64,000 bases of DNA from Pseudomonadales bacterium (GTDB taxonomy: Bacteria; Pseudomonadota; Gammaproteobacteria; Pseudomonadales; Azotimanducaceae). Shown one piece after another: positions 1 to 64,000 of this stretch. The stretch's first letter is position 1. The number at the start of each line of letters is the position of its first letter. The stretch covers positions 153 to 64,152 of the forward strand of contig JALZVT010000167.1 in the NCBI GenBank assembly GCA_023300545.1. The letters are read 5' to 3'. The notes under the pieces were generated by a model. It had not been told where the DNA came from. It saw only the letters and a list, made by a program, of their open reading frames with translations, and did no database searches. A program made the position numbers and the translations under genes.

Positions 1-51
1 GAAGCTACCTGGCTCAAATTACGAGCCCTGTTACCGAGTGATTGCCGGCTG

Positions 52-711
52 ATGAGTATGCCCAGAGCCCTAGTGTCGATGGACTCGCTTGAGTGCGTGC
101 GTGATGGCCGGGCCCTGTTTAGCGGACTGACGACTACGCTTGAAGGCGGCGAGCTGCTTGCACTGCAAGGTGCCAATGGCGCGGGCAAGTCAACCTTGCT
201 GCGTGCGCTTGCGGGTCTCTACCCCGATTACACTGGAGAGCTGCGCACAAGTGCATTTGTATACAGCGGGCACAAGGCCGGGGTCTCTGGCCATCTATCG
301 ACGAGTGAGAATTTGCGGTTTCTCGTTGGGTTAGCGAGTCACGACGAGCAACCACTGCAGCCGCTTGCGCCGTCTATCGACCGCGCACTTGCAGACGTTG
401 GGCTCGCCGGCTACGAAGAGGTGCGTTGCAATGAGTTGTCAGCCGGACAATTGCGGCGCGTGGGCCTTGCGCGTCTATTACTCGCAAGTGAACCGCTTTG
501 GTTATTGGATGAGCCGCTCACGGCACTGGATCCGTCTGGCGCGCAACTGCTGGGGCGGGTGCTGGATCAACACACACAGGCGGGTGGAGCGGCGGTATGC
601 GCCACTCATCAGAGCCTGCCAGCAACAACGCATCGCACGCTGTTGCTAACACCTGCTGGCATACCAGAATTTCGGAATTCACAACCGGTGCTGCAAGAGC
701 CGTCGAAATGA
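52..711 (+). CDS. ccmA: Cytochrome c maturation heme exporter, ATP-binding subunit CcmA
   Basis: 219-aa ORF with Walker A GANGAGKST, signature-like LSAGQLRR and Walker B LWLLDEP. First gene of a contiguous ccm run. Its stop overlaps the ccmB start (ATGA at 708-711). Confidence 0.9.
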   Translation: MSMPRALVSMDSLECVRDGRALFSGLTTTLEGGELLALQGANGAGKSTLLRALAGLYPDYTGELRTSAFVYSGHKAGVSGHLSTSENLRFLVGLASHDEQPLQPLAPSIDRALADVGLAGYEEVRCNELSAGQLRRVGLARLLLASEPLWLLDEPLTALDPSGAQLLGRVLDQHTQAGGAAVCATHQSLPATTHRTLLLTPAGIPEFRNSQPVLQEPSK

Positions 712-1376
712 CCGTATTTGTATCGTCTCTGGCCCGAGACTGGCGGGCAAATTTGCGCCAGCCGAGCCAGATTATTAACCCGCTGGCCTTCTTTTTATTG
801 GTGGTCTCCCTATTTCCTCTGGGTGTGGGGCCTGAGCCTTTGGTGTTGGCTCGCATAGCCCCTGGCGTGGTGTGGGTGTTGGCGCTGCTTGCTGCGCTGC
901 TGTCGGTGGAGGGTCTGTACCGGCAAGATTATGATGATGGCTCGCTTGAGCAGCTCGTTATTGGTGCGCGACCGCTGTATTTCGCGGTGCTTGGCAAGGC
1001 CACCTCGCAGTGGTTGGTGACTGGGGCGCCGCTGACCCTGCTGGCGCCAATCGCTGGCTTTATGCTGTATCTGCCGACCGAGCAGGTGGGTTGGTTGATG
1101 CTCAGTCTTGCGCTGGGCACCCCGACAATCACTTTGTTGGCTGGGATTGGTGCCGCACTTACAGTGGGTGTGAATCGTGGCGGCACATTGCTGGCGCTCA
1201 TCATTTTACCGCTGTTTGTACCTGTGCTGATTTTTGGCACCGCTGTGACAGAAACATTGCTGTTGGGGGCTTCGCGTGAATTCCCCCTCTTGATATTGTG
1301 TGCATTGCTGGCGGCTAGTATTACGTTGGCGCCGTTCGCAATTGCTGCTGCGCTGAAAATTGGTGTGGAGCAGTAG
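708..1376 (+). CDS. ccmB: Heme exporter membrane subunit CcmB
   Basis: Polytopic membrane ORF. I chose the ATG at 708 (MTVFVSSLARDW...) because it overlaps the ccmA stop. The track ORF from 597 would overlap ccmA by over 100 nt. Confidence 0.85.
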   Translation: MTVFVSSLARDWRANLRQPSQIINPLAFFLLVVSLFPLGVGPEPLVLARIAPGVVWVLALLAALLSVEGLYRQDYDDGSLEQLVIGARPLYFAVLGKATSQWLVTGAPLTLLAPIAGFMLYLPTEQVGWLMLSLALGTPTITLLAGIGAALTVGVNRGGTLLALIILPLFVPVLIFGTAVTETLLLGASREFPLLILCALLAASITLAPFAIAAALKIGVEQ

Positions 1377-1459
1377 CGCTCGCAGCCACAAGCCAAAGTT
1401 AAAGCCAACTCACATGAACTTAGGTCCCTTGTAAAAGGGCAAATGATCAGAGAACCGGT

Positions 1460-2239
1460 ATGAGCTCAGGAAGAGAAACAGACAGCGGTGCGCAGAGAAA
1501 GCCCCACGGCTGGCTGAAAACGCTTTGGCACAAACTCGGTTCGCCGCGTTGGTTCTATGATATTGGCGGGCGCTGGTTATATGGCTTTGGTGCCTTCGCA
1601 GTGGTTTTGCTCACTATCGGTACGATCTGGGGGCTGGCTGTTGCACCGATCGACTATCAGCAGGGCAATAGCTACCGAATCATGTTTGTGCATGTGCCTA
1701 CCGCCATTGTTGCACAATCTTGTTTCATGCTGTGCGGTGCCGCCGGTATGGTCCTTTTGGTATGGCGTATGAAAATGGCTGATATGGCTCTCGAGGCAGC
1801 GGTGCCCATTGGCTTGTTGATGAGTGCTCTCGCGTTGGCCTCAGGCAGTATCTGGGGGCGACCGACATGGGGCGCGTGGTGGGTGTCTGACGCCCGCACG
1901 GTTTCCACCTTGATCATGTTGTTTCTATATATCGCACTCTACGCGCTCCGCGGAGCTATCCCACGAGCCGAAGCAGCAGGGCGAGCCTGCGCCGTTCTTG
2001 CTATTGTAGGGCTCGTTAACATACCGATCATTAAATACTCGGTGGAGTGGTGGAACACCCTGCACCAGACCAGCAGTTTTTCGGTCGTTGAGCGACCGGC
2101 AATGCCCGCATCAATGTACTTGCCGCTACTGTTAAACGTGATCGGATTTTATTGTTTTTTTGCTACGGTGCTAATTGCACGGATGCGCACGCTGGTACTC
2201 AAAAAAGAGTCCGGCGCACGTTGGGTACAGGAGTTGTAA
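1460..2239 (+). CDS. ccmC: Heme exporter / heme lyase subunit CcmC
   Basis: 259-aa polytopic ORF with the tryptophan-rich heme-handling motif [15 protein letters not shown]. Sits between ccmB and ccmD. Confidence 0.9.
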
Positions 2240-2245
2240 AGGCGT

Positions 2246-2467
2246 ATGGCTGCGCAAGAAACGGTAGAGACATTCTGGGCATTCGACAGCTTCAGTGACT
2301 TTCTGGCCATGGGTAACCATGGCTTTTACGTCTGGCTAGCCTACGGTTTGACCTTTCTGGTACTGGGTGGGCTTGCGTGGCAGAGTTTTGCCGGTCATGC
2401 CCGCCTGCGCCGTGACATTGCGGCGCAAGCTCGTCGTAACACTTCTTCCCCTGGAGCGCCTAAATAG
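2246..2467 (+). CDS. ccmD: Heme exporter small subunit CcmD
   Basis: 73-aa single-TM ORF (FYVWLAYGLTFLVLGGL) wedged between ccmC and ccmE, directly abutting the ccmE start. Confidence 0.8.
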   Translation: MAAQETVETFWAFDSFSDFLAMGNHGFYVWLAYGLTFLVLGGLAWQSFAGHARLRRDIAAQARRNTSSPGAPK

Positions 2468-3037
2468 ATGAAACCACAACGCAAGCAGCGGTTGATGCTG
2501 GTGGGTTTTTTGTTTCTTGGTACAGCCGCGGCAGTGGGTTTTCTGCTGATGGCATTGCAACAGAACGTTGATTTGTTTTACCCACCTGAAAAGGTGGTCT
2601 CGGGTGAGGCGCCGATTAATCAGCGCATGCGGGCCGGTGGCATGGTGCTTGAAGGCAGCGTCCAGCGGGACGATTCGCTCGACGTTAGTTTTATGCTGAG
2701 TGATATGGCGGGTTCGGATTTTGAGGTGCGCTATACCGGCATTCTGCCTGATCTGTTTCGCGAGGGTCAGGGCATTGTGGCGACGGGCAAGCTCACAGCT
2801 GATGGCGTGTTCATGGCCGAACAGGTTTTAGCTAAGCACGACGAAAACTACATGCCTCCTGAGCTGGCTAATATGGCTCAAAATATAAAAGACAATGCGG
2901 ACACCGGTACAGGTGCAGGCTCAGGCGCACAAGAGGGCGCTGGGTCTAATCTTCCGGGTGGATCGGCCGCGGGTATGACGTCCGACGGCGCAGAGAAAAC
3001 CGGTCTGCCGGCAGCCAACTGGGGCCGTGAATCATGA
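2468..3037 (+). CDS. ccmE: Periplasmic heme chaperone CcmE
   Basis: N-terminal membrane anchor and the heme-binding region [12 protein letters not shown] (HxxxY). The C-terminus carries an extra G/A/S-rich tail of about 50 aa. Confidence 0.9.
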
Positions 3038-5061
3038 TTGTTGAAGTGGGTCACTTTGCGCTGATTCTTGGCGGTATCCTCGCCCTGTTGGTGAGTGTGT
3101 GTGGTCTCGTTGGCGCATCGAACGGCAACATGGCGCTTATGCGGGCCAGTCGTTACATGGTGTTCGGGCAGATGTTCTTTCTGCTGGTGGCTTTTGTTGC
3201 ACTGTTGCAGGGCTTCCTGAAAGACGATTTCACCGTGGCTTATGTCGCCCGAAACTCAAACTCGTTATTGCCCTGGTATTATAAGGTCAGCGCGCTGTGG
3301 GGGGCTCACGAGGGCTCGTTTCTGCTGTGGACGCTGATCATGACCGCGTGGACAACGGCCGTGGCTGCGGTCAATGCGGCCTACCCCGAAGCGTTTCGTG
3401 CGCGGGTGCTGGCGATCATGAGCTTGTTGAACTTTGGCTTTATTTTGTTCTTGCTGTTCACGAGTAACCCGTTTGAGCGATTGTTGCCCCTGCCTCCGCC
3501 AGATGGTGCAGACCTCAACCCGTTGCTGCAAGACTTTGGGCTGATTGTGCACCCACCGATGCTGTACACGGGCTACGTTGGTTTTTCGGTCGCCTTTGCA
3601 TTTGCTATTGCTGCGTTGTTAGGCGGGCAACTTGATGCGGCTTGGGCGCGTTGGTGTCGACCCTGGACAAATGTGGCGTGGGCCTTTCTCACCGTCGGGA
3701 TTGCACTGGGCAGCTGGTGGGCTTACTACGAGTTGGGCTGGGGCGGCTGGTGGTTTTGGGACCCTGTCGAGAACGCTTCCTTTATGCCGTGGTTAGTCGG
3801 TACTGCGCTGGTGCATTCGCTCGCGGTTACAGAAAAGCGGGGCGTTTTCAAAAGCTGGACAGTGTTGCTGGCGATAGCCGCATTTTGTTTGTCGTTGCTT
3901 GGCGCGTTCATCGTGCGCAGCGGCGTGCTGACGAGCGTGCACGCGTTTGCGGTCGATCCCACTCGTGGCCTATTCATCCTCGCTTTTCTCGGTGTGGTGA
4001 TCGGTGGCTCGCTGCTGCTCTATGCAGTACGAGTGCCCACAATCCGCTCTCGCAGCGGCTTTGGTGGTATGAGCCGAGAGCTGCTGCTGTTGATTAACAA
4101 TCTGATACTGATGCTGGCCATGGCTATCGTGTTGTTTGGCACCCTTGCCCCAATTGCCTACGAGGCCATTACGGGTGGCGGTAAGATCAGCGTGGGGCCA
4201 CCGTATTTCAATGGACTGTTTTTGCCCTTGATGGCATTGCTGGCGCTAGCGCTTGGGGTGTCGCCGATGGTGCGGTGGAAAAACACTCGCCTGCCGACAA
4301 TCATGCGTTCTTTGGTTGTGGGTGCGGTGCTTGCTCTTGCACTGGGCGTGGTTGTGCCCGTTGCGGTGTTGTTACTGGTTGATGCTCAGATATCGTTTGT
4401 GGCGCTGGGAGCCCTGTTGCTCGCGGGCTGGATTGTGGCGACACACGCGCTTGATTTGTGGGCGCGGCTTACATCGGGTTCGCGTCCACCGGCCGCTTAT
4501 TGGGGGATGTTTATCGCCCACCTAGGTTTTGCTGTGACCATCATCGGTGTGTCGGTGACAAGCGTTTATTCGTTTGAGAAAGATCTGCGCATGTTGCCGG
4601 GTGATCGCCTGACTGCAGGTGGCGCTGAGTATGAATTTATAGGTGTCGGGCCCTACGATGGGCCTAACTACGTCGCCGACCGGGGGCACTTCGGCGTGCG
4701 CGAAGGTAGCAATTACTATGAGTTGTTTCCTGAGAAGCGTCGCTACAAGGCCAGTAATAGCCTGATGACCGAGGCCGCTATCGAGCCAGGCTTTCTGCGC
4801 GATATCTATGTGTCGCTGGGTGAGTCGCTCGGTAAAGATCCCGATAGCGGAGCCACGGCTTGGGCTGTGCGAGTGCAGCACAAACCCCTCGTGCGCTGGG
4901 TTTGGTTTGGTGCGATGTTGATGGCGCTGGGTGGTACCTGGGCGTTGTTTGATAAACGTTATTCGCGACTCGCGGCCCGTGAGCGCAAACGTCGCGATGA
5001 TGATCTGGCTGGGTCGAATCACATAGCAGGCGGAGACACTGTGGAAGTGGCGAATGCCTGA
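3034..5061 (+). CDS. ccmF: Cytochrome c-type biogenesis heme lyase CcmF
   Basis: 675-aa polytopic ORF with the WWD-type motif [14 protein letters not shown]. Overlaps the ccmE stop by 4 nt. Confidence 0.92.
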
Positions 5062-5665
5062 GCAGCCTTCAGGAGCGCAAGCAACAGGCGTTGATGCGAC
5101 CGAGAGCTTTGGCCGCGGGCGGCTGTTTTTACCGTTGCTGGTTTTTGCTGTTATCGCAGTCGTAGGTTTCATCGGATTTTATCTTGGGGATCGCAAGCAG
5201 CTGCCTTCTGCTTTGCTGGACAAACCGTTTCCTGAGTTTCGGGCGCGCATTCTCGACAGTCAGGCCACAGGTGGGCCAGAACGTTTTGCCACGCGGGCAG
5301 ATCTGCTTGGGCGGATCGTGTTAGTGAATGTCTGGGCCACCTGGTGCCCAACCTGTCGTGCTGAACACAATGAGCTGGCTCGTATCGCAGAATCCTATGG
5401 TTTGCCCATTATTGGGGTGAACTATAAAGACCGGCCTGAGCTGGCACAGCAGTGGCTGGCACGCTACGGCGATCCATATGACTTTCATATCGAAGATCTT
5501 GATGGCCAGCTTGGTATTGAGCTGGGTGTCTACGGCGCACCGGAGTCGTTTTTGTTAAACGCTGAAGGGCGCATTGTTTACAAGCGCGTGGGGGACATCA
5601 ATCCGCGCATTTGGCAAAACGAATTGTTGCCCCGACTGACCGCTATGGAGTTTTTTAACCGCTGA
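5054..5665 (+). CDS. ccmG: Thiol:disulfide interchange protein CcmG/DsbE
   Basis: 203-aa ORF with an N-terminal anchor and thioredoxin active site [12 protein letters not shown]. Overlaps the ccmF end. Confidence 0.9.
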
Positions 5666-6204
5666 TGCGTTGCGCCGTTTTTTTTCGAGCCTCCCGTTCG
5701 CTGGGGGTTTTTGGTATTTTGTATCTTCTGGTGAGCGCTGTCGGTGGTTTAGTCTCGCTGCCGGTAATGGCTGCGAGTACGGTCGATACGTTCAGCTTTG
5801 TTGCGCCGGATCATGAAGAGCGTTACCGCGGGCTCATTGCCGAGATTCGCTGTCCGAAGTGCCAGAACGTGAACATTGCGGGTTCGGATGCACCGATTGC
5901 GAAAGACCTCAGGGTTACCGTGCATCGCCTGTTATCTGATGGAATGAGCGACCAGGAAATCCTTGATTTCTTGCAGGCGCGCTACGGCGACTTTGTTCTC
6001 TACGACCCTCCAATGCGCTCGAATACGCTGGTGTTGTGGCTAATGCCGCTGCTTGGATTTGTGCTGGTGATCGGCATAGTGCTGCGCATGGCGCGACGGG
6101 TTCCCCAGGCGAGTGAACTGAGCGCTGACGATGCACTGAAACTGCAAGGCCTGCTCGATAGGAGCGCGCTGGGTGACCGTTCTACAACAGAGAACAACAC
6201 ATGA
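5665..6204 (+). CDS. ccmH: Cytochrome c maturation protein CcmH
   Basis: 179-aa ORF with a signal/anchor sequence and the CxxC motif IRCPKCQNVNIAGSDAP. TGATG overlap with ccmG. Confidence 0.88.
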   Translation: MRCAVFFRASRSLGVFGILYLLVSAVGGLVSLPVMAASTVDTFSFVAPDHEERYRGLIAEIRCPKCQNVNIAGSDAPIAKDLRVTVHRLLSDGMSDQEILDFLQARYGDFVLYDPPMRSNTLVLWLMPLLGFVLVIGIVLRMARRVPQASELSADDALKLQGLLDRSALGDRSTTENNT

Positions 6205-7481
6205 CGTTCTGGCTTCTGGTGGCAATTTTGGTGGTGCTTGCCATCGGCTTTTGCCTACCATTGTGGCGGGGGGCCGCAAAGGGAGATCCGGTTGGCGCCC
6301 AAGACATTGCCCGAGCGCGGGATTCGGCAGCGTCTGCTCGTGAGGCGTACAACGCAGGCCTGTATGCCGATTATCAGCAGGAATTGGCTGAAGACCTTAG
6401 GCTCGATGAGGCGACCAAGGCCGCTTTGCTGGCAGATAAGGCGCGGCAGCTCATAGACGATACGCGGCATCTCAACCAGACAACCCCAGCGGTAAGCCGT
6501 TCGACAAGGGTCGGGAGTGAAGCGGGATGGGGCGTGAAGCTTGCGGTTCTAGGGCTCGTTATTGTGGGTTCTCTGGCGACTTATTTTGAACTTGGCACGC
6601 CAGGTGCCGAGCAGTTGGTGCAGGCTCGGGAGATTCTCAATCTGCCATCACTCGGGGAGCTCGACGGCAATGAGGGGAGTGCTGAAGCGGCTAAGCTGCG
6701 CGCGCTGACCGCCGGCTTGCGAGACCATGTGACTCGCTCTCCTGATCAGGCTGGTAGCTGGTATTTGTTAGGCATCGGTGAGTTGAAGCTGGGTTCTTAC
6801 AGCGAATCGGCCCAGGCTTTTGAGGCGGCCCACAAACTGGTGGGAGCGGATGCCAATCTTGATCTGTACTGGCTGCAGGCCCGGCTGCTGGCTGATAACG
6901 GCCAACTCTCAGAAGCGACCAAAGGCATCGCTGCGCGTGTCCTTGCTACCCAGCCAAATCAGCCGATGGTCTTGAATATGCTCGCGCTGGCGGCCTTCCG
7001 CAGTGACGATTTTTCGACAGCGGTGGGGTACCTAAATAGTGCATTGTCGAACAACATAACCGAAGGCCAGCGTCAGCTGCTGGCGTCAGGGTTCGAGCAG
7101 GCGCGCACGGCACTTGGTGTCGCGGGGCCAACGGTCGACGTTGCATTGACGCTGCCGGCAGAGCGACCCGCTGACGCGGTTGTGTTTGTTATCGCTCGGC
7201 CCGTAGGCGGCGGCATACCCTATGCTGTTGTCCGACGGCCTGTTGGCGGCGTGCCTAAGCAAGTGCGGTTGGATGATGCGGTCAGCATGAATCCGGCAAA
7301 CCCCCTGTCTGCGGCCCAGGAAGTGGAGATTGTTGTGCGCCTGTCGCTTACCGGGCGACCTCAGGCTGGGCCTGGCGACTGGCAGTGGCGCTCTGCCCCC
7401 CTTCGGCTCAAGGAGCTCAGTGGTCCTGCTCAGCTCAGTGCAGAACTTTTGCCCCCGGCGACAAAACCGCCACACAGTTGA
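6201..7481 (+). CDS. ccmI: Cytochrome c maturation TPR protein CcmI
   Basis: 426-aa ORF overlapping the ccmH stop by 4 nt. Has an N-terminal TM (FWLLVAILVVLAIGF), a second TM and a TPR-like helical region. It is last in the ccm operon. Confidence 0.75.
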   Translation: MTFWLLVAILVVLAIGFCLPLWRGAAKGDPVGAQDIARARDSAASAREAYNAGLYADYQQELAEDLRLDEATKAALLADKARQLIDDTRHLNQTTPAVSRSTRVGSEAGWGVKLAVLGLVIVGSLATYFELGTPGAEQLVQAREILNLPSLGELDGNEGSAEAAKLRALTAGLRDHVTRSPDQAGSWYLLGIGELKLGSYSESAQAFEAAHKLVGADANLDLYWLQARLLADNGQLSEATKGIAARVLATQPNQPMVLNMLALAAFRSDDFSTAVGYLNSALSNNITEGQRQLLASGFEQARTALGVAGPTVDVALTLPAERPADAVVFVIARPVGGGIPYAVVRRPVGGVPKQVRLDDAVSMNPANPLSAAQEVEIVVRLSLTGRPQAGPGDWQWRSAPLRLKELSGPAQLSAELLPPATKPPHS

Positions 7482-7660
7482 TTCGAACGACGCTGCGGGC
7501 GTGGGGCGGGAGGGGCGGCGGGGACTTTCCCAGCCCTGCGAATCTTGGCGTAAAACTCCAATAGAGGTTTCGGGTCAAAAACATGCAAAATTACGAAACA
7601 TTTTACACAGCCGCGTGTCTGAGTTTTTGGAAACAAAACTAACTACTAGGAGCAGCACGC

Positions 7661-8458
7661 GTGGCTCAAATTGAATTTGCTTCAGAATCTGTGCAACCAG
7701 CGTCGTCAATCAGAGCTCAGTCTGACGCCTTAAGCAGTAACCACACCATTAATCCAGATAGGCTCACTGGCGGCTCGCAGCCAGCGGGTGCCAGTCAGGT
7801 GGCTGGTGCAGATGGCGAACAGCCCATCAGTACCGTAGAGCGCATCGCGCGCAATCTGGCGGATCGCATCATCTTTGGCCAGTTAAAGCCAAGCGAACGC
7901 ATCCAGGAACTGAAGATCGCTGGCGAACTTAAGGTGTCGCGAGGTTCGGTGCGGGAGGCGTTACTGGTGCTCGAGGGGCGCCATATGGTGAGTATTCTGC
8001 CGCGCCGGGGTGCGCTGGTTCGGCCGCTAAACAACAATGAGATCGCGAGCATTTCGCAAGTGATTGCGCAGGTTACGGGCACTCTGTTCGCAGAGTTTTC
8101 AGCACGTCGACCGACAGGTAACTCGCTGGCGGCGCTGGGGCATGCCTTAACACTGATCAACGAGGCCGTAGAGGCAGGAGACTTGCCTGCTCTTGTGCAG
8201 GCGAGACAAGCTTTCTTCGAGCAGCCCGCCGAGTCAATCGACAACGATTTTACCGGTAATCTGTTGCGTGGACTGTCTGGCTCTGCCCGACGCCTTATGG
8301 TGCAGGCTAGCCGCAACCCCGACTTCGATGCGGCTGACACCAAACGTTGCGCCCAGGCCTTGTACGATGCAACCGCTGACCACGACGGTGAGCGCGTGCG
8401 GCAGGTTATGTCAGCCATGCTCCGTCGCGATGCGACGCTTGCGAGTACTGCGAGCTAG
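7661..8458 (+). CDS. GntR/FadR-family transcriptional regulator
   Basis: Winged-HTH segment RIARNLADRIIFGQLKPSERIQELKIAGELKVSRGSVREALLVLEGRHMVSILPRRGALV followed by a helical FCD-like C-terminal domain. GTG start has AGGAG about 8 nt upstream. The N-terminal ~55 aa look disordered, so the start is uncertain. Confidence 0.75.
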   Translation: MAQIEFASESVQPASSIRAQSDALSSNHTINPDRLTGGSQPAGASQVAGADGEQPISTVERIARNLADRIIFGQLKPSERIQELKIAGELKVSRGSVREALLVLEGRHMVSILPRRGALVRPLNNNEIASISQVIAQVTGTLFAEFSARRPTGNSLAALGHALTLINEAVEAGDLPALVQARQAFFEQPAESIDNDFTGNLLRGLSGSARRLMVQASRNPDFDAADTKRCAQALYDATADHDGERVRQVMSAMLRRDATLASTAS

Positions 8459-8492
8459 CCACTGACAGCGGCCATAAGGTTTGAGGCGCGCA

Positions 8493-8528
8493 GCGGTCTC
8501 TCAAGCTTGGCGGACCGCGAATTTTTTT
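8493..8528 (+). terminator. Candidate intrinsic terminator after the GntR-family gene
   Basis: GCGGTC (8493-8498) pairs with GACCGC (8513-8518), followed by a run of 7 T (8522-8528). The loop is large, so this is only moderate. Confidence 0.45.
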
Positions 8529-8708
8529 ATGCTGATCATTGTCAGGGGGCTTACCCAGGTGGACCTTTCCCTTTAGACTAGCTCGCGCCGCACTTGGTTC
8601 GATTTTGTCGATTTTGGGGGTGGTTGGGCCTGTTGTTTGCCGCCAGTTTGTCTCTTGCAGAGCTGGCTGTGGCAATAGCGGGTTGTTTTTGACTCAGATC
8701 CGGATCAG

Positions 8709-11700
8709 ATGCGCCTCAAGCAGATCAAATTAGCGGGTTTCAAATCCTTCGTTGACCCTACTACCGTTCGTTTCCCAGGTTCGCGGAGCGCGGTTGTTGG
8801 CCCCAACGGTTGTGGTAAATCCAACGTCATTGACGCAGTGCGCTGGGTGATGGGTGAAAGCTCTGCCAAGCAATTGCGCGGTGAATCAATCACAGATGTG
8901 ATCTTCAGTGGCTCGTCGGCGCGCAAACCGACCTCTATGGCCACCGTAGAGCTGTTGTTTGATAACTCAGACGCTCGCATTGGTGGCGAATACGCCAGTT
9001 ACGCAGAAATAGCCATCCGTCGCCAAGTCACTCGCGACGCTCAGTCCAGCTATTTCATCAACGGCAAAAAGTGCCGTCGCCGTGACATTCTCGACGTGTT
9101 CCTGGGCACTGGTTTTGGCCCGCGCAGCTACTCGATTATCGAGCAAGGCATGATCAGCCAACTGATCGAAGCCAAGCCCGAAGAGTTGCGGGTCTATCTC
9201 GAAGAAGCGGCGGGTATCTCCAAGTACAAAGAGCGTCGCCGCGAAACTGAAAATCGCATTAAGCACACCGTCGAAAACCTCGATCGGTTGAATGATATTC
9301 GCGAAGAGCTAGAGAAGCAGCTTGCGAAGCTTAATCGTCAGGCTTCGGCTGCCGCCAAGTATCGGGAGCTCAAAGAAGAAGAACGTGAACTCACCGCCCA
9401 GCTCTACACCCTGCGCTTGATTGGTGTAGATGGCGATCTCGAAGACCGAGAAAAAGCCATTACCGAGCTCGAGAATCAACGCGCCGAGAAGCTTGCGCAG
9501 ATACAGGGCGAAGAAACCAAAATTGAAAAGTCGCGCTTGGAATACACCGAGCGCAGTGAAGCGATGAATTCTGTGCAGTCGCAGTTTTACAAGTTTGGCT
9601 CTGACATTAACCGCATTGAAGAGGCGGTTAAATACAACCAGCAGCGCGTGGCCCAGTTGGAGCTTGATCTCGATACGGTGAGTACCCGCGACGGTGAAGC
9701 GCGGCGCCAGCTCGAGATGGATGATACCCGCATTAACGAGTATGAAGAGACGCTGGCCACACTATCGCCGCAGCTCGACGAGGCTCGTGACGGTGATGAA
9801 TCTCAACGTTCAGCGCTGGGCGAAGTAGAAACTGAAGTACAGGCCTGGCAAAGCGGTTGGGACGAGTTCAGCTCGCAATCTGCCCAAGCGGAACAGGCAG
9901 CCCAAGTGCAGGCCGCGCGTATTGATCACGTTGAAAATTTATTGCAGCGTCTGCGGGGGCGGATGCAACAATTGCAGATGGAAGCCGCTGCAGATACAGA
10001 ATCGGAAGTGACAAGTGACGTCGCATCGCTCACCGAGCAGATCGAACAAACCGAAGCCCAGCAGCAGGCGATTCAAGGCGAAGTAGCCGAGGCGCTGGAA
10101 GCTCTCTCCGCTGGTCGCGAAGCCTTATCTCAGGCCGAACGTTCGCTTGAAGACAGTCGTACCGTCGTCAATGACCTGCGTCACGAGCTAACGTCCACAG
10201 AGGCACTGCAAAAGGCAGCGCTTGGTGAACACAACACTGATGTGCAGACTTGGCTTGCTGAACAGTCGCTGCAAGGTGGTGCGCGTCTGGGTGAGCAACT
10301 CAGCGTAGTGCCCGGTTGGGAGCTGGCCGTCGAAGCGGTGCTCGGTGGTGACTTGCAGGCGATTCGTGTTGATCAGATTGATGGTTATGCTGACGCCCTG
10401 GCAAGATTGCCAAGTGGCTCGGTGACGCTTTTTGAGGGCCGCACTCAGGCGACTACCGACGGTGCGCTGCCGCTGCTTGCAACACTCGTGCGTGGCGATG
10501 AGCTGGGCCTCGGTGCGTTGATTGATGGCGTTTACGCAGCCGAGTCGGTATCTGTGGCACTGGCCCAGCGTGAATCACTTGCCAACTTTGAGAGCATCGT
10601 GACCCGTGACGGGCTGTGGTTTGGCCGTGATTGGGTACGAGCGATTCGCGGTGAAGAAAACGAGACAGGCATTATTCAGCGTGCGCAACAAATCGAGACC
10701 CTATCGATCGCACTGGAAGAAGCAGAGCAACGCCTTGCTGATTTGCAGGATAGCGTTGCTGAAACGAAAATATCGATTCAGGATTCGGAGACCACCCGTG
10801 ACGCGCTACAGCAACGTTCTGGTGAACTGGATCGTGAGTTAGGGCAATTGCGCGCAGACCTTGGTGTTAAACAGGTGCGCATTGAAGAAGCTGAATCGCG
10901 ACGCGAACGGCTTATCAAGGAGCGTACCGATATAGAAGCCCAGGTGGCGACTGAGTCGCTTGTGCTGACCGAGGCCCGTGGGCGCTTGGGCGAAGCCGAG
11001 ACCATTCGTGAGGCGCAAACTGAGCGTCGCCTGGTTATGCTGGAAGAGCGCGACTCTAATAGCGTTCGTCTCGAAGAAGCACGTAGTGCTGCGCGTGCAG
11101 CCCAAGATCGATTTCACCAGATCAACTCTGAGTTACAGAACGCGACATCGCATTTGTCAGCGGCGCGTACGGCTCGCGATCGACTGGTTGCCCAGACAGA
11201 AGAGCTGGTCGAGCGTCGCAAAGCCATTACTGACGGCATCGAAAGTTCACAACAGCCCCTGCCAGAACTGCAAGAGCAATTAGAAGGCTTGTTGGCTGAG
11301 CGACTGACTTCTGAATCCAGCCTTTCAGAGTTGCGCGGTGCGCTTGAACAGGTGGATCGTGATATCCGTTCGCAAGAGGAACATCGCGGGACATTTGAGT
11401 CCGCGCTTGAGGCCTTGCGCGGCAAGTTAGAGCAAGCCCGCGTAGATCGTCAGGGTCTGACCGTGAAAGCCGAGACACTGCGTGAGCAGTTGGGCACCAC
11501 GGGCCTTGAATTTGACGCGGTAAAAGAAACATTGCCAGAGGAGGCGTCTGATAAGGCGTGGACCGAGGCATTGGATAAGATGGAGCGCAGGATTAATCGG
11601 CTTGGTCCGATCAATCTGGCGGCCATTGATGAATTCGAAAGCCAGAGTGAGCGTAAGACTTACCTGGACGCCCAGTTTGCGGATCTGGAAGAGGCGCTTG

Positions 11701-12215
11701 CTACGTTGCAAAACGCTATTCGCAAAATCGATAAGGAAACACGCATTAGGTTCAAAGAAACCTTCGAAGAAGTCGATAAACGACTCGGCGTGCTGTTTCC
11801 GAAAGTATTTGGCGGTGGACACGCCAGTTTAGAACTTACCGGGGAGGATCTGCTCGATACCGGGGTTTCGCTTATGGCGAGACCGCCGGGTAAACGTAAC
11901 GCGTCTGTTCACCTGTTATCAGGTGGAGAGAAGGCGTTGACGGCAATCGCGCTGATCTTTGCAATTTTTCAACTCAACCCATCGCCAGTTTGTCTGCTCG
12001 ATGAGGTTGATGCTCCGTTGGACGATTCCAACGTCGTGCGATTTGCCGACCTGATCAAAGAGATGTCGGCCGAAGTGCAGTTTGTAGTGATTACTCACAA
12101 CAAACTCACCATGGAGATGGCCGATCATCTCATGGGTGTCACACAGCATGAGGCAGGAGTGTCTCGTCTGGTTTCTGTAGATGTCGAGGAGGCAGCAGAA
12201 CTAGCAGCAGTTTAG
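8709..12215 (+). CDS. smc: Chromosome segregation protein SMC
   Basis: 1168 aa. N-terminal Walker A GPNGCGKSN, long coiled-coil arms, C-terminal signature LSGGEKALTAIAL and Walker B CLLDEVDAPLD. Confidence 0.95.
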   Translation: MRLKQIKLAGFKSFVDPTTVRFPGSRSAVVGPNGCGKSNVIDAVRWVMGESSAKQLRGESITDVIFSGSSARKPTSMATVELLFDNSDARIGGEYASYAEIAIRRQVTRDAQSSYFINGKKCRRRDILDVFLGTGFGPRSYSIIEQGMISQLIEAKPEELRVYLEEAAGISKYKERRRETENRIKHTVENLDRLNDIREELEKQLAKLNRQASAAAKYRELKEEERELTAQLYTLRLIGVDGDLEDREKAITELENQRAEKLAQIQGEETKIEKSRLEYTERSEAMNSVQSQFYKFGSDINRIEEAVKYNQQRVAQLELDLDTVSTRDGEARRQLEMDDTRINEYEETLATLSPQLDEARDGDESQRSALGEVETEVQAWQSGWDEFSSQSAQAEQAAQVQAARIDHVENLLQRLRGRMQQLQMEAAADTESEVTSDVASLTEQIEQTEAQQQAIQGEVAEALEALSAGREALSQAERSLEDSRTVVNDLRHELTSTEALQKAALGEHNTDVQTWLAEQSLQGGARLGEQLSVVPGWELAVEAVLGGDLQAIRVDQIDGYADALARLPSGSVTLFEGRTQATTDGALPLLATLVRGDELGLGALIDGVYAAESVSVALAQRESLANFESIVTRDGLWFGRDWVRAIRGEENETGIIQRAQQIETLSIALEEAEQRLADLQDSVAETKISIQDSETTRDALQQRSGELDRELGQLRADLGVKQVRIEEAESRRERLIKERTDIEAQVATESLVLTEARGRLGEAETIREAQTERRLVMLEERDSNSVRLEEARSAARAAQDRFHQINSELQNATSHLSAARTARDRLVAQTEELVERRKAITDGIESSQQPLPELQEQLEGLLAERLTSESSLSELRGALEQVDRDIRSQEEHRGTFESALEALRGKLEQARVDRQGLTVKAETLREQLGTTGLEFDAVKETLPEEASDKAWTEALDKMERRINRLGPINLAAIDEFESQSERKTYLDAQFADLEEALATLQNAIRKIDKETRIRFKETFEEVDKRLGVLFPKVFGGGHASLELTGEDLLDTGVSLMARPPGKRNASVHLLSGGEKALTAIALIFAIFQLNPSPVCLLDEVDAPLDDSNVVRFADLIKEMSAEVQFVVITHNKLTMEMADHLMGVTQHEAGVSRLVSVDVEEAAELAAV

Positions 12216-12313
12216 AACGCTTTACTGGTTATAAAACGGCCAGGTTTTGAGCGCGTTCGAAACGTTTTTGCTGCGTAAAGACGAAGCATTCTCTGTGCCT
12301 GAGGAGAGTTGAG

Positions 12314-13852
12314 ATGGATATTAAGAGCTGGATACTGCTGGTTGGCACTGTGCTGATTGTTGCAGTTATCTGTCATGGATTCTGGACCGCTTACCGTGCG
12401 CGCAAAAACGATGTGCGCATGGAAATCGAGGCAGATATTCCCCAGGATGACTTGGACGAAATGGTCCTGTTGCGCGGAGAACTGCCTAATGGTGGTGCTC
12501 GTGTTACTCCGACCGTTGGTTTTGAAGCGCTGCGAATGAAAGATCGTCAGGTGGTCAGCGATGAGGATGCGCTGATCGACTTGCCGCTGGATGAGGTGGC
12601 TGCATTTGCGCAGGAAGGTGCGTTTGATGCGTCTGCTGCCAGTCAAGGTATAGCACCTGATGAGGGTAACTTTGATGCGGGCTACGAACCTGAACAGACC
12701 TCACTGGACCTTGCTGTTGATGACAACGGAGTTGGTCTTGAGGAGCGCTATGCGGCACGCGTTGCCGCGGAGTTAGATGAGAGCGCGAGTGCGCAAGCAG
12801 CACCACTCTTGGTCGATGCGACTCTCACGCCGCGGGACGAGCGCGCGAGTGAGGTTTCTGCACCGCAACCGCGCAAGAAATTAATCGCCACACAAGACCA
12901 GCCTTTGCCGCGAAAGCAGTTTGAGCCCCCTCTACCTGAAGAGGTGGCGGCGCAAGAACTAGCTGTACAGGAACTGGCTAAGGTTCGTGCTCAAGAACGG
13001 GCGGAAGAAGAGGCGCAGGCTGCAGCGCGTGCAAAGGCCGAAGAACGGGCCGAAGAGCTTGCGTTGGTTGCTGAGAAAAGTCGTCTGCGTCGTGCTCAGG
13101 CAGCAGAAGCAGAAGCTCGAGCTGTCGAGGCCCGCGCACTAGAGCAAGCTCGTCTCGCTCAGGAGCAGGCCGCAAAAGAAGCGCAAGCGGCGGCAAAGCT
13201 TGAAGAGGCCCGTATCGCAGAACAGGCTAAGCAGCGAGAGCAACAGCAAGCAGAGGCTGGGCGTATCGAGCGTCTGGATCGCGAGAAGCGGATACGTGCA
13301 GAAACACGTAAAGCCCTTGAGGCGCCAGAGCAACCACAGCTGGCCTTTGCCCAGGACGAGCCCGTTAGAGCAAACAAGAGCCGTGGGGCTCGTGAGCACA
13401 CCGCAGAGGCGGGTGCGGGCGGTGGTGAAGAACTGGTCGTGCTGAATGTCATTGCGAAAACCTCAGCGTTCCAAGGGGGAGATGTTCTAGAGCTGTTCCT
13501 GCGTAATGGCATCAAATTTGGTGATATGAATATCTTTCACCGCATCGATCCGGTCACTAAAGCCAGTCAGTACAGCATTGCCAGTCTCACAGAGCCGGGT
13601 TACTTTGATTTGCGGACTATGGATGCGATGCAAATTAAGGGTTTGTGTCTGTTTATGCAGTTACCCGGCCCCGGTCAGCCGACCAAGGTGTTTACCGATA
13701 TGCTGACGGTTGCCGACAAGCTGGCTCGCCAGCTTGACGCTGAAGTTTGCGATGAGCAGTTCAATCGTCTGACACGGCAGAGTACCGAGCATTACCGTCA
13801 GCGTGTCGCTGAGTTTTCCCGACGGCAGATGGCAAAAAGGGCGTTGGTATAG
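12314..13852 (+). CDS. zipA: Cell division protein ZipA
   Basis: GAGGAG Shine-Dalgarno (SD). N-terminal TM (WILLVGTVLIVAVICHGFW), very long E/A/Q/R/K-rich linker, and a conserved C-terminal globular domain (FGDMNIFHR...GLCLFMQLPGP). Sits between smc and ligA. Confidence 0.88.
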   Translation: MDIKSWILLVGTVLIVAVICHGFWTAYRARKNDVRMEIEADIPQDDLDEMVLLRGELPNGGARVTPTVGFEALRMKDRQVVSDEDALIDLPLDEVAAFAQEGAFDASAASQGIAPDEGNFDAGYEPEQTSLDLAVDDNGVGLEERYAARVAAELDESASAQAAPLLVDATLTPRDERASEVSAPQPRKKLIATQDQPLPRKQFEPPLPEEVAAQELAVQELAKVRAQERAEEEAQAAARAKAEERAEELALVAEKSRLRRAQAAEAEARAVEARALEQARLAQEQAAKEAQAAAKLEEARIAEQAKQREQQQAEAGRIERLDREKRIRAETRKALEAPEQPQLAFAQDEPVRANKSRGAREHTAEAGAGGGEELVVLNVIAKTSAFQGGDVLELFLRNGIKFGDMNIFHRIDPVTKASQYSIASLTEPGYFDLRTMDAMQIKGLCLFMQLPGPGQPTKVFTDMLTVADKLARQLDAEVCDEQFNRLTRQSTEHYRQRVAEFSRRQMAKRALV

Positions 13853-13859
13853 GGCTGTT

Positions 13860-13883
13860 GGGGGTGGAATTTATTCTGCCCCC
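13860..13883. repeat. Palindromic hairpin element, variant copy (GGGGGTGGAATTTATTCTGCCCCC)
   Basis: Lies 8 nt after the zipA stop. Same architecture as the copies at 32991 and 55011, with one compensatory pair change and two G-U wobble changes. Confidence 0.6.
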
Positions 13884-13939
13884 GACCGCGTTTAACTTTC
13901 ACTAATATCCTGCTTCTTCTCGTGGCAACTGCAAGCTAA

Positions 13940-16667
<2,728 letters not shown>

Positions 16668-16709
16668 TGAAAGCGTATCGCTGCGAGATGGTTGCTTGAA
16701 GGTATGGGG

Positions 16710-17981
16710 CTATTCCCCACCCAAAGCCCCAAACCCTCCAGTGGCATAGCTCACGCGATAAATGCTGCCGGTTTGATCATCTGAAATCAGCAGATCACCT
16801 TCGGGTGTCATGAGTACATCACTTGGACGCCCCCAGTTGGCTTGCTCTTGCAGCCAGCCAGTGATGAAGGGCGCATATTGGGGACCCTTGGCAGTTTCAA
16901 ACATCACGCTTATCCGATAACCCACCTTTTCTTTGCGGTTCCAGGATCCGTGCTCAGCGATGAACAACGCATTTTTGTAGCGCTCTGGAAATGCCTGTTC
17001 ACCTTTTGCTGTGTAAAAATCGAGCCCAAGTGCTGCTGAGTGAGCCTGAATTTGCAGCAGAGGAGGTTGATAGTCTTCTGGCTTGTGGCCCTCACCAAAC
17101 TCGGGATCGGGAATGCTGCCGGCATGGATGTACGGGTAGCCGTAGTGCGCGCCAGCCGTGGTGACGCGATTGATCTCTTCGGCTGGAACGTCTTCGCCTA
17201 GCCTGTCACGACCATTGTCGCTGAAGTACATCTGCTGGGAGTCAGGGTGCCAGGCCATGCCCACGGTATTGCGCACGCCAGCCGCGTAAATGCTGGTTTC
17301 GCCGGTTTTGGGATCCATACGTAGTATTGAGGCGAAGCGAGGGTCTTTGGACAGGCAAATGTTGCAGGGTGCACCGACGGGAACATAAAGCGCATTGTCT
17401 GGACCGATGCTTAAGTACTTCCAGCCGTGGTGTTGTTTGTCGGGCAGGGTGTCGTTGATAACCTCTGGGTCGCCGGGCAGGTCGAGGTGGTCGTCGATGT
17501 TGTCCCAGCGCAACACCCGGTCGAGAGCGCCGACAAACAGGCTGCCGTCGTGCCAGGCGAGGCCGCTGGGCATGCTCAGACCGCTCGCAATCGTGCGAAC
17601 TTTTATTGGGGCCGAAAACCCGGTTGGGTCCTTTGACTCTTGCCAGCCAGTTACGGCATAAACGTTGCCGGCCTTGCGGGTGCCGACATAGAGCACGCCG
17701 GAGTCTGACAGGGCCATCTGTCGGGCGTTAGGCACGGCGGTAGTGACCAGCGCAATATCGAAACCGGGTGGCAGTAGGAGCTTACCGAGATTCTTCTCTG
17801 CAGCGTTTTGTGCTGCCCCAGCGCCAGCACTGGTAAAGATCAGCCCTGTGCTCAAGACCAGGGCGCTCCAAACTTTCTGTCCTAAGCCGTTCTGCACTGG
17901 GCGCTGAGCGGCGGTTTGCGTAGGTTCTGCGCCGGCGTGCGCCCTTGGCCCAAGTGTGGTGGGTATGGTTCGGTGCGTCAT
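16710..17981 (-). CDS. PQQ-dependent soluble sugar (glucose/sorbosone) dehydrogenase family protein
   Basis: 423 aa with a signal peptide and beta-propeller-type repeats. Contains segments recalled from this family (HGWKYLSIGPD, GRDRLGEDVPAEEINRV, GAHYGYPY). Confidence 0.7.
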   Translation of the reverse strand: MTHRTIPTTLGPRAHAGAEPTQTAAQRPVQNGLGQKVWSALVLSTGLIFTSAGAGAAQNAAEKNLGKLLLPPGFDIALVTTAVPNARQMALSDSGVLYVGTRKAGNVYAVTGWQESKDPTGFSAPIKVRTIASGLSMPSGLAWHDGSLFVGALDRVLRWDNIDDHLDLPGDPEVINDTLPDKQHHGWKYLSIGPDNALYVPVGAPCNICLSKDPRFASILRMDPKTGETSIYAAGVRNTVGMAWHPDSQQMYFSDNGRDRLGEDVPAEEINRVTTAGAHYGYPYIHAGSIPDPEFGEGHKPEDYQPPLLQIQAHSAALGLDFYTAKGEQAFPERYKNALFIAEHGSWNRKEKVGYRISVMFETAKGPQYAPFITGWLQEQANWGRPSDVLMTPEGDLLISDDQTGSIYRVSYATGGFGALGGE

Positions 17982-18126
17982 CGTAATCCTCTGGACAATC
18001 CACGGGTGGCGGGTCTATTGCGTTGTCGGGGCATGGTCTACACTCGCCCCCCCCTAAACAACAACACCATTGTAGCCCGGCTGGGACAGCATGGCGTGTT
18101 GTGTACCCGGTCAAACCGCAGGTTCC

Positions 18127-20241
18127 ATGGCAGACATTGTACTTAGTGACGACGTAAAGGCAGAAATTCAGGAGGGTTACCGCAATTGGCTGGGTGCTCG
18201 GAAATTTCGCGCGCGCCGCGGTCAGCGTGAAATGATAGCCACAGTCGCTCGTACCCTGTCTGGGCCGAAGCTCCGAGTGGCTGCTATTGAGGCTGGCACG
18301 GGCACCGGCAAGACGGCAGCCTATGCCTTAGCAGCTATCCCGATCGGCAAGGCTTCGGGCAAGAACGTCGTTATTTCAACCGCAACGGTTGCTCTGCAAG
18401 AACAGGTGGTGCTGCGGGACCTACCCGACCTGCAGAACAACGCCGGTGTACGTTTTAACTTTGCTCTGGCCAAAGGGCGGGCGCGGTATGTCTGTCTGAA
18501 GCGGCTGGATGACAATCTGCGTGGTGATTCCCAGCAACAGCTGATTCCGACCTTTGACTCAGTAGACGAAGAAGGGCGTGCGCTCTACGAACAGATGCTC
18601 AGCGAGTTTGGTGCCGGTCACTGGGATGGCGAAATTGATTCCTGGGAGGATGGGATCGAGAACGAGCTCTGGCGCCCGGTCACAACAGATCACCGGGGGT
18701 GCAGCAACAATCGTTGTAGCTATTTCAAGCAATGCCCGTTTTTTAAAGCACGTGGCGAGCTGGAAGGTGCTGACGTTATCGTTGTTAACCACGACCTGCT
18801 GTTGGCAGATCTGAGCCTGGGTGGCGGTGCGGTATTGCCTGCTCCCGATGAGTGTATTTACGTGATCGATGAGGCTCATCATCTACCGGGCAAAACCCAA
18901 CAGCACTTCACGCATCGATTGCGTCTGCGTAGCACGTTGCAGTGGTTAGATTCAGTCTCGTCGGGCGTCGCCACACTTACCCAGCGATTTGGTCGGCCAG
19001 CTGAACTCGAGCCTATCGCGCAAAACCTTGCTGCAGACTGCGTCACTTTTTCCGAGGTGCTGCAGCGTCTGTCAGACCTTGTGGCCGAACTGCCCTTTGA
19101 AACTCGCGACGATGAATTGTTGACCTATCGGTTTGCTTACGGCGAAGTGCCACCCGACCTCATGGCGGTGGCAGCCGAGGCGATCCCGGGGGCTGAGTCG
19201 ATAGATAATGCACTGGAAGATGTGCGCGACATGCTGCAAGAGGTGCTGGATGGTGATCGTCAGTGGAGCAATGCGTTTGAGGCCGAAGATTGGCTTGGAG
19301 CGGTTGGCCAGTTTCAGGCGCGCGCCGAGTCTATTGTGGGATTGATTCGTGATTACGCCAAGTCCAGCACCGTGAACGACACGCCCGATAGAGCCAGTGC
19401 GCCCGACCACGCTCGCTGGATCAATCAGCAGTACGAAGACTTTGAATTGATCAGTGCGCCGTTGTTGCCCGGTGATCTGCTGATGGATTCACTGTGGAGT
19501 GTGGCTGGGGCTGCGATCTGTACCTCAGCGACGCTGACCATGGCGGGTAACTTCACCAGTTTTCTTGAGCGTGCGGGGTTACCTGCAGACTGCACGGCGC
19601 AGCGTATTCCCAGTCCGTTTGATTACGCCCGTATCGCCTCGTTTCGGGTCCCAGAAATGCAAACCGAACCGCGCGATTTTGCAGGGCATTCGCAGGAAGT
19701 TGCTGATTTGCTGCCGGGGCTGCTTGCTGAACGTACCAGCGCACTGGTGTTGTTTACGTCCTGGCGCCAATTGAAAGAAGTTCGGGCGCTGTTGCCCATC
19801 GATTTGTCTGACTCTATTCGTTGGCAGGGTTCTGGCAGCAAGCAGAAGTTGATGAACGAGCACCGCGCAAGTGTTGAAGCCGGGGAGTCTGCCTATTTGG
19901 CCGGGGTTGCGAGTTTTGCCGAGGGCGTGGATCTACCGGATGACTACTGCCGACACGTCATATTGGTGAAGTTGCCGTTCTCGGTGCCCGACGATCCGCT
20001 GGATCAGGCATTAGCCGAGTGGGTAGAGTCCCAAGGACGCAATGCGTTCATGGATATCTCAGTACCTGACGCCATCATTCGGCTGGTGCAGTCGTGCGGG
20101 CGGTTGATTCGTCATGAAGGCGACCATGGCCTGATCACCTGCCTCGACAAGCGGCTGGTGACCAAGCGTTACGGCCAAACCTTGCTTGACTCACTACCGC
20201 CGTTTTCTCGAGATCTAAATTATCGGGTACCCGACGCTTAG
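18127..20241 (+). CDS. dinG: ATP-dependent DNA helicase DinG
   Basis: Walker A EAGTGTGKT, DEAH box VIDEAHHL, and four Cys consistent with the DinG Fe-S cluster (YVCLK, RGCS, NRCS, KQCP). I prefer the start at MADIVLSDD (18127) over 18091. Confidence 0.88.
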   Translation: MADIVLSDDVKAEIQEGYRNWLGARKFRARRGQREMIATVARTLSGPKLRVAAIEAGTGTGKTAAYALAAIPIGKASGKNVVISTATVALQEQVVLRDLPDLQNNAGVRFNFALAKGRARYVCLKRLDDNLRGDSQQQLIPTFDSVDEEGRALYEQMLSEFGAGHWDGEIDSWEDGIENELWRPVTTDHRGCSNNRCSYFKQCPFFKARGELEGADVIVVNHDLLLADLSLGGGAVLPAPDECIYVIDEAHHLPGKTQQHFTHRLRLRSTLQWLDSVSSGVATLTQRFGRPAELEPIAQNLAADCVTFSEVLQRLSDLVAELPFETRDDELLTYRFAYGEVPPDLMAVAAEAIPGAESIDNALEDVRDMLQEVLDGDRQWSNAFEAEDWLGAVGQFQARAESIVGLIRDYAKSSTVNDTPDRASAPDHARWINQQYEDFELISAPLLPGDLLMDSLWSVAGAAICTSATLTMAGNFTSFLERAGLPADCTAQRIPSPFDYARIASFRVPEMQTEPRDFAGHSQEVADLLPGLLAERTSALVLFTSWRQLKEVRALLPIDLSDSIRWQGSGSKQKLMNEHRASVEAGESAYLAGVASFAEGVDLPDDYCRHVILVKLPFSVPDDPLDQALAEWVESQGRNAFMDISVPDAIIRLVQSCGRLIRHEGDHGLITCLDKRLVTKRYGQTLLDSLPPFSRDLNYRVPDA

Positions 20242-20250
20242 CTTTCTTCT

Positions 20251-23112
20251 TTAAACTTCCTCTTTAAATTTGCCGGGGCTCGAAACCTGGTAATAGGCGT
20301 TTGTCAGTTTGCTTTGTAGCATTTTTACGGCTTGCTGCATGGTCGCCTGGTCGAGCTTTTCTACTTCTGCAGCGATCCGTTCTCGACCGTCGAAGGTTTT
20401 GATGTCAAACAGCAGGTCGCCCCAGTAGCGTTGCGCTCGGCCGTGCTGGTTTTTATCCTTCTCACGTAGTGCGCTGAGGTAACCGGTTTTTGCGGCCGCG
20501 AAGTCTACGGCAGGCATGTTGGCGATCACGTTTGCATAACCGTCGACAAAGTCGATAGTGGCTTGGCGAACAGCGCTGGATGATGCAACGGGCGATTGCA
20601 CAACAAACACCAGACCAGGCGTTTTGTGCATGCGACCGTTAGCCGCGGCAACAACGTACCCCAGCTGTTGTTCGGTACGCAGTGCCGTGAAGTACGGTGA
20701 GCGAACGAGCTGGCTGAGTAAGCCAAAGCGTGCCTGTTCGGCTTCAGATTCACTATCACCCTGAACATAAAGAACGGTTGCGGAGTCGTCGTGGTCAACG
20801 TTAACGACCGAATCACCGGGGCCTGACAGAGGCAAAATCGTTGGTGTCGTTGGCGCAACGGCGGATAAAGGTAGTCGGCTGCGTAGCGAGCGTTGCAGTG
20901 CAGTTACCCGGCTTTTGCTGACATTGCCATGTAATAGTCCGCGAACACCGACTTTACTCAGTGCGTTGTCGCGCCAGGCCGTGAGCGTTGCTGGTGTAAG
21001 ACTCTCGAGCCCTTTGGCCAATTCTTCTGGTGCAAACTGCTGGCTGTTAACTCTAACGCGCAGAGCAGTCCAAGCCTGAGTGTAGGGCCGTTCTGAACTG
21101 AAGTTGCGCCAGTCAGTCAGCATTTCTTGTTGGACCAGTGCAAAGCGCTCCGGATCGATTTGCAGACCGACAAACTCTTCCAGAACCCGATCGAGTAACA
21201 GCTGTTGCTTGTCGCTGTAGCCCGCCACATTGATGCTGAAGCCGCTACCTGAGCTACCAATACCGTAGCCCAATCCGGCGAGCTGCGCGGAGTACATGCT
21301 GGCGTTGAGCGTATCTTGCACAAGGCGGGCATAGATGCGCGAAGTGGCCGCGTCGGCAGCGGTTGTATTGCCGCCCGGTCTGGCAATCTGTAAGAACATG
21401 CTGGAGCGCGGCGTACCAAACTCGGTATCTGGTGCCAGCCAAAGTTCAATGCCTGGTTCGTCTACGGCCAATACCGGGTCAGCCTTACCGCCTTGCTCTA
21501 GGTCAAGACGCTTGGGGACAAAGGGGTTGGCCTGCGGTAGGCGCAGTGCGGGGTTGGTGTCTTCGTTAAATTTAACGACCGTGGTTTCCAGCGCGTAGGG
21601 CACGTCAAACCATTCTTCGGTTCGATCGGTTTCGAGGTTGTTAGCCGCTCGGGTAATGGCAACGTTGTCTGGATTCAGCTGATTCAAGTACGACTCAATG
21701 AGCTCTGCATCCCATGTCTGCATAAGCAATGGCCCGGTGAGGAGCTGCGAAGGAGGGTATTGAGCCATGAGAGGGGCAAGCGAATAGACCAAGCCTGTTG
21801 CTGAGCCCTTCTCGCGGAAACGAAAAGCGAGCTGGGCGAGGGCAGCCTGTTCGTCATAGCGCCAGCGCTCAACCCCACTGGCCTTGATCAGTTCAACATA
21901 GTCGAATAGAGCTTCAGTGATTGTCGGAATCTGCTTTGCGCCATCATCAGTTAGTTCGATATCGATACTGATAAACGAATTGTCATCATCGAATCGCTGT
22001 GCTGATGCGCCCAGTGATTCCACCAGGCCGAGCTCTCGCAGGTAATTGTAGAGACTGCCTTTGCCTTCATGACCCAGCAGGTTAGAGATGAAGATGCCTG
22101 GCTTGGTCGCGGCATGGGGCTTTAGGCTAGGTACTGGGAAGTTATAGCTCAGTGATTGGGTGTCTTTCAGTGTTTTGTGCCGTACTTCGATGGGTAGCAA
22201 TTCTCGTTTCACTACCTGTGGCAAGGCTTTTCGAGGACCGATATTGTGGTTGCTTATGGCGCTGAATTTTCCGGTCACCATGGTCTCGAGCTCATCGAGC
22301 GTGTTGCGTCCCAGCACCACGAGCGTCATTTGATCAGCAGAATAGTTTTCCTTGAAAAACTTCAGCAAGTCAGATTGCACATCGCCATCGAGCGTGTCTA
22401 GGCTGCCGATGTTAAAGCGGGTGCCTGGGTGTGCGGGGTTCATGCTTTTCTTTTGTACTGCAAAACCGCGCCAACCATCGTCTTTTAGTTGTAGCTGATA
22501 TTCACTGTGTACCGCTTTCTTTTCGCGGTCGACGTAGTTTGGGTCGAGCAGAGGCGCAACAAAAAATTGTGCAAAACGGTCGAGTGCTTCGTCGAGTGCT
22601 TCGGGGCGCACATCAAAGAAATAGTTAGTGTGATCGCCTGATGTGTAGGCGTTGCTGCTGCCACCTTGGGTCGCCAGGAAACCTTGATAGCCGTCGAGCT
22701 CTGGATATTTTTCGGTACCAATAAACAGCATGTGCTCTAAGAAATGCGCAAGTCCCGGCCGCTGGGCCGGCTCGTCATAGCTGCCGCGCAAAACCGCGAG
22801 CGCGGCGGCTGACTTGTCGGTTGTCTCATCAGCGACCAGCAATACTCGAACACCGTTTTGTAAGGTGAGGTAGCGGTATTCTCGATCGTCGTTGGGGCTG
22901 GTGACTATCTGCGAGGAGTTGCTCGATGCCGGTTCGCTGTTGCTGGTGGCCGTCGATGTCGTCGGATCGTTTGCGCAAGCGCTGATAAGCAGGGTCAGCA
23001 ACACGCTGGCCAGAGGCAGGCGTCGCTGTGCTCTTATTGGGGTCGCTAGAGCTGGCGACGCATGGCGAGAGGCGCTGGAGAAGCTGTTAAAAAGTATCGT
23101 GAGGTGCATCAA
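20251..23112 (-). CDS. M16 (insulinase/pitrilysin-like) zinc metallopeptidase, probable lipoprotein
   Basis: 953 aa. Inverted zinc motif HFLEHMLF followed by GTEKYP. Its size suggests an E. coli protease III-like, multi-domain (probably four-domain) architecture. N-terminal lipobox-like LLISAC. Confidence 0.85.
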   Translation of the reverse strand: MMHLTILFNSFSSASRHASPALATPIRAQRRLPLASVLLTLLISACANDPTTSTATSNSEPASSNSSQIVTSPNDDREYRYLTLQNGVRVLLVADETTDKSAAALAVLRGSYDEPAQRPGLAHFLEHMLFIGTEKYPELDGYQGFLATQGGSSNAYTSGDHTNYFFDVRPEALDEALDRFAQFFVAPLLDPNYVDREKKAVHSEYQLQLKDDGWRGFAVQKKSMNPAHPGTRFNIGSLDTLDGDVQSDLLKFFKENYSADQMTLVVLGRNTLDELETMVTGKFSAISNHNIGPRKALPQVVKRELLPIEVRHKTLKDTQSLSYNFPVPSLKPHAATKPGIFISNLLGHEGKGSLYNYLRELGLVESLGASAQRFDDDNSFISIDIELTDDGAKQIPTITEALFDYVELIKASGVERWRYDEQAALAQLAFRFREKGSATGLVYSLAPLMAQYPPSQLLTGPLLMQTWDAELIESYLNQLNPDNVAITRAANNLETDRTEEWFDVPYALETTVVKFNEDTNPALRLPQANPFVPKRLDLEQGGKADPVLAVDEPGIELWLAPDTEFGTPRSSMFLQIARPGGNTTAADAATSRIYARLVQDTLNASMYSAQLAGLGYGIGSSGSGFSINVAGYSDKQQLLLDRVLEEFVGLQIDPERFALVQQEMLTDWRNFSSERPYTQAWTALRVRVNSQQFAPEELAKGLESLTPATLTAWRDNALSKVGVRGLLHGNVSKSRVTALQRSLRSRLPLSAVAPTTPTILPLSGPGDSVVNVDHDDSATVLYVQGDSESEAEQARFGLLSQLVRSPYFTALRTEQQLGYVVAAANGRMHKTPGLVFVVQSPVASSSAVRQATIDFVDGYANVIANMPAVDFAAAKTGYLSALREKDKNQHGRAQRYWGDLLFDIKTFDGRERIAAEVEKLDQATMQQAVKMLQSKLTNAYYQVSSPGKFKEEV

Positions 23113-23414
23113 TCAAGAATCCTGAAACTTGGGACCAGTCGGGGTTGTCGGGTCAGCGTTATAGGCCCTGTGTTTTAGGGCCAGTTTGTTGGGTAAATAG
23201 TCGGTTGCCGGAGCTCGGGGTTGTCATAGGCCGTGCAGAACCTTTGAACTCGGTATTGCCGCTTCGTTCCCTGAGCGTATTCATACAGGGTTCAGTCGCC
23301 GCTGCCTACTGTGGAGCCACATTCAGCCTCTGCAGACCAACATTGAGGCTGTGAGTAGCGCGGCGCCAACGCTGGAATCAGGTACGGCCCGCAACCCCAG
23401 TAAGGAGTAGTGAC

Positions 23415-24092
23415 ATGAAAACAAGAATCCAACAGTCCGATCAAACATCACCCATTTTGGCATCACCCCGTCAAAATCGGCGCAAGCGTGGTGCCAGAGC
23501 TTTGCTGGGTGTAACGCTTGCGGCGTCGTTGAGCCTGCCTGGGTTTGCCAATGGTGTTCACCGTGGCCCGGCGCGGGCTGAAGTGATTGGCTCCCAGCCG
23601 ATCTATCGCACGATTGAGGTCGCTATTCCACGAGAGGTCTGCCGCGATGAGCGGGTTCGTCAAACAGGCTGGCAGTCAGCTGGTCACGATACGCGTTATG
23701 ACAACAGATATGACAGCCGCTCCAGTCGCTCCCGGACACCTGGCGTTGTTGGCGCGATCATTGGTGGCGCTTTGGGCCACTCGGTGGGGCGCGGTAAAAC
23801 AAACAAGAGAATTGGCACCGCCGTTGGCGCCATTCTGGGCGGCACAATTGGCGGCGATATCTCACGGCGTAATCAGCAGCGTTCCGTTGACAACGAGCGC
23901 TATCAGGATCGCACTGTGAGCTATCGCACAGAACGGGTTTGCCGGGAAGAAACCGACTATCGCACTGAGCAGCAGATCAGCGGTTATGACGTGACCTACG
24001 TATATGCTGGCGAAACCTACACTGCGGTGCTGGATGAGGACCCCGGGCGCTATCTGGACGTGCGGGTGCGGGTGAACCCTGTATCTTCATAG
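23415..24092 (+). CDS. Glycine-zipper 2TM domain protein (YcfJ-like)
   Basis: AAGGAG SD and a signal peptide. Glycine-zipper stretch GVVGAIIGGALGHSVGRG...GTAVGAILGGTIGGDI. Confidence 0.7.
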   Translation: MKTRIQQSDQTSPILASPRQNRRKRGARALLGVTLAASLSLPGFANGVHRGPARAEVIGSQPIYRTIEVAIPREVCRDERVRQTGWQSAGHDTRYDNRYDSRSSRSRTPGVVGAIIGGALGHSVGRGKTNKRIGTAVGAILGGTIGGDISRRNQQRSVDNERYQDRTVSYRTERVCREETDYRTEQQISGYDVTYVYAGETYTAVLDEDPGRYLDVRVRVNPVSS

Positions 24093-24132
24093 CACCCAGT
24101 GCCATTAATGATGGGTTACAATCAGCAGAGCC

Positions 24133-24558
24133 ATGGGCCATTTCACTCGAAAATTGACTAGCAACGGAGCGCTGCTCCAGCGATTGCCCCTGAGGGTGGC
24201 GGTAGTGCTGTTAGTGGTTGGCCTCTGTGCGCCTGGCTTTGCAGATCCTGACGATTGGATCGACAATCCCCAGAAGCCCCGTAACCCCCGTAACTCTCAG
24301 AGTCAGGCGATCGATTCGTCGTCCAGCTCTTTTGCAGCCCAACCTAACGTGAGTGCCGCACAGGCGGCTGCTCGCGTGCGGCGTCTCCATGGCGGGCGTG
24401 TACTGTCCGTGAGCCCGTCTCGGCGAGGCGATGCACTAGGCTATCGCGTCCGTGTTCTGGTCGCCGGTGGTCGTGTTAAAACGGTTTATGTCGATAGCGG
24501 TAACGCGAACGACGCAGCCCCGTCCAACCCAGCCGTGCGAACTATCGGCGATCGCTGA
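24133..24558 (+). CDS. PepSY-like periplasmic protein
   Basis: 141 aa with a signal sequence. C-terminal AAQAAARVRRLHGGRVLSVSPSRRGDALGYRVRVLVAGGRVKTVYVD resembles a PepSY fold. Lies immediately upstream of a two-component pair. Confidence 0.55.
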   Translation: MGHFTRKLTSNGALLQRLPLRVAVVLLVVGLCAPGFADPDDWIDNPQKPRNPRNSQSQAIDSSSSSFAAQPNVSAAQAAARVRRLHGGRVLSVSPSRRGDALGYRVRVLVAGGRVKTVYVDSGNANDAAPSNPAVRTIGDR

Positions 24559-24569
24559 GAGCACCCATC

Positions 24570-25247
24570 ATGCGAATTCTCGTAGTAGAAGACGAACAAG
24601 CCTTGCGCGACCAATTGACCATCTTTCTGAAGGGCGAAGGTTATGTGGTTGATGAGGCCTGTGACGGTGAAGAGGCGCTGTATTACGGGCGCGAATATCA
24701 GTACGACGCGGCGGTTGTTGATCTGGGCTTGCCCAAGATTGACGGTGTTGCGGTGATTGAAACGCTGCGTGCGGAAGATCGTTCGTTTCCCGTACTTATT
24801 CTCACTGCCCGCAGTCATTGGCAAGACAAGGTGCGTGGGCTCGAGGCTGGGGCTGATGACTATCTGACTAAACCTTTCCACATGGAAGAGCTTGCCGCGC
24901 GTATCAATGCGCTGCTGCGTCGCGCCGCCGGGCACGCATCACCGGTGCTGACGTCGGGTGATTTGCAACTCGATTCGGCAAAGAAAGAAGTGCGTGTTGC
25001 TGATGCACTGGTTGAGCTCACTGCCTTTGAGTACAAGGTTCTTGAGTACTTAATGATCAATGGCGATCGCGTCGTGTCGAAAACTGAACTGACCGACCAT
25101 CTGTACGACCAAGATTTTGATCGCGATTCCAACGTCATTGAGGTATTTGTTGGTCGCTTGCGTAAAAAAGTCGACCCAGATGGTTCGCGCAAGCCGATTC
25201 GCACAGTGCGAGGACAAGGCTACCGCTTCGCCGGTGAGAGCGCCTGA
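24570..25247 (+). CDS. OmpR/PhoB-family response regulator (PhoP-like)
   Basis: Receiver domain MRILVVEDE...AVVDLGLPKIDG...DDYLTKPF plus a winged-helix output domain (FEYKVLEYLM...IRTVRGQGYRF). Confidence 0.92.
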   Translation: MRILVVEDEQALRDQLTIFLKGEGYVVDEACDGEEALYYGREYQYDAAVVDLGLPKIDGVAVIETLRAEDRSFPVLILTARSHWQDKVRGLEAGADDYLTKPFHMEELAARINALLRRAAGHASPVLTSGDLQLDSAKKEVRVADALVELTAFEYKVLEYLMINGDRVVSKTELTDHLYDQDFDRDSNVIEVFVGRLRKKVDPDGSRKPIRTVRGQGYRFAGESA

Positions 25248-26655
25248 GCCGACACTCTTGAAACAGCTGGGTCTGCAAAGCCGACTGCTCATCCTGACGC
25301 TTTTAGTGCTGGGTGCCTCGCTTGGATTAACCGGCGTGGTGCTTGATGCATCGTTTCGTGCCAGCAATATCGTCGCTGCCGAAGAGCAACTGGAGCTCGT
25401 CATTTATTCCGTAATGGGCGCGGTCGAAGAGGTGGATAGCGGTCTGTTTTTACCAGAGATCGCGACTCTGGGTGGTCTCTCTCAGCCCGAATCAGGGCTT
25501 TATGCGCTCGTGCAGACGGTTGATGGTGAGGTGTTCTGGCGGTCGCGCTCTGCGCGCTTGTCAGATGTCGATTTTGCCCTCGCGCCAGGTAATTTAGCAC
25601 CAGGCGATTTTCGTTTTCTTGATGGGCGTGACGTGGGCATTAGCCGTTTCTTTCTCACCTACGCAGTGATTTGGGAGGAACGGGGTGAAGAGGTCGAATT
25701 GCTGTTTCGCGCCGCCGCCGATACGGGCCCGTTTCAGGTCCAGGTCAGAGAGTTTCGGCGCAACCTGTGGCTAGGTCTGCTGGGAGTGGCAGCGCTGGTT
25801 ATGCTGGTTCAAGTGGTAGCCGTCCGCGTAGGTCTGCGGCCGGTACGCGTGATGGCAGACGAGGTGCTGGAGTTGGAGGCCGGCAAACGCACTGCGCTCA
25901 GCGGCGACTACCCCCATGAGTTAACCGGGCTCGCGAATAATCTCGATCGCTTTATTGAGCACGAAACGGCCAGTCGGGCGCGGCATCGCAATGCACTCGA
26001 TGACCTGGCGCATAGTTTAAAAACGCCATTGGCTGTTATTCGCAACGCGCTTCGGGAAGAAAAGGCAGAACTTAATGAGGCTGACGATGAGCCTCTGCAG
26101 ATTGATTCCCACGATGTGGATCGCGTGTTGTTACGTGATCAGCTGGATCGAATGGAAACAACGGTCGCTCATCAGCTGTCGCGTGCGGTGTCGAGCGGTC
26201 CCGTTGTGGTCGGCCATCTCACGGGCGTACGCCAGGTTGTCGAACGGCTCGGTCGGGCACTGCGTACGGCGTATCGTGACAAGGCGTTGCAGGTGGACAT
26301 AGTGGGTTCCCAGGAGCTTAAGTTTCGTGGCGACGAGCGTGACCTGATGGAGATTCTGGGCAACCTGTTGGAGAACGCGTTCAAATACACCCGATCGCGG
26401 GTACAGGTACAGGTGTTGCCCCACGCGCAGGCGGGCGTGCTGGTGCAGCTTGACGACGATGGCCCCGGCATTCCTCCCGAGCAGCAGCAGCAGGTGTTAG
26501 CGCGCGGCGAGCGAGGTGATACTGCGTTGCAAGGGCAGGGCATTGGTCTGTCGATGGTGGTAGAGCTGGTATCGCTCTACGGCGGAGAGTTACAACTGGG
26601 TGAAAGTGCGCTGGGTGGCGCACGGGTGAGCGTGTTTTTACCCGGCAGCGAGTAG
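25234..26655 (+). CDS. Sensor histidine kinase (PhoQ-like)
   Basis: Two TMs flank a periplasmic domain, followed by HAMP. H-box LDDLAHSLKTPLAVI, N-box LLENAFKYT, G-boxes DDDGPGIP and GQGIGLSMV. The start is uncertain (GTG 25234 overlapping the regulator stop, or TTG 25258). The track ORF from 25117 overlaps the regulator too far. Confidence 0.85.
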   Translation: MRAPEPTLLKQLGLQSRLLILTLLVLGASLGLTGVVLDASFRASNIVAAEEQLELVIYSVMGAVEEVDSGLFLPEIATLGGLSQPESGLYALVQTVDGEVFWRSRSARLSDVDFALAPGNLAPGDFRFLDGRDVGISRFFLTYAVIWEERGEEVELLFRAAADTGPFQVQVREFRRNLWLGLLGVAALVMLVQVVAVRVGLRPVRVMADEVLELEAGKRTALSGDYPHELTGLANNLDRFIEHETASRARHRNALDDLAHSLKTPLAVIRNALREEKAELNEADDEPLQIDSHDVDRVLLRDQLDRMETTVAHQLSRAVSSGPVVVGHLTGVRQVVERLGRALRTAYRDKALQVDIVGSQELKFRGDERDLMEILGNLLENAFKYTRSRVQVQVLPHAQAGVLVQLDDDGPGIPPEQQQQVLARGERGDTALQGQGIGLSMVVELVSLYGGELQLGESALGGARVSVFLPGSE

Positions 26656-26670
26656 CTGGCCGGGCTATGC

Positions 26671-29340
26671 CTAGAGCAGAGCGTTTGCGGCTGCAAATAG
26701 ACGTTCGCGCCGAGAGTCGCTGTCACTGCTGGCAGTCAGTTCACACCAGCGCCGTGCTAGCTCGAGTGCGTCGCTCGACTTTCGCGCGCCACTGTTCATA
26801 CCGGCATTTAGCCACTGCACCTGTAGTTCGAGGCGGCGTTGTCCGTCACTGGCTGGCGACTCAATACCTGCCTGGATCTCGGCTTCGATGACCAGATCGA
26901 GGTGGGCGTTTTTGGCGGGTGCTTGCCTGCTGGCAAACACTTTGTCGCCTTCCAGCACTTGCGCTGGCAGTTCATTGCCCGCTGCTTCGGCCGCTGCTGC
27001 AAGCACATCGAGTTCTTTCAGCGCGGTTAGGCTCGCCTGTTTCTTGGCAGAGGCTTTGGTTTTGAGTTTTGCGTTGAACTGGTCTTCCAGATCGCGAGCT
27101 TGCCGGATGACGGAACGATCGAGATTGTCGAATTCCTCCAGATCATGTTTCATCGCGGCAAGCTGGCTGCGGTCGACATCGGCTGCGGCGGTTGCTTCTA
27201 GAAGCGTGGCAAACTCGGTAAGTCTCGTCTTTGCAGCCGTTTGTTGAGCGGCACTCTCTGCTTGAGCCTGATTGCGCTCTTCATCTCGCGTATTGAACAG
27301 GGCGTCGCAGGCGGCGCGAAAGCGTTTCCATAATTTCTGATCGGGCCCACGCGGAACAGGTCCTGCGTCTTTCCACTGCTGCTGCAAACGCTTTGCACTA
27401 TTGAGCCGAGCTTCTAGCGGCTCTTCGCTTTCCAGCATCGCTTCTGCGGTTTCTACCAGCTTTTCTTTGGCGACCAGATTGCCCGACCAGCCGTCCTGCA
27501 ATTTGGCGTAGAGCTCGTCGGTAACCGTCTTGAAACTTTTTTCAAGTGCGCGATTGGCACCGCGTTCTACGGGGAATGCGCTGCGCCATTCGGTGCGTGC
27601 GGAATTCAAAATAGTACGAGCGGCCGCGAGATCGGTGTCAGCCCAGTCGGTGGCGCTAACAAAGGTTTCCAATTGCGTGAGAATTGATTTGCGCGTCGCG
27701 ATGTTTGCTGTACGTTGCTCGGCTAATACGGCGTAGTGCAGTCGGCAGGGTTCGAACGCTTGCACCGCGGCCTTATCAAAGCGTTCAGCAAGCTCTTTTG
27801 GTCCCTTGCCGCCCAGCGCGTTCCACTGCGCGCGCAGGGCTTTCACCTGATCTGCTTGCTCATCGGGTTCGACGGGTTGTTCGGCCAGCGCAGCCATCTG
27901 GTTGCACAGCTCTTCGCGTTTGGGATCGGTAGCAAAGTGTTGCCAATCACGCAGATTTTGCATATTCGCAAGCAGCGTGCCGAAGCGTTTGCGTGTTGCA
28001 TTGGCAGCACCACCAGGCAGAGCTTCTTGTAGAGCGCGAGCTTCGCCGCGGGCGGCTTCGGCTTGTTTTAGTTCGCCAGCATCCAGTGCGTCTGCAAGAC
28101 GTTTCACCTGAGTTTGGAAACTGGTTTCGAGCTCGTTCTGGCGGGCTTTGCCAGCGTTAACCAGGTCGCTTGCAACCTTTGCGCGCTCTGCAAGCTGCTC
28201 GATCACTTCGGGGACTGGCACCTTGGCTGGGTAGTTGAGACCGCTGCTGAGCTTACGAATCGTTTTGCTTGTGGAGTCTGCTTGCTCGACCTGTTTCCAG
28301 GCGGCGGCCAGATCTTTACGAGGGAGCGCTTGCAGCTCTGCCGGGGTAAGACTGGCTGGCTGCGCAATTGCGGTCGCAATGTCGTCGGCTCGTTCGGCCA
28401 ATAGCGCTTCGCAACGGCCTACTTTTTCAAACAGCGCTGTACTGCTGGTCACCTGGTCAATGGCGCGGGCATCGGGTGTGGCGGCGGCAATAGCGTCGCG
28501 CCAGTCGTTGCCGGCACTGTGCATGTCTTGGGTGAGTTGCGAGGTGGGCGTCCCACTTTCTAACTGTTGTTGTAGAACCTTGAAGCGCGCACTAAGCACT
28601 TTAAAGTCTGGCCCTTCATGGTCGTTGTCGGTTGCGTCCACAGCGGGCGCGAGCGGCATTGGCGTTAGTGCGGGTGCGGTTTCGGAGTAGTCGGCAAGAA
28701 TGGTGGTACTGGCGGCGAGCTCTTGTGCTGCAACGGCATGTTTTTGGGCGAGGGCGTTAAATCGCGCCTGTAGAATTTCGTCCTTCTGCGGCACGGCGCT
28801 GTCACGCCCGAGTGATGTCGCGGCACTCGCGAGTTCGGCGGTGGTTGCGGCGGCCTGCGCCGCACTGCTGCGAGCCTGTCGAAGTCGGTCGAGGCGTTCG
28901 CGGGCGGCGCGATTGCAGGCCTTGTTTTTGGACCGCGAGGCGTGCTCAAGATCAATCAGTTCGGCTTCGCTGGTAATCGCCTGTAACCCTGCGCTGCGGA
29001 GTTCTGCTTGGTGGGCGCCCAGCAGCAGTTCCAGCCGCGCCTGGGGCGTGACTGCGAGTCCCAGTGCATCGTTTACTGAGGCAACGCTTGCGAGTTGATC
29101 TGCGCAAAGTGCAAGGCAACCGCTCTGCTGGGACAGGCTATTCAGGGTGGCGACATCGTTGATGCGAGCGATCAGCGTCGCGCGCTCCTTATTCGAGCTG
29201 GCCGCGCGTACGGCGCTAGCCAGCTCATCTGGACCGGCGTTCTCGTCGGGTACGGCAGCAGCCCGCTCGGCGCCAGCGGACGCTTTGCCGCCAGAGTCGG
29301 CAGAGACTTTCTTGGACTTAGAAAACAGGCGAAAAACCAT
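26671..29340 (-). CDS. DUF349 repeat-containing protein
   Basis: 889-aa helical, A/E/Q-rich protein with repeated units of the DUF349 type (WRSAFPVERGANRALEKSF, QQQWKDAGPVPRGPDQKLWKRFRAACDALF, LRAQWNALGGKGPKELAERF). GGAGA SD upstream. Confidence 0.7.
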   Translation of the reverse strand: MVFRLFSKSKKVSADSGGKASAGAERAAAVPDENAGPDELASAVRAASSNKERATLIARINDVATLNSLSQQSGCLALCADQLASVASVNDALGLAVTPQARLELLLGAHQAELRSAGLQAITSEAELIDLEHASRSKNKACNRAARERLDRLRQARSSAAQAAATTAELASAATSLGRDSAVPQKDEILQARFNALAQKHAVAAQELAASTTILADYSETAPALTPMPLAPAVDATDNDHEGPDFKVLSARFKVLQQQLESGTPTSQLTQDMHSAGNDWRDAIAAATPDARAIDQVTSSTALFEKVGRCEALLAERADDIATAIAQPASLTPAELQALPRKDLAAAWKQVEQADSTSKTIRKLSSGLNYPAKVPVPEVIEQLAERAKVASDLVNAGKARQNELETSFQTQVKRLADALDAGELKQAEAARGEARALQEALPGGAANATRKRFGTLLANMQNLRDWQHFATDPKREELCNQMAALAEQPVEPDEQADQVKALRAQWNALGGKGPKELAERFDKAAVQAFEPCRLHYAVLAEQRTANIATRKSILTQLETFVSATDWADTDLAAARTILNSARTEWRSAFPVERGANRALEKSFKTVTDELYAKLQDGWSGNLVAKEKLVETAEAMLESEEPLEARLNSAKRLQQQWKDAGPVPRGPDQKLWKRFRAACDALFNTRDEERNQAQAESAAQQTAAKTRLTEFATLLEATAAADVDRSQLAAMKHDLEEFDNLDRSVIRQARDLEDQFNAKLKTKASAKKQASLTALKELDVLAAAAEAAGNELPAQVLEGDKVFASRQAPAKNAHLDLVIEAEIQAGIESPASDGQRRLELQVQWLNAGMNSGARKSSDALELARRWCELTASSDSDSRRERLFAAANALL

Positions 29341-29501
29341 AGTGATGTCTCCGCCCGAGCGCCGTTGGGTGTCGTTGGATTACTCGGCAGGGGCTGGTGA
29401 GTGGATTTGCGCGACAATTTGGCGTGGTTGCGGCTGCTTGTCCAGTTCCGTTGTTGTGATGGCGCAGAATCAGCGGGCCACTTCCAGTTAAACTTCGGCT
29501 C

Positions 29502-30794
29502 ATGGACCCAAATTTATCATTGTCGGACGAAGAATTTGTGGGGGCTGCTAACGTTTTTTTGGCCCGTCATTGGCAGACCGCTGACGCCCGGCTTCTCGGG
29601 CGGCGCGGCGAACTGGTGCGATCACGTTACCTGGCGGCACTGGCTGCCTGTGGCCGCCTCACAGGGCACTGGCCACGTCAATATGGTGGGCTTGGCTGGA
29701 CGCCCCGTCAGCGTTGGTTGTGGGAGCGCGAGGCCGCTCGAGCCCAGGCGCCCCAGCCCGCCGCCCACGGACCCGATTTCTTGGGGGCTGCGTTAATTAC
29801 CTACGGTAGTGAAGTGCAGCAGCGTCAGCATCTGCCGGCCATTGCTGAAGGTAGCGTTCATTGGTGTCAGGCCTTCGGGGAAGATTCGGCAGGGCTGGAT
29901 CTTGCTCAGCTGACCACGATCGCTGTCCCGGTCGATAGGGCGGCGTCCAGTTCAACTGGTGGGGTTATTTCTGCGGGCTGGGCGCTGACCGGGGTCAAAC
30001 CCTGGGTGCTGGACGTCCCTGCGGGTGACACTAGGTTGTCGGGAGCAAACTGGATTTACGTTCTTGCCCGAGTAAGCGCTCATCCCCAGCCCGAACCCGC
30101 GCTCTCCGCAGATGCCAAATTTGGCGTGTTTCTGCTCGATCTTGCGAGCCCTGGAATCACGGTAACGCCAAGCCGCATGATAGGCGAGGAGGCGGGGAGA
30201 CTGGATTCGCTCCGCTACAGCGTGGGCTGCGTGACTCTGGATAAGGTGCAGGTGCCGCCAGCTGGGCTGCTTGGACCGATGGATTCGACGGCGAGCCTGG
30301 CGCTTGGCATAGAGCAGGCAGAATTTGCCCAGCCCGGGGTGGTGGCGCGCAATGAGTTGTTGCTGGCACAGCTGCGCGATTTTGTGCAGAGCGGCGAGCT
30401 AGATGGCGGCAGCCTCTGGCGCGACGACGATTTCCGGACCAAATTGCATGAGCTTGAGATTGGGATGGCAAGCCTGCAGGCGATGGAAGCGCGCTCCCTT
30501 GGGGCCGAGTCAGAGTTTGTCCTGGCTGCAAATCTGTTGATTGCTGCTCGTAATCGACAAATAAGCCAGCAGCTTGCCGACCTGCAGGTCGAAGCTTTGG
30601 GCTATTTTGCGCTGCCTTACACTCATTTGGACTCCCTCGACAACGAAGGTCCAATCGGACCGGAGTTTTCCCAGCCTGTGCTATTCGGTATGCTGTCGAA
30701 TCGTGCTCGGGAAGCTGTGTTGGCTCCTCGAGACCATTTAAAAAACATTATTGCAAAATCAGTATTGGGCCTGTCCTCCGCTACCCTCCTTTAA
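29502..30794 (+). CDS. Acyl-CoA dehydrogenase family protein (divergent member of a tandem pair)
   Basis: 430 aa. ACAD-like N-terminal and middle-domain signatures (YGGLGW, ITYGSEVQQRQHLPAIAEGSVHWCQAFGEDSAGLDLAQL, GVKPWV) but a divergent C-terminal domain. Confidence 0.7.
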   Translation: MDPNLSLSDEEFVGAANVFLARHWQTADARLLGRRGELVRSRYLAALAACGRLTGHWPRQYGGLGWTPRQRWLWEREAARAQAPQPAAHGPDFLGAALITYGSEVQQRQHLPAIAEGSVHWCQAFGEDSAGLDLAQLTTIAVPVDRAASSSTGGVISAGWALTGVKPWVLDVPAGDTRLSGANWIYVLARVSAHPQPEPALSADAKFGVFLLDLASPGITVTPSRMIGEEAGRLDSLRYSVGCVTLDKVQVPPAGLLGPMDSTASLALGIEQAEFAQPGVVARNELLLAQLRDFVQSGELDGGSLWRDDDFRTKLHELEIGMASLQAMEARSLGAESEFVLAANLLIAARNRQISQQLADLQVEALGYFALPYTHLDSLDNEGPIGPEFSQPVLFGMLSNRAREAVLAPRDHLKNIIAKSVLGLSSATLL

Positions 30795-30852
30795 ACAAGG
30801 AGCTGACCTGATTGTTGTATAGCGTTTGCTGATTTTTTAGGGGAGAGACCCA

Positions 30853-31974
30853 ATGGATTTTTCGTTTACCGATGAACAAAACCTGCTCCAAGAGAGCTTG
30901 TCGAAGTTCATTCAGAATGATTATGGCTTTGATGACCGGCAGAAATCTGCCGCTCATGAGAAAGGCTTTGCTGCAGCTAACTGGAAGCAGTTTGCAGAAC
31001 TGGGCTGGCTGGGTATGCCGTTTTCAGAGGCGGATGGTGGTTACGGCGGCAGCGCTGTCGATACCATGCTCATGCAAGAACAGTTTGGTAAAGGCCTGAT
31101 GGTCGAGCCCTTCGTGCCAACGGTTGTGCTTGCTGGTGGCGCCATAAAAATCGCCGGCGATGCCGCGCAGAAGACGAAGTATCTTGCGGGCATCATCGAC
31201 GGTTCTATGCAGGGTGCACTGGCCTATGCCGAGCCCCAGGGCCGATTTAACCTGGCAGACCTTGTCACTACAGCGAGCAAATCAGGTGATGGCTACCAGT
31301 TAACCGGTCACAAGTCGGTTGTACTCAATGGTCCTAGTGCCGACTTCATGGTCGTGTCAGCGCGTACCAGCGGTGACCAGCGCGACGAGTCGGGTGTGTC
31401 TCTGTTTATTGTTGAGAGTGGTGCCAACGGCATGAGCCGTCGTGACTACCCCACGGTAGATGCGTTGCGTGCCAGCGAAGTGACTCTTGAGAACACCCCT
31501 GGGGTATTGCTGGGTACTGAGGGCGCTGGCCTTGCGTCCTTACAACAGGTGATCGACGAAGCGACCATTGCACTTGGCGCCGAAGCGGTTGGCTGTATGG
31601 AAGTGCTCTACAAAGACACCGTCGAATACTGCAAAACCCGCGAACAGTTTGGTCAACCGATTGGTAAATTCCAGGTGTTACAGCACCGCATGGTCGACAT
31701 GTTTATGGAGTACGAGCAGTCGAAGTCACTTATGTTTATGGCTGCGATGCGGCTTGACGAAGGCTATGGCCCCGAAGCTCAGAAAGCGGTTTCTGCTTTT
31801 AAAGTACAGGTGGGCAAGTCGGGTCGGTTTGTGGGGCAGCAGGCGGTGCAGTTGCACGGCGGCATGGGTATGACCGATGAGCTGAATATTGGTCATTACT
31901 TCAAGCGTCTGACTATGATCGACACCATGTTTGGTAACGTCGACTTTCACCTGAAGCGGTTCGGTCGTCTATAG
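30853..31974 (+). CDS. Acyl-CoA dehydrogenase
   Basis: 373 aa with canonical ACAD layout (GWLGMPFSEADGGYG, GHKSVVLNG, REQFGQPIGKFQVLQHRMVDM, QLHGGMGMTDE). GGAGAGA SD. Confidence 0.88.
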   Translation: MDFSFTDEQNLLQESLSKFIQNDYGFDDRQKSAAHEKGFAAANWKQFAELGWLGMPFSEADGGYGGSAVDTMLMQEQFGKGLMVEPFVPTVVLAGGAIKIAGDAAQKTKYLAGIIDGSMQGALAYAEPQGRFNLADLVTTASKSGDGYQLTGHKSVVLNGPSADFMVVSARTSGDQRDESGVSLFIVESGANGMSRRDYPTVDALRASEVTLENTPGVLLGTEGAGLASLQQVIDEATIALGAEAVGCMEVLYKDTVEYCKTREQFGQPIGKFQVLQHRMVDMFMEYEQSKSLMFMAAMRLDEGYGPEAQKAVSAFKVQVGKSGRFVGQQAVQLHGGMGMTDELNIGHYFKRLTMIDTMFGNVDFHLKRFGRL

Positions 31975-32023
31975 GCTCTGCGAAGACGTTTGGTTCTGCG
32001 CACGCTCTTAACTGGAGACGACT

Positions 32024-32917
32024 ATGGCCCGGTGGGATTCAGCTGAAGACAAGCCCAGTATTCCTGAGTGGTTCTTCGAGGCGGTAGAAACCGCACCGGA
32101 GCAACGCTCGGTTGAAGTGGACGAGTGCGATGTTATGTATCGCCGTTATGGTGATAAGGCCAAGCCGGGCATGCTGTTGATACACGGCATGCATGCCCAC
32201 TCCCGCTGGTGGGATTTTATTGCCCCTCAGCTCACCGATGAATATTGCGTTGTTGCCATGGACCTCACGGGCATGGGTGACTCTGATTACCGTTATGAGT
32301 ATTCAGGCGACGGCTTCGCTGATGAAATCAAAGCGGTGTGCGATGACGCGGGTTTGGATTCGTCGGTTGTCGTAGTTGCGCATAGTTTTGGCGGTGGCAT
32401 GGCCGTGAAGGCTGCGAATAAATTCCCCGAACGCTTTGGCAAGTTAATACTGGTGGATTCTGGTATCCGTCACCCTGACGAACCTGAACCCGATCGTTCT
32501 GGAATGATGAACGGCCGCTCAAAGATCTACCCAGACAAAAAAGCTGCGGAAGCCCGCTTTCGGTTGCAGCCTCCGCAGGACTGCGCCAACACTTACGTGC
32601 TTGAGTACATCGCGCGCAACTCACTGATGCCTGCGGACGGCGGTTGGGCCTGGAAGTTCGATGACGACTTACCGGTAACCATGACCAACGCCGATCGACT
32701 GCCTGAAGATTTTCAGGCGCTCAGCTTGCCACTCGGAGTGATTTACGGAGCAGACAGTGAATCGTTTTCTGCACGTACGCTTGAGTACATGCGGGAGCTT
32801 ATTCCGAAAGAGTTTCCGGTGATCGAGATGGCAGATGCCCAGCACCATGTATTTCTTGACCAACCCTTGGACTTTCTGCGCGCCCTGCGCGAGATATTGC
32901 CCAAGGTGGGTCACTAA
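32024..32917 (+). CDS. Alpha/beta-fold hydrolase
   Basis: 297 aa. HGMHAHSRWW oxyanion region, nucleophile elbow VVAHSFGGGMA, and C-terminal DAQHHVFLD (catalytic His region). Confidence 0.8.
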   Translation: MARWDSAEDKPSIPEWFFEAVETAPEQRSVEVDECDVMYRRYGDKAKPGMLLIHGMHAHSRWWDFIAPQLTDEYCVVAMDLTGMGDSDYRYEYSGDGFADEIKAVCDDAGLDSSVVVVAHSFGGGMAVKAANKFPERFGKLILVDSGIRHPDEPEPDRSGMMNGRSKIYPDKKAAEARFRLQPPQDCANTYVLEYIARNSLMPADGGWAWKFDDDLPVTMTNADRLPEDFQALSLPLGVIYGADSESFSARTLEYMRELIPKEFPVIEMADAQHHVFLDQPLDFLRALREILPKVGH

Positions 32918-32990
32918 CTATCTGATTCTGTGTTTAGTTTTGCGCTACGCAGCAAGCTGAAAATACGAGGTCGAAGTTTTTCGTGAAGCG

Positions 32991-33019
32991 GGGGTCAGAA
33001 TTAATTCTGACCCCTTTTT
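32991..33019 (+). terminator. Intrinsic terminator (perfect 24-nt palindrome GGGGTCAGAATTAATTCTGACCCC plus TTTTT)
   Basis: 10-bp GC-capped stem with a 4-nt loop, directly followed by five T, about 74 nt after the hydrolase stop. It occupies the first 20 codons of the track ORF 32983, which argues for the downstream start at 33043. Confidence 0.85.
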
Positions 33020-33042
33020 GGTTGTTTTACTGGAGATTGGAT

Positions 33043-34881
33043 ATGTTGGCAATTCATCGCCACATACTGTTCACAATATGCATTGGGCTGGGTGCTGCTT
33101 GTTGCTTGGTTTGTGCGGGTCCAATATCAGCGGCTAGCCTGGCGCCCGCCGATACGACTCTTGCAGTTGAGGTTGAGGAGGCTGCTGCTGAACTTGAAGG
33201 CTTTAAGGAATCAGAAGGCGGCCCCGAAGCGGGCGCTGAAACTGAAAATGCGCCGGTAATAGAGGTTGTTAGTGACGAACCCGAAGAGCCGCCAGAACTA
33301 ACCGAGGCTGAAAAGGCCGAGAAGCGGTTACAAGATTCACTGGCAGCGCTCCTCTCGCTGGTGGAGTTACGGGATCGGTTGAAGAGCGATATTCATGGCG
33401 TTACGCAGGAATTGACCGCTGCGGAAACGGATGTCGAGCGGACAGACTTCACCACGCGAATCGCATCACTTAAAACGGATCTCGATCTCACTGAACACAA
33501 CATCAGTGAAATTGCGACGGGTGCAGATTTGGCGCAGTTGGGAGAGGCTGAGCAGCAGACTTTTGACTTTCAACAGGAGTTGTTCTCGCTGTTGGAACCG
33601 TTGATGAAAGAGCTCAAGGGGCTCACCAGTCACGTGCGAGCGAAAACAGTACAGCGGGACAAGATCAGCTATTACAAAGAGCGCATTCCTATTGCTAATG
33701 AGGCGTTAGTTAATCTTGCTCGACTCATCGAGAATACCAACGCCGGGGGTTTGCGTAAGAGCTTGCGCGATATGCAGAGTGAATGGCGAGATCAGTTGAC
33801 GTTCTTGTCGAGCCAACTCAGTTCTGCCGAGTTTCAACTCGATAAGCTTGAAAGTACGGAGGTGTCTCTGTCTGAAGCCTCGCAAAGCTATTTTAAAACT
33901 TTTGTGCGTACCCGCGGGCTTTATCTTGGCCAGGCGATACTGGCGGTTCTTGGCATACTTCTGATTGGGCGGTTGCTCTACCGGGGACTAGAGCGGTTTG
34001 TGCCCGGCTATCGCGCAGAACTCCGCAACTTTCGAATTCGACTGTTCGACCTGCTGTTTCGCATCGGGATTATGCTGGCCGCAATCCTTGGCCCAATGGT
34101 GGTGTTCTACATGGCCGAAGACTGGATGCTGTTTAGTATTGGGCTGTTGCTGTTGTTGGGTATTGCACTGACTCTACGCACAGCAATTCCCAGGTTCTGG
34201 AGCCAGATTCAGTTGTTTTTAAATATAGGGAGTGTCCGGGAGGGGGAGCGCATAGAACTCGACGGACTGGCCTGGAAGGTCAAACAGATCAACTTCTACA
34301 GCACGCTCGAAAACCCAACGGCAGATCTTGAGTTGCGAGTGAAGATTGATGAGCTGGTCGATCTGCGATCCCGTCCCTACACCTCGTCAGAGCCATGGTT
34401 TCCCTGCCAGAAAGGCGACTGGGTTTTGTTCCCGGATTCTCGTCGCGGCAAGGTTGTCGGTATTTCTCCAGAGTTGACCCAAGTGATTGAGCGCGGCGGC
34501 GCGCACCGCACCTTTGTTACCCAAGACTTTTTAGCTCAACAGCCCGTTAACCTCTCGACGAATTTTCGGCTCAAGGAAACTCTGGGCATCAGCTATGCCC
34601 ATCTGAACATCGCAACCACCGACGTGCTAAGTAAGCTCGAGGCCTTTATCAAATTGCGGGTGGTTGAAGAGGGTTATGAAGAGTCGCTGCTGAACCTACG
34701 TGTTGAGTTTGAAAACGCGAGTGACTCGTCATTGGACGTGGTTGTTATCGCAGACTTCAGTGGTCAGCTTGCCGATATTTACAACCGTCTGCGTCGCGCT
34801 ATACAGCGTTGGTGTGTTGATGCGGCGGCGGCTAATGACTGGGACATTCCATTCCCACAGATTACTGTGCACCGAGTCTAA
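33043..34881 (+). CDS. Mechanosensitive ion channel family protein (MscS-like, large periplasmic N-domain)
   Basis: GGAGA SD before ATG 33043. Signal peptide, coiled-coil periplasmic region, several TMs, then an MscS-type pore/beta-domain segment LFLNIGSVREGERIELDGLAWKVKQINFYSTLE. Confidence 0.78.
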   Translation: MLAIHRHILFTICIGLGAACCLVCAGPISAASLAPADTTLAVEVEEAAAELEGFKESEGGPEAGAETENAPVIEVVSDEPEEPPELTEAEKAEKRLQDSLAALLSLVELRDRLKSDIHGVTQELTAAETDVERTDFTTRIASLKTDLDLTEHNISEIATGADLAQLGEAEQQTFDFQQELFSLLEPLMKELKGLTSHVRAKTVQRDKISYYKERIPIANEALVNLARLIENTNAGGLRKSLRDMQSEWRDQLTFLSSQLSSAEFQLDKLESTEVSLSEASQSYFKTFVRTRGLYLGQAILAVLGILLIGRLLYRGLERFVPGYRAELRNFRIRLFDLLFRIGIMLAAILGPMVVFYMAEDWMLFSIGLLLLLGIALTLRTAIPRFWSQIQLFLNIGSVREGERIELDGLAWKVKQINFYSTLENPTADLELRVKIDELVDLRSRPYTSSEPWFPCQKGDWVLFPDSRRGKVVGISPELTQVIERGGAHRTFVTQDFLAQQPVNLSTNFRLKETLGISYAHLNIATTDVLSKLEAFIKLRVVEEGYEESLLNLRVEFENASDSSLDVVVIADFSGQLADIYNRLRRAIQRWCVDAAAANDWDIPFPQITVHRV

Positions 34882-34907
34882 GATGTCCTCATAGGGCGCC
34901 ACTTGGG

Positions 34908-37385
34908 TTAGAGCACTGTCGCCCGTAGCGCCAGGAACACGTAGCGGCCGTTGAAGCCCCAGGGCGAATAGTTGGAGAAGGGCTGTTCGCTGGGGTTGGC
35001 TGTTAGTGTGCTATCAGGTTCGAAAACGTCAGGGTATGCGTCGAGCAGATTCAGCCCGCCCAGTGTGGCGGTGACGGTGTTGTTCAGTTGATACTCAAGG
35101 CTTAGGTCGATAAGTACGCCAGAACCGGTGTTGTGATCAGCTTCCGCCGTATCCCCAGGATGAACAGCGCTGCCGAACCAGGTCGCGCGCAGTTCCAGGC
35201 CGGTCTTTTCCCGCTGCCAGTTGGCACGCATGTGCACTTTGGTTTCAGGCCCGCCCTGTTCCAGCCGTTGCAAAACGCGACGTCCGACCGCTTGAGTGGC
35301 CGTGATGTTGTTGGCGCTTGCGTTGGTGGAATAGATGCTGGCGTCGAGGTCTAGGTCGATATGACTTGCTGGCAAGTTGACGCGATAGCTTGTGCCTAGG
35401 TCGAAGCTGGTGGTTTTGCTGTCTGCACCGTTAGTGAAAAACGCGAGACGCTCAGCGTCAATTCCGCGTCCGACGAACAGTGCATCGACCGCTGCCCCGG
35501 CCAACGCTTCGCTCAGTAGTACACGATCGTCGATATCGAGCCAAGACGCTGCAGCGCGGACGCTGAAATCGTCTGTGAACTGGTAGTTGGCTGAGAGGTT
35601 GGCGGTTAAGGACGTTTCTGCCTCGAGTTCTTTGCCACCAAAGGCTGCGAGTGCCGTATCGTCGTTGCGCAGTATTTCGACACGCGTCAGTGTTTGATCG
35701 AAGTAGCGCACAAAAGTGCCGTTGTAAAACCGTTGGCCCATGTCTGGGGCGCGATGGCCTTTGCTGATGTCGACGTTGATTAGGGTTTTTGGATTTGGGC
35801 GAAAGCTAGCGGCTGCATTGATATCGAATTGCGCATCAATGTCGTCGTAGTCAGTGAAACGTGCACCAAATCGAGTGCTAATGGCACCGTCGCGCCAGCT
35901 GTTGTGTAGCTCGGCAAAACCAGCGTAACTTGCGCGGCCTTCATCAAATTCATGGCGTTCGCGTATGCCGATGACTTGCTGTGAGCCTGCGGGGAGAAGC
36001 TGCCCAGCGGCATCAAGCGCGCCGCCTGCGATTCTTGACGCGGTATCACCGCGCTCGATCTCATGCCCAGCCGACTGGTAGTCAAAGCCAGCCAGCAGAT
36101 GGCTGTGCTCGGCAAACGACAAGCTAAGATCGCGGCTAAGCTTAAGTGACAGCTCCTGAATGCGACTCTCATTATTGCCGATCAGAAATGCGGTGGGCGT
36201 GGCCTCGCCTGATGCACTCTCAAGACTTAGGTTAATACTGTCCTGCAGACTCCAATCCAGCTCGTCTTCGCCTTGATGGTAGGTGGCGAGCCAATCCCAA
36301 CCAAAGTGGTTGCCACGCAGTTGTAGCGTCAGAGCCAGACCGTCGCTGTCTGAGGTTTGTTCGGGGACGAAGCCTTCTGGGTAGGTCGGCAAGGAGCTCG
36401 GTAGGTCGACTGGGCGCTGGTATGCCGCGAAGCTTTTTGCGGTGCGCGCGGCGTAGGTGAACAGCATGTTGAAGGTCATGCCGTGCACCGCCTGCTCCAA
36501 GGCGGCGGAAAAATTCAATTCCTGAGTGTCCGCATCGCCGAACCGTTGCAGCAATCGTTCGGTGGTGATTTCGCGCTGATCGAGGGCGCCGTTGTCGAGC
36601 GGGTAGAGGCGCCCTGGGCTGAAGCCTTCGCGGGTGGTGCGTTTGCGGTCAAGGTAGCTGGCTGCTGCGGTCAGGCTGCCGTTTTCTCCCACGCGAAAGC
36701 CCCAACTACCACCGAGGCGTAAGGTATCGCCGTCGCCGTCATCAGGGTTTCTGTCGCCAGCGGTGCCCAGCACCGGTTCGCCGTTTATGACTCGTGTACC
36801 AAGCGCGTCTGCAACGTCCGTGATTTCTGTGCTGTGTTGCCCGAAGTCGCCATAGAGTTGGCCGCCATTGGCACGCTGTTTGAGAATGACGTTGATGACC
36901 CCTGCAGCACCGGCGCTGCCGTGCAGAACGCTGCCGTTAGCCCGGGTGATCTCAACACGCTCAACGGCGGCAAGCGGTATTGCATCAAGATCGACGGCCA
37001 GTGAGCCCTGGGCCGGGGTGTCAGTGACGTGGGTAATTGCTGACTTGTAACGGCGTTCGCCATTCACGAGCACGAGTACCTGATCAGGCGACAAGCCGCG
37101 ATCCTGAAGCGTCTGGACGTGGGCGCTGTTACCGCGATTGGCAGCCGTTGGGCTGGTGAAGCCTGGAACGAGGGCAGCAAGCGCAGTTGAGAGTCGTGGG
37201 TGACCGTTATCGAGCTGGTCGGCGGTAAGCACCAACGTTCTGTCACTGAACCGAGCGCTCCCGCCAGCCGTCTTAGAACTGGCGGGCTCGCTGGCTATCA
37301 CGGGCTGCCCCAGGATTGCGATGCCCCCCGCTAGCAACAGCTGGCGGGCGATGGCTGAAATAGCAGGCGATGTGATTGTGCTCAC
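34908..37385 (-). CDS. TonB-dependent outer-membrane receptor
   Basis: 825 aa with GTG start and AGGAA SD. Signal peptide, plug domain (VLVLVNGERRY, IERVEITRANGSVLHGSAGAAGVINVILK) and a long beta-barrel region. Confidence 0.88.
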   Translation of the reverse strand: MSTITSPAISAIARQLLLAGGIAILGQPVIASEPASSKTAGGSARFSDRTLVLTADQLDNGHPRLSTALAALVPGFTSPTAANRGNSAHVQTLQDRGLSPDQVLVLVNGERRYKSAITHVTDTPAQGSLAVDLDAIPLAAVERVEITRANGSVLHGSAGAAGVINVILKQRANGGQLYGDFGQHSTEITDVADALGTRVINGEPVLGTAGDRNPDDGDGDTLRLGGSWGFRVGENGSLTAAASYLDRKRTTREGFSPGRLYPLDNGALDQREITTERLLQRFGDADTQELNFSAALEQAVHGMTFNMLFTYAARTAKSFAAYQRPVDLPSSLPTYPEGFVPEQTSDSDGLALTLQLRGNHFGWDWLATYHQGEDELDWSLQDSINLSLESASGEATPTAFLIGNNESRIQELSLKLSRDLSLSFAEHSHLLAGFDYQSAGHEIERGDTASRIAGGALDAAGQLLPAGSQQVIGIRERHEFDEGRASYAGFAELHNSWRDGAISTRFGARFTDYDDIDAQFDINAAASFRPNPKTLINVDISKGHRAPDMGQRFYNGTFVRYFDQTLTRVEILRNDDTALAAFGGKELEAETSLTANLSANYQFTDDFSVRAAASWLDIDDRVLLSEALAGAAVDALFVGRGIDAERLAFFTNGADSKTTSFDLGTSYRVNLPASHIDLDLDASIYSTNASANNITATQAVGRRVLQRLEQGGPETKVHMRANWQREKTGLELRATWFGSAVHPGDTAEADHNTGSGVLIDLSLEYQLNNTVTATLGGLNLLDAYPDVFEPDSTLTANPSEQPFSNYSPWGFNGRYVFLALRATVL

Positions 37386-37448
37386 GAAAATTCCTGTTTC
37401 TTGAGTGTTGCTGGAGTCCGTGGGTGAGGACGTGGTTTACGTCAAAGC

Positions 37449-40046
37449 TTAGCGGCCGCCTGCTTTCAGCTTGATTCGCTGCGCCGCATCGCGTTCGATG
37501 CGGTAGCGGCTGTATAAGAGTGGAAAGCTCTTTTCTTTGGCCCAGCCTTCGAGCAAATTGGCATAGAAAGGGGAGCGCGGATCGCCGGACTGGCCGGGTG
37601 CGTTGGTCATCCAGGCGTTGTCCCAGTTGCCTACGTCGAGCACCATCCGAAACGACGCGCCGCTTCTGACTCGAAAGTCATCTGGTAGAAAGCCCGTGCT
37701 GTTGGTGGTATTGCCGCTGCCGCCACGTGGGTAAACCGGCAGACCAAACTGCTCGCGATCGGCGTCGTTCATATGCGCTTGCAGTGGATGAGTAAATTCC
37801 ATGCGGTGCAACGTGCCCCACTTCCAGGATTTTGGGTTATCGCCGAGCAACGCCTGGGCTTCTTGCCAGGCACTGGCGAGGGAGGCTTCTATGATCTCGG
37901 GAGAGCTCGACATCTTGTCGACAACGGCAAGGCTGTCCATGGCGCTCAGCTTCCCTTCTGAGAGGTGTGCAGCCAGTTGGGGCGTTAAGTGACGATAAAA
38001 CCAGATGGCGTACAGGGCAGCGGGTCCTGAGCTTGGGTTCAGTCGGCCTTTCCAGTATTGCAGGTAGCGCAGCGCTGGTGCGTGGGCTTCATTTGCGCCT
38101 CTGGGCAATATCTTGGGCAGCTTGCTGATAACGCTCTTGGCGAGGACAGACGTGTAGTCACGCTGCAACGACAATGAATTTTCAGGTTTGAACTTGCCGG
38201 GTTGCGACAACACTTCCTGAATTCTCTGGAAGCGCCAGGGTGCGCTCCACTCGAAGCCGACACGGTAGGTATCTATGTCGTAGTCCTCAGGTAGGCTCAT
38301 GGCGTTGGCCGTGCCGACCCAGTTACGCTCGGGGTTGAATTCTTCCGGCAGTACATCCATGTCCCAAAAGCCGTCCCACTCGTAACGACCGTCGCCGGGA
38401 ACAGGCAGTAGTCCATCAAAGTTGCGGCGCTTGGGGAAAAGCCCAGCAGGCTTGTAGCCGATGTTACCGTCGATATCTGCAAACACCTGATTTTCGGAAG
38501 GGGCGCCCCAGCGGTTCAGCGCCGCGACAAACTCCCGCCAGCTATTGGCGCGCATGTACTCGACACTACCAAAGTAAGGGGCCATGCCCGGCTGTAACCA
38601 GGCGGCGCGAACGGCAAAGGCTTTGCCTGATTTTGTATCACTATGAACAACAGGACCGTGTCGGGTGTAGCGCAGTTGAACCTCAACGGGGCTGGCATTT
38701 TTCACCTTGATGGTGTCGGTGACTTCGGTGAAGGCTTCGAATCGGCCGGCGTAGGTATAGCCGGTGTAGTTTGGCACTGGGGCTGTTTCAGCGACAACCG
38801 CGGGCTCTGCTGAGCCAGCAGGCGTTTTGTCGTCGCCGCTTGCGTCTGCAGGCGAACTCGAGGCGTCTTGCGGCGTTGCCGGGTCAGCCAATGGCGCAGC
38901 GGTAACGCGCGTCAGCGGGTCTTCTGCCAGCTCGTAAACATAGAGGTCTTCGTGATCAATTGGAAAGATCGTTAGGCCAAAGGCAATGTTCTTGTTGTGG
39001 CCAATAGACAGGCCAGGTAATGCTGGCTCGCCCGCGCCAATCACGTCTAGGCCAGGCGCTTTAAGGTGTGCGATATAGCGCAGTGAAGGCACGGCATGGG
39101 CTCGATGTGGATCGTCAGCGAGTATGGGCCGGCCGGTGCTTGATTTCGCAGGCGCAATCGCCCAGTTGTTGCTGCCCAGGGCGGTGTCCAACGCTTTGTC
39201 CCGGCCAGCAGCTAGAGTCGCGGCCATCAGCTTAGAGGCGTCGTCGAAGCGAACGGGAGCGGTGGCCAACAGATAGTCGTCGAGTACGTTGTCCGGAATG
39301 CTGCAGGGGTCTAGCCCCTCCGGCACTTTGGTTTGCCACTTGGGTTCGAGAACCTTGGTCAATTGAGTCAGTTTTTGATCGCCAGCGCAGAACGCTTTGG
39401 CACGCTCTACTTCGCGTGCCACGTTGCGCCACAGCCCATGGCTGCGAATCCGCACAATATCATCAGCGCTCCAGCGGCTGGGTGTGTAGTCGAGCAGGTC
39501 AAATTCCGGCGGCAGCAAATCTGGATTGTCGTTGAGTAACGCAAGCCAGGCGTTGATACCGGCAGTGAATGATTCTGCGATGCGTTTTGCATCGGAGCCG
39601 TAGGCAAGCCATTCGCTATACATGTCACCGCGATAGAGGAATAGACGAGCGGCGCGGTCTTGGGGCACGTACGCGGCACCAAATACTTCCGAGAGCTTTC
39701 CAAGTCCGCGACGGCGCCAGGTGTCTATCTGCCAAAGACGGTCACGAGCCGCGTTAAAACCTTGGACAAAAAACGCGTCGTAGTGGGTTTGGGCATAGAT
39801 ATGCGGCACGCCGTAGTTGTCGATGACAATATCAGCGTCTTTTTCGAGTCCGGGGACCGTGTAATGGAGAGTATCGGCATAGCTGGTTGGCACCACCAGG
39901 CCGCTTAGGAGGGTTCCCACGCAAAGCACGGCCCGGAGCGATGCTGTGAGTTTTTGGGTGAGTCCTACTGCGAGGCCTGAGACGCCCCTTGAGGCGCCTT
40001 CTGAAGAGATCGTGGAACAATAAGGAGAGGAACCCATTGATAGCAT
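37449..40046 (-). CDS. Penicillin acylase / acyl-homoserine-lactone acylase family Ntn-hydrolase
   Basis: 865 aa. Alpha-subunit signature DNYGVPHIYAQTHYDAFFVQGFNAARDRLWQID and beta-subunit N-terminal nucleophile motif GSNNWAIAP. Only 63 nt upstream of the TonB-dependent receptor on the same strand. Confidence 0.85.
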   Translation of the reverse strand: MLSMGSSPYCSTISSEGASRGVSGLAVGLTQKLTASLRAVLCVGTLLSGLVVPTSYADTLHYTVPGLEKDADIVIDNYGVPHIYAQTHYDAFFVQGFNAARDRLWQIDTWRRRGLGKLSEVFGAAYVPQDRAARLFLYRGDMYSEWLAYGSDAKRIAESFTAGINAWLALLNDNPDLLPPEFDLLDYTPSRWSADDIVRIRSHGLWRNVAREVERAKAFCAGDQKLTQLTKVLEPKWQTKVPEGLDPCSIPDNVLDDYLLATAPVRFDDASKLMAATLAAGRDKALDTALGSNNWAIAPAKSSTGRPILADDPHRAHAVPSLRYIAHLKAPGLDVIGAGEPALPGLSIGHNKNIAFGLTIFPIDHEDLYVYELAEDPLTRVTAAPLADPATPQDASSSPADASGDDKTPAGSAEPAVVAETAPVPNYTGYTYAGRFEAFTEVTDTIKVKNASPVEVQLRYTRHGPVVHSDTKSGKAFAVRAAWLQPGMAPYFGSVEYMRANSWREFVAALNRWGAPSENQVFADIDGNIGYKPAGLFPKRRNFDGLLPVPGDGRYEWDGFWDMDVLPEEFNPERNWVGTANAMSLPEDYDIDTYRVGFEWSAPWRFQRIQEVLSQPGKFKPENSLSLQRDYTSVLAKSVISKLPKILPRGANEAHAPALRYLQYWKGRLNPSSGPAALYAIWFYRHLTPQLAAHLSEGKLSAMDSLAVVDKMSSSPEIIEASLASAWQEAQALLGDNPKSWKWGTLHRMEFTHPLQAHMNDADREQFGLPVYPRGGSGNTTNSTGFLPDDFRVRSGASFRMVLDVGNWDNAWMTNAPGQSGDPRSPFYANLLEGWAKEKSFPLLYSRYRIERDAAQRIKLKAGGR

Positions 40047-40112
40047 CCTGCGGTTTATCGACGCGCCTGACTACAACGTTTCATTGGCGCAATTGGTGTG
40101 TACTCTAATACG

Positions 40113-40140
40113 AAAAGCCCGCGACCAAACGGTGGCGGGC
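40113..40140 (-). terminator. Intrinsic terminator downstream of nrdB
   Basis: The minus strand reads GCCCGCCACCGTTTGGTCGCGGGC followed by TTTT. This is a 6-bp GC stem plus 3 further pairs, about 60 nt after the nrdB stop. Confidence 0.65.
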
Positions 40141-40198
40141 AAATCGGTGATCATGCTGTGATGCTCGCTTCGGGATAGCAAGCATTAGGAGCGAAGCG

Positions 40199-41554
40199 TT
40201 AACTCCAATCGAGTGCCCCACCGGTTTGATATTCGGTCACACGAGTTTCAAAGAAGTTCTTCTCTTTCTTTAGATCCATGATTTCTGACATCCACGGGAA
40301 AGGGTTCTTGACGCCCGGGAACTGCTCTGGAAGACCAATCTGGGCCAACCGACGGTTGGCAATGAACTGCAGGTATTCAGCCATCATGTTGGCATTCATA
40401 CCAAGAACGCCGCGAGGCATGGTGTCTTGGGCGTATTCGATTTCGAATTGCGTGCCCTCGAGAATCATGCCCGTTGCCTGTTCTTGCATCTCTTGGTCCC
40501 ACAGGTGTGGATTTTCGAGCTTGATCTGATTGATGACATCGATACCAAAGTTCACGTGCATCGACTCATCGCGCAGAATGTATTGAAACTGCTCGGAGGT
40601 ACCCGTCATCTTGTTGCGACGGCCCATCGACAAGATTTGCGTGAAGCCGCAGTAGAAAAAGATGCCTTCTAGAACGCAGTAGTACGCAATGAGGTTCTTG
40701 AGCAACGCCTTGTCGGTTTCAACAGTACCGGTTTCGAACTTCGGATCGTTGATTTCTTGGGTGTACTTGAGTGCCCAGGACGCTTTTTTCGCGACTGAAG
40801 GAACCTCGTGGTACATGTTGAAGATTTCACCTTCGTCCATTCCCAGTGACTCGATGCAGTACTGGTACGCATGAGTATGGATCGCTTCTTCGAACGCTTG
40901 GCGCAGCAAGTACTGGCGGCACTCGGGGTTTGTGATAAGGCGGTACAGCGCGAGTACTAGGTTGTTGGCAACCAGTGAGTCGGCGGTAGAGAAAAAACCG
41001 AGGTTGCGTTTGATGATAGTGCGTTCGTCTTCTGACAGACCACCGTCTGACTTCCACAGACCAATGTCTGCGGTCATGTTTACTTCCTGCGGCATCCAGT
41101 GGTTGGCGCAGCCATCAAGATATTTCTGCCACGCCCAGTCATATTTGAACGGTACCAGTTGGTTGAGGTCGGCGCGGCAATTGATCATGGCTTTTTGATC
41201 AACGGTAACCCGCCCACTTCTTTTTGCGGGTGCTGACGCAGGAGCCTGTACAGGTTCGCTCACCACAATGGGCGCATCAAGGGAAACCGTTGATGCCGCC
41301 TGGGCTTGTTCACGCTGCAACGCTTCCTGCTGTGCCAGTTGCTCTGCTGCTTTTTGGGCAGCGAGAAGGCGAGCTTGTTCTTGTTCTTGTTGCTGTTGTT
41401 CTTGTTGGGCCGCGAGCTTGGCGGCGGCCGCCTGTTCGCGGGCCTGTTGTTGCGCCACAGCATCCTGTGCCAAACGTTCTTGCGCTAACGTTTGGGCAGC
41501 CTGTTCGGCAACTGCAGGGTTCTGGTCTTCTTCGTAATCGTCCCAGCTCAACAC
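40199..41554 (-). CDS. nrdB: Class Ia ribonucleotide reductase beta subunit NrdB
   Basis: GTG start with a strong AAGGAG SD. Pseudomonas-like MLSWDDY N-terminus. Di-iron/tyrosyl region [11 protein letters not shown] and a second ExxH region (DESMH). A long Q/A/E-rich N-terminal insertion is present. Confidence 0.92.
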
Positions 41555-41605
41555 GGGCGATGCTCCTTCTAAAATTCTGTGTTTCGACCTAAGTCTTTAG
41601 CCATT

Positions 41606-41630
41606 GTAAGACGCACAGTGTGCGTCTTAC
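41606..41630. repeat. Perfect 25-nt palindrome in the nrdA-nrdB spacer
   Basis: GTAAGACGCACAGTGTGCGTCTTAC could form a hairpin stem of about 11 bp. There is no adjacent U-tract on the minus (transcribed) strand. Confidence 0.8.
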
Positions 41631-41680
41631 GTGAAAGCTATTTAAAAGCCATCTGAAAACAATGTTGGATGCGTGGCGGC

Positions 41681-44600
41681 CTATTGGCACGCCTCACAAT
41701 CCGGATCGTCTAGCGAGCAGGCGAGTGGTGCGTCTACAGGTGTGATTGCGGACAAGTCCAGTTCTACTCGCGGCGCTGCGACAGGTGTGGTGGCAGCTGC
41801 CGTCGCAACCGGTGCTGTTGTACTGGTCGTGCTCGCACTCGTACCAGTCGGTGTCCCGGACGAGGACACGGCATTTAGGGTGCCGCGATCAAGCGTCGAC
41901 TTTTCGGTGTGGGTGGCACCAAGCGCTCGCAGGTAATAGGTGGTTTTCAGACCACGTATCCATGCCATACGGTAGGTGACATCCAGCTTTTTGCCCGAGG
42001 CTTCGTTGATGTACAGGTTCAGTGATTGTGCCTGGTCGATCCATTTCTGACGTCGACTAGCGGCATCGACAATCCAGCGCGGTTCAACTTCGAAAGCGGT
42101 TGCGTACAGAGCCTTCAGATCTTCAGGAACTCGCTCAATCTTTTGTACGCTGCCATCGTAGTACTTTAGATCGTTAACCATCACGTTGTCCCACAGGCCG
42201 TGCCTTTTCAGATCGTGAACCATGTAAGGGTTTACGATGGTGAATTCACCGGACAGATTCGATTTGACGTACAGGTTTTGATACGTCGGTTCGATGGACT
42301 GGCTGACACCTGTAATGTTGGCAATGGTGGCAGTGGGTGCAATAGCCATAACGTTGGAGTTGCGCATGCCGTTAGCTTTGACCTTGGTGCGCAGCTTGTT
42401 CCACTGTTCGTCCCAGCCGAGTGCTGAGTCGAAGTTGGCTTCAAGATATTCTGCGCCGCGCTGGTTCTGCAGCTCACGCAGAGAGTCTTGCGGGAGAATG
42501 CCCTTGCTCCAAAGAGAGCCATCAAAGCTTGCGTACTTGCCACGTTCTTTCGCGAGCTTCATGGACGATTCGATCGCGTAGTAGCTGACCGCTTCCATAG
42601 ACTCATCAGCAAAGCGAACGGCTTCATCTGAGCCGTACGCCATGCGCATTTTGTACAGCGCATCCTGGAACCCCATGATGCCAAGGCCTACCGGGCGATG
42701 ACGCATGTTAGACGTGCGTGCTTGAGGGACCGAGTAGTAGTTGATGTCGATAACGTTATCGAGCATTCGCACGGCAGTGCGAATGGTCTTCTTTAGCTTC
42801 TTGATGTTCAGAACGCCGTTGTCGACGTGGTGCACCAGGTTAATGGAACCCAGGTTGCACACCGCAATTTCATCGTTCGAGGTGTTGAGGGTGATTTCTG
42901 TACACAGGTTTGAAGAGTGCACTACGCCAACGTGCTGCTGTGGCGAGCGGATGTTGCACGGATCTTTGAAGGTGATCCACGGGTGTCCAGTTTCGAACAG
43001 CATCGACAGCATCTTGCGCCACAGATCGGCTGCAGGAAGACGCTTGAACAAGGGTAACTCGCCGGTTTGTGTCATGGCTTCGTATTGGGCGTAACGCTCT
43101 TCGAAAGCTTTGCCATACAGATCGTGCAGGTCTGGGGTATCAGCGGGCGAGAACAGTGTCCACTCGCCGCCATCAGTGACGCGCTTCATAAACAGGTCTG
43201 GAATCCAGTTGGCCGTGTTCATGTCGTGGGTGCGACGCCGGTCGTCGCCGGTGTTCTTACGCAGTTCGAGGAATTCCTCAATGTCGAGGTGCCAGCTTTC
43301 AAGGTAGGCACAGACGGCGCCCTTGCGTTTGCCGCCCTGGTTGACCGCAACTGCAGTGTCGTTGACCACTTTCAGAAAGGGCACAACACCCTGAGATTTG
43401 CCGTTGGTGCCTTTGATATAGGAGCCCAGCGCACGCACGGGAGTCCAGTCGTTACCTAGGCCACCGGCCCACTTGGAGAGCATGGCGTTGTCGCGTATAG
43501 CACTATAAATGCCATCGAGTGCGTCGGGAACAGTAGTCAGGAAGCACGACGACAGCTGCGAGCGCAGGGTGCCGGCGTTGAACAAGGTTGGCGTAGAGCT
43601 CATGTAGTCGAACGAACTCAGCAGCTGGTAGAACTCGATCGCACGCCCTGTTGGGTCGTCTTCTTCAATCGCAAGGCCCATAGCGACGCGCATGAAAAAG
43701 ATCTGTGGCAATTCGATTCGAACTTCGTTGCTATGGATGAAGTAGCGGTCGTAAAGAGTTTGCAGCCCGAGGTAGGTGAACTGCAGGTCGCACTCTGGCT
43801 TGATCGCTGCACCCAGTCGGGTGAGGTCAAATTGCAGCAGTTCGGGCGATACCAATTCCAGTTCAGAGCCGCGCTGCAAGAACGCGACCAGGGCCTGGGG
43901 ATACAACTCGGCCATTTCACTTTGGGTGGCGCGATAGTCGTTACCAAGAGCACCAGACTTTTGGATGCCAAGGAACGTCAGTGCTTCGCGGCGTAGCTCG
44001 TCGAGCAGCAGGCGTGATGTGACGTAAGTGTAGTTGGGCTCGTCTTCGACCATGGTGCGGGCGGTGATGAGCAGTGACGTGGCCACATCGGTGCTGCTGA
44101 TGCCGTCGTACATGTTGTTCAACGCTTGCGCCATGATCTTGTCAGCGTCAACGTCATCCAGATTGGCACAGGCTTCGAAGACGATGGTATGCATGCGCGC
44201 GATATCAAGCGGCACGCGACTGCCATCGGGATTGGTCATGGTTAGGCCGGCGTGCTCGGGAGCAACGCTGACGCTGGGCTGGTCAGCACGCTGGCGAGCT
44301 CGTTCCGCGCGGTACAGCACGTAAGAGCGTGCCACCTGATGTTCACCAGAGCGCATTAGAGCCAGCTCGACCTGGTCTTGTACTTCTTCTATATGCAAGG
44401 TTCCGCCGGAGGGCAGGCGGCGCTTGAAAGTGCCGCTTACGGCCACAACCAGCTCATTGACCAGTTCGCGGATGCGGGCTGATGCCGCGGCGGTTCCGCC
44501 TTCTACGGCCAGAAATGCCTTAGTCATAGCGACTGCAATTTTGTCGTCGGTATAAGAGACAACGGTGCCATTGCGTTTGATCACTTTGAGCTGACCCGGT

Positions 44601-44716
44601 GCCGTTGCGGTCAGTGAGGGCGCAAGTGTCGCGCCGTCGGCTGAGTGTGCATTATCATGCGGAGTAAGTGGTGAATTGGCGGCTTGGCGTGACGAATTCG
44701 AAGTATCGGTCTGCAT
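41681..44716 (-). CDS. nrdA: Class Ia ribonucleotide reductase alpha subunit NrdA (two ATP-cone-like N-terminal segments)
   Basis: 1011 aa. ATP-cone LKVIKRNGTVVSYTDDKI followed by a second, degenerate cone-like segment. Catalytic SSNLCTEI motif and C-terminal redox pair DPDCEACQ. Confidence 0.95.
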   Translation of the reverse strand: MQTDTSNSSRQAANSPLTPHDNAHSADGATLAPSLTATAPGQLKVIKRNGTVVSYTDDKIAVAMTKAFLAVEGGTAAASARIRELVNELVVAVSGTFKRRLPSGGTLHIEEVQDQVELALMRSGEHQVARSYVLYRAERARQRADQPSVSVAPEHAGLTMTNPDGSRVPLDIARMHTIVFEACANLDDVDADKIMAQALNNMYDGISSTDVATSLLITARTMVEDEPNYTYVTSRLLLDELRREALTFLGIQKSGALGNDYRATQSEMAELYPQALVAFLQRGSELELVSPELLQFDLTRLGAAIKPECDLQFTYLGLQTLYDRYFIHSNEVRIELPQIFFMRVAMGLAIEEDDPTGRAIEFYQLLSSFDYMSSTPTLFNAGTLRSQLSSCFLTTVPDALDGIYSAIRDNAMLSKWAGGLGNDWTPVRALGSYIKGTNGKSQGVVPFLKVVNDTAVAVNQGGKRKGAVCAYLESWHLDIEEFLELRKNTGDDRRRTHDMNTANWIPDLFMKRVTDGGEWTLFSPADTPDLHDLYGKAFEERYAQYEAMTQTGELPLFKRLPAADLWRKMLSMLFETGHPWITFKDPCNIRSPQQHVGVVHSSNLCTEITLNTSNDEIAVCNLGSINLVHHVDNGVLNIKKLKKTIRTAVRMLDNVIDINYYSVPQARTSNMRHRPVGLGIMGFQDALYKMRMAYGSDEAVRFADESMEAVSYYAIESSMKLAKERGKYASFDGSLWSKGILPQDSLRELQNQRGAEYLEANFDSALGWDEQWNKLRTKVKANGMRNSNVMAIAPTATIANITGVSQSIEPTYQNLYVKSNLSGEFTIVNPYMVHDLKRHGLWDNVMVNDLKYYDGSVQKIERVPEDLKALYATAFEVEPRWIVDAASRRQKWIDQAQSLNLYINEASGKKLDVTYRMAWIRGLKTTYYLRALGATHTEKSTLDRGTLNAVSSSGTPTGTSASTTSTTAPVATAAATTPVAAPRVELDLSAITPVDAPLACSLDDPDCEACQ

Positions 44717-45168
44717 CTAGCTTAATGACTCCCCGGCTGAGACAACGGCGCCTGTTGGACTTGTCTGTCGGCCTCTGAATGGCATGCTAACTGACTGCAT
44801 GACAGGGCGTGGCAAGTCGACAACGGCGCTATTGCGCAGCATCTTGTGTGTGTAATGAAATGTGTAACGAATTGCGTGTAGTGAACCGATCCGGTCCGTA
44901 CTGCTGGTCTGGTGCGTCCTGCTGTTTCCCCGTTCAGGAACACGTTTCAGCGTTCCCTGCTCAATCCTGTCGTGTCATGGGCCCTTTGCTCTTGGCGCTG
45001 CTGCTTTTTAGCTACTGTTTCGGCTGTTGTTTTGGCCATATAAGGGCGCCAAGGTCGTCTCGGCGCAACTAGTCAGCTAACCCGGTTAGAATGGGTGAAA
45101 CTGGACAGAAATCGCCTAAACGCAAAAACAAGCTACTTTATTGATTTGTCTGCATTTTTTCCCCGAAC

Positions 45169-45184
45169 ACCCCATATGTAGGGG
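45169..45184 (-). promoter_or_regulatory. Candidate NrdR box (promoter-distal on the transcript side)
   Basis: The plus strand ACCCCATATGTAGGGG matches the conserved positions of the NrdR consensus acaCwAtATaTwgtgt (C2, C4, ATAT core, T11, G13, G15). Confidence 0.6.
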
Positions 45185-45200
45185 GTAACTGTTGCAGCAG

Positions 45201-45216
45201 GCGCAGTATATGGTGG
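45201..45216 (-). promoter_or_regulatory. Candidate NrdR box overlapping the putative nrdA -10
   Basis: The minus strand CCACCATATACTGCGC matches most of the core. It starts exactly 32 bp from the other box, which is the spacing typical of tandem NrdR boxes. Confidence 0.6.
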
Positions 45217-45234
45217 CACTCGCCTTTTGTGCAA
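45205..45234 (-). promoter_or_regulatory. Putative sigma70 promoter of nrdAB (TTGCAC-18-TATACT)
   Basis: On the minus strand the -35 TTGCAC lies at 45234-45229 and the -10 TATACT at 45210-45205, with an 18-nt spacer. This is by-eye only. Confidence 0.4.
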
Positions 45235-45244
45235 CAAGGTTTCT

Positions 45245-45253
45245 TGTGGATAA
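45245..45253. promoter_or_regulatory. Perfect DnaA box (TGTGGATAA = TTATCCACA)
   Basis: Exact 9-mer consensus, 11 bp upstream of the putative nrdA -35 and about 86 bp upstream of the glpK ATG. Confidence 0.55.
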
Positions 45254-45338
45254 GCTGTGAGTTTGCAGTGTGTAAACAGGCGAAAAAAAAAGTGCCAGAA
45301 AAACAATTGTTTAGGTCGTTAAGCCGAGAGAGTCTTGA

Positions 45339-46823
45339 ATGCAGTTAACCCTTGCCATTGATCAGGGAACCTCCAGTTCCCGAGCGATTGTCTTCTCCCA
45401 TGATGGTCATATTGTGGGTCAGGGGCAGGTCGATTTTGAGTCGAGCTTTCCCAATGATGGTTGGGTCGAGCAAAACCCCGAAACCTTGTGGACGACCACA
45501 CTCCAGGCGGTGCGTACGGCGCTGGATGACGCAGCCGTAGATGCCAGTGCCATCGCCGGACTTGGCATTACCAACCAGCGTGAAACGACGTTGTTGTGGG
45601 AGCGCGATACGGGCAAGTGTCTCTACCCTGCAATCGTCTGGCAGGACGGTCGTACGGCGGCGCAATGTGCCGCGTTACACGAGGCTGGCCACGCGGAGCA
45701 GGTCAAACGCATCAGTGGCCTAGTGATCGACCCTTATTTTAGCGCGACTAAATTGAACTGGCTGCTCGAGAACGTGCCTGACGCCCGGGAGCGGGCGGAG
45801 CGAGGCGAGCTTTGTTTTGGCACGGTCGACAGCTTTCTGCTGTTTCGGCTAACCGGTGGTGCGGTGCATTTAACCGATGCAACCAATGCCTCGCGCACGC
45901 AGTTATATGATCTGCGGGGTGGGGAGTGGAGTGACGAGCTGTTGGCATTACATGCCATACCTCGAGCGGTTCTGCCCGAGGTGCGAGATTGTTGCAGTGA
46001 TTTTGGTCAAACCCTGCCTGAGTTGTTTGGCTCATCGATCCCAATCTACGGGGTTGCGGGGGACCAACAGGCCGCGCTCATAGGGCAAAATTGCCTCAGC
46101 AGTGGCATGACTAAAAGCACCTACGGTACGGGTTGTTTTCTCATTACCAACACCGGGAATACGCTGCGTGACAGCAAAGCTAAGCTGCTGGGTACCATTG
46201 CTTATCGATTGAACGGCGAGAATACCTATGCACTGGAAGGCAGCATTTTTGTTGCTGGAGTGGCTATTAAGTGGCTGCGTGATCAGTTGGGTCTGATTGC
46301 TGACGCGGCTGATACCGAAGTGAGCGCCAATGCGACGAGCGGTGACACTGGTGGTGTCTATGTTGTGCCGGCCTTTACCGGTCTCGGCGCGCCGCATTGG
46401 CAACCTCAGGCGCGTGGCCTGATTACCGGACTGACGCTGGATTCGAGCCGCGATCAGGTAATAACCGCAACTCTGGCCAGTGTGGCTTACCAGACTCAGG
46501 CGCTCGCTCAGGCACTTGCCGGTGACGCTAGCGCGATCGAATCGTTGAGAATTGATGGTGGTATGGTGCAAAACGACTGGATTTGCCAGTTTCTCGCTGA
46601 CTTGCTTGATGTCAGCGTGCAGCGGCCCGCAGTCATTGAAACCACAGCGTTGGGCGTAGCAATGCTGGCGGGTGTTGGTGCTGGGTTATACCCGTCGTTG
46701 GAAGCGGCAGGCATGGCTTGCGTGCGTCCTGACCGAGTTTTTGAGCCGATGATGCTGGAGAAGCAGCGGGCTGCGTTGCTTGCGGGCTGGGATCAGGCCG
46801 TTCGGCGCGCGCTGCAAGACTAA
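45339..46823 (+). CDS. glpK: Glycerol kinase
   Basis: 494 aa FGGY-family kinase (LAIDQGTSSSRAIVF, GITNQRETT, GDQQAALIGQ, IDGGMVQNDWICQFLAD). Confidence 0.95.
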   Translation: MQLTLAIDQGTSSSRAIVFSHDGHIVGQGQVDFESSFPNDGWVEQNPETLWTTTLQAVRTALDDAAVDASAIAGLGITNQRETTLLWERDTGKCLYPAIVWQDGRTAAQCAALHEAGHAEQVKRISGLVIDPYFSATKLNWLLENVPDARERAERGELCFGTVDSFLLFRLTGGAVHLTDATNASRTQLYDLRGGEWSDELLALHAIPRAVLPEVRDCCSDFGQTLPELFGSSIPIYGVAGDQQAALIGQNCLSSGMTKSTYGTGCFLITNTGNTLRDSKAKLLGTIAYRLNGENTYALEGSIFVAGVAIKWLRDQLGLIADAADTEVSANATSGDTGGVYVVPAFTGLGAPHWQPQARGLITGLTLDSSRDQVITATLASVAYQTQALAQALAGDASAIESLRIDGGMVQNDWICQFLADLLDVSVQRPAVIETTALGVAMLAGVGAGLYPSLEAAGMACVRPDRVFEPMMLEKQRAALLAGWDQAVRRALQD

Positions 46824-46832
46824 TAGTCTGGC

Positions 46833-48125
46833 ATGGGCTGTGACACGTCCGCTTACAAGTGTAAGAGCCAACTACAGGCTACTTACAACTGCCTTAAAGG
46901 CCTAGGCTCGCGCCTCTCTATACTGCTGCGAACACTAGCGAGTGCTGATAGCAGAGTCCTGATCGTGAGCGAAATTGCTAACCACAATGCCAACTATCTG
47001 TTGGGTCCGTCTGAGGCTTCGTTGCCTGTGGATATCAAGCAGGCTGATTTCGGTGCGCCGATGTCTTCTTTGTTTGGTATCAGCCGACACTACGTTCTCG
47101 CGGCTGCTCTGACTTGTTGTTACGTTGTTTTTTATTCGGCGTTGTCTGCCGCTGAGGTTATTAGTGCTTCTGGCAGCGTTGCCATTGGGCTGTTTGCTGC
47201 CTGGCTGTTAGGCGCACTGATGATCGTGCGCTGGGCCCTCGAAATCCCTCAACTCACGCTGAGTGCATCGCGGCTCGATGTGCTGCTCGCCATCTGGGTC
47301 AATACGGGGGTTGTGGCCGCGGCTACGCTCGCGGGTGGTGACATGCGGCTGATTTTGCTCGTCGGCGTTGTTTTTGGAGTGCTTTTCAGCGGCCTGCATT
47401 TCAACGAGTCACGGGTACGTACGGTGCTGTTGACCACCCTGGTGAGCTACACAGGATGCGTTATTTTGCGCGCAAGCTTTGCTCCGCTATCTTTTGAGTT
47501 TGAGTTACTGTGCGCTTTCGGACTTGCAGTATTTTTACTGGCAGCATCGCTGATCGCTCGCGAAATCATCCAGCTGCGCTTGCAGGCCCGCGCGCGAAAC
47601 CGACAATTGGCACAGGCTCTGCGCCGGGTAGAAGAGCTCGCTTTGCGTGATGAGTTAACCGGTCTCTACAATCGCAGGCATCTGCTTGATTTTGTTGAGC
47701 GGGCAGTGGCGACGCGCGAACGCGGTGGCCCTTCGTTTACGTTGGCCTATTGCGATCTTGACTATTTTAAGCGCGTGAATGATCGATTTGGCCACGAATG
47801 TGGTGATCGGCTGCTGAAGGCGTTTTCCAGCGCTGCATTGAGTTGTGTGCGTAACAATGATCTGGTCGCGCGACTGGGTGGCGAGGAATTTGTCTTGATT
47901 CTGGTCGATACAGACACCCAAAGGGCAGCGGAGATTGTTGAGCGTCTGCGTATGCGGACGGCAAACATCAGCGTGTCTTCAGCGGAACCTGACTACCAAG
48001 TCACAGTGAGTGCCGGGCTTGCGACACACATTGAGAATGACACGGTCGACAGTATCTTGCGGCGCGCCGATGGCGCGCTGTATCAAGCCAAAGAGCAGGG
48101 TCGGGATCAACTAGTCACCGTCTGA
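46833..48125 (+). CDS. Membrane-anchored diguanylate cyclase (GGEEF with RxxD I-site)
   Basis: Several N-terminal TMs, then DELTGLYNRRH, the I-site RNND (47850-47861) and GGEEF (47877-47891). The true start is probably downstream of 46833, for example TTG 47022 with GAGG 5 nt upstream, GTG 46966 or ATG 47061. Confidence 0.85.
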   Translation: MGCDTSAYKCKSQLQATYNCLKGLGSRLSILLRTLASADSRVLIVSEIANHNANYLLGPSEASLPVDIKQADFGAPMSSLFGISRHYVLAAALTCCYVVFYSALSAAEVISASGSVAIGLFAAWLLGALMIVRWALEIPQLTLSASRLDVLLAIWVNTGVVAAATLAGGDMRLILLVGVVFGVLFSGLHFNESRVRTVLLTTLVSYTGCVILRASFAPLSFEFELLCAFGLAVFLLAASLIAREIIQLRLQARARNRQLAQALRRVEELALRDELTGLYNRRHLLDFVERAVATRERGGPSFTLAYCDLDYFKRVNDRFGHECGDRLLKAFSSAALSCVRNNDLVARLGGEEFVLILVDTDTQRAAEIVERLRMRTANISVSSAEPDYQVTVSAGLATHIENDTVDSILRRADGALYQAKEQGRDQLVTV

Positions 48126-48320
48126 ACGGCTGACTCAGGTGTATGTATTGTGCCGCTCCAGCGCTGTGAAGAAGTTGAGAGAACTAGGCCACATAACCAG
48201 CCACTAAGCTGCCTGTACGGGTGATAAGACCGGTTTTTTACGTTAATCTGCTGGCCCAATTGAATGCAAATTCAGTCTTCTTTTTCCCACTTATCCCTGT
48301 AGCTACCACAGGGTAGCCCC

Positions 48321-51300
48321 ATGTTAGGGCCCGAACAGGTTTGGCTCGATTTAATGGATGCAAACAGACGCCAGCATCTCCGGCAACCCATCTCACTAAG
48401 TGCGCTTGTGCATCCGCCACAGGGGCGCTCATGGTTGTGCACCATTCGCGACTTCTGCCAGAGCGGAATGCTGTTGACCGGTGCTGGTGGCAGCTCATCT
48501 TTGATGGCGACCGGTGGAAATTTTGATTCCGGCGCAGAAATCAGCCTGCATTTTTCGGTAGCTACTCCCAAGGGACAATTGCATTTCCGCCTGCCGTGCG
48601 TGGTCGCCCGTGTTCTCGATAATGGCGCGGGTATGGGGATTCGTTACCCTCAGGGCCTGCCGAGCGACGCGTTCGATGCGTTGCTGGAATACGCGGTCGC
48701 CTCTGGTACGGTTTCACGCCGAGAGTTTAGCGGTGATGCTGAAAGTACCAACGCTGTTGAGGGTCAGGTACCAGACGTGTTGCTGCGCGATCATCGTGTT
48801 AGTGAGCAAGACGCCGATCGTATCAAGCGCCGCCTACGCCGGGTGATGGAGCGCGCTGTCGAACGCATTAGTCGTAATTTCTACGATTCGGCGTCGAAAA
48901 ACTTGCTGTCAAAAGCTCGCGATGCTGGCACCAATGCCATGCAGATGATGTTTTTCGAAGGTCTTGATCAGTTGGAAAAAGGTGAGGCTCAGGTCAAAAG
49001 CAGTTTTGCTGAGTTGGTGCTGAAGCAGATTGATCAGGTCAGCGAATTTGAGTCGGTGTTGGAAAAACGTCGTCGTCGAGAAACTGGCAATACACAAAAG
49101 CTTGAGCTGGTCGATACCGAAGAGTTTGAAGAGTGGTTGGTGGTGGCGGAAGTCATATCCAAGGCTGAGGGCCGTTTTAGCGACACACTTGTCGACCTGC
49201 GCACGATGCTCGAATTGCTCGCCAAACCTTGGGGGCACAAAGATGTTGTACCCATTGGGCCGGCAGTTTTAACCTGGGCATTTGCAGATGCCATCGAAAC
49301 GCTAGAGTTTCGTCGTAACGTAAAATCAGAAGTATTCACCGAGTTTCAGAACACGCTGATTCCGGTGCTCGAAAGTTTGTATTCCGCGCTTACGACAATG
49401 CTGGATGAAACCGGTGTGTTTCCCAGTGTGGAAGAGCTGCGCACCGCGCAACTCCGTTCAACGCAACCCGCTAAACCTCGGGCTGCAGCCGAGCCGCCGC
49501 CAGTTCAAGATCCTGAGAACTATCAGGAGATGGACAGCGCTGTGCGTGAAGCGGCTATGGCGGTTGACGGTGTGTCGTCGCCGCGAGTGATGGCTGGGCA
49601 TGACCCTTTTGCGCCGTCGGTTCGAGGTGGCACTGCTGAAGTCTACAAGGCTGCCCGTGAGCTGCTGTCTCTCGGGCGTCAAACTCGCGAGCGTATGGGG
49701 CAGACTGTTGATGACCCGATTGCGCCGGACGATGCGCCTGATGCTGCTAAGTTCGCCAGCGACGACATTATGGAGGCATTCCAGCAGATTCAAAGCGAGC
49801 TGGGTGATACGACCTTAGACGACCAGCGGCTCAAGCCTCGCTTGATCGAAGTGCTGCGTCAGCGCCACGGCGACGCGAAAGGTTTTGGCGCTGCAGAGTA
49901 CGACACCATCAATGTGATGGAAAATCTGGTCGACTCTATGCAAGAGGATCAGCTGGTTACCGAGGGTGTTCGGGACTGGATTAAGCGACTAGAAATTACG
50001 CTGAACAAGGTTGCGGCGACTGACGAAAAATTCCTTGAGCACACCGCTGAAGAGCCACACTCTGCTGCGATGATGCTGAACCTGCTTGCGCGTTTGGGTA
50101 ACACCAATGACGCCAGTCAAGGTATTGATCGTGAAGTAGGACGGCGGGTAGATGCCGTACTTGAAAAGGTTGTTAACGACTACGACGAAAATCCAGAAAT
50201 TATTCAGGAAGCGGTAGATGAGCTCAATCCGCTCATCGATCGCCAAACTAAGGCGTATCGCGGCAATGTCGAACGAACGGTTCGAGCCAGTGAAGGGCAA
50301 CAAAAGCTGGCGCGTGCGCGACGCGCTGTTGTTGACGAAGTGGGCGACCGCATCGCCGACCAGGAAGTGCCGGACCTACTGGTAGAAATGCTCAACCCCG
50401 GTTGGCGCAACCTGATGGTTCACACCTATCTGCGCAACGGCATCGACAGCCCCGAATGGCGTGATGCGTTAACGGTTGTCGATCAGGTGAAACAGCACCT
50501 TACAGGTGAGACTTCGCCCGGAGACGAAGACTATGTGGAGCCCGAAGACATTCTGAAGCGGGTGGTAGGCGGCTTGAACGACATCTCGTTCGACCCTGCG
50601 AAACGCACACCACTGGTTATGAAATTGTCGTCTGCCATGGTGGGCGATACCGCCGGCGAAAAAATTGCAACGCAGCCGGTGCACACCGCTAAGGACGAGC
50701 TGATAGACGTGCTCGGCCTTGATGGCCTGTTGCCCGATACCGACCCGGGTATTGAGACCGAGGATGAGGACCTGCGCAGCAGTTGGTCTACTGCTCTCGA
50801 GCGTGCTCGGAGAATTCAGGTTGGCGAGTGGCTGGCAATCAGTGACGAGGATGGTCGGCCGCTTATTCTGACCGTTGCGTTTGTTGGTGATCAATACACG
50901 TTGTTTGTTCTGGTTAATCGCAAAGGTGTGAAAACCAAAGAGCTAAGCCTCAAACAGCTGACAGACGGTTTGCACCGTGGCGACATGACCCTGCTTGATG
51001 ATTACGACATGCCTCTCATGGAGCGTGCGTCCCAGCGTATGCTGCAGAATATGCATAATCAGCTCGCCTATCAGGCATCCCACGATGAGCTAACGTCGCT
51101 GCTTAATCGTAAAGAATTCGAACGTGGCATCGACAAGGCGATTAGCAAGGCCAAGGCAGATCACAGCGAAAGTGCGTTATTTCACCTCGATCTTGATCAA
51201 TTCAAAATTATTAACAATACCAGCGGTCATGCTGCTGGAGATGCGTTGCTGAAGCATCTGGGTGTGATGCTCAGTAGCTTTGCTGAGCCATATGATGGTC

Positions 51301-52352
51301 GCGTAGCGCGGCTAGGTGGTGACGAGTTTGGTCTGCACTTTGAAGGTATGTCGGCCGAAGACGTACGTCGTGTGGGTGGCGAACTGCTCGACACCATGCG
51401 CGAAGAGCGATTCCACTGGGAAGAGCGCGTTCACAGCCTATCAGCAAGCCTTGGGTTGGTGTTCGTCGACGAGTCGAGCGATGTGCAAGAGGTGTTAGTT
51501 TACGCGGAAGAGGCCTGCTACACGGCTAAAGAGTCCGGCCGTAATCGGATGCAGGAATTTGAACTTGGCGACAAGAAAATGATGCGTCGCCAAGGCGTTA
51601 TGGAGTGGGTGGGAGAGCTTGATCGGGCGCTTGATGAAGAGCGCCTGGTGCTTAATTGTCAGCGTATCGTGCCGATTAATCAGCATTCCCAGGTGCAGCC
51701 ACACTACGAGATTTTGCTGACGATGAGAGACGAGGAGGGCAATATGATGCCTCCCGCGGAGTTTATTCTCGCAGCCGAAACCTACAATCGCATGGTGCAA
51801 GTGGATCGTTGGGTGATTACCAACGTGTTCAAGTGGATTTCCGAACATCGCGATGAGCTCGACAATATATCCGGCTTTGCGATTAATATTTCTGGGCACT
51901 CGATGAACGACGAGGCGTTCGCAGACTTTGTGCTTGAGCAGTTCAGCAGCACTCAAACGCCAACGTCAAAAGTTTGCTTCGAGGTTACAGAGACGGCTGC
52001 AATATCAAACCTTGATAACGCGATTGATTTCATGAACCGAATGAAAATTATCGGTTGTCGGTTTTCGCTGGATGACTTTGGTACGGGTCTGTCGTCCTAT
52101 TCTTACCTGCGTAACCTGCCGGTCGATTACGTGAAGATCGACGGCGTCTTTGTCCGTGATTTGGTGGATAGCCCTGGAGACTACGCGGTAGTGCGCTCTA
52201 TCAATGAAATTGGCCATTACATGGGCAAGAAGACGATCGCTGAGTTTGTTGAGAACGACGAAATTCTCGCTCAACTTAAGGAGATCGGCGTCGACTATGC
52301 GCAGGGCTACGGCATACACAAGCCTTCACCGCTGAGCGAGCTAGTTCTCTAG
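48321..52352 (+). CDS. Multidomain c-di-GMP protein: PilZ-like N-terminus, DUF1631-like central region, GGDEF and EAL domains
   Basis: RRQHLR (RxxxR) and DFCQSG (DxSxxG with S to C) lie about 23 aa apart. The central ~700 aa are helical with segments I recall from DUF1631 (LLSKARDAGTNAMQMMFFEGL). GGDEF at 51315-51329. The EAL domain has EIL, NIS, EVTE, DDFGTG, KIDG, EFVE and QGY. Confidence 0.85.
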   Translation: MLGPEQVWLDLMDANRRQHLRQPISLSALVHPPQGRSWLCTIRDFCQSGMLLTGAGGSSSLMATGGNFDSGAEISLHFSVATPKGQLHFRLPCVVARVLDNGAGMGIRYPQGLPSDAFDALLEYAVASGTVSRREFSGDAESTNAVEGQVPDVLLRDHRVSEQDADRIKRRLRRVMERAVERISRNFYDSASKNLLSKARDAGTNAMQMMFFEGLDQLEKGEAQVKSSFAELVLKQIDQVSEFESVLEKRRRRETGNTQKLELVDTEEFEEWLVVAEVISKAEGRFSDTLVDLRTMLELLAKPWGHKDVVPIGPAVLTWAFADAIETLEFRRNVKSEVFTEFQNTLIPVLESLYSALTTMLDETGVFPSVEELRTAQLRSTQPAKPRAAAEPPPVQDPENYQEMDSAVREAAMAVDGVSSPRVMAGHDPFAPSVRGGTAEVYKAARELLSLGRQTRERMGQTVDDPIAPDDAPDAAKFASDDIMEAFQQIQSELGDTTLDDQRLKPRLIEVLRQRHGDAKGFGAAEYDTINVMENLVDSMQEDQLVTEGVRDWIKRLEITLNKVAATDEKFLEHTAEEPHSAAMMLNLLARLGNTNDASQGIDREVGRRVDAVLEKVVNDYDENPEIIQEAVDELNPLIDRQTKAYRGNVERTVRASEGQQKLARARRAVVDEVGDRIADQEVPDLLVEMLNPGWRNLMVHTYLRNGIDSPEWRDALTVVDQVKQHLTGETSPGDEDYVEPEDILKRVVGGLNDISFDPAKRTPLVMKLSSAMVGDTAGEKIATQPVHTAKDELIDVLGLDGLLPDTDPGIETEDEDLRSSWSTALERARRIQVGEWLAISDEDGRPLILTVAFVGDQYTLFVLVNRKGVKTKELSLKQLTDGLHRGDMTLLDDYDMPLMERASQRMLQNMHNQLAYQASHDELTSLLNRKEFERGIDKAISKAKADHSESALFHLDLDQFKIINNTSGHAAGDALLKHLGVMLSSFAEPYDGRVARLGGDEFGLHFEGMSAEDVRRVGGELLDTMREERFHWEERVHSLSASLGLVFVDESSDVQEVLVYAEEACYTAKESGRNRMQEFELGDKKMMRRQGVMEWVGELDRALDEERLVLNCQRIVPINQHSQVQPHYEILLTMRDEEGNMMPPAEFILAAETYNRMVQVDRWVITNVFKWISEHRDELDNISGFAINISGHSMNDEAFADFVLEQFSSTQTPTSKVCFEVTETAAISNLDNAIDFMNRMKIIGCRFSLDDFGTGLSSYSYLRNLPVDYVKIDGVFVRDLVDSPGDYAVVRSINEIGHYMGKKTIAEFVENDEILAQLKEIGVDYAQGYGIHKPSPLSELVL

Positions 52353-52382
52353 GTCTAGTTGCCGTTGATGTTTGCGTGCTAA

Positions 52383-53279
52383 TTACAGCAAGAATTCAAG
52401 CAGGGCCTTTTGCGTGTGCAGACGGTTGCCTGCTTCTTCCCATACGACACTGCGTGGGTCGTCCATGACATCGTCGCTGACTTCTTCCCCGCGGTGCGCC
52501 GGCAGGCAATGCATGAGCAACGTATCTTTAGTCGCAAGATCCAGTAGTTTTCGATTGACTTGAAACGGTGCGAAAGCTGCGAGGCGAGCCGCGGTTTCTT
52601 CTTCGTGCCCCATCGACGACCAGACGTCGGTTACCACAAGGTCTGCTTTTTCGACGGCTTCTTCGGCGCTGTCGACGAGGTTTGCGTTGTTTGTGCTGGC
52701 TAGGCGTTCTGGATCAGGTTGGTAGCCTTCCGGGCAGGCGATTTTCAGATTGAAACCCAACTGTGCCGCTGCGTTGATGTAGGAATTGCACATGTTGTAG
52801 CCGTCGCCTACAAAGGCAACGGTTGCGCCTTCTATCGAGCCACGGTGGTCGGTAAAGGTTTGAATGTCGGCTAATAATTGACAAGGGTGATACAGCTCAG
52901 ACATGGCGTTGATGACTGGGATGCTTGCGTAGTGGGCAAAGGTATTCATGTCGGCCTGGGAGTCGCCGCGAATCATTACAATGTCGACCATTTCAGATAA
53001 CACCCGTGCGGTATCTTCTACGGGTTCGCCACGACCGAGCTGGCTGCTGTCTGGGTTCAGAAAGATCGCATGTCCGCCAAGTTGGTGCATGCCGGTTTCG
53101 AATGCAACGCGCGTACGCGTGGAGCTGAGTCCGAAGATCATCGCTAGCGTTTTGCCACGCAGTGGTTCCCACAGTTCGCCGGCTTTTTGCATGGCCTTTA
53201 GTTCGTGAGCCCGTTGAACAAGAAATTGAATCTCTTCCGGGGAAGTGTCGAGCAACGTCAGAAAATCGCGTTTGGCCAT
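52383..53279 (-). CDS. argF: Ornithine carbamoyltransferase (anabolic type)
   Basis: 298 aa with the carbamoyl-phosphate motif SSTRTR, HPCQ, the ornithine motif DVWSSMG and [10 protein letters not shown]. Confidence 0.9.
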
Positions 53280-53337
53280 GGTCTCTATCTTGATTGGGGA
53301 GGGTGAAGTAGCGTGCTTAAGGCGTGCAGGATCGCGG

Positions 53338-54489
53338 CTATATCAGGCCGACAACGCGATCGACCATATCGTCAGCCTGCGCATCGCTCATGATAAGCGG
53401 CGGCAACAATCGAATGACGCAATCGGCGGTAACGTTTAACAGCAGCCGTGCATCCAGAGCGGTACCGACAAGCTCGGGACAAGGTTCGGTGAGTTGAACC
53501 GCCAGCATTAAGCCGGCACCACGAATGTTCGCAACCCGGTTGTTGCCTTTGAGTGCATCTCGAAAGCGTTTGAGCATGCGTTCGCCGAGTTCGTTGGCGC
53601 GCAGCATCAGCCCGTCTTCCAAGGCATCGATGACGGCATTGGCTGCAGCGCAGGCGAGCGGATTGCCGCCGAAGGTTGAGCCGTGGGTGCCGGGCACAAG
53701 CATCTTAGCCGCTTTGCCACGGGCGAGGCAGGCGCCAATAGGTACGCCGTTGCCGAGACCTTTGGCGGTGGTGACGACGTCCGGCACACAGTTGGTGTGC
53801 TGGTAGGCAAAATAAGTGCCTGTGCGGCCGTTGCCGGTTTGCACTTCATCCAGCATTAATAAGAGCTGGTGCTCATCACAGAGTGCGCGCAACTGTGGCA
53901 GGTAGTTTGGGGCAGGGATCTGAATGCCGCCTTCGCCAAGAACGGGCTCTGTTAGCACGGCAACTACTTCGGGGTTATTGGCGACAATCCGCCGAACGGC
54001 TTCAACGTCACCAAAGGGGGCTCGCACAAATCCACCGAGCAGTGGTTCGAAGCCGGCCTGTACTTTGCGATTGCCCGTTGCGGTTAGCGTTGCCATGGTG
54101 CGGCCATGAAAGCTGCCGTCCATGACCACAATAGTTGGTGTTTTGATGTTTTTGGATGAGCCGTACAGGCGGGCGATTTTTATGGCCGCCTCGTTAGCTT
54201 CGGCGCCAGAATTGCCAAAAAAGACAGAATCCATGCCTGAGAGTTCCACCAGTCGGCTAGCGAGCCGTTCCTGCTGTGGAATTTTGTACAGGTTCGACGT
54301 GTGTAGCAGCTGGCCTGCCTGGTCTTTGATCGCTTGGCTGACCCCAGGGTGGGCGTGACCCAGACCGGCAACGGCAATGCCGCTGAGGCCGTCGAGGTAC
54401 TCATTGCCGTCTTCGTCGAACAGGTTTGCACCCTTGCCCCGCACAAAGGCGACGGGCAAACGCTTGTAAGTTTCCATGATTGCGGTCAT
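53338..54489 (-). CDS. argD: Acetylornithine aminotransferase (class III PLP aminotransferase)
   Basis: 383 aa. [28 protein letters not shown], and the PLP-lysine region [12 protein letters not shown]. Adjacent to argF. Confidence 0.8.
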
Positions 54490-54646
54490 AGCAGGATCAT
54501 CTGGTTGTCAGGCTTGGGGAAATAAGGTGCCAGAAACGTAAAAGGCAGCCGAGCTGCCGTCAATCTGCCACTATAGTACTCCCCTGTGGGGCTAACAAGC
54601 GGCAAACAATTCGGTAGAATAGCGCCATCATAAAAGGCAGATACCC

Positions 54647-54985
54647 ATGAGCGAAGCAGTTCTCGACTCCATCCGCGAGCAGGTTACGAGCAATCCCATC
54701 ATTCTTTATATGAAAGGGTCACCCCAGGCACCGCAGTGCGGCTTTTCAGCTCGCACCGTGCAGGCGCTGATGGCCTGTGGTGAGCGCTTTGCCTACGTCG
54801 ATATCCTCAGTAATCCCGAGATCCGCGCGATTTTGCCGCAGTACTCAGACTGGCCGACGTTTCCGCAGTTGTATGTGGGCGGCGAACTGGTTGGCGGCTG
54901 CGATATTATCAGCGAGATGTTTGAAGCGGGCGAACTGCAAGAGCTGATTAAAGGCGCCGGGGAACCCGAAGCGACAGCTGAGTAA
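54647..54985 (+). CDS. grxD: Monothiol glutaredoxin (Grx4 family)
   Basis: 112 aa with the CGFS active site (PQCGFSART) and WPTFPQLYVGGELVGGCDI. Confidence 0.93.
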   Translation: MSEAVLDSIREQVTSNPIILYMKGSPQAPQCGFSARTVQALMACGERFAYVDILSNPEIRAILPQYSDWPTFPQLYVGGELVGGCDIISEMFEAGELQELIKGAGEPEATAE

Positions 54986-55010
54986 CTATAAAGAGAAGCG
55001 ACAGCTGAGT

Positions 55011-55034
55011 GGGGTCAGAATTTATTCTGACCCC
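55011..55034. repeat. Palindromic hairpin element copy (GGGGTCAGAATTTATTCTGACCCC) between convergent grxD and rnt
   Basis: 10-bp stem identical to the arms of the 32991 copy. No U-tract on either side. Preceded by a 16-bp direct duplication of the grxD 3-prime end. Confidence 0.75.
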
Positions 55035-55075
55035 TGCCTCGCGATAACGCGACAGCACTCCCAGACCTCAAAGCC

Positions 55076-55681
55076 TCAGTCTGAAGGCTCCCACACCCCA
55101 CACTCTTTATCCCACTTATTTACGCTCCAACAGAACAGCTCTGCGGTACGTTCGGCGTCGTAGAGCGCGCCGTGTGCCTGGTCACTGTCAAAAGGAATGT
55201 CTGCGCGGTTGCAGGCTTCGCGCAGTACGGTGTGCCCAACGCTTAGGGCGGCGATGGAGGCCGTGTCGATAAAGGTAAACGGATGGAATGGCGCGCGTTT
55301 TATGTTGTGCCGGGCAATGCCGGCGTTCAGAAAGCCCATGTCGAAGGCTGCGTTATGCGCCACCATGACAGACCGCTGACAGTCGTTGTCACGCTGTAAA
55401 TCGCGCACCAGAGAAAACAGTTCAGCAAGCCCGTCTGCCTCGCTCATCCCAGGGCGAGTAGGATCGATGCCGGTGATTTTGAGGGAGGCTTCCTCCATTG
55501 CACTGCCGGGGCGAGGTGCGATGGCCTGCTGCCAACTGCCTGCGAGACGGATCCCTTTTTCGTCGAGATGCAGGAATACTGCCGCTATCTCAAGGATGGC
55601 GTGTTTGTTGGCGTCAAACCCGCCGGTCTCGATGTCGATGACCACAGGCATGAAACCGCGGAAGCGTGCAGCAAGGTTCAT
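55076..55681 (-). CDS. rnt: Ribonuclease T
   Basis: 201 aa DEDDh exonuclease (PVVIDIETGGF, VAHNAAFDMGFL, HGALYDAERTAELF). Confidence 0.9.
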   Translation of the reverse strand: MNLAARFRGFMPVVIDIETGGFDANKHAILEIAAVFLHLDEKGIRLAGSWQQAIAPRPGSAMEEASLKITGIDPTRPGMSEADGLAELFSLVRDLQRDNDCQRSVMVAHNAAFDMGFLNAGIARHNIKRAPFHPFTFIDTASIAALSVGHTVLREACNRADIPFDSDQAHGALYDAERTAELFCWSVNKWDKECGVWEPSD

Positions 55682-55922
55682 GTGCCTACCCTACCAGTCA
55701 ATCGCCCTGTCACAAACAATCTTGCGTGCATGTGATGTAAATGCTTTTGGTACATGTACGTGTTGCTGCAAAGCGACCTAAACAGTGAATAAACAACAAA
55801 TCAATTGTTTGCCTATCTTGGTTTGTTCTCGTGCAGGCGTTGTGGGGTTGACCAGCTCTGCTGGCTCTTGGCAGCGTCGGTGCGTTTCACTACCCTACGG
55901 CTCCCCATCGAGGTGACAACAC

Positions 55923-57146
55923 ATGAGTAAAGCGATAAACAAGATTGTTCTGGCCTATTCAGGCGGCTTAGACACCTCAGTTATCTGCCGCTGGCTGCAG
56001 GAAACCTATGGCGCGGAAGTGGTCACCTACACCGCTGATCTTGGGCAGGACGGCGAGGTTGAACCTGCGCGCGCCAAAGCCGAGCAGATGGGCGTGAAAG
56101 AGATTTTCATCGAAGACGAGCGCGAAGAGTTTGTTCGTGACTTCGTGTTTCCAATGTTCCGCTGCAATACGGTATACGAAGGTGAGTATTTGCTCGGCAC
56201 CTCGATTGCTCGGCCACTCATCACTAAGCGTTTGGTGGAGATCGCTCGCGAAACTGGTGCTGATGCGATTGCTCACGGCGCTACCGGTAAGGGCAACGAT
56301 CAGGTTCGCTTTGAACTGGGTGCCTATGCGCTCGACCCCGATATTAAAGTGATTGCACCTTGGCGTACCTGGGATTTGAATTCCCGCGAAGTACTGATGG
56401 AGTACTGTGAAAATAACCAGATCCCGGTTGATTTCAAACAGGGTGAAAAATCGCCTTATTCGATGGACGCAAACCTGCTACACATTTCTTATGAAGGTGG
56501 CGGTCTTGAAGACCCTTGGCAGGAAGCTGACGAGGGGATGTGGCGTTGGACCGTAAACCCGGTAGATGCTCCTGACATACCCCTCGATATCGAGCTGACC
56601 TACAAAGGCGGTGACCCCATTGCTCTCGACGGTAAGCCGCTCTCGCCGGCGCAGATGCTTACGGAGTTGAACCGTCTTGGCGGTCTGCATGGTGTCGGCC
56701 GTGACGACCTAGTTGAGAATCGAATGGTGGGCATGAAGTCGCGCGGTTGTTATGAAACACCCGGCGGTACCATCATGCTGAAAGGCCATCGGGGTATGGA
56801 GTCGATTACACTCGATCGCGAACTCGGTCATTTGAAAGACTCTCTGATGCCGAAATACGCAGAGATGATTTATAACGGCTATTGGTGGTCACCCGAGCGC
56901 CTGGCGCTGCAAGCTTTGATTGATGAGTCACAGAAATACGTCAACGGTGTCGTTAAACTGCGGTTATTCAAAGGAACCGTTTCTGTTACCGGCCGAAAAT
57001 CCGATGACAGTCTGTATGACGCAGACGTCGTGACATTTGAAGACGACGGCGGAGCCTACGATCAGGCAGACGCTGCCGGATTCATCAAGCTTAATGCCCT
57101 CCGGCTGCGGTTGGCTGCAAAGCGTGGACGGAATTTGCTCGACTAG
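55923..57146 (+). CDS. argG: Argininosuccinate synthase
   Basis: 407 aa with the ATP motif [25 protein letters not shown] and [18 protein letters not shown]. Confidence 0.95.
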
Positions 57147-57190
57147 CACACCAAGGATTGGCGTTGCTTCTCTGACCAGTGGAGTGACGC

Positions 57191-57772
57191 ATGAGTAACT
57201 ATCAGGTGCTTTTTAATGGGGTGGTCGCCGAGGGTGATGACGCCAGTAGTGTCGAGCGCGAGCTAGCAGGCGTTTTGGGCATTGATGCCAGCAAGGCGAA
57301 GCGCCTCTTTAACGGTCGCACCGTCGTACTGGCAAGCCAGCTCAGTCGCGATGAAGCGATGGATATGCAGGCTCGGCTAGAAAAGGTCGGTGCAATCTCG
57401 CGCATCAAAGACTTGACCCCCAAAACCCAGCAACCCCTCGACTACGAGTCTGATCGTAACGATGGCACGCTCCGTGATCTGACCGCTGCCCATATCGATT
57501 GTCCGCGTTGTGGCCATATGCAACTCGACTCTACCCATTGCGCCCGTTGTGGTGTTGATCTTGAGGCCTTGTTTCGCAAGCGTCGGAAAGACGAACTGTT
57601 GATGGAGAAAAAACTGCGCGATCACCGCGCGGCGCAGCAAAAGCAAGCTGAACAGGCTGCTAGTGCCGGTGTTGATGCTGGCAATGATGTTGTGGACAGC
57701 GGCCCCCGCGGGCCTGTTCAGGCAAAAGCCAAAAGTGGCTTCTTCTCCCGTCTGTTTGGTCGGTCAGCCTGA
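57191..57772 (+). CDS. Hypothetical protein with zinc-ribbon and C-terminal amphipathic tail
   Basis: 193 aa. N-terminal ~75-aa domain, CPRC...CARC zinc-ribbon (57500-57550), charged helical region and C-terminal KSGFFSRLFGRSA. Confidence 0.6.
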   Translation: MSNYQVLFNGVVAEGDDASSVERELAGVLGIDASKAKRLFNGRTVVLASQLSRDEAMDMQARLEKVGAISRIKDLTPKTQQPLDYESDRNDGTLRDLTAAHIDCPRCGHMQLDSTHCARCGVDLEALFRKRRKDELLMEKKLRDHRAAQQKQAEQAASAGVDAGNDVVDSGPRGPVQAKAKSGFFSRLFGRSA

Positions 57773-57785
57773 CGCGTCTTTTCTG

Positions 57786-57813
57786 TGCAATCGCTGTTTC
57801 ACTAGCGATTGCA
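57786..57813 (+). other. 10-bp perfect stem-loop after the hypothetical gene
   Basis: TGCAATCGCT-gtttcact-AGCGATTGCA begins 14 nt after the stop at 57772. There is no U-tract, so this is a terminator-like or stabilising hairpin. Confidence 0.5.
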
Positions 57814-57883
57814 CCTTGTCAGCGTTCACCGTGCTGCGACAATGGCAGAACCGCTTAGCGTTGATAGTTAAGGCCGTAATCTA

Positions 57884-58723
57884 ATGTCATCTCACTCCCA
57901 GCTCGCCACTGCCGCGGCTTCTGCGCCCATTGGTGTGTTCGACTCCGGCATGGGCGGGCTTACCGTGTTGCGCGCACTAGAACGCGCGATGCCGCAACAG
58001 TCGTTTGTTTATCTGGGAGACACTGCTCGACTTCCCTACGGCACCAAAAGTGCGCTCACTGTGCAGCGTTATGCGCTGCGTGCTTCACGTGAGCTTGTTG
58101 AGCGTGGGGTGAGTGCGCTGGTGGTTGCATGTAACACCGCTTCAGCGGTGGCGCTTGATGCGTTGCGCGCTGAATACTCGGACCTACCTGTTTTTGGTGT
58201 TGTTGAGCCAGGCGCCGCCGCGGCGTGTGCGGTGCCAAACACCAAACGTATTGCCGTCTTTGCGACCGAGAGTACGGTGCGTGGTGGTGCCTATCAGCGA
58301 GCTCTACTGGCCCACAATTCTAGACTGGCTGTACGCGCGCGTCCTTGTCAGTTGCTGGTAGCACTGGCGGAAGAGGGCTGGCTGAATGGTGACGTGCCAG
58401 ATGCTGTGCTTAACGGATATTTGCGGAGTTGGTTGCGCTGGCAACCGGACGTACTGTTGTTGGGTTGCACACATTTCCCTGTGTTTCGTGCGCAGTTGCA
58501 GAGACTTGCAGGTGCGCAGGTAACCATTGTCGATTCTGCGGAAACCACAGCCACAGAAGTGGCGAGTGCGTTGTCGCCGCTGCCTGAAATAATTCAACCA
58601 GAGGCGCGCGCGATTTTGACAACGCGTACCTTACTAGCGACAGATGACGTGGCTCGTTTTCGACGCGTCGGCCAGCACTTTCTTGGCGAGGCATTGGGGG
58701 ATGTTGAGTTAGTCGACATTTGA
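57884..58723 (+). CDS. murI: Glutamate racemase
   Basis: 279 aa with FDSGMGGLTV and the catalytic Cys motifs VVACNTAS and LGCTHFP. Confidence 0.93.
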   Translation: MSSHSQLATAAASAPIGVFDSGMGGLTVLRALERAMPQQSFVYLGDTARLPYGTKSALTVQRYALRASRELVERGVSALVVACNTASAVALDALRAEYSDLPVFGVVEPGAAAACAVPNTKRIAVFATESTVRGGAYQRALLAHNSRLAVRARPCQLLVALAEEGWLNGDVPDAVLNGYLRSWLRWQPDVLLLGCTHFPVFRAQLQRLAGAQVTIVDSAETTATEVASALSPLPEIIQPEARAILTTRTLLATDDVARFRRVGQHFLGEALGDVELVDI

Positions 58724-58855
58724 TTTGTCGCCGCACTCCCTTCTACCTAACGTTCATTGATAAGATACCCGCGACGCAAAGGTATTCTCCTTTAGCGTCA
58801 TCAGCCTGATCCGATGCGGTCCTAGTTTTATAATGACATTTCAGTACCTAGTTCG

Positions 58856-60625
58856 ATGAGTTCACCCAGTTCCACTCGTAACGTTGCGCATGTGATGAAA
58901 TACATGCGCACCATTTTGGGGCCCGAGCGGAGTTTTATGTGGCTCGCTATGGTCTATGGTGTTGGCATTAGTTTGCTGAGCCTCGCAACTCCCGTGTCTG
59001 TTCAGATGCTCATTAATACTGTTGCGAACACTGGTTTGACGGCGCCCTTGGTGGTTTTAGCCGTCAGTCTGTTCGTGCTGCTGTTGCTCGCCGGATTGCT
59101 GAATGCTCTGCGTATTCATCTTATGGACGTTTATAGCCGAAGATTCTATGCGCGCATGTTGTCTGAGGTTGCGTTGCGTTCAGTATTTGCGCTCAACCCG
59201 TATTTTGATGATCAGCAGAAAGGCCCACTGTTCAATCGCTACTTCGACATCATCATTGTTTTGAAATCGCTCCCGAACCTGCTTGTTGGGGGCTTCACGA
59301 TTGTGATTCAGGCGCTGGTCGGATTTGTATTGGTGTCGTTCTACCACCCGCTATTTCTCATTTTCAACATCGTCACCATTGGTTTGGTGTGGCTGGTGTG
59401 GCTGATCTGGGGGAAAAGAGCCATCGCCAGCGCGGTCGATCTGTCTCATCAAAAACACGCTGTCGCCGCGTGGCTTGAAGATTTGGGCGCGTCCAATGGC
59501 TTCTTTAAATCAGAGCGCCATATTGCCCAGGCGCTGGATCATACGGATTCGATGACAGCCGACTATATTAAGTCGCACAAGAAGCACTTTAGAGACCACT
59601 TCAGTCAGACGCTGGTGTTTGTGCTTATTTATGCGGGTGCCAGCGCGACGTTGCTCGGGCTAGGTGGCTGGCTGGTCATCCAGGGCGAGCTTTCGCTCGG
59701 GCAGTTGGTCGCGGCTGAGCTGGTGTTGTCGGTGGTTTACTACAGTATTTCCCAGCTTGGAACCTACTTCACTTATTACTACGATCTGTGTGGCGCTGTG
59801 GATGAGCTCGCCATGTTCTATGAAGTGCCACAAGAGACCGCATCTGGCGAACATCAACCTTCCCAAGATGATGCGAGGCTTGCCTTTGTTAATGCTAAAG
59901 GCGAGGCGCGCAGTAATGTGGCTACGCTGAACCTTGAGATTCCGAGCGGCGCACGGGTGATGGCGCACACTGCCGAGCACAGCATGCAACGCATGATTAC
60001 CAATCTACTCAAACACCACAGTTTGCCCAACGCGGGTTATGTGGCCCTTGGTGGTATCGATATCCTGGGGTTGGAAGCACACACCCTTCGACAGGTGATC
60101 ATGGTTCTGGATAGGCCTAACGCGATCGAAATGACGATTCGCGATTTTCTCGAACTCTCAGCGGTTGAGCGACAGCCAGAACGAATTCTTGAGGTGATTG
60201 AAACTGTCGGTCTTGGCCCGACAGTGGCGCAGTTGGAGCTAGGGCTCGACACGCTCATCGCCATGACCGGCTGGCCGCTCGACATCACCGAGACTATGAA
60301 GCTGAAACTTGCCTCTGCAATCATCGCTCAGCCCCGGGTGCTAGTTCTGAACGAGTTGTTTGACATGATGACCGAGCAGCAGTTGTTGCGTTCACTGGAT
60401 GTGCTGCAGCAACGATGCGCGTGCACCGTGATCTATTTCTCCAATCGTAACGCGCAGCTAAATTTTGATTCCTATCTGTATTTGCGACCGGAGCAGCAGA
60501 AGTTGTACCCCACCTTTGGCGAAATGCTTGCGGCAGAAGGTGCCGAAGCTCTTGGAATGGAAGCTCTTGATTTAACGAGCGGCAAACCTGACGGACTGCC
60601 AGATGGTGCTGGAGTAAGTCGCTGA
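58856..60625 (+). CDS. ABC exporter-like protein: type-1 exporter transmembrane domain plus degenerate (pseudo-)nucleotide-binding domain
   Basis: 589 aa, similar in size and layout to PrtD/AprD-type T1SS ABC proteins (no C39 domain). The N-terminal ~310 aa are polytopic. The C-terminal ~240 aa align by eye to the HlyB NBD, but Walker A, Q-loop, signature, Walker B Asp and H-loop are all substituted. Confidence 0.75.
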   Translation: MSSPSSTRNVAHVMKYMRTILGPERSFMWLAMVYGVGISLLSLATPVSVQMLINTVANTGLTAPLVVLAVSLFVLLLLAGLLNALRIHLMDVYSRRFYARMLSEVALRSVFALNPYFDDQQKGPLFNRYFDIIIVLKSLPNLLVGGFTIVIQALVGFVLVSFYHPLFLIFNIVTIGLVWLVWLIWGKRAIASAVDLSHQKHAVAAWLEDLGASNGFFKSERHIAQALDHTDSMTADYIKSHKKHFRDHFSQTLVFVLIYAGASATLLGLGGWLVIQGELSLGQLVAAELVLSVVYYSISQLGTYFTYYYDLCGAVDELAMFYEVPQETASGEHQPSQDDARLAFVNAKGEARSNVATLNLEIPSGARVMAHTAEHSMQRMITNLLKHHSLPNAGYVALGGIDILGLEAHTLRQVIMVLDRPNAIEMTIRDFLELSAVERQPERILEVIETVGLGPTVAQLELGLDTLIAMTGWPLDITETMKLKLASAIIAQPRVLVLNELFDMMTEQQLLRSLDVLQQRCACTVIYFSNRNAQLNFDSYLYLRPEQQKLYPTFGEMLAAEGAEALGMEALDLTSGKPDGLPDGAGVSR

Positions 60626-61647
60626 TGGCTGATACTGAAAAGCATATGCACCGCTTTGAAACGTTGCATTCTATTCGTATGCCGCGCGTGATGCGGGTGG
60701 TGGGTTGGTTGTTGTCGAGCGGTGCTGTGTTGTTGGTGTTGTTTTTGACATTTGTACCTTGGGTGCAAACAACCTCAGGCGCCGGTGTAGTGATTGCGCT
60801 TGATCCTAACGATCGAGTGCAGCAGATAAACGCGCTGGTCTCCGGTCGCATTCAAGAGTGGTTTGTGCGGGACGGTACCCATGTTGCTAAAGGCGATCCG
60901 ATTGTTCAGATTGTCGACAACGACCCGCAGTTGATTGAGCGTTTGCAAGATGAGCGTGCCCAGTTCCTAAATAAGCGCCTGTCTGTTGAACAGGCTAAGG
61001 CGACGGCTGAGATTGACCGAGAACGCATGCGGGGATTATTTGAGAAGGGGTTAGTCGCACGGCGAGAATATGAGCTAGCACGCATCAAGGTGGATGGTTT
61101 GCGTGGCGATGTGGCTGAGGCGGCTGCGGCCTTGAATCGAATCGAAGTATCACTATCAAGACAGTCGGTGCAGATTATTCGGGCACCCAGAGATGGTGTC
61201 ATATTGCGTGTAAATAGCAGCAACGCTGCCACAGTTATTAGTACGGGTGATGCGTTGGCGACCTTTGTGCCTGACAACGCCGAGCGGGCCGTTGAAATAG
61301 AAATTGATGGCCGAGATGTTGCGTTGGTCACCCAAGGTGCCACAGCTAGGCTGCAGTTTGAAGGTTGGCCGGCCGTACAGTTTAGCGGCTGGCCATCCGT
61401 TTCCTTTGGTACCTTTGGGGCCAAGGTATTGGCTATTGACCCATCCGCCAATCGGGCAGGACGCTTTCGCGTGTTGCTGGGTGTGGATGCTGCTGATCCG
61501 ATCGCCTGGCCCAACAAGCGCTTTGTACGCTATGGCGCCAAGGTGCGCGGTTGGATTCAACTGGACACCGTGCCGGCAGGGTATGAGGTTTGGCGGCAGC
61601 TGAACAACTTCCCGCCCAATCTGGTCGAAGCCCCGGTGGGCATCTGA
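60625..61647 (+). CDS. HlyD-family periplasmic adaptor (membrane fusion protein), short coiled-coil type
   Basis: 340 aa. N-terminal TM (VVGWLLSSGAVLLVLFLTF), lipoyl-like half (INALVSGRIQEWFVRDGTHVAKGDPIVQI), alpha-hairpin of about 70 aa, then IRAPRDGVIL and a beta-barrel region. The start overlaps the ABC stop (TGATG). Confidence 0.85.
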   Translation: MADTEKHMHRFETLHSIRMPRVMRVVGWLLSSGAVLLVLFLTFVPWVQTTSGAGVVIALDPNDRVQQINALVSGRIQEWFVRDGTHVAKGDPIVQIVDNDPQLIERLQDERAQFLNKRLSVEQAKATAEIDRERMRGLFEKGLVARREYELARIKVDGLRGDVAEAAAALNRIEVSLSRQSVQIIRAPRDGVILRVNSSNAATVISTGDALATFVPDNAERAVEIEIDGRDVALVTQGATARLQFEGWPAVQFSGWPSVSFGTFGAKVLAIDPSANRAGRFRVLLGVDAADPIAWPNKRFVRYGAKVRGWIQLDTVPAGYEVWRQLNNFPPNLVEAPVGI

Positions 61648-61651
61648 CATC

Positions 61652-63094
61652 GTGTTTATGACCCGACGTCTGTTGTTTGTGTCGCTAGTTGCGACAGCAC
61701 TTCTCTGCAATGCCCCTAGTGTGGCTGCTCGTGACGCAGATTTGACGGCAAACGAAGTGCTGCAATCATCACTACAGCATTTCCCGCAAATTTTGCAAAA
61801 GCTGGCCCAGCGCCGGTTGGTAGCCGGTCAAGCGCTGAGCGCCGAAGGTGCCTTTGATCTGGTGTTTTCTGCAGATGGTTACTCCCGTGCAAGTGGGTTT
61901 TGGGATGGCAGAGCGTTGTCTGGAACTGCCCAGCAAGATCTGGGTCGTGGTGGCGTTAGCCTGTATGGCCAATACCGGCTGTCCGGGGGTAGCTTTCCAA
62001 TTTATGAAGACGAGTACTTCACCAATGCTGGCGGCGAATTCAAGGTGGGTGTTCTGTTCTCACTGTTACGCGACCGCTCTATCGACCAGCAACGCTTTGC
62101 ACGGCGTGATGCCGCACTTGCCGTTCGCGCGGCAGATGTGCAGGTGTTGCTGACCAAGTTGGGTGTGCAGCGACAGGCGCTTATTGCTTACTGGCGTTGG
62201 GTAACAGTAGGTAGCCAGATCAGTGTTTATGAAGACCTGTTGCGCAACGCACGCGAAAGAGAATCTGGGTTGATTGAGCAGGTACGTAGCGGCGCTCAGG
62301 CAGAGATATCGTTGACCGAAAATCGGCAGAATATTACCCGCCGCCAGGCGCTTGTTACGGCCTCCAGGCGCGAATTTGAACAGGCGGCGAATAGCCTGAG
62401 TTTCTACCTTCGCGGAGCTGATGGTGCGCCAATGCGCCCGACGGCTGCTCGATTGCCAGGTACGGCTACTGCCTTTGAAACTATTGCCGTGAACGCTATT
62501 AAATTCCCTGCAGTAGACCTTGCTCGTGCGAACCGTCCGGAGCTTCAGTTGCTCGATAATGCGATTGAGCGAACGCTGCAGCGTATTGCGCTCGACGAAA
62601 ATGCGCTAAAGCCAAAGCTGAACCTGGACGTTGGTTTTGCCAGAGACGTTGGTGGTATCGCTGAGGGTGGTCGTAGCCGTGAGGGTACAGACACTGTATT
62701 CGGGCTGGAGTTTTCGGTGCCGCTGCAACGCCGGGCTGCGAAGGGTAAGTTGCAACAAAGCAAAGCCAAGCTAGAGGTGCACCGACAAGAACAGCGGCAA
62801 CTGCAAGACGAAATCGAAATAGAGCTGCGGAACATTGTTTTGGAGCTAAACGCTGCACGCGAGCTGGCTGATTTGGCGCGATTGGAAGTAGGGCAGGCGC
62901 AAACGCTGCGCGATGCGGAACAAACGCGGTTTGAGCGTGGAGCTAGTGATTTCTTTCTGGTTAACCTGCGCGAGCAGGCTGCGGCTGATGCTCAGCGACG
63001 CCTTCTTTATGCGTTGCTTGAAGCACGGATTGCACGAACAAACTATGACGCGGCAGTGGTTGATCTTGGTCGCTTGGGGTTGGGTAAGCCTTGA
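61652..63094 (+). CDS. TolC-family outer-membrane channel protein
   Basis: About 480 aa with a signal peptide (LLFVSLVATALLCNAPSVAARD) and two-fold repeated helical/beta structure typical of outer-membrane efflux proteins. Start is GTG 61652 or ATG 61658, 4-10 nt after the adaptor stop. Confidence 0.82.
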   Translation: MFMTRRLLFVSLVATALLCNAPSVAARDADLTANEVLQSSLQHFPQILQKLAQRRLVAGQALSAEGAFDLVFSADGYSRASGFWDGRALSGTAQQDLGRGGVSLYGQYRLSGGSFPIYEDEYFTNAGGEFKVGVLFSLLRDRSIDQQRFARRDAALAVRAADVQVLLTKLGVQRQALIAYWRWVTVGSQISVYEDLLRNARERESGLIEQVRSGAQAEISLTENRQNITRRQALVTASRREFEQAANSLSFYLRGADGAPMRPTAARLPGTATAFETIAVNAIKFPAVDLARANRPELQLLDNAIERTLQRIALDENALKPKLNLDVGFARDVGGIAEGGRSREGTDTVFGLEFSVPLQRRAAKGKLQQSKAKLEVHRQEQRQLQDEIEIELRNIVLELNAARELADLARLEVGQAQTLRDAEQTRFERGASDFFLVNLREQAAADAQRRLLYALLEARIARTNYDAAVVDLGRLGLGKP

Positions 63095-63154
63095 GTCTCG
63101 CTGGCTTTAAGCGGGTCTGAAGGTTAGGTCTCGACACAACGATTCAAGCCGAGT

Positions 63155-63793
63155 TTATTCAATTTCTGTTTTCTGCTTGTATTCGCATAAGTCTTCGATG
63201 ATGCAGCTTCCGCAGCGCGGGGTTCTTGCCACGCACACGTAGCGACCGTGCAAAATTAGCCAGTGATGCGCGTCGCGTAGGAACTCCTTGGGTGTTAGTC
63301 GAATCAATTTGTCTTCGACTTGGCGCACTGTCTTTCCCGGTGCTAAACCTATGCGGTTGCTCAACCGATAGATGTGCGTGTCAACCGCCATAGTGGGTTC
63401 GCCAAATGCGGTATTCAGCACGACGTTGGCGGTTTTTCGACCGACGCCGGGTAAGGCCTCTAAAGCCTCGCGGTTGTTGGGCACAACACTATCGTGTTCT
63501 GAGATCAAAGCCTTACAGGTTTTGAGCACATTGGCAGCTTTGGTGTTGTACAGACCAATGGTTTTGATGTGGTTCTTGAGGCCTTTTAAACCCAATTTCA
63601 GAATGGCTTCGGGGGTGTTGGCTTCTTTGTATAGCGTGGCTGTTGCCTTGTTGACACTCACATCGGTGGCCTGAGCAGACAGAATGACTGATATGAGCAG
63701 CTCGAACACGCTGTCGTATTCTAACTCGGTGGTTGGGTTCGGATTGGCTGCCTGCAGGCGAGCGAAGATCTGTACGCGTTTATCTTTATTCAT
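63155..63793 (-). CDS. nth: Endonuclease III
   Basis: 212 aa. HhH-GPD motif LPGVGRKTANVVLN and the 4Fe-4S cysteine cluster CVARTPRCGSCIIEDLC. Confidence 0.95.
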   Translation of the reverse strand: MNKDKRVQIFARLQAANPNPTTELEYDSVFELLISVILSAQATDVSVNKATATLYKEANTPEAILKLGLKGLKNHIKTIGLYNTKAANVLKTCKALISEHDSVVPNNREALEALPGVGRKTANVVLNTAFGEPTMAVDTHIYRLSNRIGLAPGKTVRQVEDKLIRLTPKEFLRDAHHWLILHGRYVCVARTPRCGSCIIEDLCEYKQKTEIE

Positions 63794-63804
63794 GATCTGT
63801 ATTC

Positions 63805-64000
63805 ACTGGTTAGCTCAGGTGTCGTTCTTTGGTTGAGTTGACCGAGTTCCTAGTAGCCATTTGCCTAAGGCGAGCAAAATTCCGGCAACCAGAAATGCAC
63901 CCGGTGGCGTGCGCAGTATGCCCAGTCGCCAGGACGGCGCGAGTACGGTGATGCCCTTATCGCTGCCAAGAGATCCAAGCAGATCATCGGTGTTAGCAAA
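63805..64000 (-). CDS. rnfE: Electron transport complex subunit RnfE/RsxE, C-terminal part (truncated by window edge)
   Basis: The open minus-strand frame reads ...FANTDDLLGSLGSDKGITVLAPSWRLGILRTPPGAFLVAGILLALGKW... and ends at TGA (63807-63805). The PPGAF segment and the position upstream of nth are typical of rnfE. This ORF is not in the track because its start lies outside the window. Confidence 0.6.

Follow-up and report, generated by a model that had tools for sequence, protein, structure and literature searches.

A putative pseudo-ATPase homologue of ABC exporters, encoded in a three-gene envelope module of marine Proteobacteria

ABC transporters are defined by the ATP-driven dimerisation of their nucleotide-binding domains (NBDs), and we know of no degenerate ATP site among them that is not paired with one working site. 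Can the membrane domain of a type IV exporter be driven in another way? The question is raised by an exporter homologue encoded near one end of a 64,000-nucleotide stretch of DNA from a Pseudomonadales bacterium (hereafter the window, meaning the whole stretch that was analysed), in which a first-pass annotation, made from the letters alone, had read every motif for ATP binding and hydrolysis as substituted. A large family with the whole architecture intact, from membrane domain, coupling helices, and folded NBD to adaptor and outer-membrane duct, and with no site that works would amount to a natural experiment on what the NBD scaffold does beyond catalysis. The features of the locus are collected in Table 1.

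Table 1. Features of the three-gene locus, in positions of the window
Feature	Position	Strand	Basis or remark
Putative pseudo-ATPase ABC-exporter homologue, 589 aa	58856..60625	+	ORF list, translation, HMMER, AF2, Foldseek
Transmembrane domain (TMD), ~residues 20-325, six long helices, type IV ABC-exporter fold	58913..59830	+	PF00664, model helices
NBD-like domain without ATP motifs, ~residues 340-560	59873..60535	+	hhalign, pLDDT, dN/dS
Walker A remnant TAEHSMQRM, residues 372-380	59969..59995	+	H375, Q378, R379 conserved in family
Q-loop remnant VLDRPN, residues 417-422, without Gln; R420 in 80/81	60104..60121	+	
X-loop end and signature remnant GWPLDITETMK, residues 472-482	60269..60301	+	E479 in 80/81
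Walker B remnant and shortened D-loop PRVLVLNELFD, residues 493-503	60332..60364	+	
H-loop remnant TVIYFSNRN, residues 524-532	60425..60451	+	
HlyD-type periplasmic adaptor (MFP), 340 aa, N-terminal membrane anchor, short alpha-hairpin	60625..61647	+	Pfam HlyD_3, HlyD_D23, Biotin_lipoyl_2
TolC-like outer-membrane factor (OMF), 480 aa, signal peptide	61652..63094	+	PF02321 OEP, 97.8 bits, two stretches
Upstream intergenic region	58724..58855	+	TATAAT at 58829-58834, 21 nt before ATG

The open reading frame is uninterrupted, with endpoints exactly at 58856 and 60625, and its stop overlaps the start of the adaptor gene (TGATG), in keeping with the tight operon that had been described. In HMMER, the solved HlyB structure 7sgr aligns over the full length of the protein (E 7e-18), beginning at HlyB residue 156; no Peptidase_C39 match was obtained with Pfam and the chain begins ~20 residues before TM1, i.e., an N-terminal C39 or C39-like domain is absent. 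The AF2 model of the 589-aa protein (pLDDT 76.9) retrieved PCAT1, HlyB, TmrAB, and TM287/288 as top Foldseek matches, and also Sav1866 (TM 0.72-0.76), with alignments to full-length exporters spanning 560-580 columns. The membrane half is a type IV ABC-exporter TMD, with six long transmembrane helices (model residues 10-59, 62-112, 125-161, 165-212, 220-275, and 281-322) and intracellular coupling helices, and PF00664 (ABC_membrane; 33.3 bits, above the cutoff of 28) is the sole Pfam match in the ORF. PF00005 (ABC_tran) gave no match at E<0.1, and it was also absent among >100 close homologues, for which the precomputed Pfam assignment is PF00664 alone. An NBD fold, i.e., a RecA-like core and a helical subdomain, is nevertheless present: the family profile aligned with the MsbA NBD at 98.3% probability in hhalign, and pLDDT was ~75-90 across residues 340-560.

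Because the reading of motifs depends on the register, the NBD-like domain was aligned in four independent ways, namely HMMER with solved HlyB, ABCB4, and ABCB1, MAFFT with E. coli MsbA, hhalign of the family profile with MsbA, and Foldseek on the AF2 model; all four returned the register that had been proposed by eye. Column statistics were drawn from 81 colinear, full-length orthologues (53-81% identity) from independent genomes and metagenome-assembled genomes (MAGs). In the Walker A motif, MsbA GRSGSGKST is replaced by TAEHSMQRM, the Lys becoming Q378 and the Ser becoming R379, and these columns hold Gln and Arg, respectively, each in 80 of the 81 proteins. The signature LSGGQ becomes LDITE (residues 475-479, nt 60278-60292), as annotated, and reads L[ST]xxE without Gly-Gly across the family. 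Walker B ILILDE becomes VLVLNE, with the Asp replaced by N499; this column is Asn, Ser, Gly, or Thr in every orthologue and Asp in none, while the following Glu (E500) is retained here in a column that is Gln in 60/81 and Glu in 10/81. The H-loop His is N530 and is found in 0/81 proteins. To these substitutions, which had all been called at first pass, we add the loss of the A-loop aromatic (MsbA Y351 to A351, a column that is Ala in 58/81).

Two earlier calls stood only in part. The Q-loop Gln is absent, as claimed, and its supposed replacement by Asp was not borne out: D419 pairs with the preceding Ser, and the Gln column itself holds R420 (MAFFT) or a gap (HMMER, hhalign). Likewise, the spacing and D-loop region had been described as kept; D503 is indeed invariant, but the stretch from Walker B to this D-loop Asp is 3 residues shorter in 81/81 proteins. 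A regular-expression scan for G....GK[ST] or SGGQ located no intact motif elsewhere in any of the 81 proteins; hence, the register is not hiding one, and intact motifs in an alternative register were ruled out. Judged from sequence, the residues canonical for ATP binding and hydrolysis are all lost, and the protein would be expected to fail to bind ATP.

Is this simply a dying gene? Beyond the loss of the motifs, nothing points to a decaying pseudogene or a sequencing or frameshift artefact, and much speaks against either: besides the uninterrupted frame and the colinear orthologues, which share the substitutions, homologues fall into >120 protein clusters at 58-89% identity, and dN/dS over 30 close pairs was 0.03-0.17 in the NBD-like domain, on a par with the 0.01-0.09 of the TMD. 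Values so far below 1 in the degenerate domain exclude a dying gene, in agreement with the first-pass annotation, whose proposed computational checks all turned out favourable to it, and we give decay or artefact a practically negligible chance. Matches were found in at least 471 species genomes of marine Gamma- and Alphaproteobacteria, and MAGs labelled Pelagibacterales or Rickettsiales carry the module too, as does a 1.52-Mb contig. Within the NBD-like domain, conservation peaks at the former motif positions, with a mean top-residue frequency of 0.76 vs 0.53 (Mann-Whitney p 7e-10) and 36% of positions at least 90% conserved vs 11% in the rest of the domain, which suggests that the site was remodelled and not abandoned. 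The family, present in abundant marine lineages, including the MAGs labelled Pelagibacterales, and under strong purifying selection, offers a directly testable system. Public sources mostly name its members "ABC transporter ATP-binding protein", a label that we regard as a systematic annotation error.

The gene forms, with its two downstream neighbours, a three-component set of the type I secretion kind (T1SS), in which ABC-like, MFP, and OMF genes are consecutive on one strand. Across the 81 loci, the adaptor lies directly downstream in all and the outer-membrane factor is on the same strand in 76. The adaptor has HlyD (8dck_C) as its best PDB match and scored 67 bits against TIGR01843 (HlyD-family T1SS), below the cutoff of 208.65. 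Upstream of the ABC-like gene, no obvious Shine-Dalgarno sequence was seen in the intergenic region, a promoter scan by consensus gave no full -35/-10 pair there, and no consensus promoter or terminator pattern exceeded shuffled expectation. Rfam matched nothing over 57700-63300, and none of the small ORFs listed upstream was a plausible leader peptide or otherwise credible.

All-vs-all clustering of ORFs in the 20-kb neighbourhoods of the 81 loci revealed no conserved neighbour besides MFP and OMF, and no cognate RTX or GG-leader substrate gene was found among the conserved neighbours or the upstream ORFs. The substrate, which is not encoded in cis, is probably a small molecule or a housekeeping product and not an adjacent RTX protein or leader peptide. 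The surroundings of the module consist of housekeeping and envelope genes, and in distant degenerate members the three genes are laid out likewise, again among housekeeping genes. An OxyR-like LysR regulator was considered as a conserved neighbour and rejected, being present ~170-440 bp upstream in only ~8/81 loci, plus L083; it is a weak lead.

These neighbourhoods also bear on whether a partner supplies the ATPase activity, in an obligate heterodimer with a canonical half-transporter encoded elsewhere in the genome. Heterodimeric exporters normally have their two half-transporter genes adjacent. Here, each of the 81 loci holds exactly one ABC-like gene, and a search of all ORFs of at least 80 aa for Walker A and signature patterns found no canonical NBD in the window and, within 10 kb, only two among the 81 loci, both unrelated and of ~273 aa, i.e., too short to include a membrane domain and hence not half-transporters. 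A nearby partner ABC gene is thereby ruled out for the 81 loci and the window, and the picture is the same in distant members. Moreover, because the Walker A, Walker B, and H-loop side and the signature side are both lost, even pairing with a canonical partner would, given the composite-site architecture of ABC dimers, leave no fully canonical ATP site, both composite sites being presumably defective. Asymmetric exporters with one dead site are common (PMC7756269) and our examination was confined to 20-kb neighbourhoods, which together keep a distant partner conceivable; we nonetheless consider it very improbable.

Beside the family stands a sister group of unnamed ABC proteins of 700-770 aa (e.g., P0178, P0184, and P0197) that keeps Walker A as GxxGxGK[ST] and scores on PF00005. 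It shares with the degenerate family the TMD signature of the clade (YHP163-165 and GQLVAAE282-288), the 3-residue D-loop deletion, and the ABC-MFP-OMF operon, as in the Walker-A-positive P0178 locus, which reads ABC(744)-MFP(446)-OMF(477). Unlike the family, it carries an N-terminal extension of its own (~180 aa), and its adaptor, 36% identical to ours, is 446 aa long as against 340 aa, with all 94 gap positions of the alignment falling within the hairpin, which is ~94 residues longer in the sister system. The sister group itself lacks the Gln of the Q-loop and the Gly-Gly of the signature, and often also the His of the H-loop; scattered members have lost Walker A independently. In a neighbour-joining tree built on TMD columns only, all short Walker-A-less representatives formed one block, i.e., a monophyletic clade next to the Walker-A-positive sister group, whose operon is laid out in the same way. 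Some Pelagibacterales-like members keep partial remnants (of 114, 33 have the Walker A Lys, 22 the Walker B Asp, and 40 the H-loop His), which suggests that ATP use may not be lost everywhere and is perhaps retained in parts of the clade. No curated family model of NCBIfam or Pfam reaches its cutoff on either the degenerate family or its sister group.

Comparison with the sister group also helps to weigh whether the module transports anything at all. The ABC-fold protein could be a mere anchor for adaptor and outer-membrane channel, in a static scaffold, tether, or sensor that spans the envelope; the complete loss of catalytic motifs, an adaptor hairpin ~94 residues shorter than that of the sister system, the lack of a substrate gene in cis, and the setting among housekeeping and envelope genes would all suit such a role. 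Against it, the TMD is the most conserved part of the protein, with 49% of positions at least 90% conserved, including the translocation pathway and the coupling helices, and is essentially unchanged relative to the Walker-A-positive sister group. This is constraint beyond the needs of a mere anchor, and we regard a non-transport role as quite improbable.

If the module does export, what occupies the former ATP site? Five conserved basic residues (R352, H375, R379, K386, and R420) could still hold a nucleotide, or another anion, without a P-loop. In 80/81 family proteins the Ser/Thr position of Walker A is basic and the Gln position of the signature is acidic, a combination also seen in 96/115 of the Pelagibacterales/Rickettsiales-like subclade vs 0/52 Walker-A-positive relatives. 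Of 80 diverse representatives of the wider degenerate clade, only 19 have this charge pair; the replacement residues differ across that clade, with no single new site universal to it. One way to read the pocket is as a ligand-gated variant, in which it binds nucleotide in a non-canonical manner, or another anionic ligand (a second messenger, a phosphate compound, or a thiol, for instance), and this binding, in place of ATP hydrolysis, switches the exporter. The strongest conservation of the domain does lie exactly at the former ATP site, with new polar or charged residues (R352, H375, Q378, R379, R420, E479, and D503), and the sister group, with its Walker A but with neither Q-loop Gln nor signature Gly-Gly and often no H-loop His, points to an ancestor in which ATP was bound more than hydrolysed. 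In addition, degenerate sites of known ABC exporters hold ATP as a structural or regulatory ligand (PMC7756269). Set against this, neither the glycine-rich P-loop nor the Lys nor the aromatic that stacks on adenine is left, the replacement residues are not conserved over the wider degenerate clade, and no ligand-related gene is among the conserved neighbours of the 81 loci. We hold ligand gating to be unlikely, though likelier than the other rival readings.

The reading that we favour, and to which we give somewhat better than an even chance, is that the protein is the inner-membrane pseudo-ATPase subunit of a three-gene, envelope-spanning exporter derived from type I secretion, with a remodelled, ATP-independent interface. 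A type-I-secretion-like ABC system would be its ancestor, and the loss of every canonical ATP residue suggests the term pseudo-ATPase. The ABC-like protein would act as a homodimer in which the former ATP-site and dimer-interface surface has been rebuilt into an ATP-independent contact, a candidate for which is R379 (Walker A Ser/Thr position) paired with E479 (signature Gln position), with D503 nearby, and this surface would still be coupled to the TMD via the conserved coupling helices. Such an interface implies that transport would not be driven by the canonical ATP cycle; what is supposedly an ATP-powered pump probably works another way, and the drive could be the proton-motive force (PMF), a substrate gradient, or gating by another input. 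For the first of these, the sequences hold no positive sign of proton coupling: no TMD residues hinting at it are specific to the degenerate clade, and the conserved polar residues, including E288, are common to the sister group. There is precedent in SbmA, in which a membrane domain of the ABC-exporter type is run by the proton gradient (PMC13316013). More tentatively, and at rather less than even chances, this family could represent a widespread, ancient clade of full-length exporter homologues that work as ATP-free homodimers in TolC-linked tripartite systems, in which NBDs serve as interface or switch and PMF or another non-ATP source drives export across both membranes. If so, nature would have turned a primary-active machine of the type-I-secretion kind into a secondary-active or gated conduit, with the NBD scaffold left in place.

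In our full-text searches of the literature, no tripartite system came up in which the ABC exporter has both of its sites degenerate; none is described in a 2020 review of degenerate sites, nor in the sections available to us of a 2021 review in Chem Rev that covers tripartite systems and T1SS. Of known systems, type I secretion and bacteriocin exporters (HlyB, LssB, PrtD, PCAT1, and ComA) provide the best matches in both sequence and structure, with LssB, bacteriocin_ABC, and HlyB as best NCBIfam models and HlyB, ComA, and PCAT1 as best PDB entries. These exporters share the type IV fold and the ABC-MFP-OMF layout, and HlyB also GQL(V/I)A in TM6; they differ in that here the ATP motifs are lost, there is no C39 or C39-like domain, and no RTX or double-glycine substrate gene lies nearby; the adaptor is also shorter (340 aa with a short hairpin, vs 478 aa in HlyD). 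Scores are correspondingly low, at 89.6 bits vs a cutoff of 693 for the type I secretion/bacteriocin-type family and 59-90 bits vs cutoffs of 510-726 for the curated T1SS models TIGR01846, TIGR03375, and TIGR01842.

Heterodimeric exporters (TM287/288, TmrAB, and BmrCD; CFTR, TAP, and ABCC1) resemble our protein in having a non-consensus Walker B, H-loop, or signature, and their degenerate site serves structure or regulation (PMC7756269). Theirs is, however, one degenerate site that still binds ATP and keeps the Walker A Lys, whereas here the product of a single gene is degenerate on either side of the composite site, so that no canonical one can form; the two adjacent half-transporter genes with one consensus site that characterise such exporters were not seen at any of the 81 loci. 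SbmA/BacA (SLiPT family) pairs an ABC-exporter-type membrane domain with ATP-free, proton-energised transport (PMC13316013), but SbmA is an importer from another sequence family that lacks an NBD and works without adaptor or outer-membrane partners, and our protein has an NBD-like domain and no Pfam match to the SbmA_BacA or ABC_membrane_2 profiles. Finally, MacAB-TolC and other ABC-type tripartite pumps offer the same arrangement, in which an ABC protein of the inner membrane is joined by a short-hairpin adaptor and a duct of the TolC type, also with no protein substrate encoded in cis, while MacB itself differs in its type VII fold and fully active NBD.

The only Pfam domain detected in the window protein was the ABC-exporter membrane domain PF00664 (33.3 bits), with no match to PF00005 even at E<0.1, and among NCBIfam models the protein aligned over its full length only with exporters of type I secretion and of bacteriocins, all at weak scores (LssB 89.6, bacteriocin_ABC 88.7, and HlyB 84.7 bits; cutoffs 520-730). 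HMMER against PDB sequences aligned the entire protein to HlyB (7sgr, E 7e-18), ComA, and ABCB1/B4, and the same register was obtained from MAFFT with E. coli MsbA and, at 98.3% probability, from an hhalign comparison between MsbA and the family profile. All three alignments reproduce the register proposed in the first-pass annotation, and with it the claim that every ATP motif is substituted, to which we add loss of the A-loop aromatic residue. Two details of that annotation needed correction: the Q-loop Gln is indeed lost, while the Asp proposed in its place aligns one position earlier; and the motif spacing, described as kept, is three residues shorter from Walker B to the D-loop. Intact motifs in another register were also sought, and no G....GK[ST] or SGGQ occurs elsewhere in the window protein or in 81 relatives.

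Features of the gene module and its surroundings, and ATP-motif positions of the window protein aligned with E. coli MsbA
Feature	Position in window (nt) or protein (aa)	Strand	Length	MsbA	Window protein or remark
ABC-exporter homologue	nt 58856-60625	+	589 aa		uninterrupted ORF
HlyD-type adaptor	nt 60625-61647	+	340 aa		N-terminal membrane anchor; directly 3' of ABC-like gene
TolC-like protein	nt 61652-63094	+	480 aa		signal peptide; starts four bases past adaptor gene
ORF between argG and murI	nt 57191-57772	+	193 aa		
PilZ + DUF1631 + GGDEF + EAL protein	nt 48321-52352	+	1343 aa		
A-loop	aa 351			Y351	A351
Walker A	aa 372-380			GRSGSGKST	TAEHSMQRM
Q-loop	aa 420			Gln	absent (R420 or gap)
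Signature	aa 475-479			LSGGQ	LDITE
Walker B	aa 495-500			ILILDE	VLVLNE
D-loop	aa 503 (Asp)			ATSALD	LFD; 3 residues deleted, D503 retained
H-loop	aa 530			His	N530

Modelling with AF2 from 30 aligned sequences (mean pLDDT 76.9) yielded six long TM helices and, at the C-terminus, an alpha/beta domain that is predicted well. Foldseek matched the model to PCAT1, HlyB, TmrAB, TM287/288, and Sav1866 in the PDB over 560-580 aligned columns. TM-scores reached 0.72-0.76 with structures in nucleotide-bound, outward or occluded states and 0.55-0.63 with inward-facing ones, which may be a weak hint of the conformation that the protein prefers.

In ABC dimers, each ATP site combines Walker A, Walker B, Q-loop, and H-loop of one chain with the signature of the other. 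The window chain has lost both halves, so that, given this established architecture, a consensus site is expected neither in a homodimer nor in a heterodimer with a normal partner; the alignments establish that the protein should be unable to form a canonical ATP site, in support of the first-pass interpretation. In known degenerate ABC sites, the Walker A Lys is kept and ATP binding persists (PMC7756269).

The protein database holds >120 clusters with 58-89% identity to the window protein, essentially all annotated with PF00664 only, and when one genome per species was scanned, relatives turned up in at least 471 genomes, the best 80 of which are Halieaceae, Woeseiaceae, Wenzhouxiangella, Pseudohongiella, Congregibacter, Lentisalinibacter, Erythrobacter, Parvularculaceae, Hyphomonas, and Kordiimonas. 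Across the family of 81 full-length orthologues, the replacements themselves are conserved: the Walker A Lys column is Gln, its Ser/Thr column Arg, the Q-loop column Arg, and the signature Gln column Glu, each in 80/81 proteins, and the third Gly of Walker A is His in 75/81. The Walker B Asp and H-loop His are absent from all 81, and the D-loop Asp is invariant (81/81). In 30 close pairs, the NBD-like domain had a dN/dS (Nei-Gojobori) of 0.03-0.17, against 0.01-0.09 in the membrane domain, which places the degenerate motifs in a domain under purifying selection. An uninterrupted ORF, substitutions common to the family, and low dN/dS uphold the earlier argument against a decaying pseudogene; a pseudogene or sequencing error is refuted, with a residual probability close to nil. 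Old-motif positions are more conserved than the rest of the NBD-like domain (mean top-residue frequency 0.76 vs 0.53; 36% vs 11% of positions at least 90% conserved, p 7e-10), which argues that constraint persists on the former ATP-site and dimer-interface surface, a surface remodelled rather than abandoned. That such a surface forms part of a non-canonical ligand site, by which the NBD-like domain works as a switch, is possible and in our judgment rather unlikely.

Neighbourhoods were compared by clustering all ORFs from the 81 loci with flanks of up to 10 kb per side. The adaptor lies directly downstream in 81/81 loci and the outer-membrane factor in 76/81, and in the window the stop codon of the ABC-like gene overlaps the adaptor start (TGATG). 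Antisense shadow ORFs aside, these loci had no further conserved neighbours. The ABC-like gene is shown to be functional and part of a fixed, envelope-spanning three-gene module. A canonical ABC partner encoded at a distance would be needed to supply ATPase activity by heterodimerization; each locus has exactly one ABC-like gene, canonical NBD ORFs occur within 10 kb at only 2/81 loci (both ~273 aa, too short for a membrane domain), none occurs in the 64-kb window, and we consider such a partner very improbable.

Upstream genes differ between loci; in the window, argG, the 193-aa protein, and murI lie upstream and nth downstream. The 193-aa ORF has only sub-threshold matches (zinc-ribbon, L7/L12 C-terminal-like, and HTH). 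Neither an Rfam match nor a credible small ORF lies in the 132-nt region upstream of the ABC-like gene; it carries a perfect TATAAT 21 nt before the ATG (the two spanning window 58829-58858), with no matching -35 by consensus scan and no recognisable Shine-Dalgarno in between, and the mRNA leader may be very short. About 8/81 loci (L013, L018, L019, L030, L032, L033, L038, and L042), as well as a distant member's locus (L083, regulator at 6922-7854), have an OxyR-like LysR-type regulator ~170-440 bp upstream of the module, several copies being divergent; OxyR was the best NCBIfam model for the three scanned (L083, L004, and L011; 185-234 bits, cutoff 329), a weak hint of a link to redox stress. 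Elsewhere in the window, the 1343-aa protein is a large one of c-di-GMP signalling that carries a PilZ receptor domain of its own at the N-terminus.

When 1.84 billion representative proteins were searched with a profile, 1357 matched below 1e-30, and over the best 150 the score declines smoothly from 858 to 330 bits. Roughly the first 60 representatives lack Walker A and span 535-590 aa; from ~370 bits a sister group of 700-770 aa appears (e.g., P0178, P0184, and P0197), which has an N-terminal extension of ~180 residues (no Pfam match), keeps Walker A intact, and is detected by PF00005. The sister group has the same 3-residue D-loop deletion and a signature cut to LSxxQ (Gly-Gly gone); the Q-loop Gln is missing, and often the H-loop His as well. 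Neither group reaches the cutoff of any NCBIfam model. Both have a common membrane-domain signature (P46, Q50, R100, R128, YHP163-165, K200, Q251, GG270-271, and GQLVAAE282-288), and in a neighbour-joining tree of membrane-domain columns only, all short, Walker-A-less proteins fall into a single block next to the long group. Walker A was lost independently in scattered members of the latter (P0187, P0210, P0216, P0230, P0251, P0253, and P0265), and ATP-site erosion looks recurrent across the whole clade.

The module layout recurs in the Walker-A-positive P0178, as ABC(744)-MFP(446)-OMF(477) (locus L082, 8001-13002), and in four distant degenerate members amid housekeeping genes, as ABC-like-MFP(336-358)-OMF(461-536). 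The window adaptor is 36% identical to the sister adaptor (L082 10232-11569), with 94 gap positions, all within the alpha-helical hairpin of the shorter window adaptor, so that the periplasmic span of the complex may differ. Three losses therefore mark the lineage of the window protein: that of the N-terminal domain, that of the ATP motifs, and, in the adaptor, that of ~94 hairpin residues.

An AT-rich subclade (e.g., P0167, P0294, P0300, P0302, and P0345; loci L085 and L086), from MAGs labelled Rickettsiales, Pelagibacterales, or Alphaproteobacteria and with one member on a 1.52-Mb contig, has the same three-gene module adjoining housekeeping genes (hisD, bamD-like, lptA/lptB, dapD, and hem genes). 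Remnants persist there: most members inspected keep the A-loop Tyr, and of 114 members 33 have the Walker A Lys, 22 the Walker B Asp, and 40 the H-loop His; Walker A motifs are partial (e.g., 'TGGFSTKK') and never complete. Motif loss is thus a matter of degree within the clade and has gone furthest in the window's family.

We favour, at somewhat better than even confidence, a homodimeric pseudo-ATPase whose NBD-like domains would touch through a remodelled, ATP-independent interface and remain coupled to the membrane domain via the coupling helices. These helices, NPFF (ICL1) and SNGFFK (ICL2), are nearly invariant; a static scaffold role for the complex seems quite unlikely. We hypothesize an interface contact in which the basic residue that replaces the Walker A Ser/Thr would meet the acidic one in place of the signature Gln, a charge pair present in 80/81 family proteins and 96/115 of the Pelagibacterales-like subclade, in 0/52 Walker-A-positive relatives, and in only 19/80 diverse representatives. 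The membrane domain has no change specific to the degenerate clade, and the sequence has no pointer to an energy source. A proton gradient is plausible by analogy with SbmA, whose ABC-type membrane domain is proton-driven and lacks an NBD altogether (PMC13316013); for this putative homodimer, a gated conduit or one driven by the substrate gradient is just as plausible.

These proteins form a large, conserved clade of T1SS-derived tripartite systems with a predicted pseudo-ATPase as the ABC component. No description of such a family was found in the literature searched, including two major reviews, and reports elsewhere are possible; a single-gene, strongly selected, fully motif-less exporter would surprise an ABC specialist. 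Where relatives are named publicly (P0013, P0048, P0054, P0094, P0119, and others), two labels prevail, 'ABC transporter ATP-binding protein' and 'bacteriocin/lantibiotic exporter with double-glycine peptidase domain', and both misfit because the proteins lack ATP motifs and a peptidase domain. HlyB/LssB/PCAT-type type I secretion exporters are the closest families, alike in fold and operon layout; the window system differs from them in having no ATPase motifs, N-terminal C39-type domain, long-hairpin adaptor, or nearby substrate gene, and the window protein, far below the cutoffs of curated T1SS models, should not be classed as a T1SS ABC ATPase. Heterodimeric exporters have only one degenerate site, whereas here none survives intact; the window protein also differs from SbmA, because the NBD scaffold, the adaptor, and the outer-membrane partners are retained.

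Follow-up and report, generated by a model that had tools for sequence, protein, structure and literature searches.

A three-gene operon in the 64-kb stretch of Pseudomonadales DNA analyzed here (the window) encodes an inner-membrane protein with an ABC exporter fold, a short periplasmic adaptor, and a TolC-family outer-membrane channel (Table 1). The nucleotide-binding domain (NBD) of the first protein is without any ATP-binding or catalytic motif, yet has long been kept under purifying selection. The triad family is strictly conserved in hundreds of species. At somewhat under even odds, roughly 45%, we suggest that the triad is an envelope-spanning conduit that arose from a pump resembling a type I secretion system (T1SS) and is no longer powered by its own ATP hydrolysis, with mechanism and substrate both inferred. 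The initial annotation had proposed a machine energized differently or used for something other than transport, and from the sequences this seems the right framing.

Operon organization

The three genes are as tightly packed as had been described, with the gene 1 stop and gene 2 start overlapping in a TGATG and the gene 2 stop codon (61645-61647) leaving 4 nt before gene 3 if it starts at the GTG at 61652, or 10 nt if it starts at the ATG at 61658. From the gene overlap alone, we infer that the three are co-transcribed. The perfect TATAAT that had been pointed out upstream is also there and is the sole plus-strand copy in the window, in which 2 copies are observed against about 7 expected. The −35 paired with it is weak (CTGATC), a transcript from it would have a very short 5′ UTR that lacks a clear Shine-Dalgarno, and a promoter scan passed over the site. 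Pfam confirms murI and nth as the neighbors, and the window contains neither an RTX-like or GG-leader gene nor an ABC ATPase.

Table 1. Features of the operon, in coordinates of the window
Feature	Position	Strand	Remarks
TATAAT, candidate −10 element	58829-58834	+	perfect; 22 nt 5′ of gene 1 ATG; putative function
Gene 1	58856-60625	+	589 aa; ABC-exporter-fold (type IV) inner-membrane protein; ATPase-dead NBD-like domain, without N-terminal accessory domain
Transmembrane domain (TMD)	58913-59830	+	residues ~20-325; six long helices
Coupling helix ALNPYF	59189-59206	+	gene 1 TMD; invariant in family alignment
Clade motif FNRYFDI	59231-59251	+	gene 1 TMD
Clade motif YHP	59342-59350	+	gene 1 TMD
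Coupling helix SNGFFKS	59492-59512	+	gene 1 TMD; invariant in family alignment
Clade motif GQLVAAELV	59699-59725	+	gene 1 TMD
Pseudo-NBD	59876-60523	+	residues 341-556; NBD-shaped C-terminal domain
A-loop equivalent LAFVNAKGEA	59879-59908	+	alignment
Walker A equivalent HTAEHSMQR	59966-59992	+	alignment to HlyB
Q-loop equivalent VLDRPNAIEMTIRDFL	60104-60151	+	aligned Q-loop positions read VLDRPN
Signature equivalent TGWPLDITET	60266-60295	+	WPLDITET at signature in HlyB alignment
Walker B/D-loop equivalent VLVLNELFD	60338-60364	+	VLVLNEL at Walker B in HlyB alignment
H-loop equivalent VIYFSNRN	60428-60451	+	YFSNR at H-loop in HlyB alignment
TGATG, gene 1 stop/gene 2 start overlap	60623-60627	+	consistent with translational coupling
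Gene 2	60625-61647	+	340 aa; membrane-fusion (periplasmic adaptor) protein
Gene 2 N-terminal TM anchor	60685-60753	+	residues 21-43
Gene 2 short alpha-hairpin	60931-61164	+	residues 103-180, ~78 aa; AF2 secondary structure
Gene 3	61652-63094	+	TolC-family outer-membrane factor; 480 aa (GTG 61652) or 478 aa (ATG 61658)

An ABC exporter fold with a pseudo-NBD

The only Pfam match of the gene 1 protein is to ABC_membrane, PF00664, at 33.3 bits (cut-off 28). In keeping with the type IV ABC exporter fold, its TMD has six helices that extend far into the cytoplasm, together with two coupling helices. The AlphaFold2 (AF2) model, of moderate confidence (pLDDT 73), matches HlyB 8dck_A with E = 7 × 10−21 and a TM score of 0.72, and Foldseek with this model finds HlyB, PCAT1, and TmrAB at E of about 10−20, with HlyB and PCAT1 closest. 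In NCBIfam, the T1SS LssB, bacteriocin_ABC, and HlyB models score highest, at about 85-90 bits, although each stays far under its cut-off. The PF00664 match, these T1SS similarities, and the nearest structures favor an ancestry among ABC pumps of the T1SS or peptide-exporter type. Pfam finds no FtsX or MacB_PCD in gene 1, whose fold is type IV rather than type VII, so the protein is not of the MacAB type. Nor does it belong with the PCAT or C39-like T1SS ABC proteins, since TM1 starts at about residue 10-25, leaving only ~20 residues N-terminal to it, and Pfam finds no C39 peptidase or C39-like domain; the lack of such a domain, already remarked on for the window, extends to the family.

The initial annotation called the C-terminal domain a pseudo-NBD, a description that fits the whole family. 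We take an ABC ATPase to be defined by a Walker A GxxGxGK[ST], a Q-loop Gln, LSGGQ, a Walker B hhhhDE, and an H-loop His. Neither gene 1, nor 30 aligned homologs, nor 62 short representatives of 50% clusters fit this definition (PF00005), the A-loop, Walker A, Q-loop, signature, Walker B, and H-loop all being non-canonical in the aligned members and likewise in the representatives. ABC_tran (PF00005) has no match in the gene 1 protein and is absent from the precomputed domains of all 120 top homologs. The absence of these motifs is not decay. Among the 30 family members, pairwise identity is 59% in the pseudo-NBD against 75% in the TMD, and it is the keeping of that 59% that places the domain under purifying selection. 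Conservation in the pseudo-NBD peaks at ~0.91 at residues 411-430 and 471-490, and the best-conserved parts of the protein are both coupling helices and the Q-loop-equivalent segment, that is, the TMD-NBD transmission interface, together with the segment replacing the signature. In place of the old motifs there are new invariant residues: K386, R412, R420-P421, G472-W473-P474, E479, and D503.

In CFTR, gating is by ATP binding. The new invariant residues could by analogy belong to a remodeled pocket that binds nucleotide or another cytoplasmic ligand, with binding and release gating the exporter without hydrolysis, and a binding-only intermediate stage is suggested by close relatives in which Walker A and the Asp of Walker B persist without the catalytic residues. 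The P-loop, however, carries a two-residue insertion and no Gly-Lys-Ser/Thr, the aromatic residue of the A-loop is gone, and Pfam detects no ligand-binding family in gene 1, which leaves us regarding such a pocket as quite improbable.

Adaptor and outer-membrane channel

Gene 2 scores above the Pfam cut-offs for HlyD_3 (56.5 bits), HlyD_D23 (35.6 bits), and Biotin_lipoyl_2 (31.2 bits), and has the lipoyl-like domain split by an alpha-hairpin, plus the beta-barrel, of a membrane fusion protein (MFP) of the HlyD superfamily. Its matches in the PDB are HlyD 8dck_C and EmrA 4tko, and it falls below the NCBIfam subfamily cut-offs for TIGR01730 (82.6 against 94.9) and TIGR01843 (67 against 208.7). 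The AF2 model is poor overall (pLDDT 61), with the hairpin helices 103-140 and 146-180 modeled with confidence. The adaptor had been described as short, with a hairpin of about 70 aa; a short adaptor is found across the family, and the hairpin here comes to ~78 aa. As modeled, this hairpin and an inner-membrane partner without a periplasmic domain may be too short to span a normal periplasm, a point against the conduit proposed below.

That the operon has its own TolC-family gene is borne out by gene 3, an outer membrane factor (OMF) with two repeats of OEP PF02321 (97.8 bits, E = 9 × 10−28). Its N-terminal hydrophobic leader is a signal peptide, with no good lipobox. It has no sequence match in the PDB and none in NCBIfam.

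Distribution and gene neighborhood

The triad, with proteins of about 585, 345, and 485 aa, is present at 83 of 83 loci examined, and among Alpha- and Gammaproteobacteria it spans at least 471 species, an arrangement far beyond chance. The OMF gene appears to be absent from 5 of these loci, all at contig ends, so that every locus is consistent with a complete triad. At most loci the gene junctions are −4 to +15 nt, the outliers being over-long ORF calls. Between Alpha- and Gammaproteobacteria the identity is 54, 60, and 47% for genes 1, 2, and 3, a parallel divergence, and the triad is also kept in members of 31-36% identity and on sphingomonad megaplasmids, including pNL2 of Novosphingobium aromaticivorans. 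The initial annotation had allowed that the genes might not be co-conserved; they are. The loss of every ATPase motif could bring to mind a decaying relic of an ordinary T1SS or ABC efflux pump, without current function, but the three reading frames are intact, the species are many, the triad persists down to 31% identity and on plasmids, and the pseudo-NBD has both its 59% identity and its newly fixed residues. We give that reading next to no chance, the conservation data effectively refuting it.

The genes flanking the triad are heterogeneous between loci. A comparison of neighborhoods of homologous triads, which had been proposed, finds no gene outside the triad conserved across the 83 loci, and no cargo or ATPase gene conserved alongside, the systematic search for cargo covering ORFs of at least 70 aa. 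The lack of a linked cargo gene, observed first in the window, is thus general. The immediate upstream neighbor is a LysR-type regulator at 8 of 79 loci and a MarR-type regulator at 2 of 79. The triad travels as a three-gene unit among very different genomic contexts and onto plasmids.

The question of a separately encoded ATPase, also raised in the initial annotation, has bearing here. It is well established that an ABC exporter can be a heterodimer in which one site is degenerate, and TM287/288, TmrAB, and BmrCD are among the structural neighbors of gene 1, while HlyB/D assembles three ABC dimers (8dck/7sgr). The pseudo-ABC protein might by this precedent be one subunit of a hetero-oligomer, either a heterodimer or a 3:6 assembly of several ABC dimers like that of HlyB/HlyD, with ATP hydrolysis left to a canonical ABC half-transporter or ATPase whose gene lies elsewhere in the genome. 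In known degenerate heterodimers, however, one site is fully canonical and the degenerate one has not lost ATP binding, whereas gene 1 has neither Walker A nor the signature motif, so both composite sites of a head-to-tail NBD dimer would be defective. As to linked genes, no second ABC gene is found at any of the 83 loci, an ORF for a canonical ABC ATPase lies within 10 kb at only 1 of them, and the three-gene cassette moves alone. We consider a hetero-oligomer unlikely.

We found no curated model, no solved structure, and no experimental paper for the triad family, so it is not the well-characterized family that had been considered. The genome annotation of Blastomonas fulva T2 has a set of genes labeled "HlyBD2-OMP2" of 1659, 1053, and 1503 bp (products of ~552, 350, and 500 aa) arranged as in the triad, with best matches in N. 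aromaticivorans DSM 12444, and calls it an ABC-type multidrug or hemolysin-type pump purely in silico, the missing ATPase motifs going unmentioned (PMC9505733). N. aromaticivorans DSM 12444 carries a verified member of the triad family, and by gene sizes, order, and best matches "HlyBD2-OMP2" probably belongs to the same family.

Proposed mechanism

The operon would encode a self-contained tripartite complex spanning the cell envelope, with an ancestry among ABC pumps of the T1SS or peptide-exporter type. Most likely the ABC-exporter-fold protein is a homodimer, the short membrane-anchored adaptors form a ring, and the TolC-like channel is a trimer, possibly as ABC dimer : MFP hexamer : OMF trimer, assembly being suggested indirectly by the strict co-conservation and parallel divergence of the three proteins. 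The pseudo-NBD, while keeping its mechanical link to the membrane domain, would have become a gate or coupling module without catalysis. A small molecule or peptide, specific to the system and conserved, could then leave through the adaptor-TolC duct with the complex's own ATP hydrolysis unused, driven by a substrate or ion gradient in PMF-coupled or facilitated efflux. We favor small-substrate efflux over secretion of large proteins because of the LysR and MarR regulators at a minority of loci, the lack of a linked cargo gene, and the short hairpin of MacA/AcrA size. Speaking against this mechanism, no ion-coupling residues peculiar to the pseudo-NBD subfamily were identified; relatives with a retained Walker A likewise have the TM6 residue E288 and YHP.

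The triad has no visible energy source, and dead transporter homologs have been reused as receptors or regulators, as in SUR, Snf3/Rgt2, and UhpC. On that general precedent the triad might not transport at all and could instead be a static tether or scaffold, act as a sensor ("transceptor"), or regulate the outer-membrane channel by sequestering or positioning it, with the ABC fold serving just as an assembly platform; the periplasm-facing TMD loops are highly conserved and could be adaptor-docking surfaces. Against this, conservation is highest in the TMD, cavity-lining TM1 and TM6 helices and both coupling helices included, which is beyond what a passive anchor needs; the dedicated OMF and adaptor co-evolve with gene 1 as in a working conduit; and the local LysR and MarR regulators are typical of efflux operons. 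We therefore think a non-transport role doubtful and prefer the conduit.

A broader reading, which we hold more tentatively, is that a whole radiation of T1SS-like tripartite machines gave up ATP hydrolysis, with the triad as its extreme subfamily, the pseudo-NBD becoming a gate worked by a ligand or partner protein and export of a conserved substrate running on proton or sodium motive force or down a gradient. In that case no tripartite trans-envelope exporter before it would have combined an ABC fold with independence from ATP.

Comparison with known systems

The systems HlyB-HlyD-TolC and LssB-LssD, and the peptide exporters PCAT1, ComA, and CvaB, like the triad have genes for an ABC protein, an MFP, and in some systems an OMF. 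The type IV fold of HlyB and PCAT1 is nearest to that of gene 1, HlyB has the TM6 motif GQLxA in common with it, and the TM-anchored adaptor is most similar to HlyD and EmrA. The triad differs in that its ABC protein is without ATP-binding or catalytic motifs and without a C39 or C39-like domain, its adaptor is ~140 aa shorter than HlyD (478 aa) with its hairpin of ~78 aa, and an RTX or GG-leader cargo gene is linked to it at 0 of 83 loci. The linked or identifiable secreted substrate of a functional T1SS is neither found in the window nor conserved across those loci, where ORFs of at least 70 aa were searched systematically. Curated type I secretion ABC models are scored 6-8 times under their cut-offs (TIGR01846 HlyB, 84.7 against 725; TIGR01842 PrtD, 59.0 against 510; TIGR03375 LssB, 89.6 against 693).

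A sister clade of ABC proteins of 690-800 aa (e.g. P0183, P0186), also uncharacterized, is encoded in ABC-MFP(445 aa)-OMF operons with the same order and overlapping junctions, with a MarR gene upstream at some loci such as P0183. Identity to gene 1 is 30-36% across the whole TMD and NBD, with the common motifs NRFFDV, YHP, and LGQLVAAEL. Unlike the triad, the clade has an N-terminal domain of ~190 aa without a Pfam match and a longer adaptor. Walker A (GPSGSGKS) is retained, as the Asp of Walker B often is; the catalytic Glu, the Gln of the Q-loop, and the His of the H-loop are mostly missing, in a patchy pattern. Because these next-closest relatives (~700-800 aa) keep Walker A in the same operon layout mostly without the catalytic residues, they suggest an evolutionary trajectory of ATPase loss.

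MacAB-TolC, AcrAB-TolC, and EmrAB-TolC resemble the triad, which has a dedicated OMF, LysR- or MarR-type regulators at some loci, and no linked protein cargo, and the adaptor is like MacA and AcrA in size and hairpin length. The inner-membrane component is different in fold from MacB (a type VII ABC protein), RND, and MFS proteins, is without a periplasmic domain, and has neither ATP nor recognized PMF-coupling machinery that we could identify.

SbmA/BacA has an ABC-type membrane domain that works without an NBD and is driven by the PMF, and CFTR and SUR are ABC proteins repurposed as channel or regulator. They set a precedent for membrane proteins of ABC descent that have stopped working as ATP-driven pumps, although they are not homologous to the triad at the family level and none is part of a tripartite MFP-OMF system. 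SbmA has lost its NBD entirely, whereas gene 1 of the triad has kept a conserved pseudo-NBD.

Operon layout

The triad in the window represents a tripartite system that is widespread and conserved, has an ATPase-dead ABC exporter at its core and is currently mis-annotated as an ATP-binding protein. Gene 1 encodes the ABC-type inner-membrane protein, gene 2 a membrane-fusion protein (MFP, the adaptor), and gene 3 a TolC-family outer-membrane factor (OMF), laid out as listed in the table. The initial annotation, made from the sequence alone, had taken these for a single operon, and the TGATG, the gene 2/gene 3 spacing and the TATAAT on which it drew were all confirmed in the sequence. A split of the operon by an intrinsic terminator or an internal promoter was considered and rejected, scan matches inside the operon being at chance level.

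Features of the triad and its surroundings, in the window and at other genomic loci carrying the triad (L numbers)
Feature	Position	Strand	Remark
Gene 1 ORF	58856-60625	+	589 aa
Gene 2 ORF	60625-61647	+	340 aa
Gene 3 ORF	61652-63094	+	480 aa
TGATG	60623-60627	+	common to genes 1 and 2
Gene 2 stop	61645-61647
Alternative gene 3 starts	61652 or 61658		GTG or ATG
TATAAT	58829-58834	+	perfect; 22 nt 5' of gene 1 ATG
murI			flanking, upstream
nth		opposite	flanking, downstream
193-aa ORF	57191-57772	+	between argG and murI
1343-aa protein	48321-52352	+	PilZ + DUF1631 + GGDEF + EAL
GGDEF protein	46833-48125		directly upstream of the 1343-aa protein
A-loop position, gene 1			LAFVNAKGEA; aromatic residue lost
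Walker A position, gene 1			HTAEHSMQR; two-residue insertion, no GK[ST]
Q-loop position, gene 1			VLDRPN
Signature position, gene 1			WPLDITET
Walker B position, gene 1			VLVLNEL; VLVLGQL in most family members
H-loop position, gene 1			YFSNR
OxyR-like LysR copies	L014 8817-9719; L019 1084-1986; L031 6827-7726; L033 8580-9530; L043 8696-9598; others
DUF6491 gene copies	L001 5210-5671; L002 4646-5059	opposite to triad	two unrelated genomes
Triad with its DUF2309, LysR and carbonic anhydrase neighbors	L091 1362-13032		plasmid pHAL16

The TATAAT is the sole + strand copy in the 64-kb window; the −35 paired with it is weak, and it is absent from the output of a consensus promoter scan. Counting both strands of the whole window there are 2 copies against about 7 expected from shuffles, so the hexamer is depleted and the copy in front of the operon is more notable for that. 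An Rfam search for an RNA element upstream of the triad gave no match, and among 62 non-redundant upstream regions the only enriched k-mers were GC-rich background, with no shared operator. In the 25 nt 5' of the ABC start at 83 loci, most members, including the window's, have no recognizable Shine-Dalgarno before the first gene, and the downstream triad genes at these loci are coupled by overlaps. The combination suggests low or specially controlled translation initiation.

No substrate gene flanks the operon, as the initial annotation had remarked, and neither an RTX-like gene nor an ABC ATPase gene was found anywhere in the window, whose remaining genes are housekeeping ones (SMC, ribonucleotide reductase, argF/argD/argG, glpK). 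The 193-aa ORF has weak zinc-ribbon and L7/L12-C-like matches, both below cut-off. The 1343-aa protein is unusual in joining a c-di-GMP receptor domain to both synthesis and breakdown domains, and a separate GGDEF protein is encoded directly before it.

Gene products

Gene 1 has a single Pfam match, to the ABC transmembrane region PF00664 (33.3 bits), and none to the ABC ATPase family. Its best NCBIfam matches are to the type I secretion system (T1SS) LssB, bacteriocin-exporter and HlyB models, at about 85-90 bits against cut-offs of 520-725, with alignments that extend through the NBD region, and its best bacterial matches among PDB sequences are HlyB and ComA. AlphaFold2 (pLDDT 73) models six long TM helices together with a C-terminal domain of alpha/beta type. 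Foldseek puts ATP-bound HlyB (8dck_A, E 7e-21, TM 0.72) among the best hits, the others being PCAT1 and outward-facing or occluded TmrAB and TM287/288, while inward-facing forms align more poorly (TM 0.55-0.6). Only about 20 residues precede TM1, therefore there is no C39 or C39-like domain, and none appears in the Pfam results or the model.

Gene 2 is a membrane-fusion protein with Pfam matches to HlyD_3, HlyD_D23 and Biotin_lipoyl_2, and HlyD and EmrA are its only relatives among PDB sequences. Residues 21-43 form a TM helix at its N-terminus. The adaptor structure was predicted from database homologs with confidence limited to the TM helix and the hairpin, whose helices run from 103 to 140 and from 146 to 180. 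With an inner-membrane partner that has no periplasmic domain, this hairpin may be short for spanning the periplasm. Gene 3 has a signal peptide and two OEP repeats by Pfam, and no close solved or curated relative of it was found among PDB sequences or in NCBIfam. The missing C39 domain, the short adaptor and the operon's own TolC-family gene had all been proposed in the initial annotation, and all three hold.

Motif loss and conservation in the pseudo-NBD

The C-terminal domain of gene 1, called a pseudo-NBD because it has the shape of an NBD and none of the canonical ATP-binding motifs, had its motif positions read from alignment to HlyB and to relatives retaining Walker A. The name came with the initial annotation and is deserved, with all motif positions replaced; the D-loop aspartate, D503, is the sole motif residue persisting in the window protein. 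The 120 best database homologs (58-89% identity, about 580-590 aa) have PF00664 at most and PF00005 in 0/120, and the replacement motifs are common to all 30 aligned members, so that motif loss, as read from these sequences, is a property of the family and not a lesion of one genome.

Mean pairwise identity among the 30 members is 75% in the membrane domain (TMD) and 59% in the pseudo-NBD. Conservation in the pseudo-NBD peaks at about 0.91 column identity in residues 411-430, LRQQIIVLDRPNAIEMTIREYL, which replace the Q-loop, and again at about 0.91 in residues 471-490, TGWPLTITETMQLKLAAAIIA, which replace the signature and the helix following it. The coupling helices ALNPFF and SNGFFKS are both invariant in the aligned members. 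These conservation data effectively exclude the operon being a decaying relic. In canonical exporters the coupling helices, Q-loop and signature segments are the TMD-NBD transmission and NBD-NBD interfaces, and the retention of these interface elements speaks for a pseudo-NBD whose conformational coupling to the membrane domain probably still matters. Gating by a ligand that is bound in a remodeled pocket and not hydrolyzed is a reading we hold to be quite improbable. The family is large and strongly conserved, and its ABC component has no known motif by which it could bind ATP.

Relatives and origin

Searched exhaustively, 1.84 billion 50%-identity representatives yielded 1136 matches at E ≤1e-30. 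The nearest 55 or so clusters (28-61% identity, 545-590 aa) are all without Walker A, Walker B and signature. In the next tier (30-36% identity, 690-800 aa), about 190 residues are added at the N-terminus, Walker A is intact and the signature takes the variant form PLSxGQ. P0183, a cluster representative from this sister clade, sits in an operon of the form ABC(733)-MFP(445)-OMF(493) with a MarR gene upstream. The N-terminal domain has no Pfam match even at E 10, and a C39 or cNMP-binding identity for it is not supported. Compared with these long relatives, the window's family has lost this domain and also about 100 aa of the adaptor.

Motifs were tabulated for 133 full-length representatives, with assignments that depend on the MAFFT alignment. 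Every motif is lost in the 62 short forms. Only 10 long forms retain the signature along with Walker A and the Walker B DE pair; 18 keep Walker A alone, 17 have none of the three, and even beside an intact Walker A the catalytic Glu, the Gln of the Q-loop and the His of the H-loop are mostly missing. Catalytic-motif loss among the 690-800 aa relatives (representatives P0176-P0270) is patchy across the wider clade and has apparently been repeated. Given this mosaic, a T1SS-like tripartite clade seems to have been progressively abandoning ATP hydrolysis, with the window's family as the apparent last stage.

Distribution and gene neighborhoods

With each GTDB species represented by a single genome, relatives were found in at least 471 species. 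The best 80 loci are from Gammaproteobacteria (Halieaceae, Woeseiaceae, Pseudomonadales, Wenzhouxiangella, Lysobacterales, Pseudohongiella, Congregibacter, Pseudohaliea) and Alphaproteobacteria (Erythrobacter, Porphyrobacter, Kordiimonas, Parvularculaceae, Hyphomonadaceae). Between these two classes the three proteins are 54, 60 and 47% identical, a parallel divergence, and the triad layout is found also around members just 31-36% identical to the window protein. The triad is on 17 plasmid records, mostly sphingomonad megaplasmids, and the ABC protein of SARO_RS19820-19810, the member on plasmid pNL2 of Novosphingobium aromaticivorans DSM 12444, has neither Walker A nor signature. Two Persicobacter (Bacteroidota) plasmid records carry a pseudo-ABC homolog, so the cassette may have crossed phylum boundaries.

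Neighborhoods were compared by clustering all ORFs ≥70 aa at 83 loci. ABC and adaptor genes are present at 83/83 and the OMF at 78/83, the 5 apparent absences being contig ends, and junctions within the triad are mostly −4 to +15 nt. A conserved fourth gene, be it cargo, ATPase or regulator, is rejected, as only the triad and shadow ORFs recur among ORFs of this size. In a Pfam census, immediate upstream neighbors are Pyr_redox_2 at 9/79 (Erythrobacter synteny), LysR at 8/79 and MarR at 2/79, none above about 11%, and no downstream family exceeds 2/75. A canonical ABC ATPase-like ORF lies within 10 kb at 1/83 loci only. The main rival explanation is that an unlinked ATPase partner powers the complex. 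We consider this unlikely, as a subunit with neither Walker A nor signature would leave each of the two composite sites in a head-to-tail NBD heterodimer crippled, and the cassette travels as three genes.

The commonest real neighbor is an OxyR-like LysR-type regulator, at 20/83 loci. A link to OxyR or peroxide was rejected: the adjacent copies have no C199-equivalent cysteine and score 190-216 bits against an OxyR cut-off of 329, and a true OxyR lies 3-6 kb from the triad at 4 loci only. The subfamily directly adjoins the triad at about 13 of the 83 loci and may be its dedicated regulator. A DUF6491 gene 4-5 kb upstream of the triad is put down to coincidence, not being among the recurrent clusters. 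At L091, on the 57-kb plasmid pHAL16 of Sphingobium sp. KCTC 72723, the DUF2309 protein upstream is accompanied by a LysR regulator and carbonic anhydrase downstream, which may mark a link to inorganic-carbon handling or be a coincidence.

Proposed mechanism and significance

The data establish that the ABC fold is of type IV, that the NBD is dead yet conserved, that the three genes are strictly co-conserved, and that no cargo or ATPase is linked. The tripartite envelope machine read by the initial annotation is supported. That such a machine serves as a scaffold or sensor with no part in transport seems doubtful. The reading we prefer, at a probability of roughly 0.45, is a tripartite exporter that hydrolyzes no ATP. 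The three proteins would assemble like HlyB/D-TolC or MacAB-TolC, and the pseudo-NBD would serve in gating or coupling without catalysis. The substrate, conserved and probably small, would exit via the adaptor-OMF duct, driven either by coupling to an ion gradient or by its own gradient. A small substrate is favored because no protein cargo is linked, because the adaptor hairpin is similar in length to those of MacA and AcrA, and because LysR- or MarR-type regulators adjoin the operon in some lineages.

Textbooks describe tripartite efflux and type I secretion systems as powered by ATP or the PMF, and a functional ATPase is taken to be indispensable for those of ABC type. This family keeps its coupling interface, adaptor and own outer-membrane channel despite a dead ABC component, which raises the question of what drives conformational change or transport in such systems, and the pNL2 member makes that question experimentally tractable. 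Ranging from retention of Walker A alone to complete motif loss, the relatives offer naturally occurring intermediates for studying how an ABC pump loses its motor. Members are currently annotated 'ABC transporter ATP-binding protein' or 'efflux RND adaptor', labels that mislead inventories of resistance genes and transporters.

Comparison with known systems

No NCBIfam model or PDB entry covering the system was found, and the literature (full text and review) yielded no description of an ATPase-dead T1SS-like ABC, no experimental paper on the family and no mention of the N. aromaticivorans locus tags of the triad. In one genome paper, Blastomonas fulva is given a 'HlyBD2-OMP2' ABC-type pump (PMC9505733), a triad whose genes agree in size with ours and have their best matches in N. 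aromaticivorans. That label is purely in silico, missing ATPase motifs go unmentioned in the paper (PMC9505733), and, judged by gene sizes and best matches, the B. fulva triad is a probable relative of ours.

By membership tests the triad has the ABC exporter membrane fold, an adaptor of the MFP superfamily and a channel of the OMF family, whereas it falls outside the defining tests of T1SS and tripartite ABC efflux: it is without the ABC ATPase domain, scores far under every curated T1SS ABC model and has neither a C39 or C39-like domain nor a substrate gene. In its working, the operon product would nevertheless be most similar to T1SS and tripartite ABC efflux.
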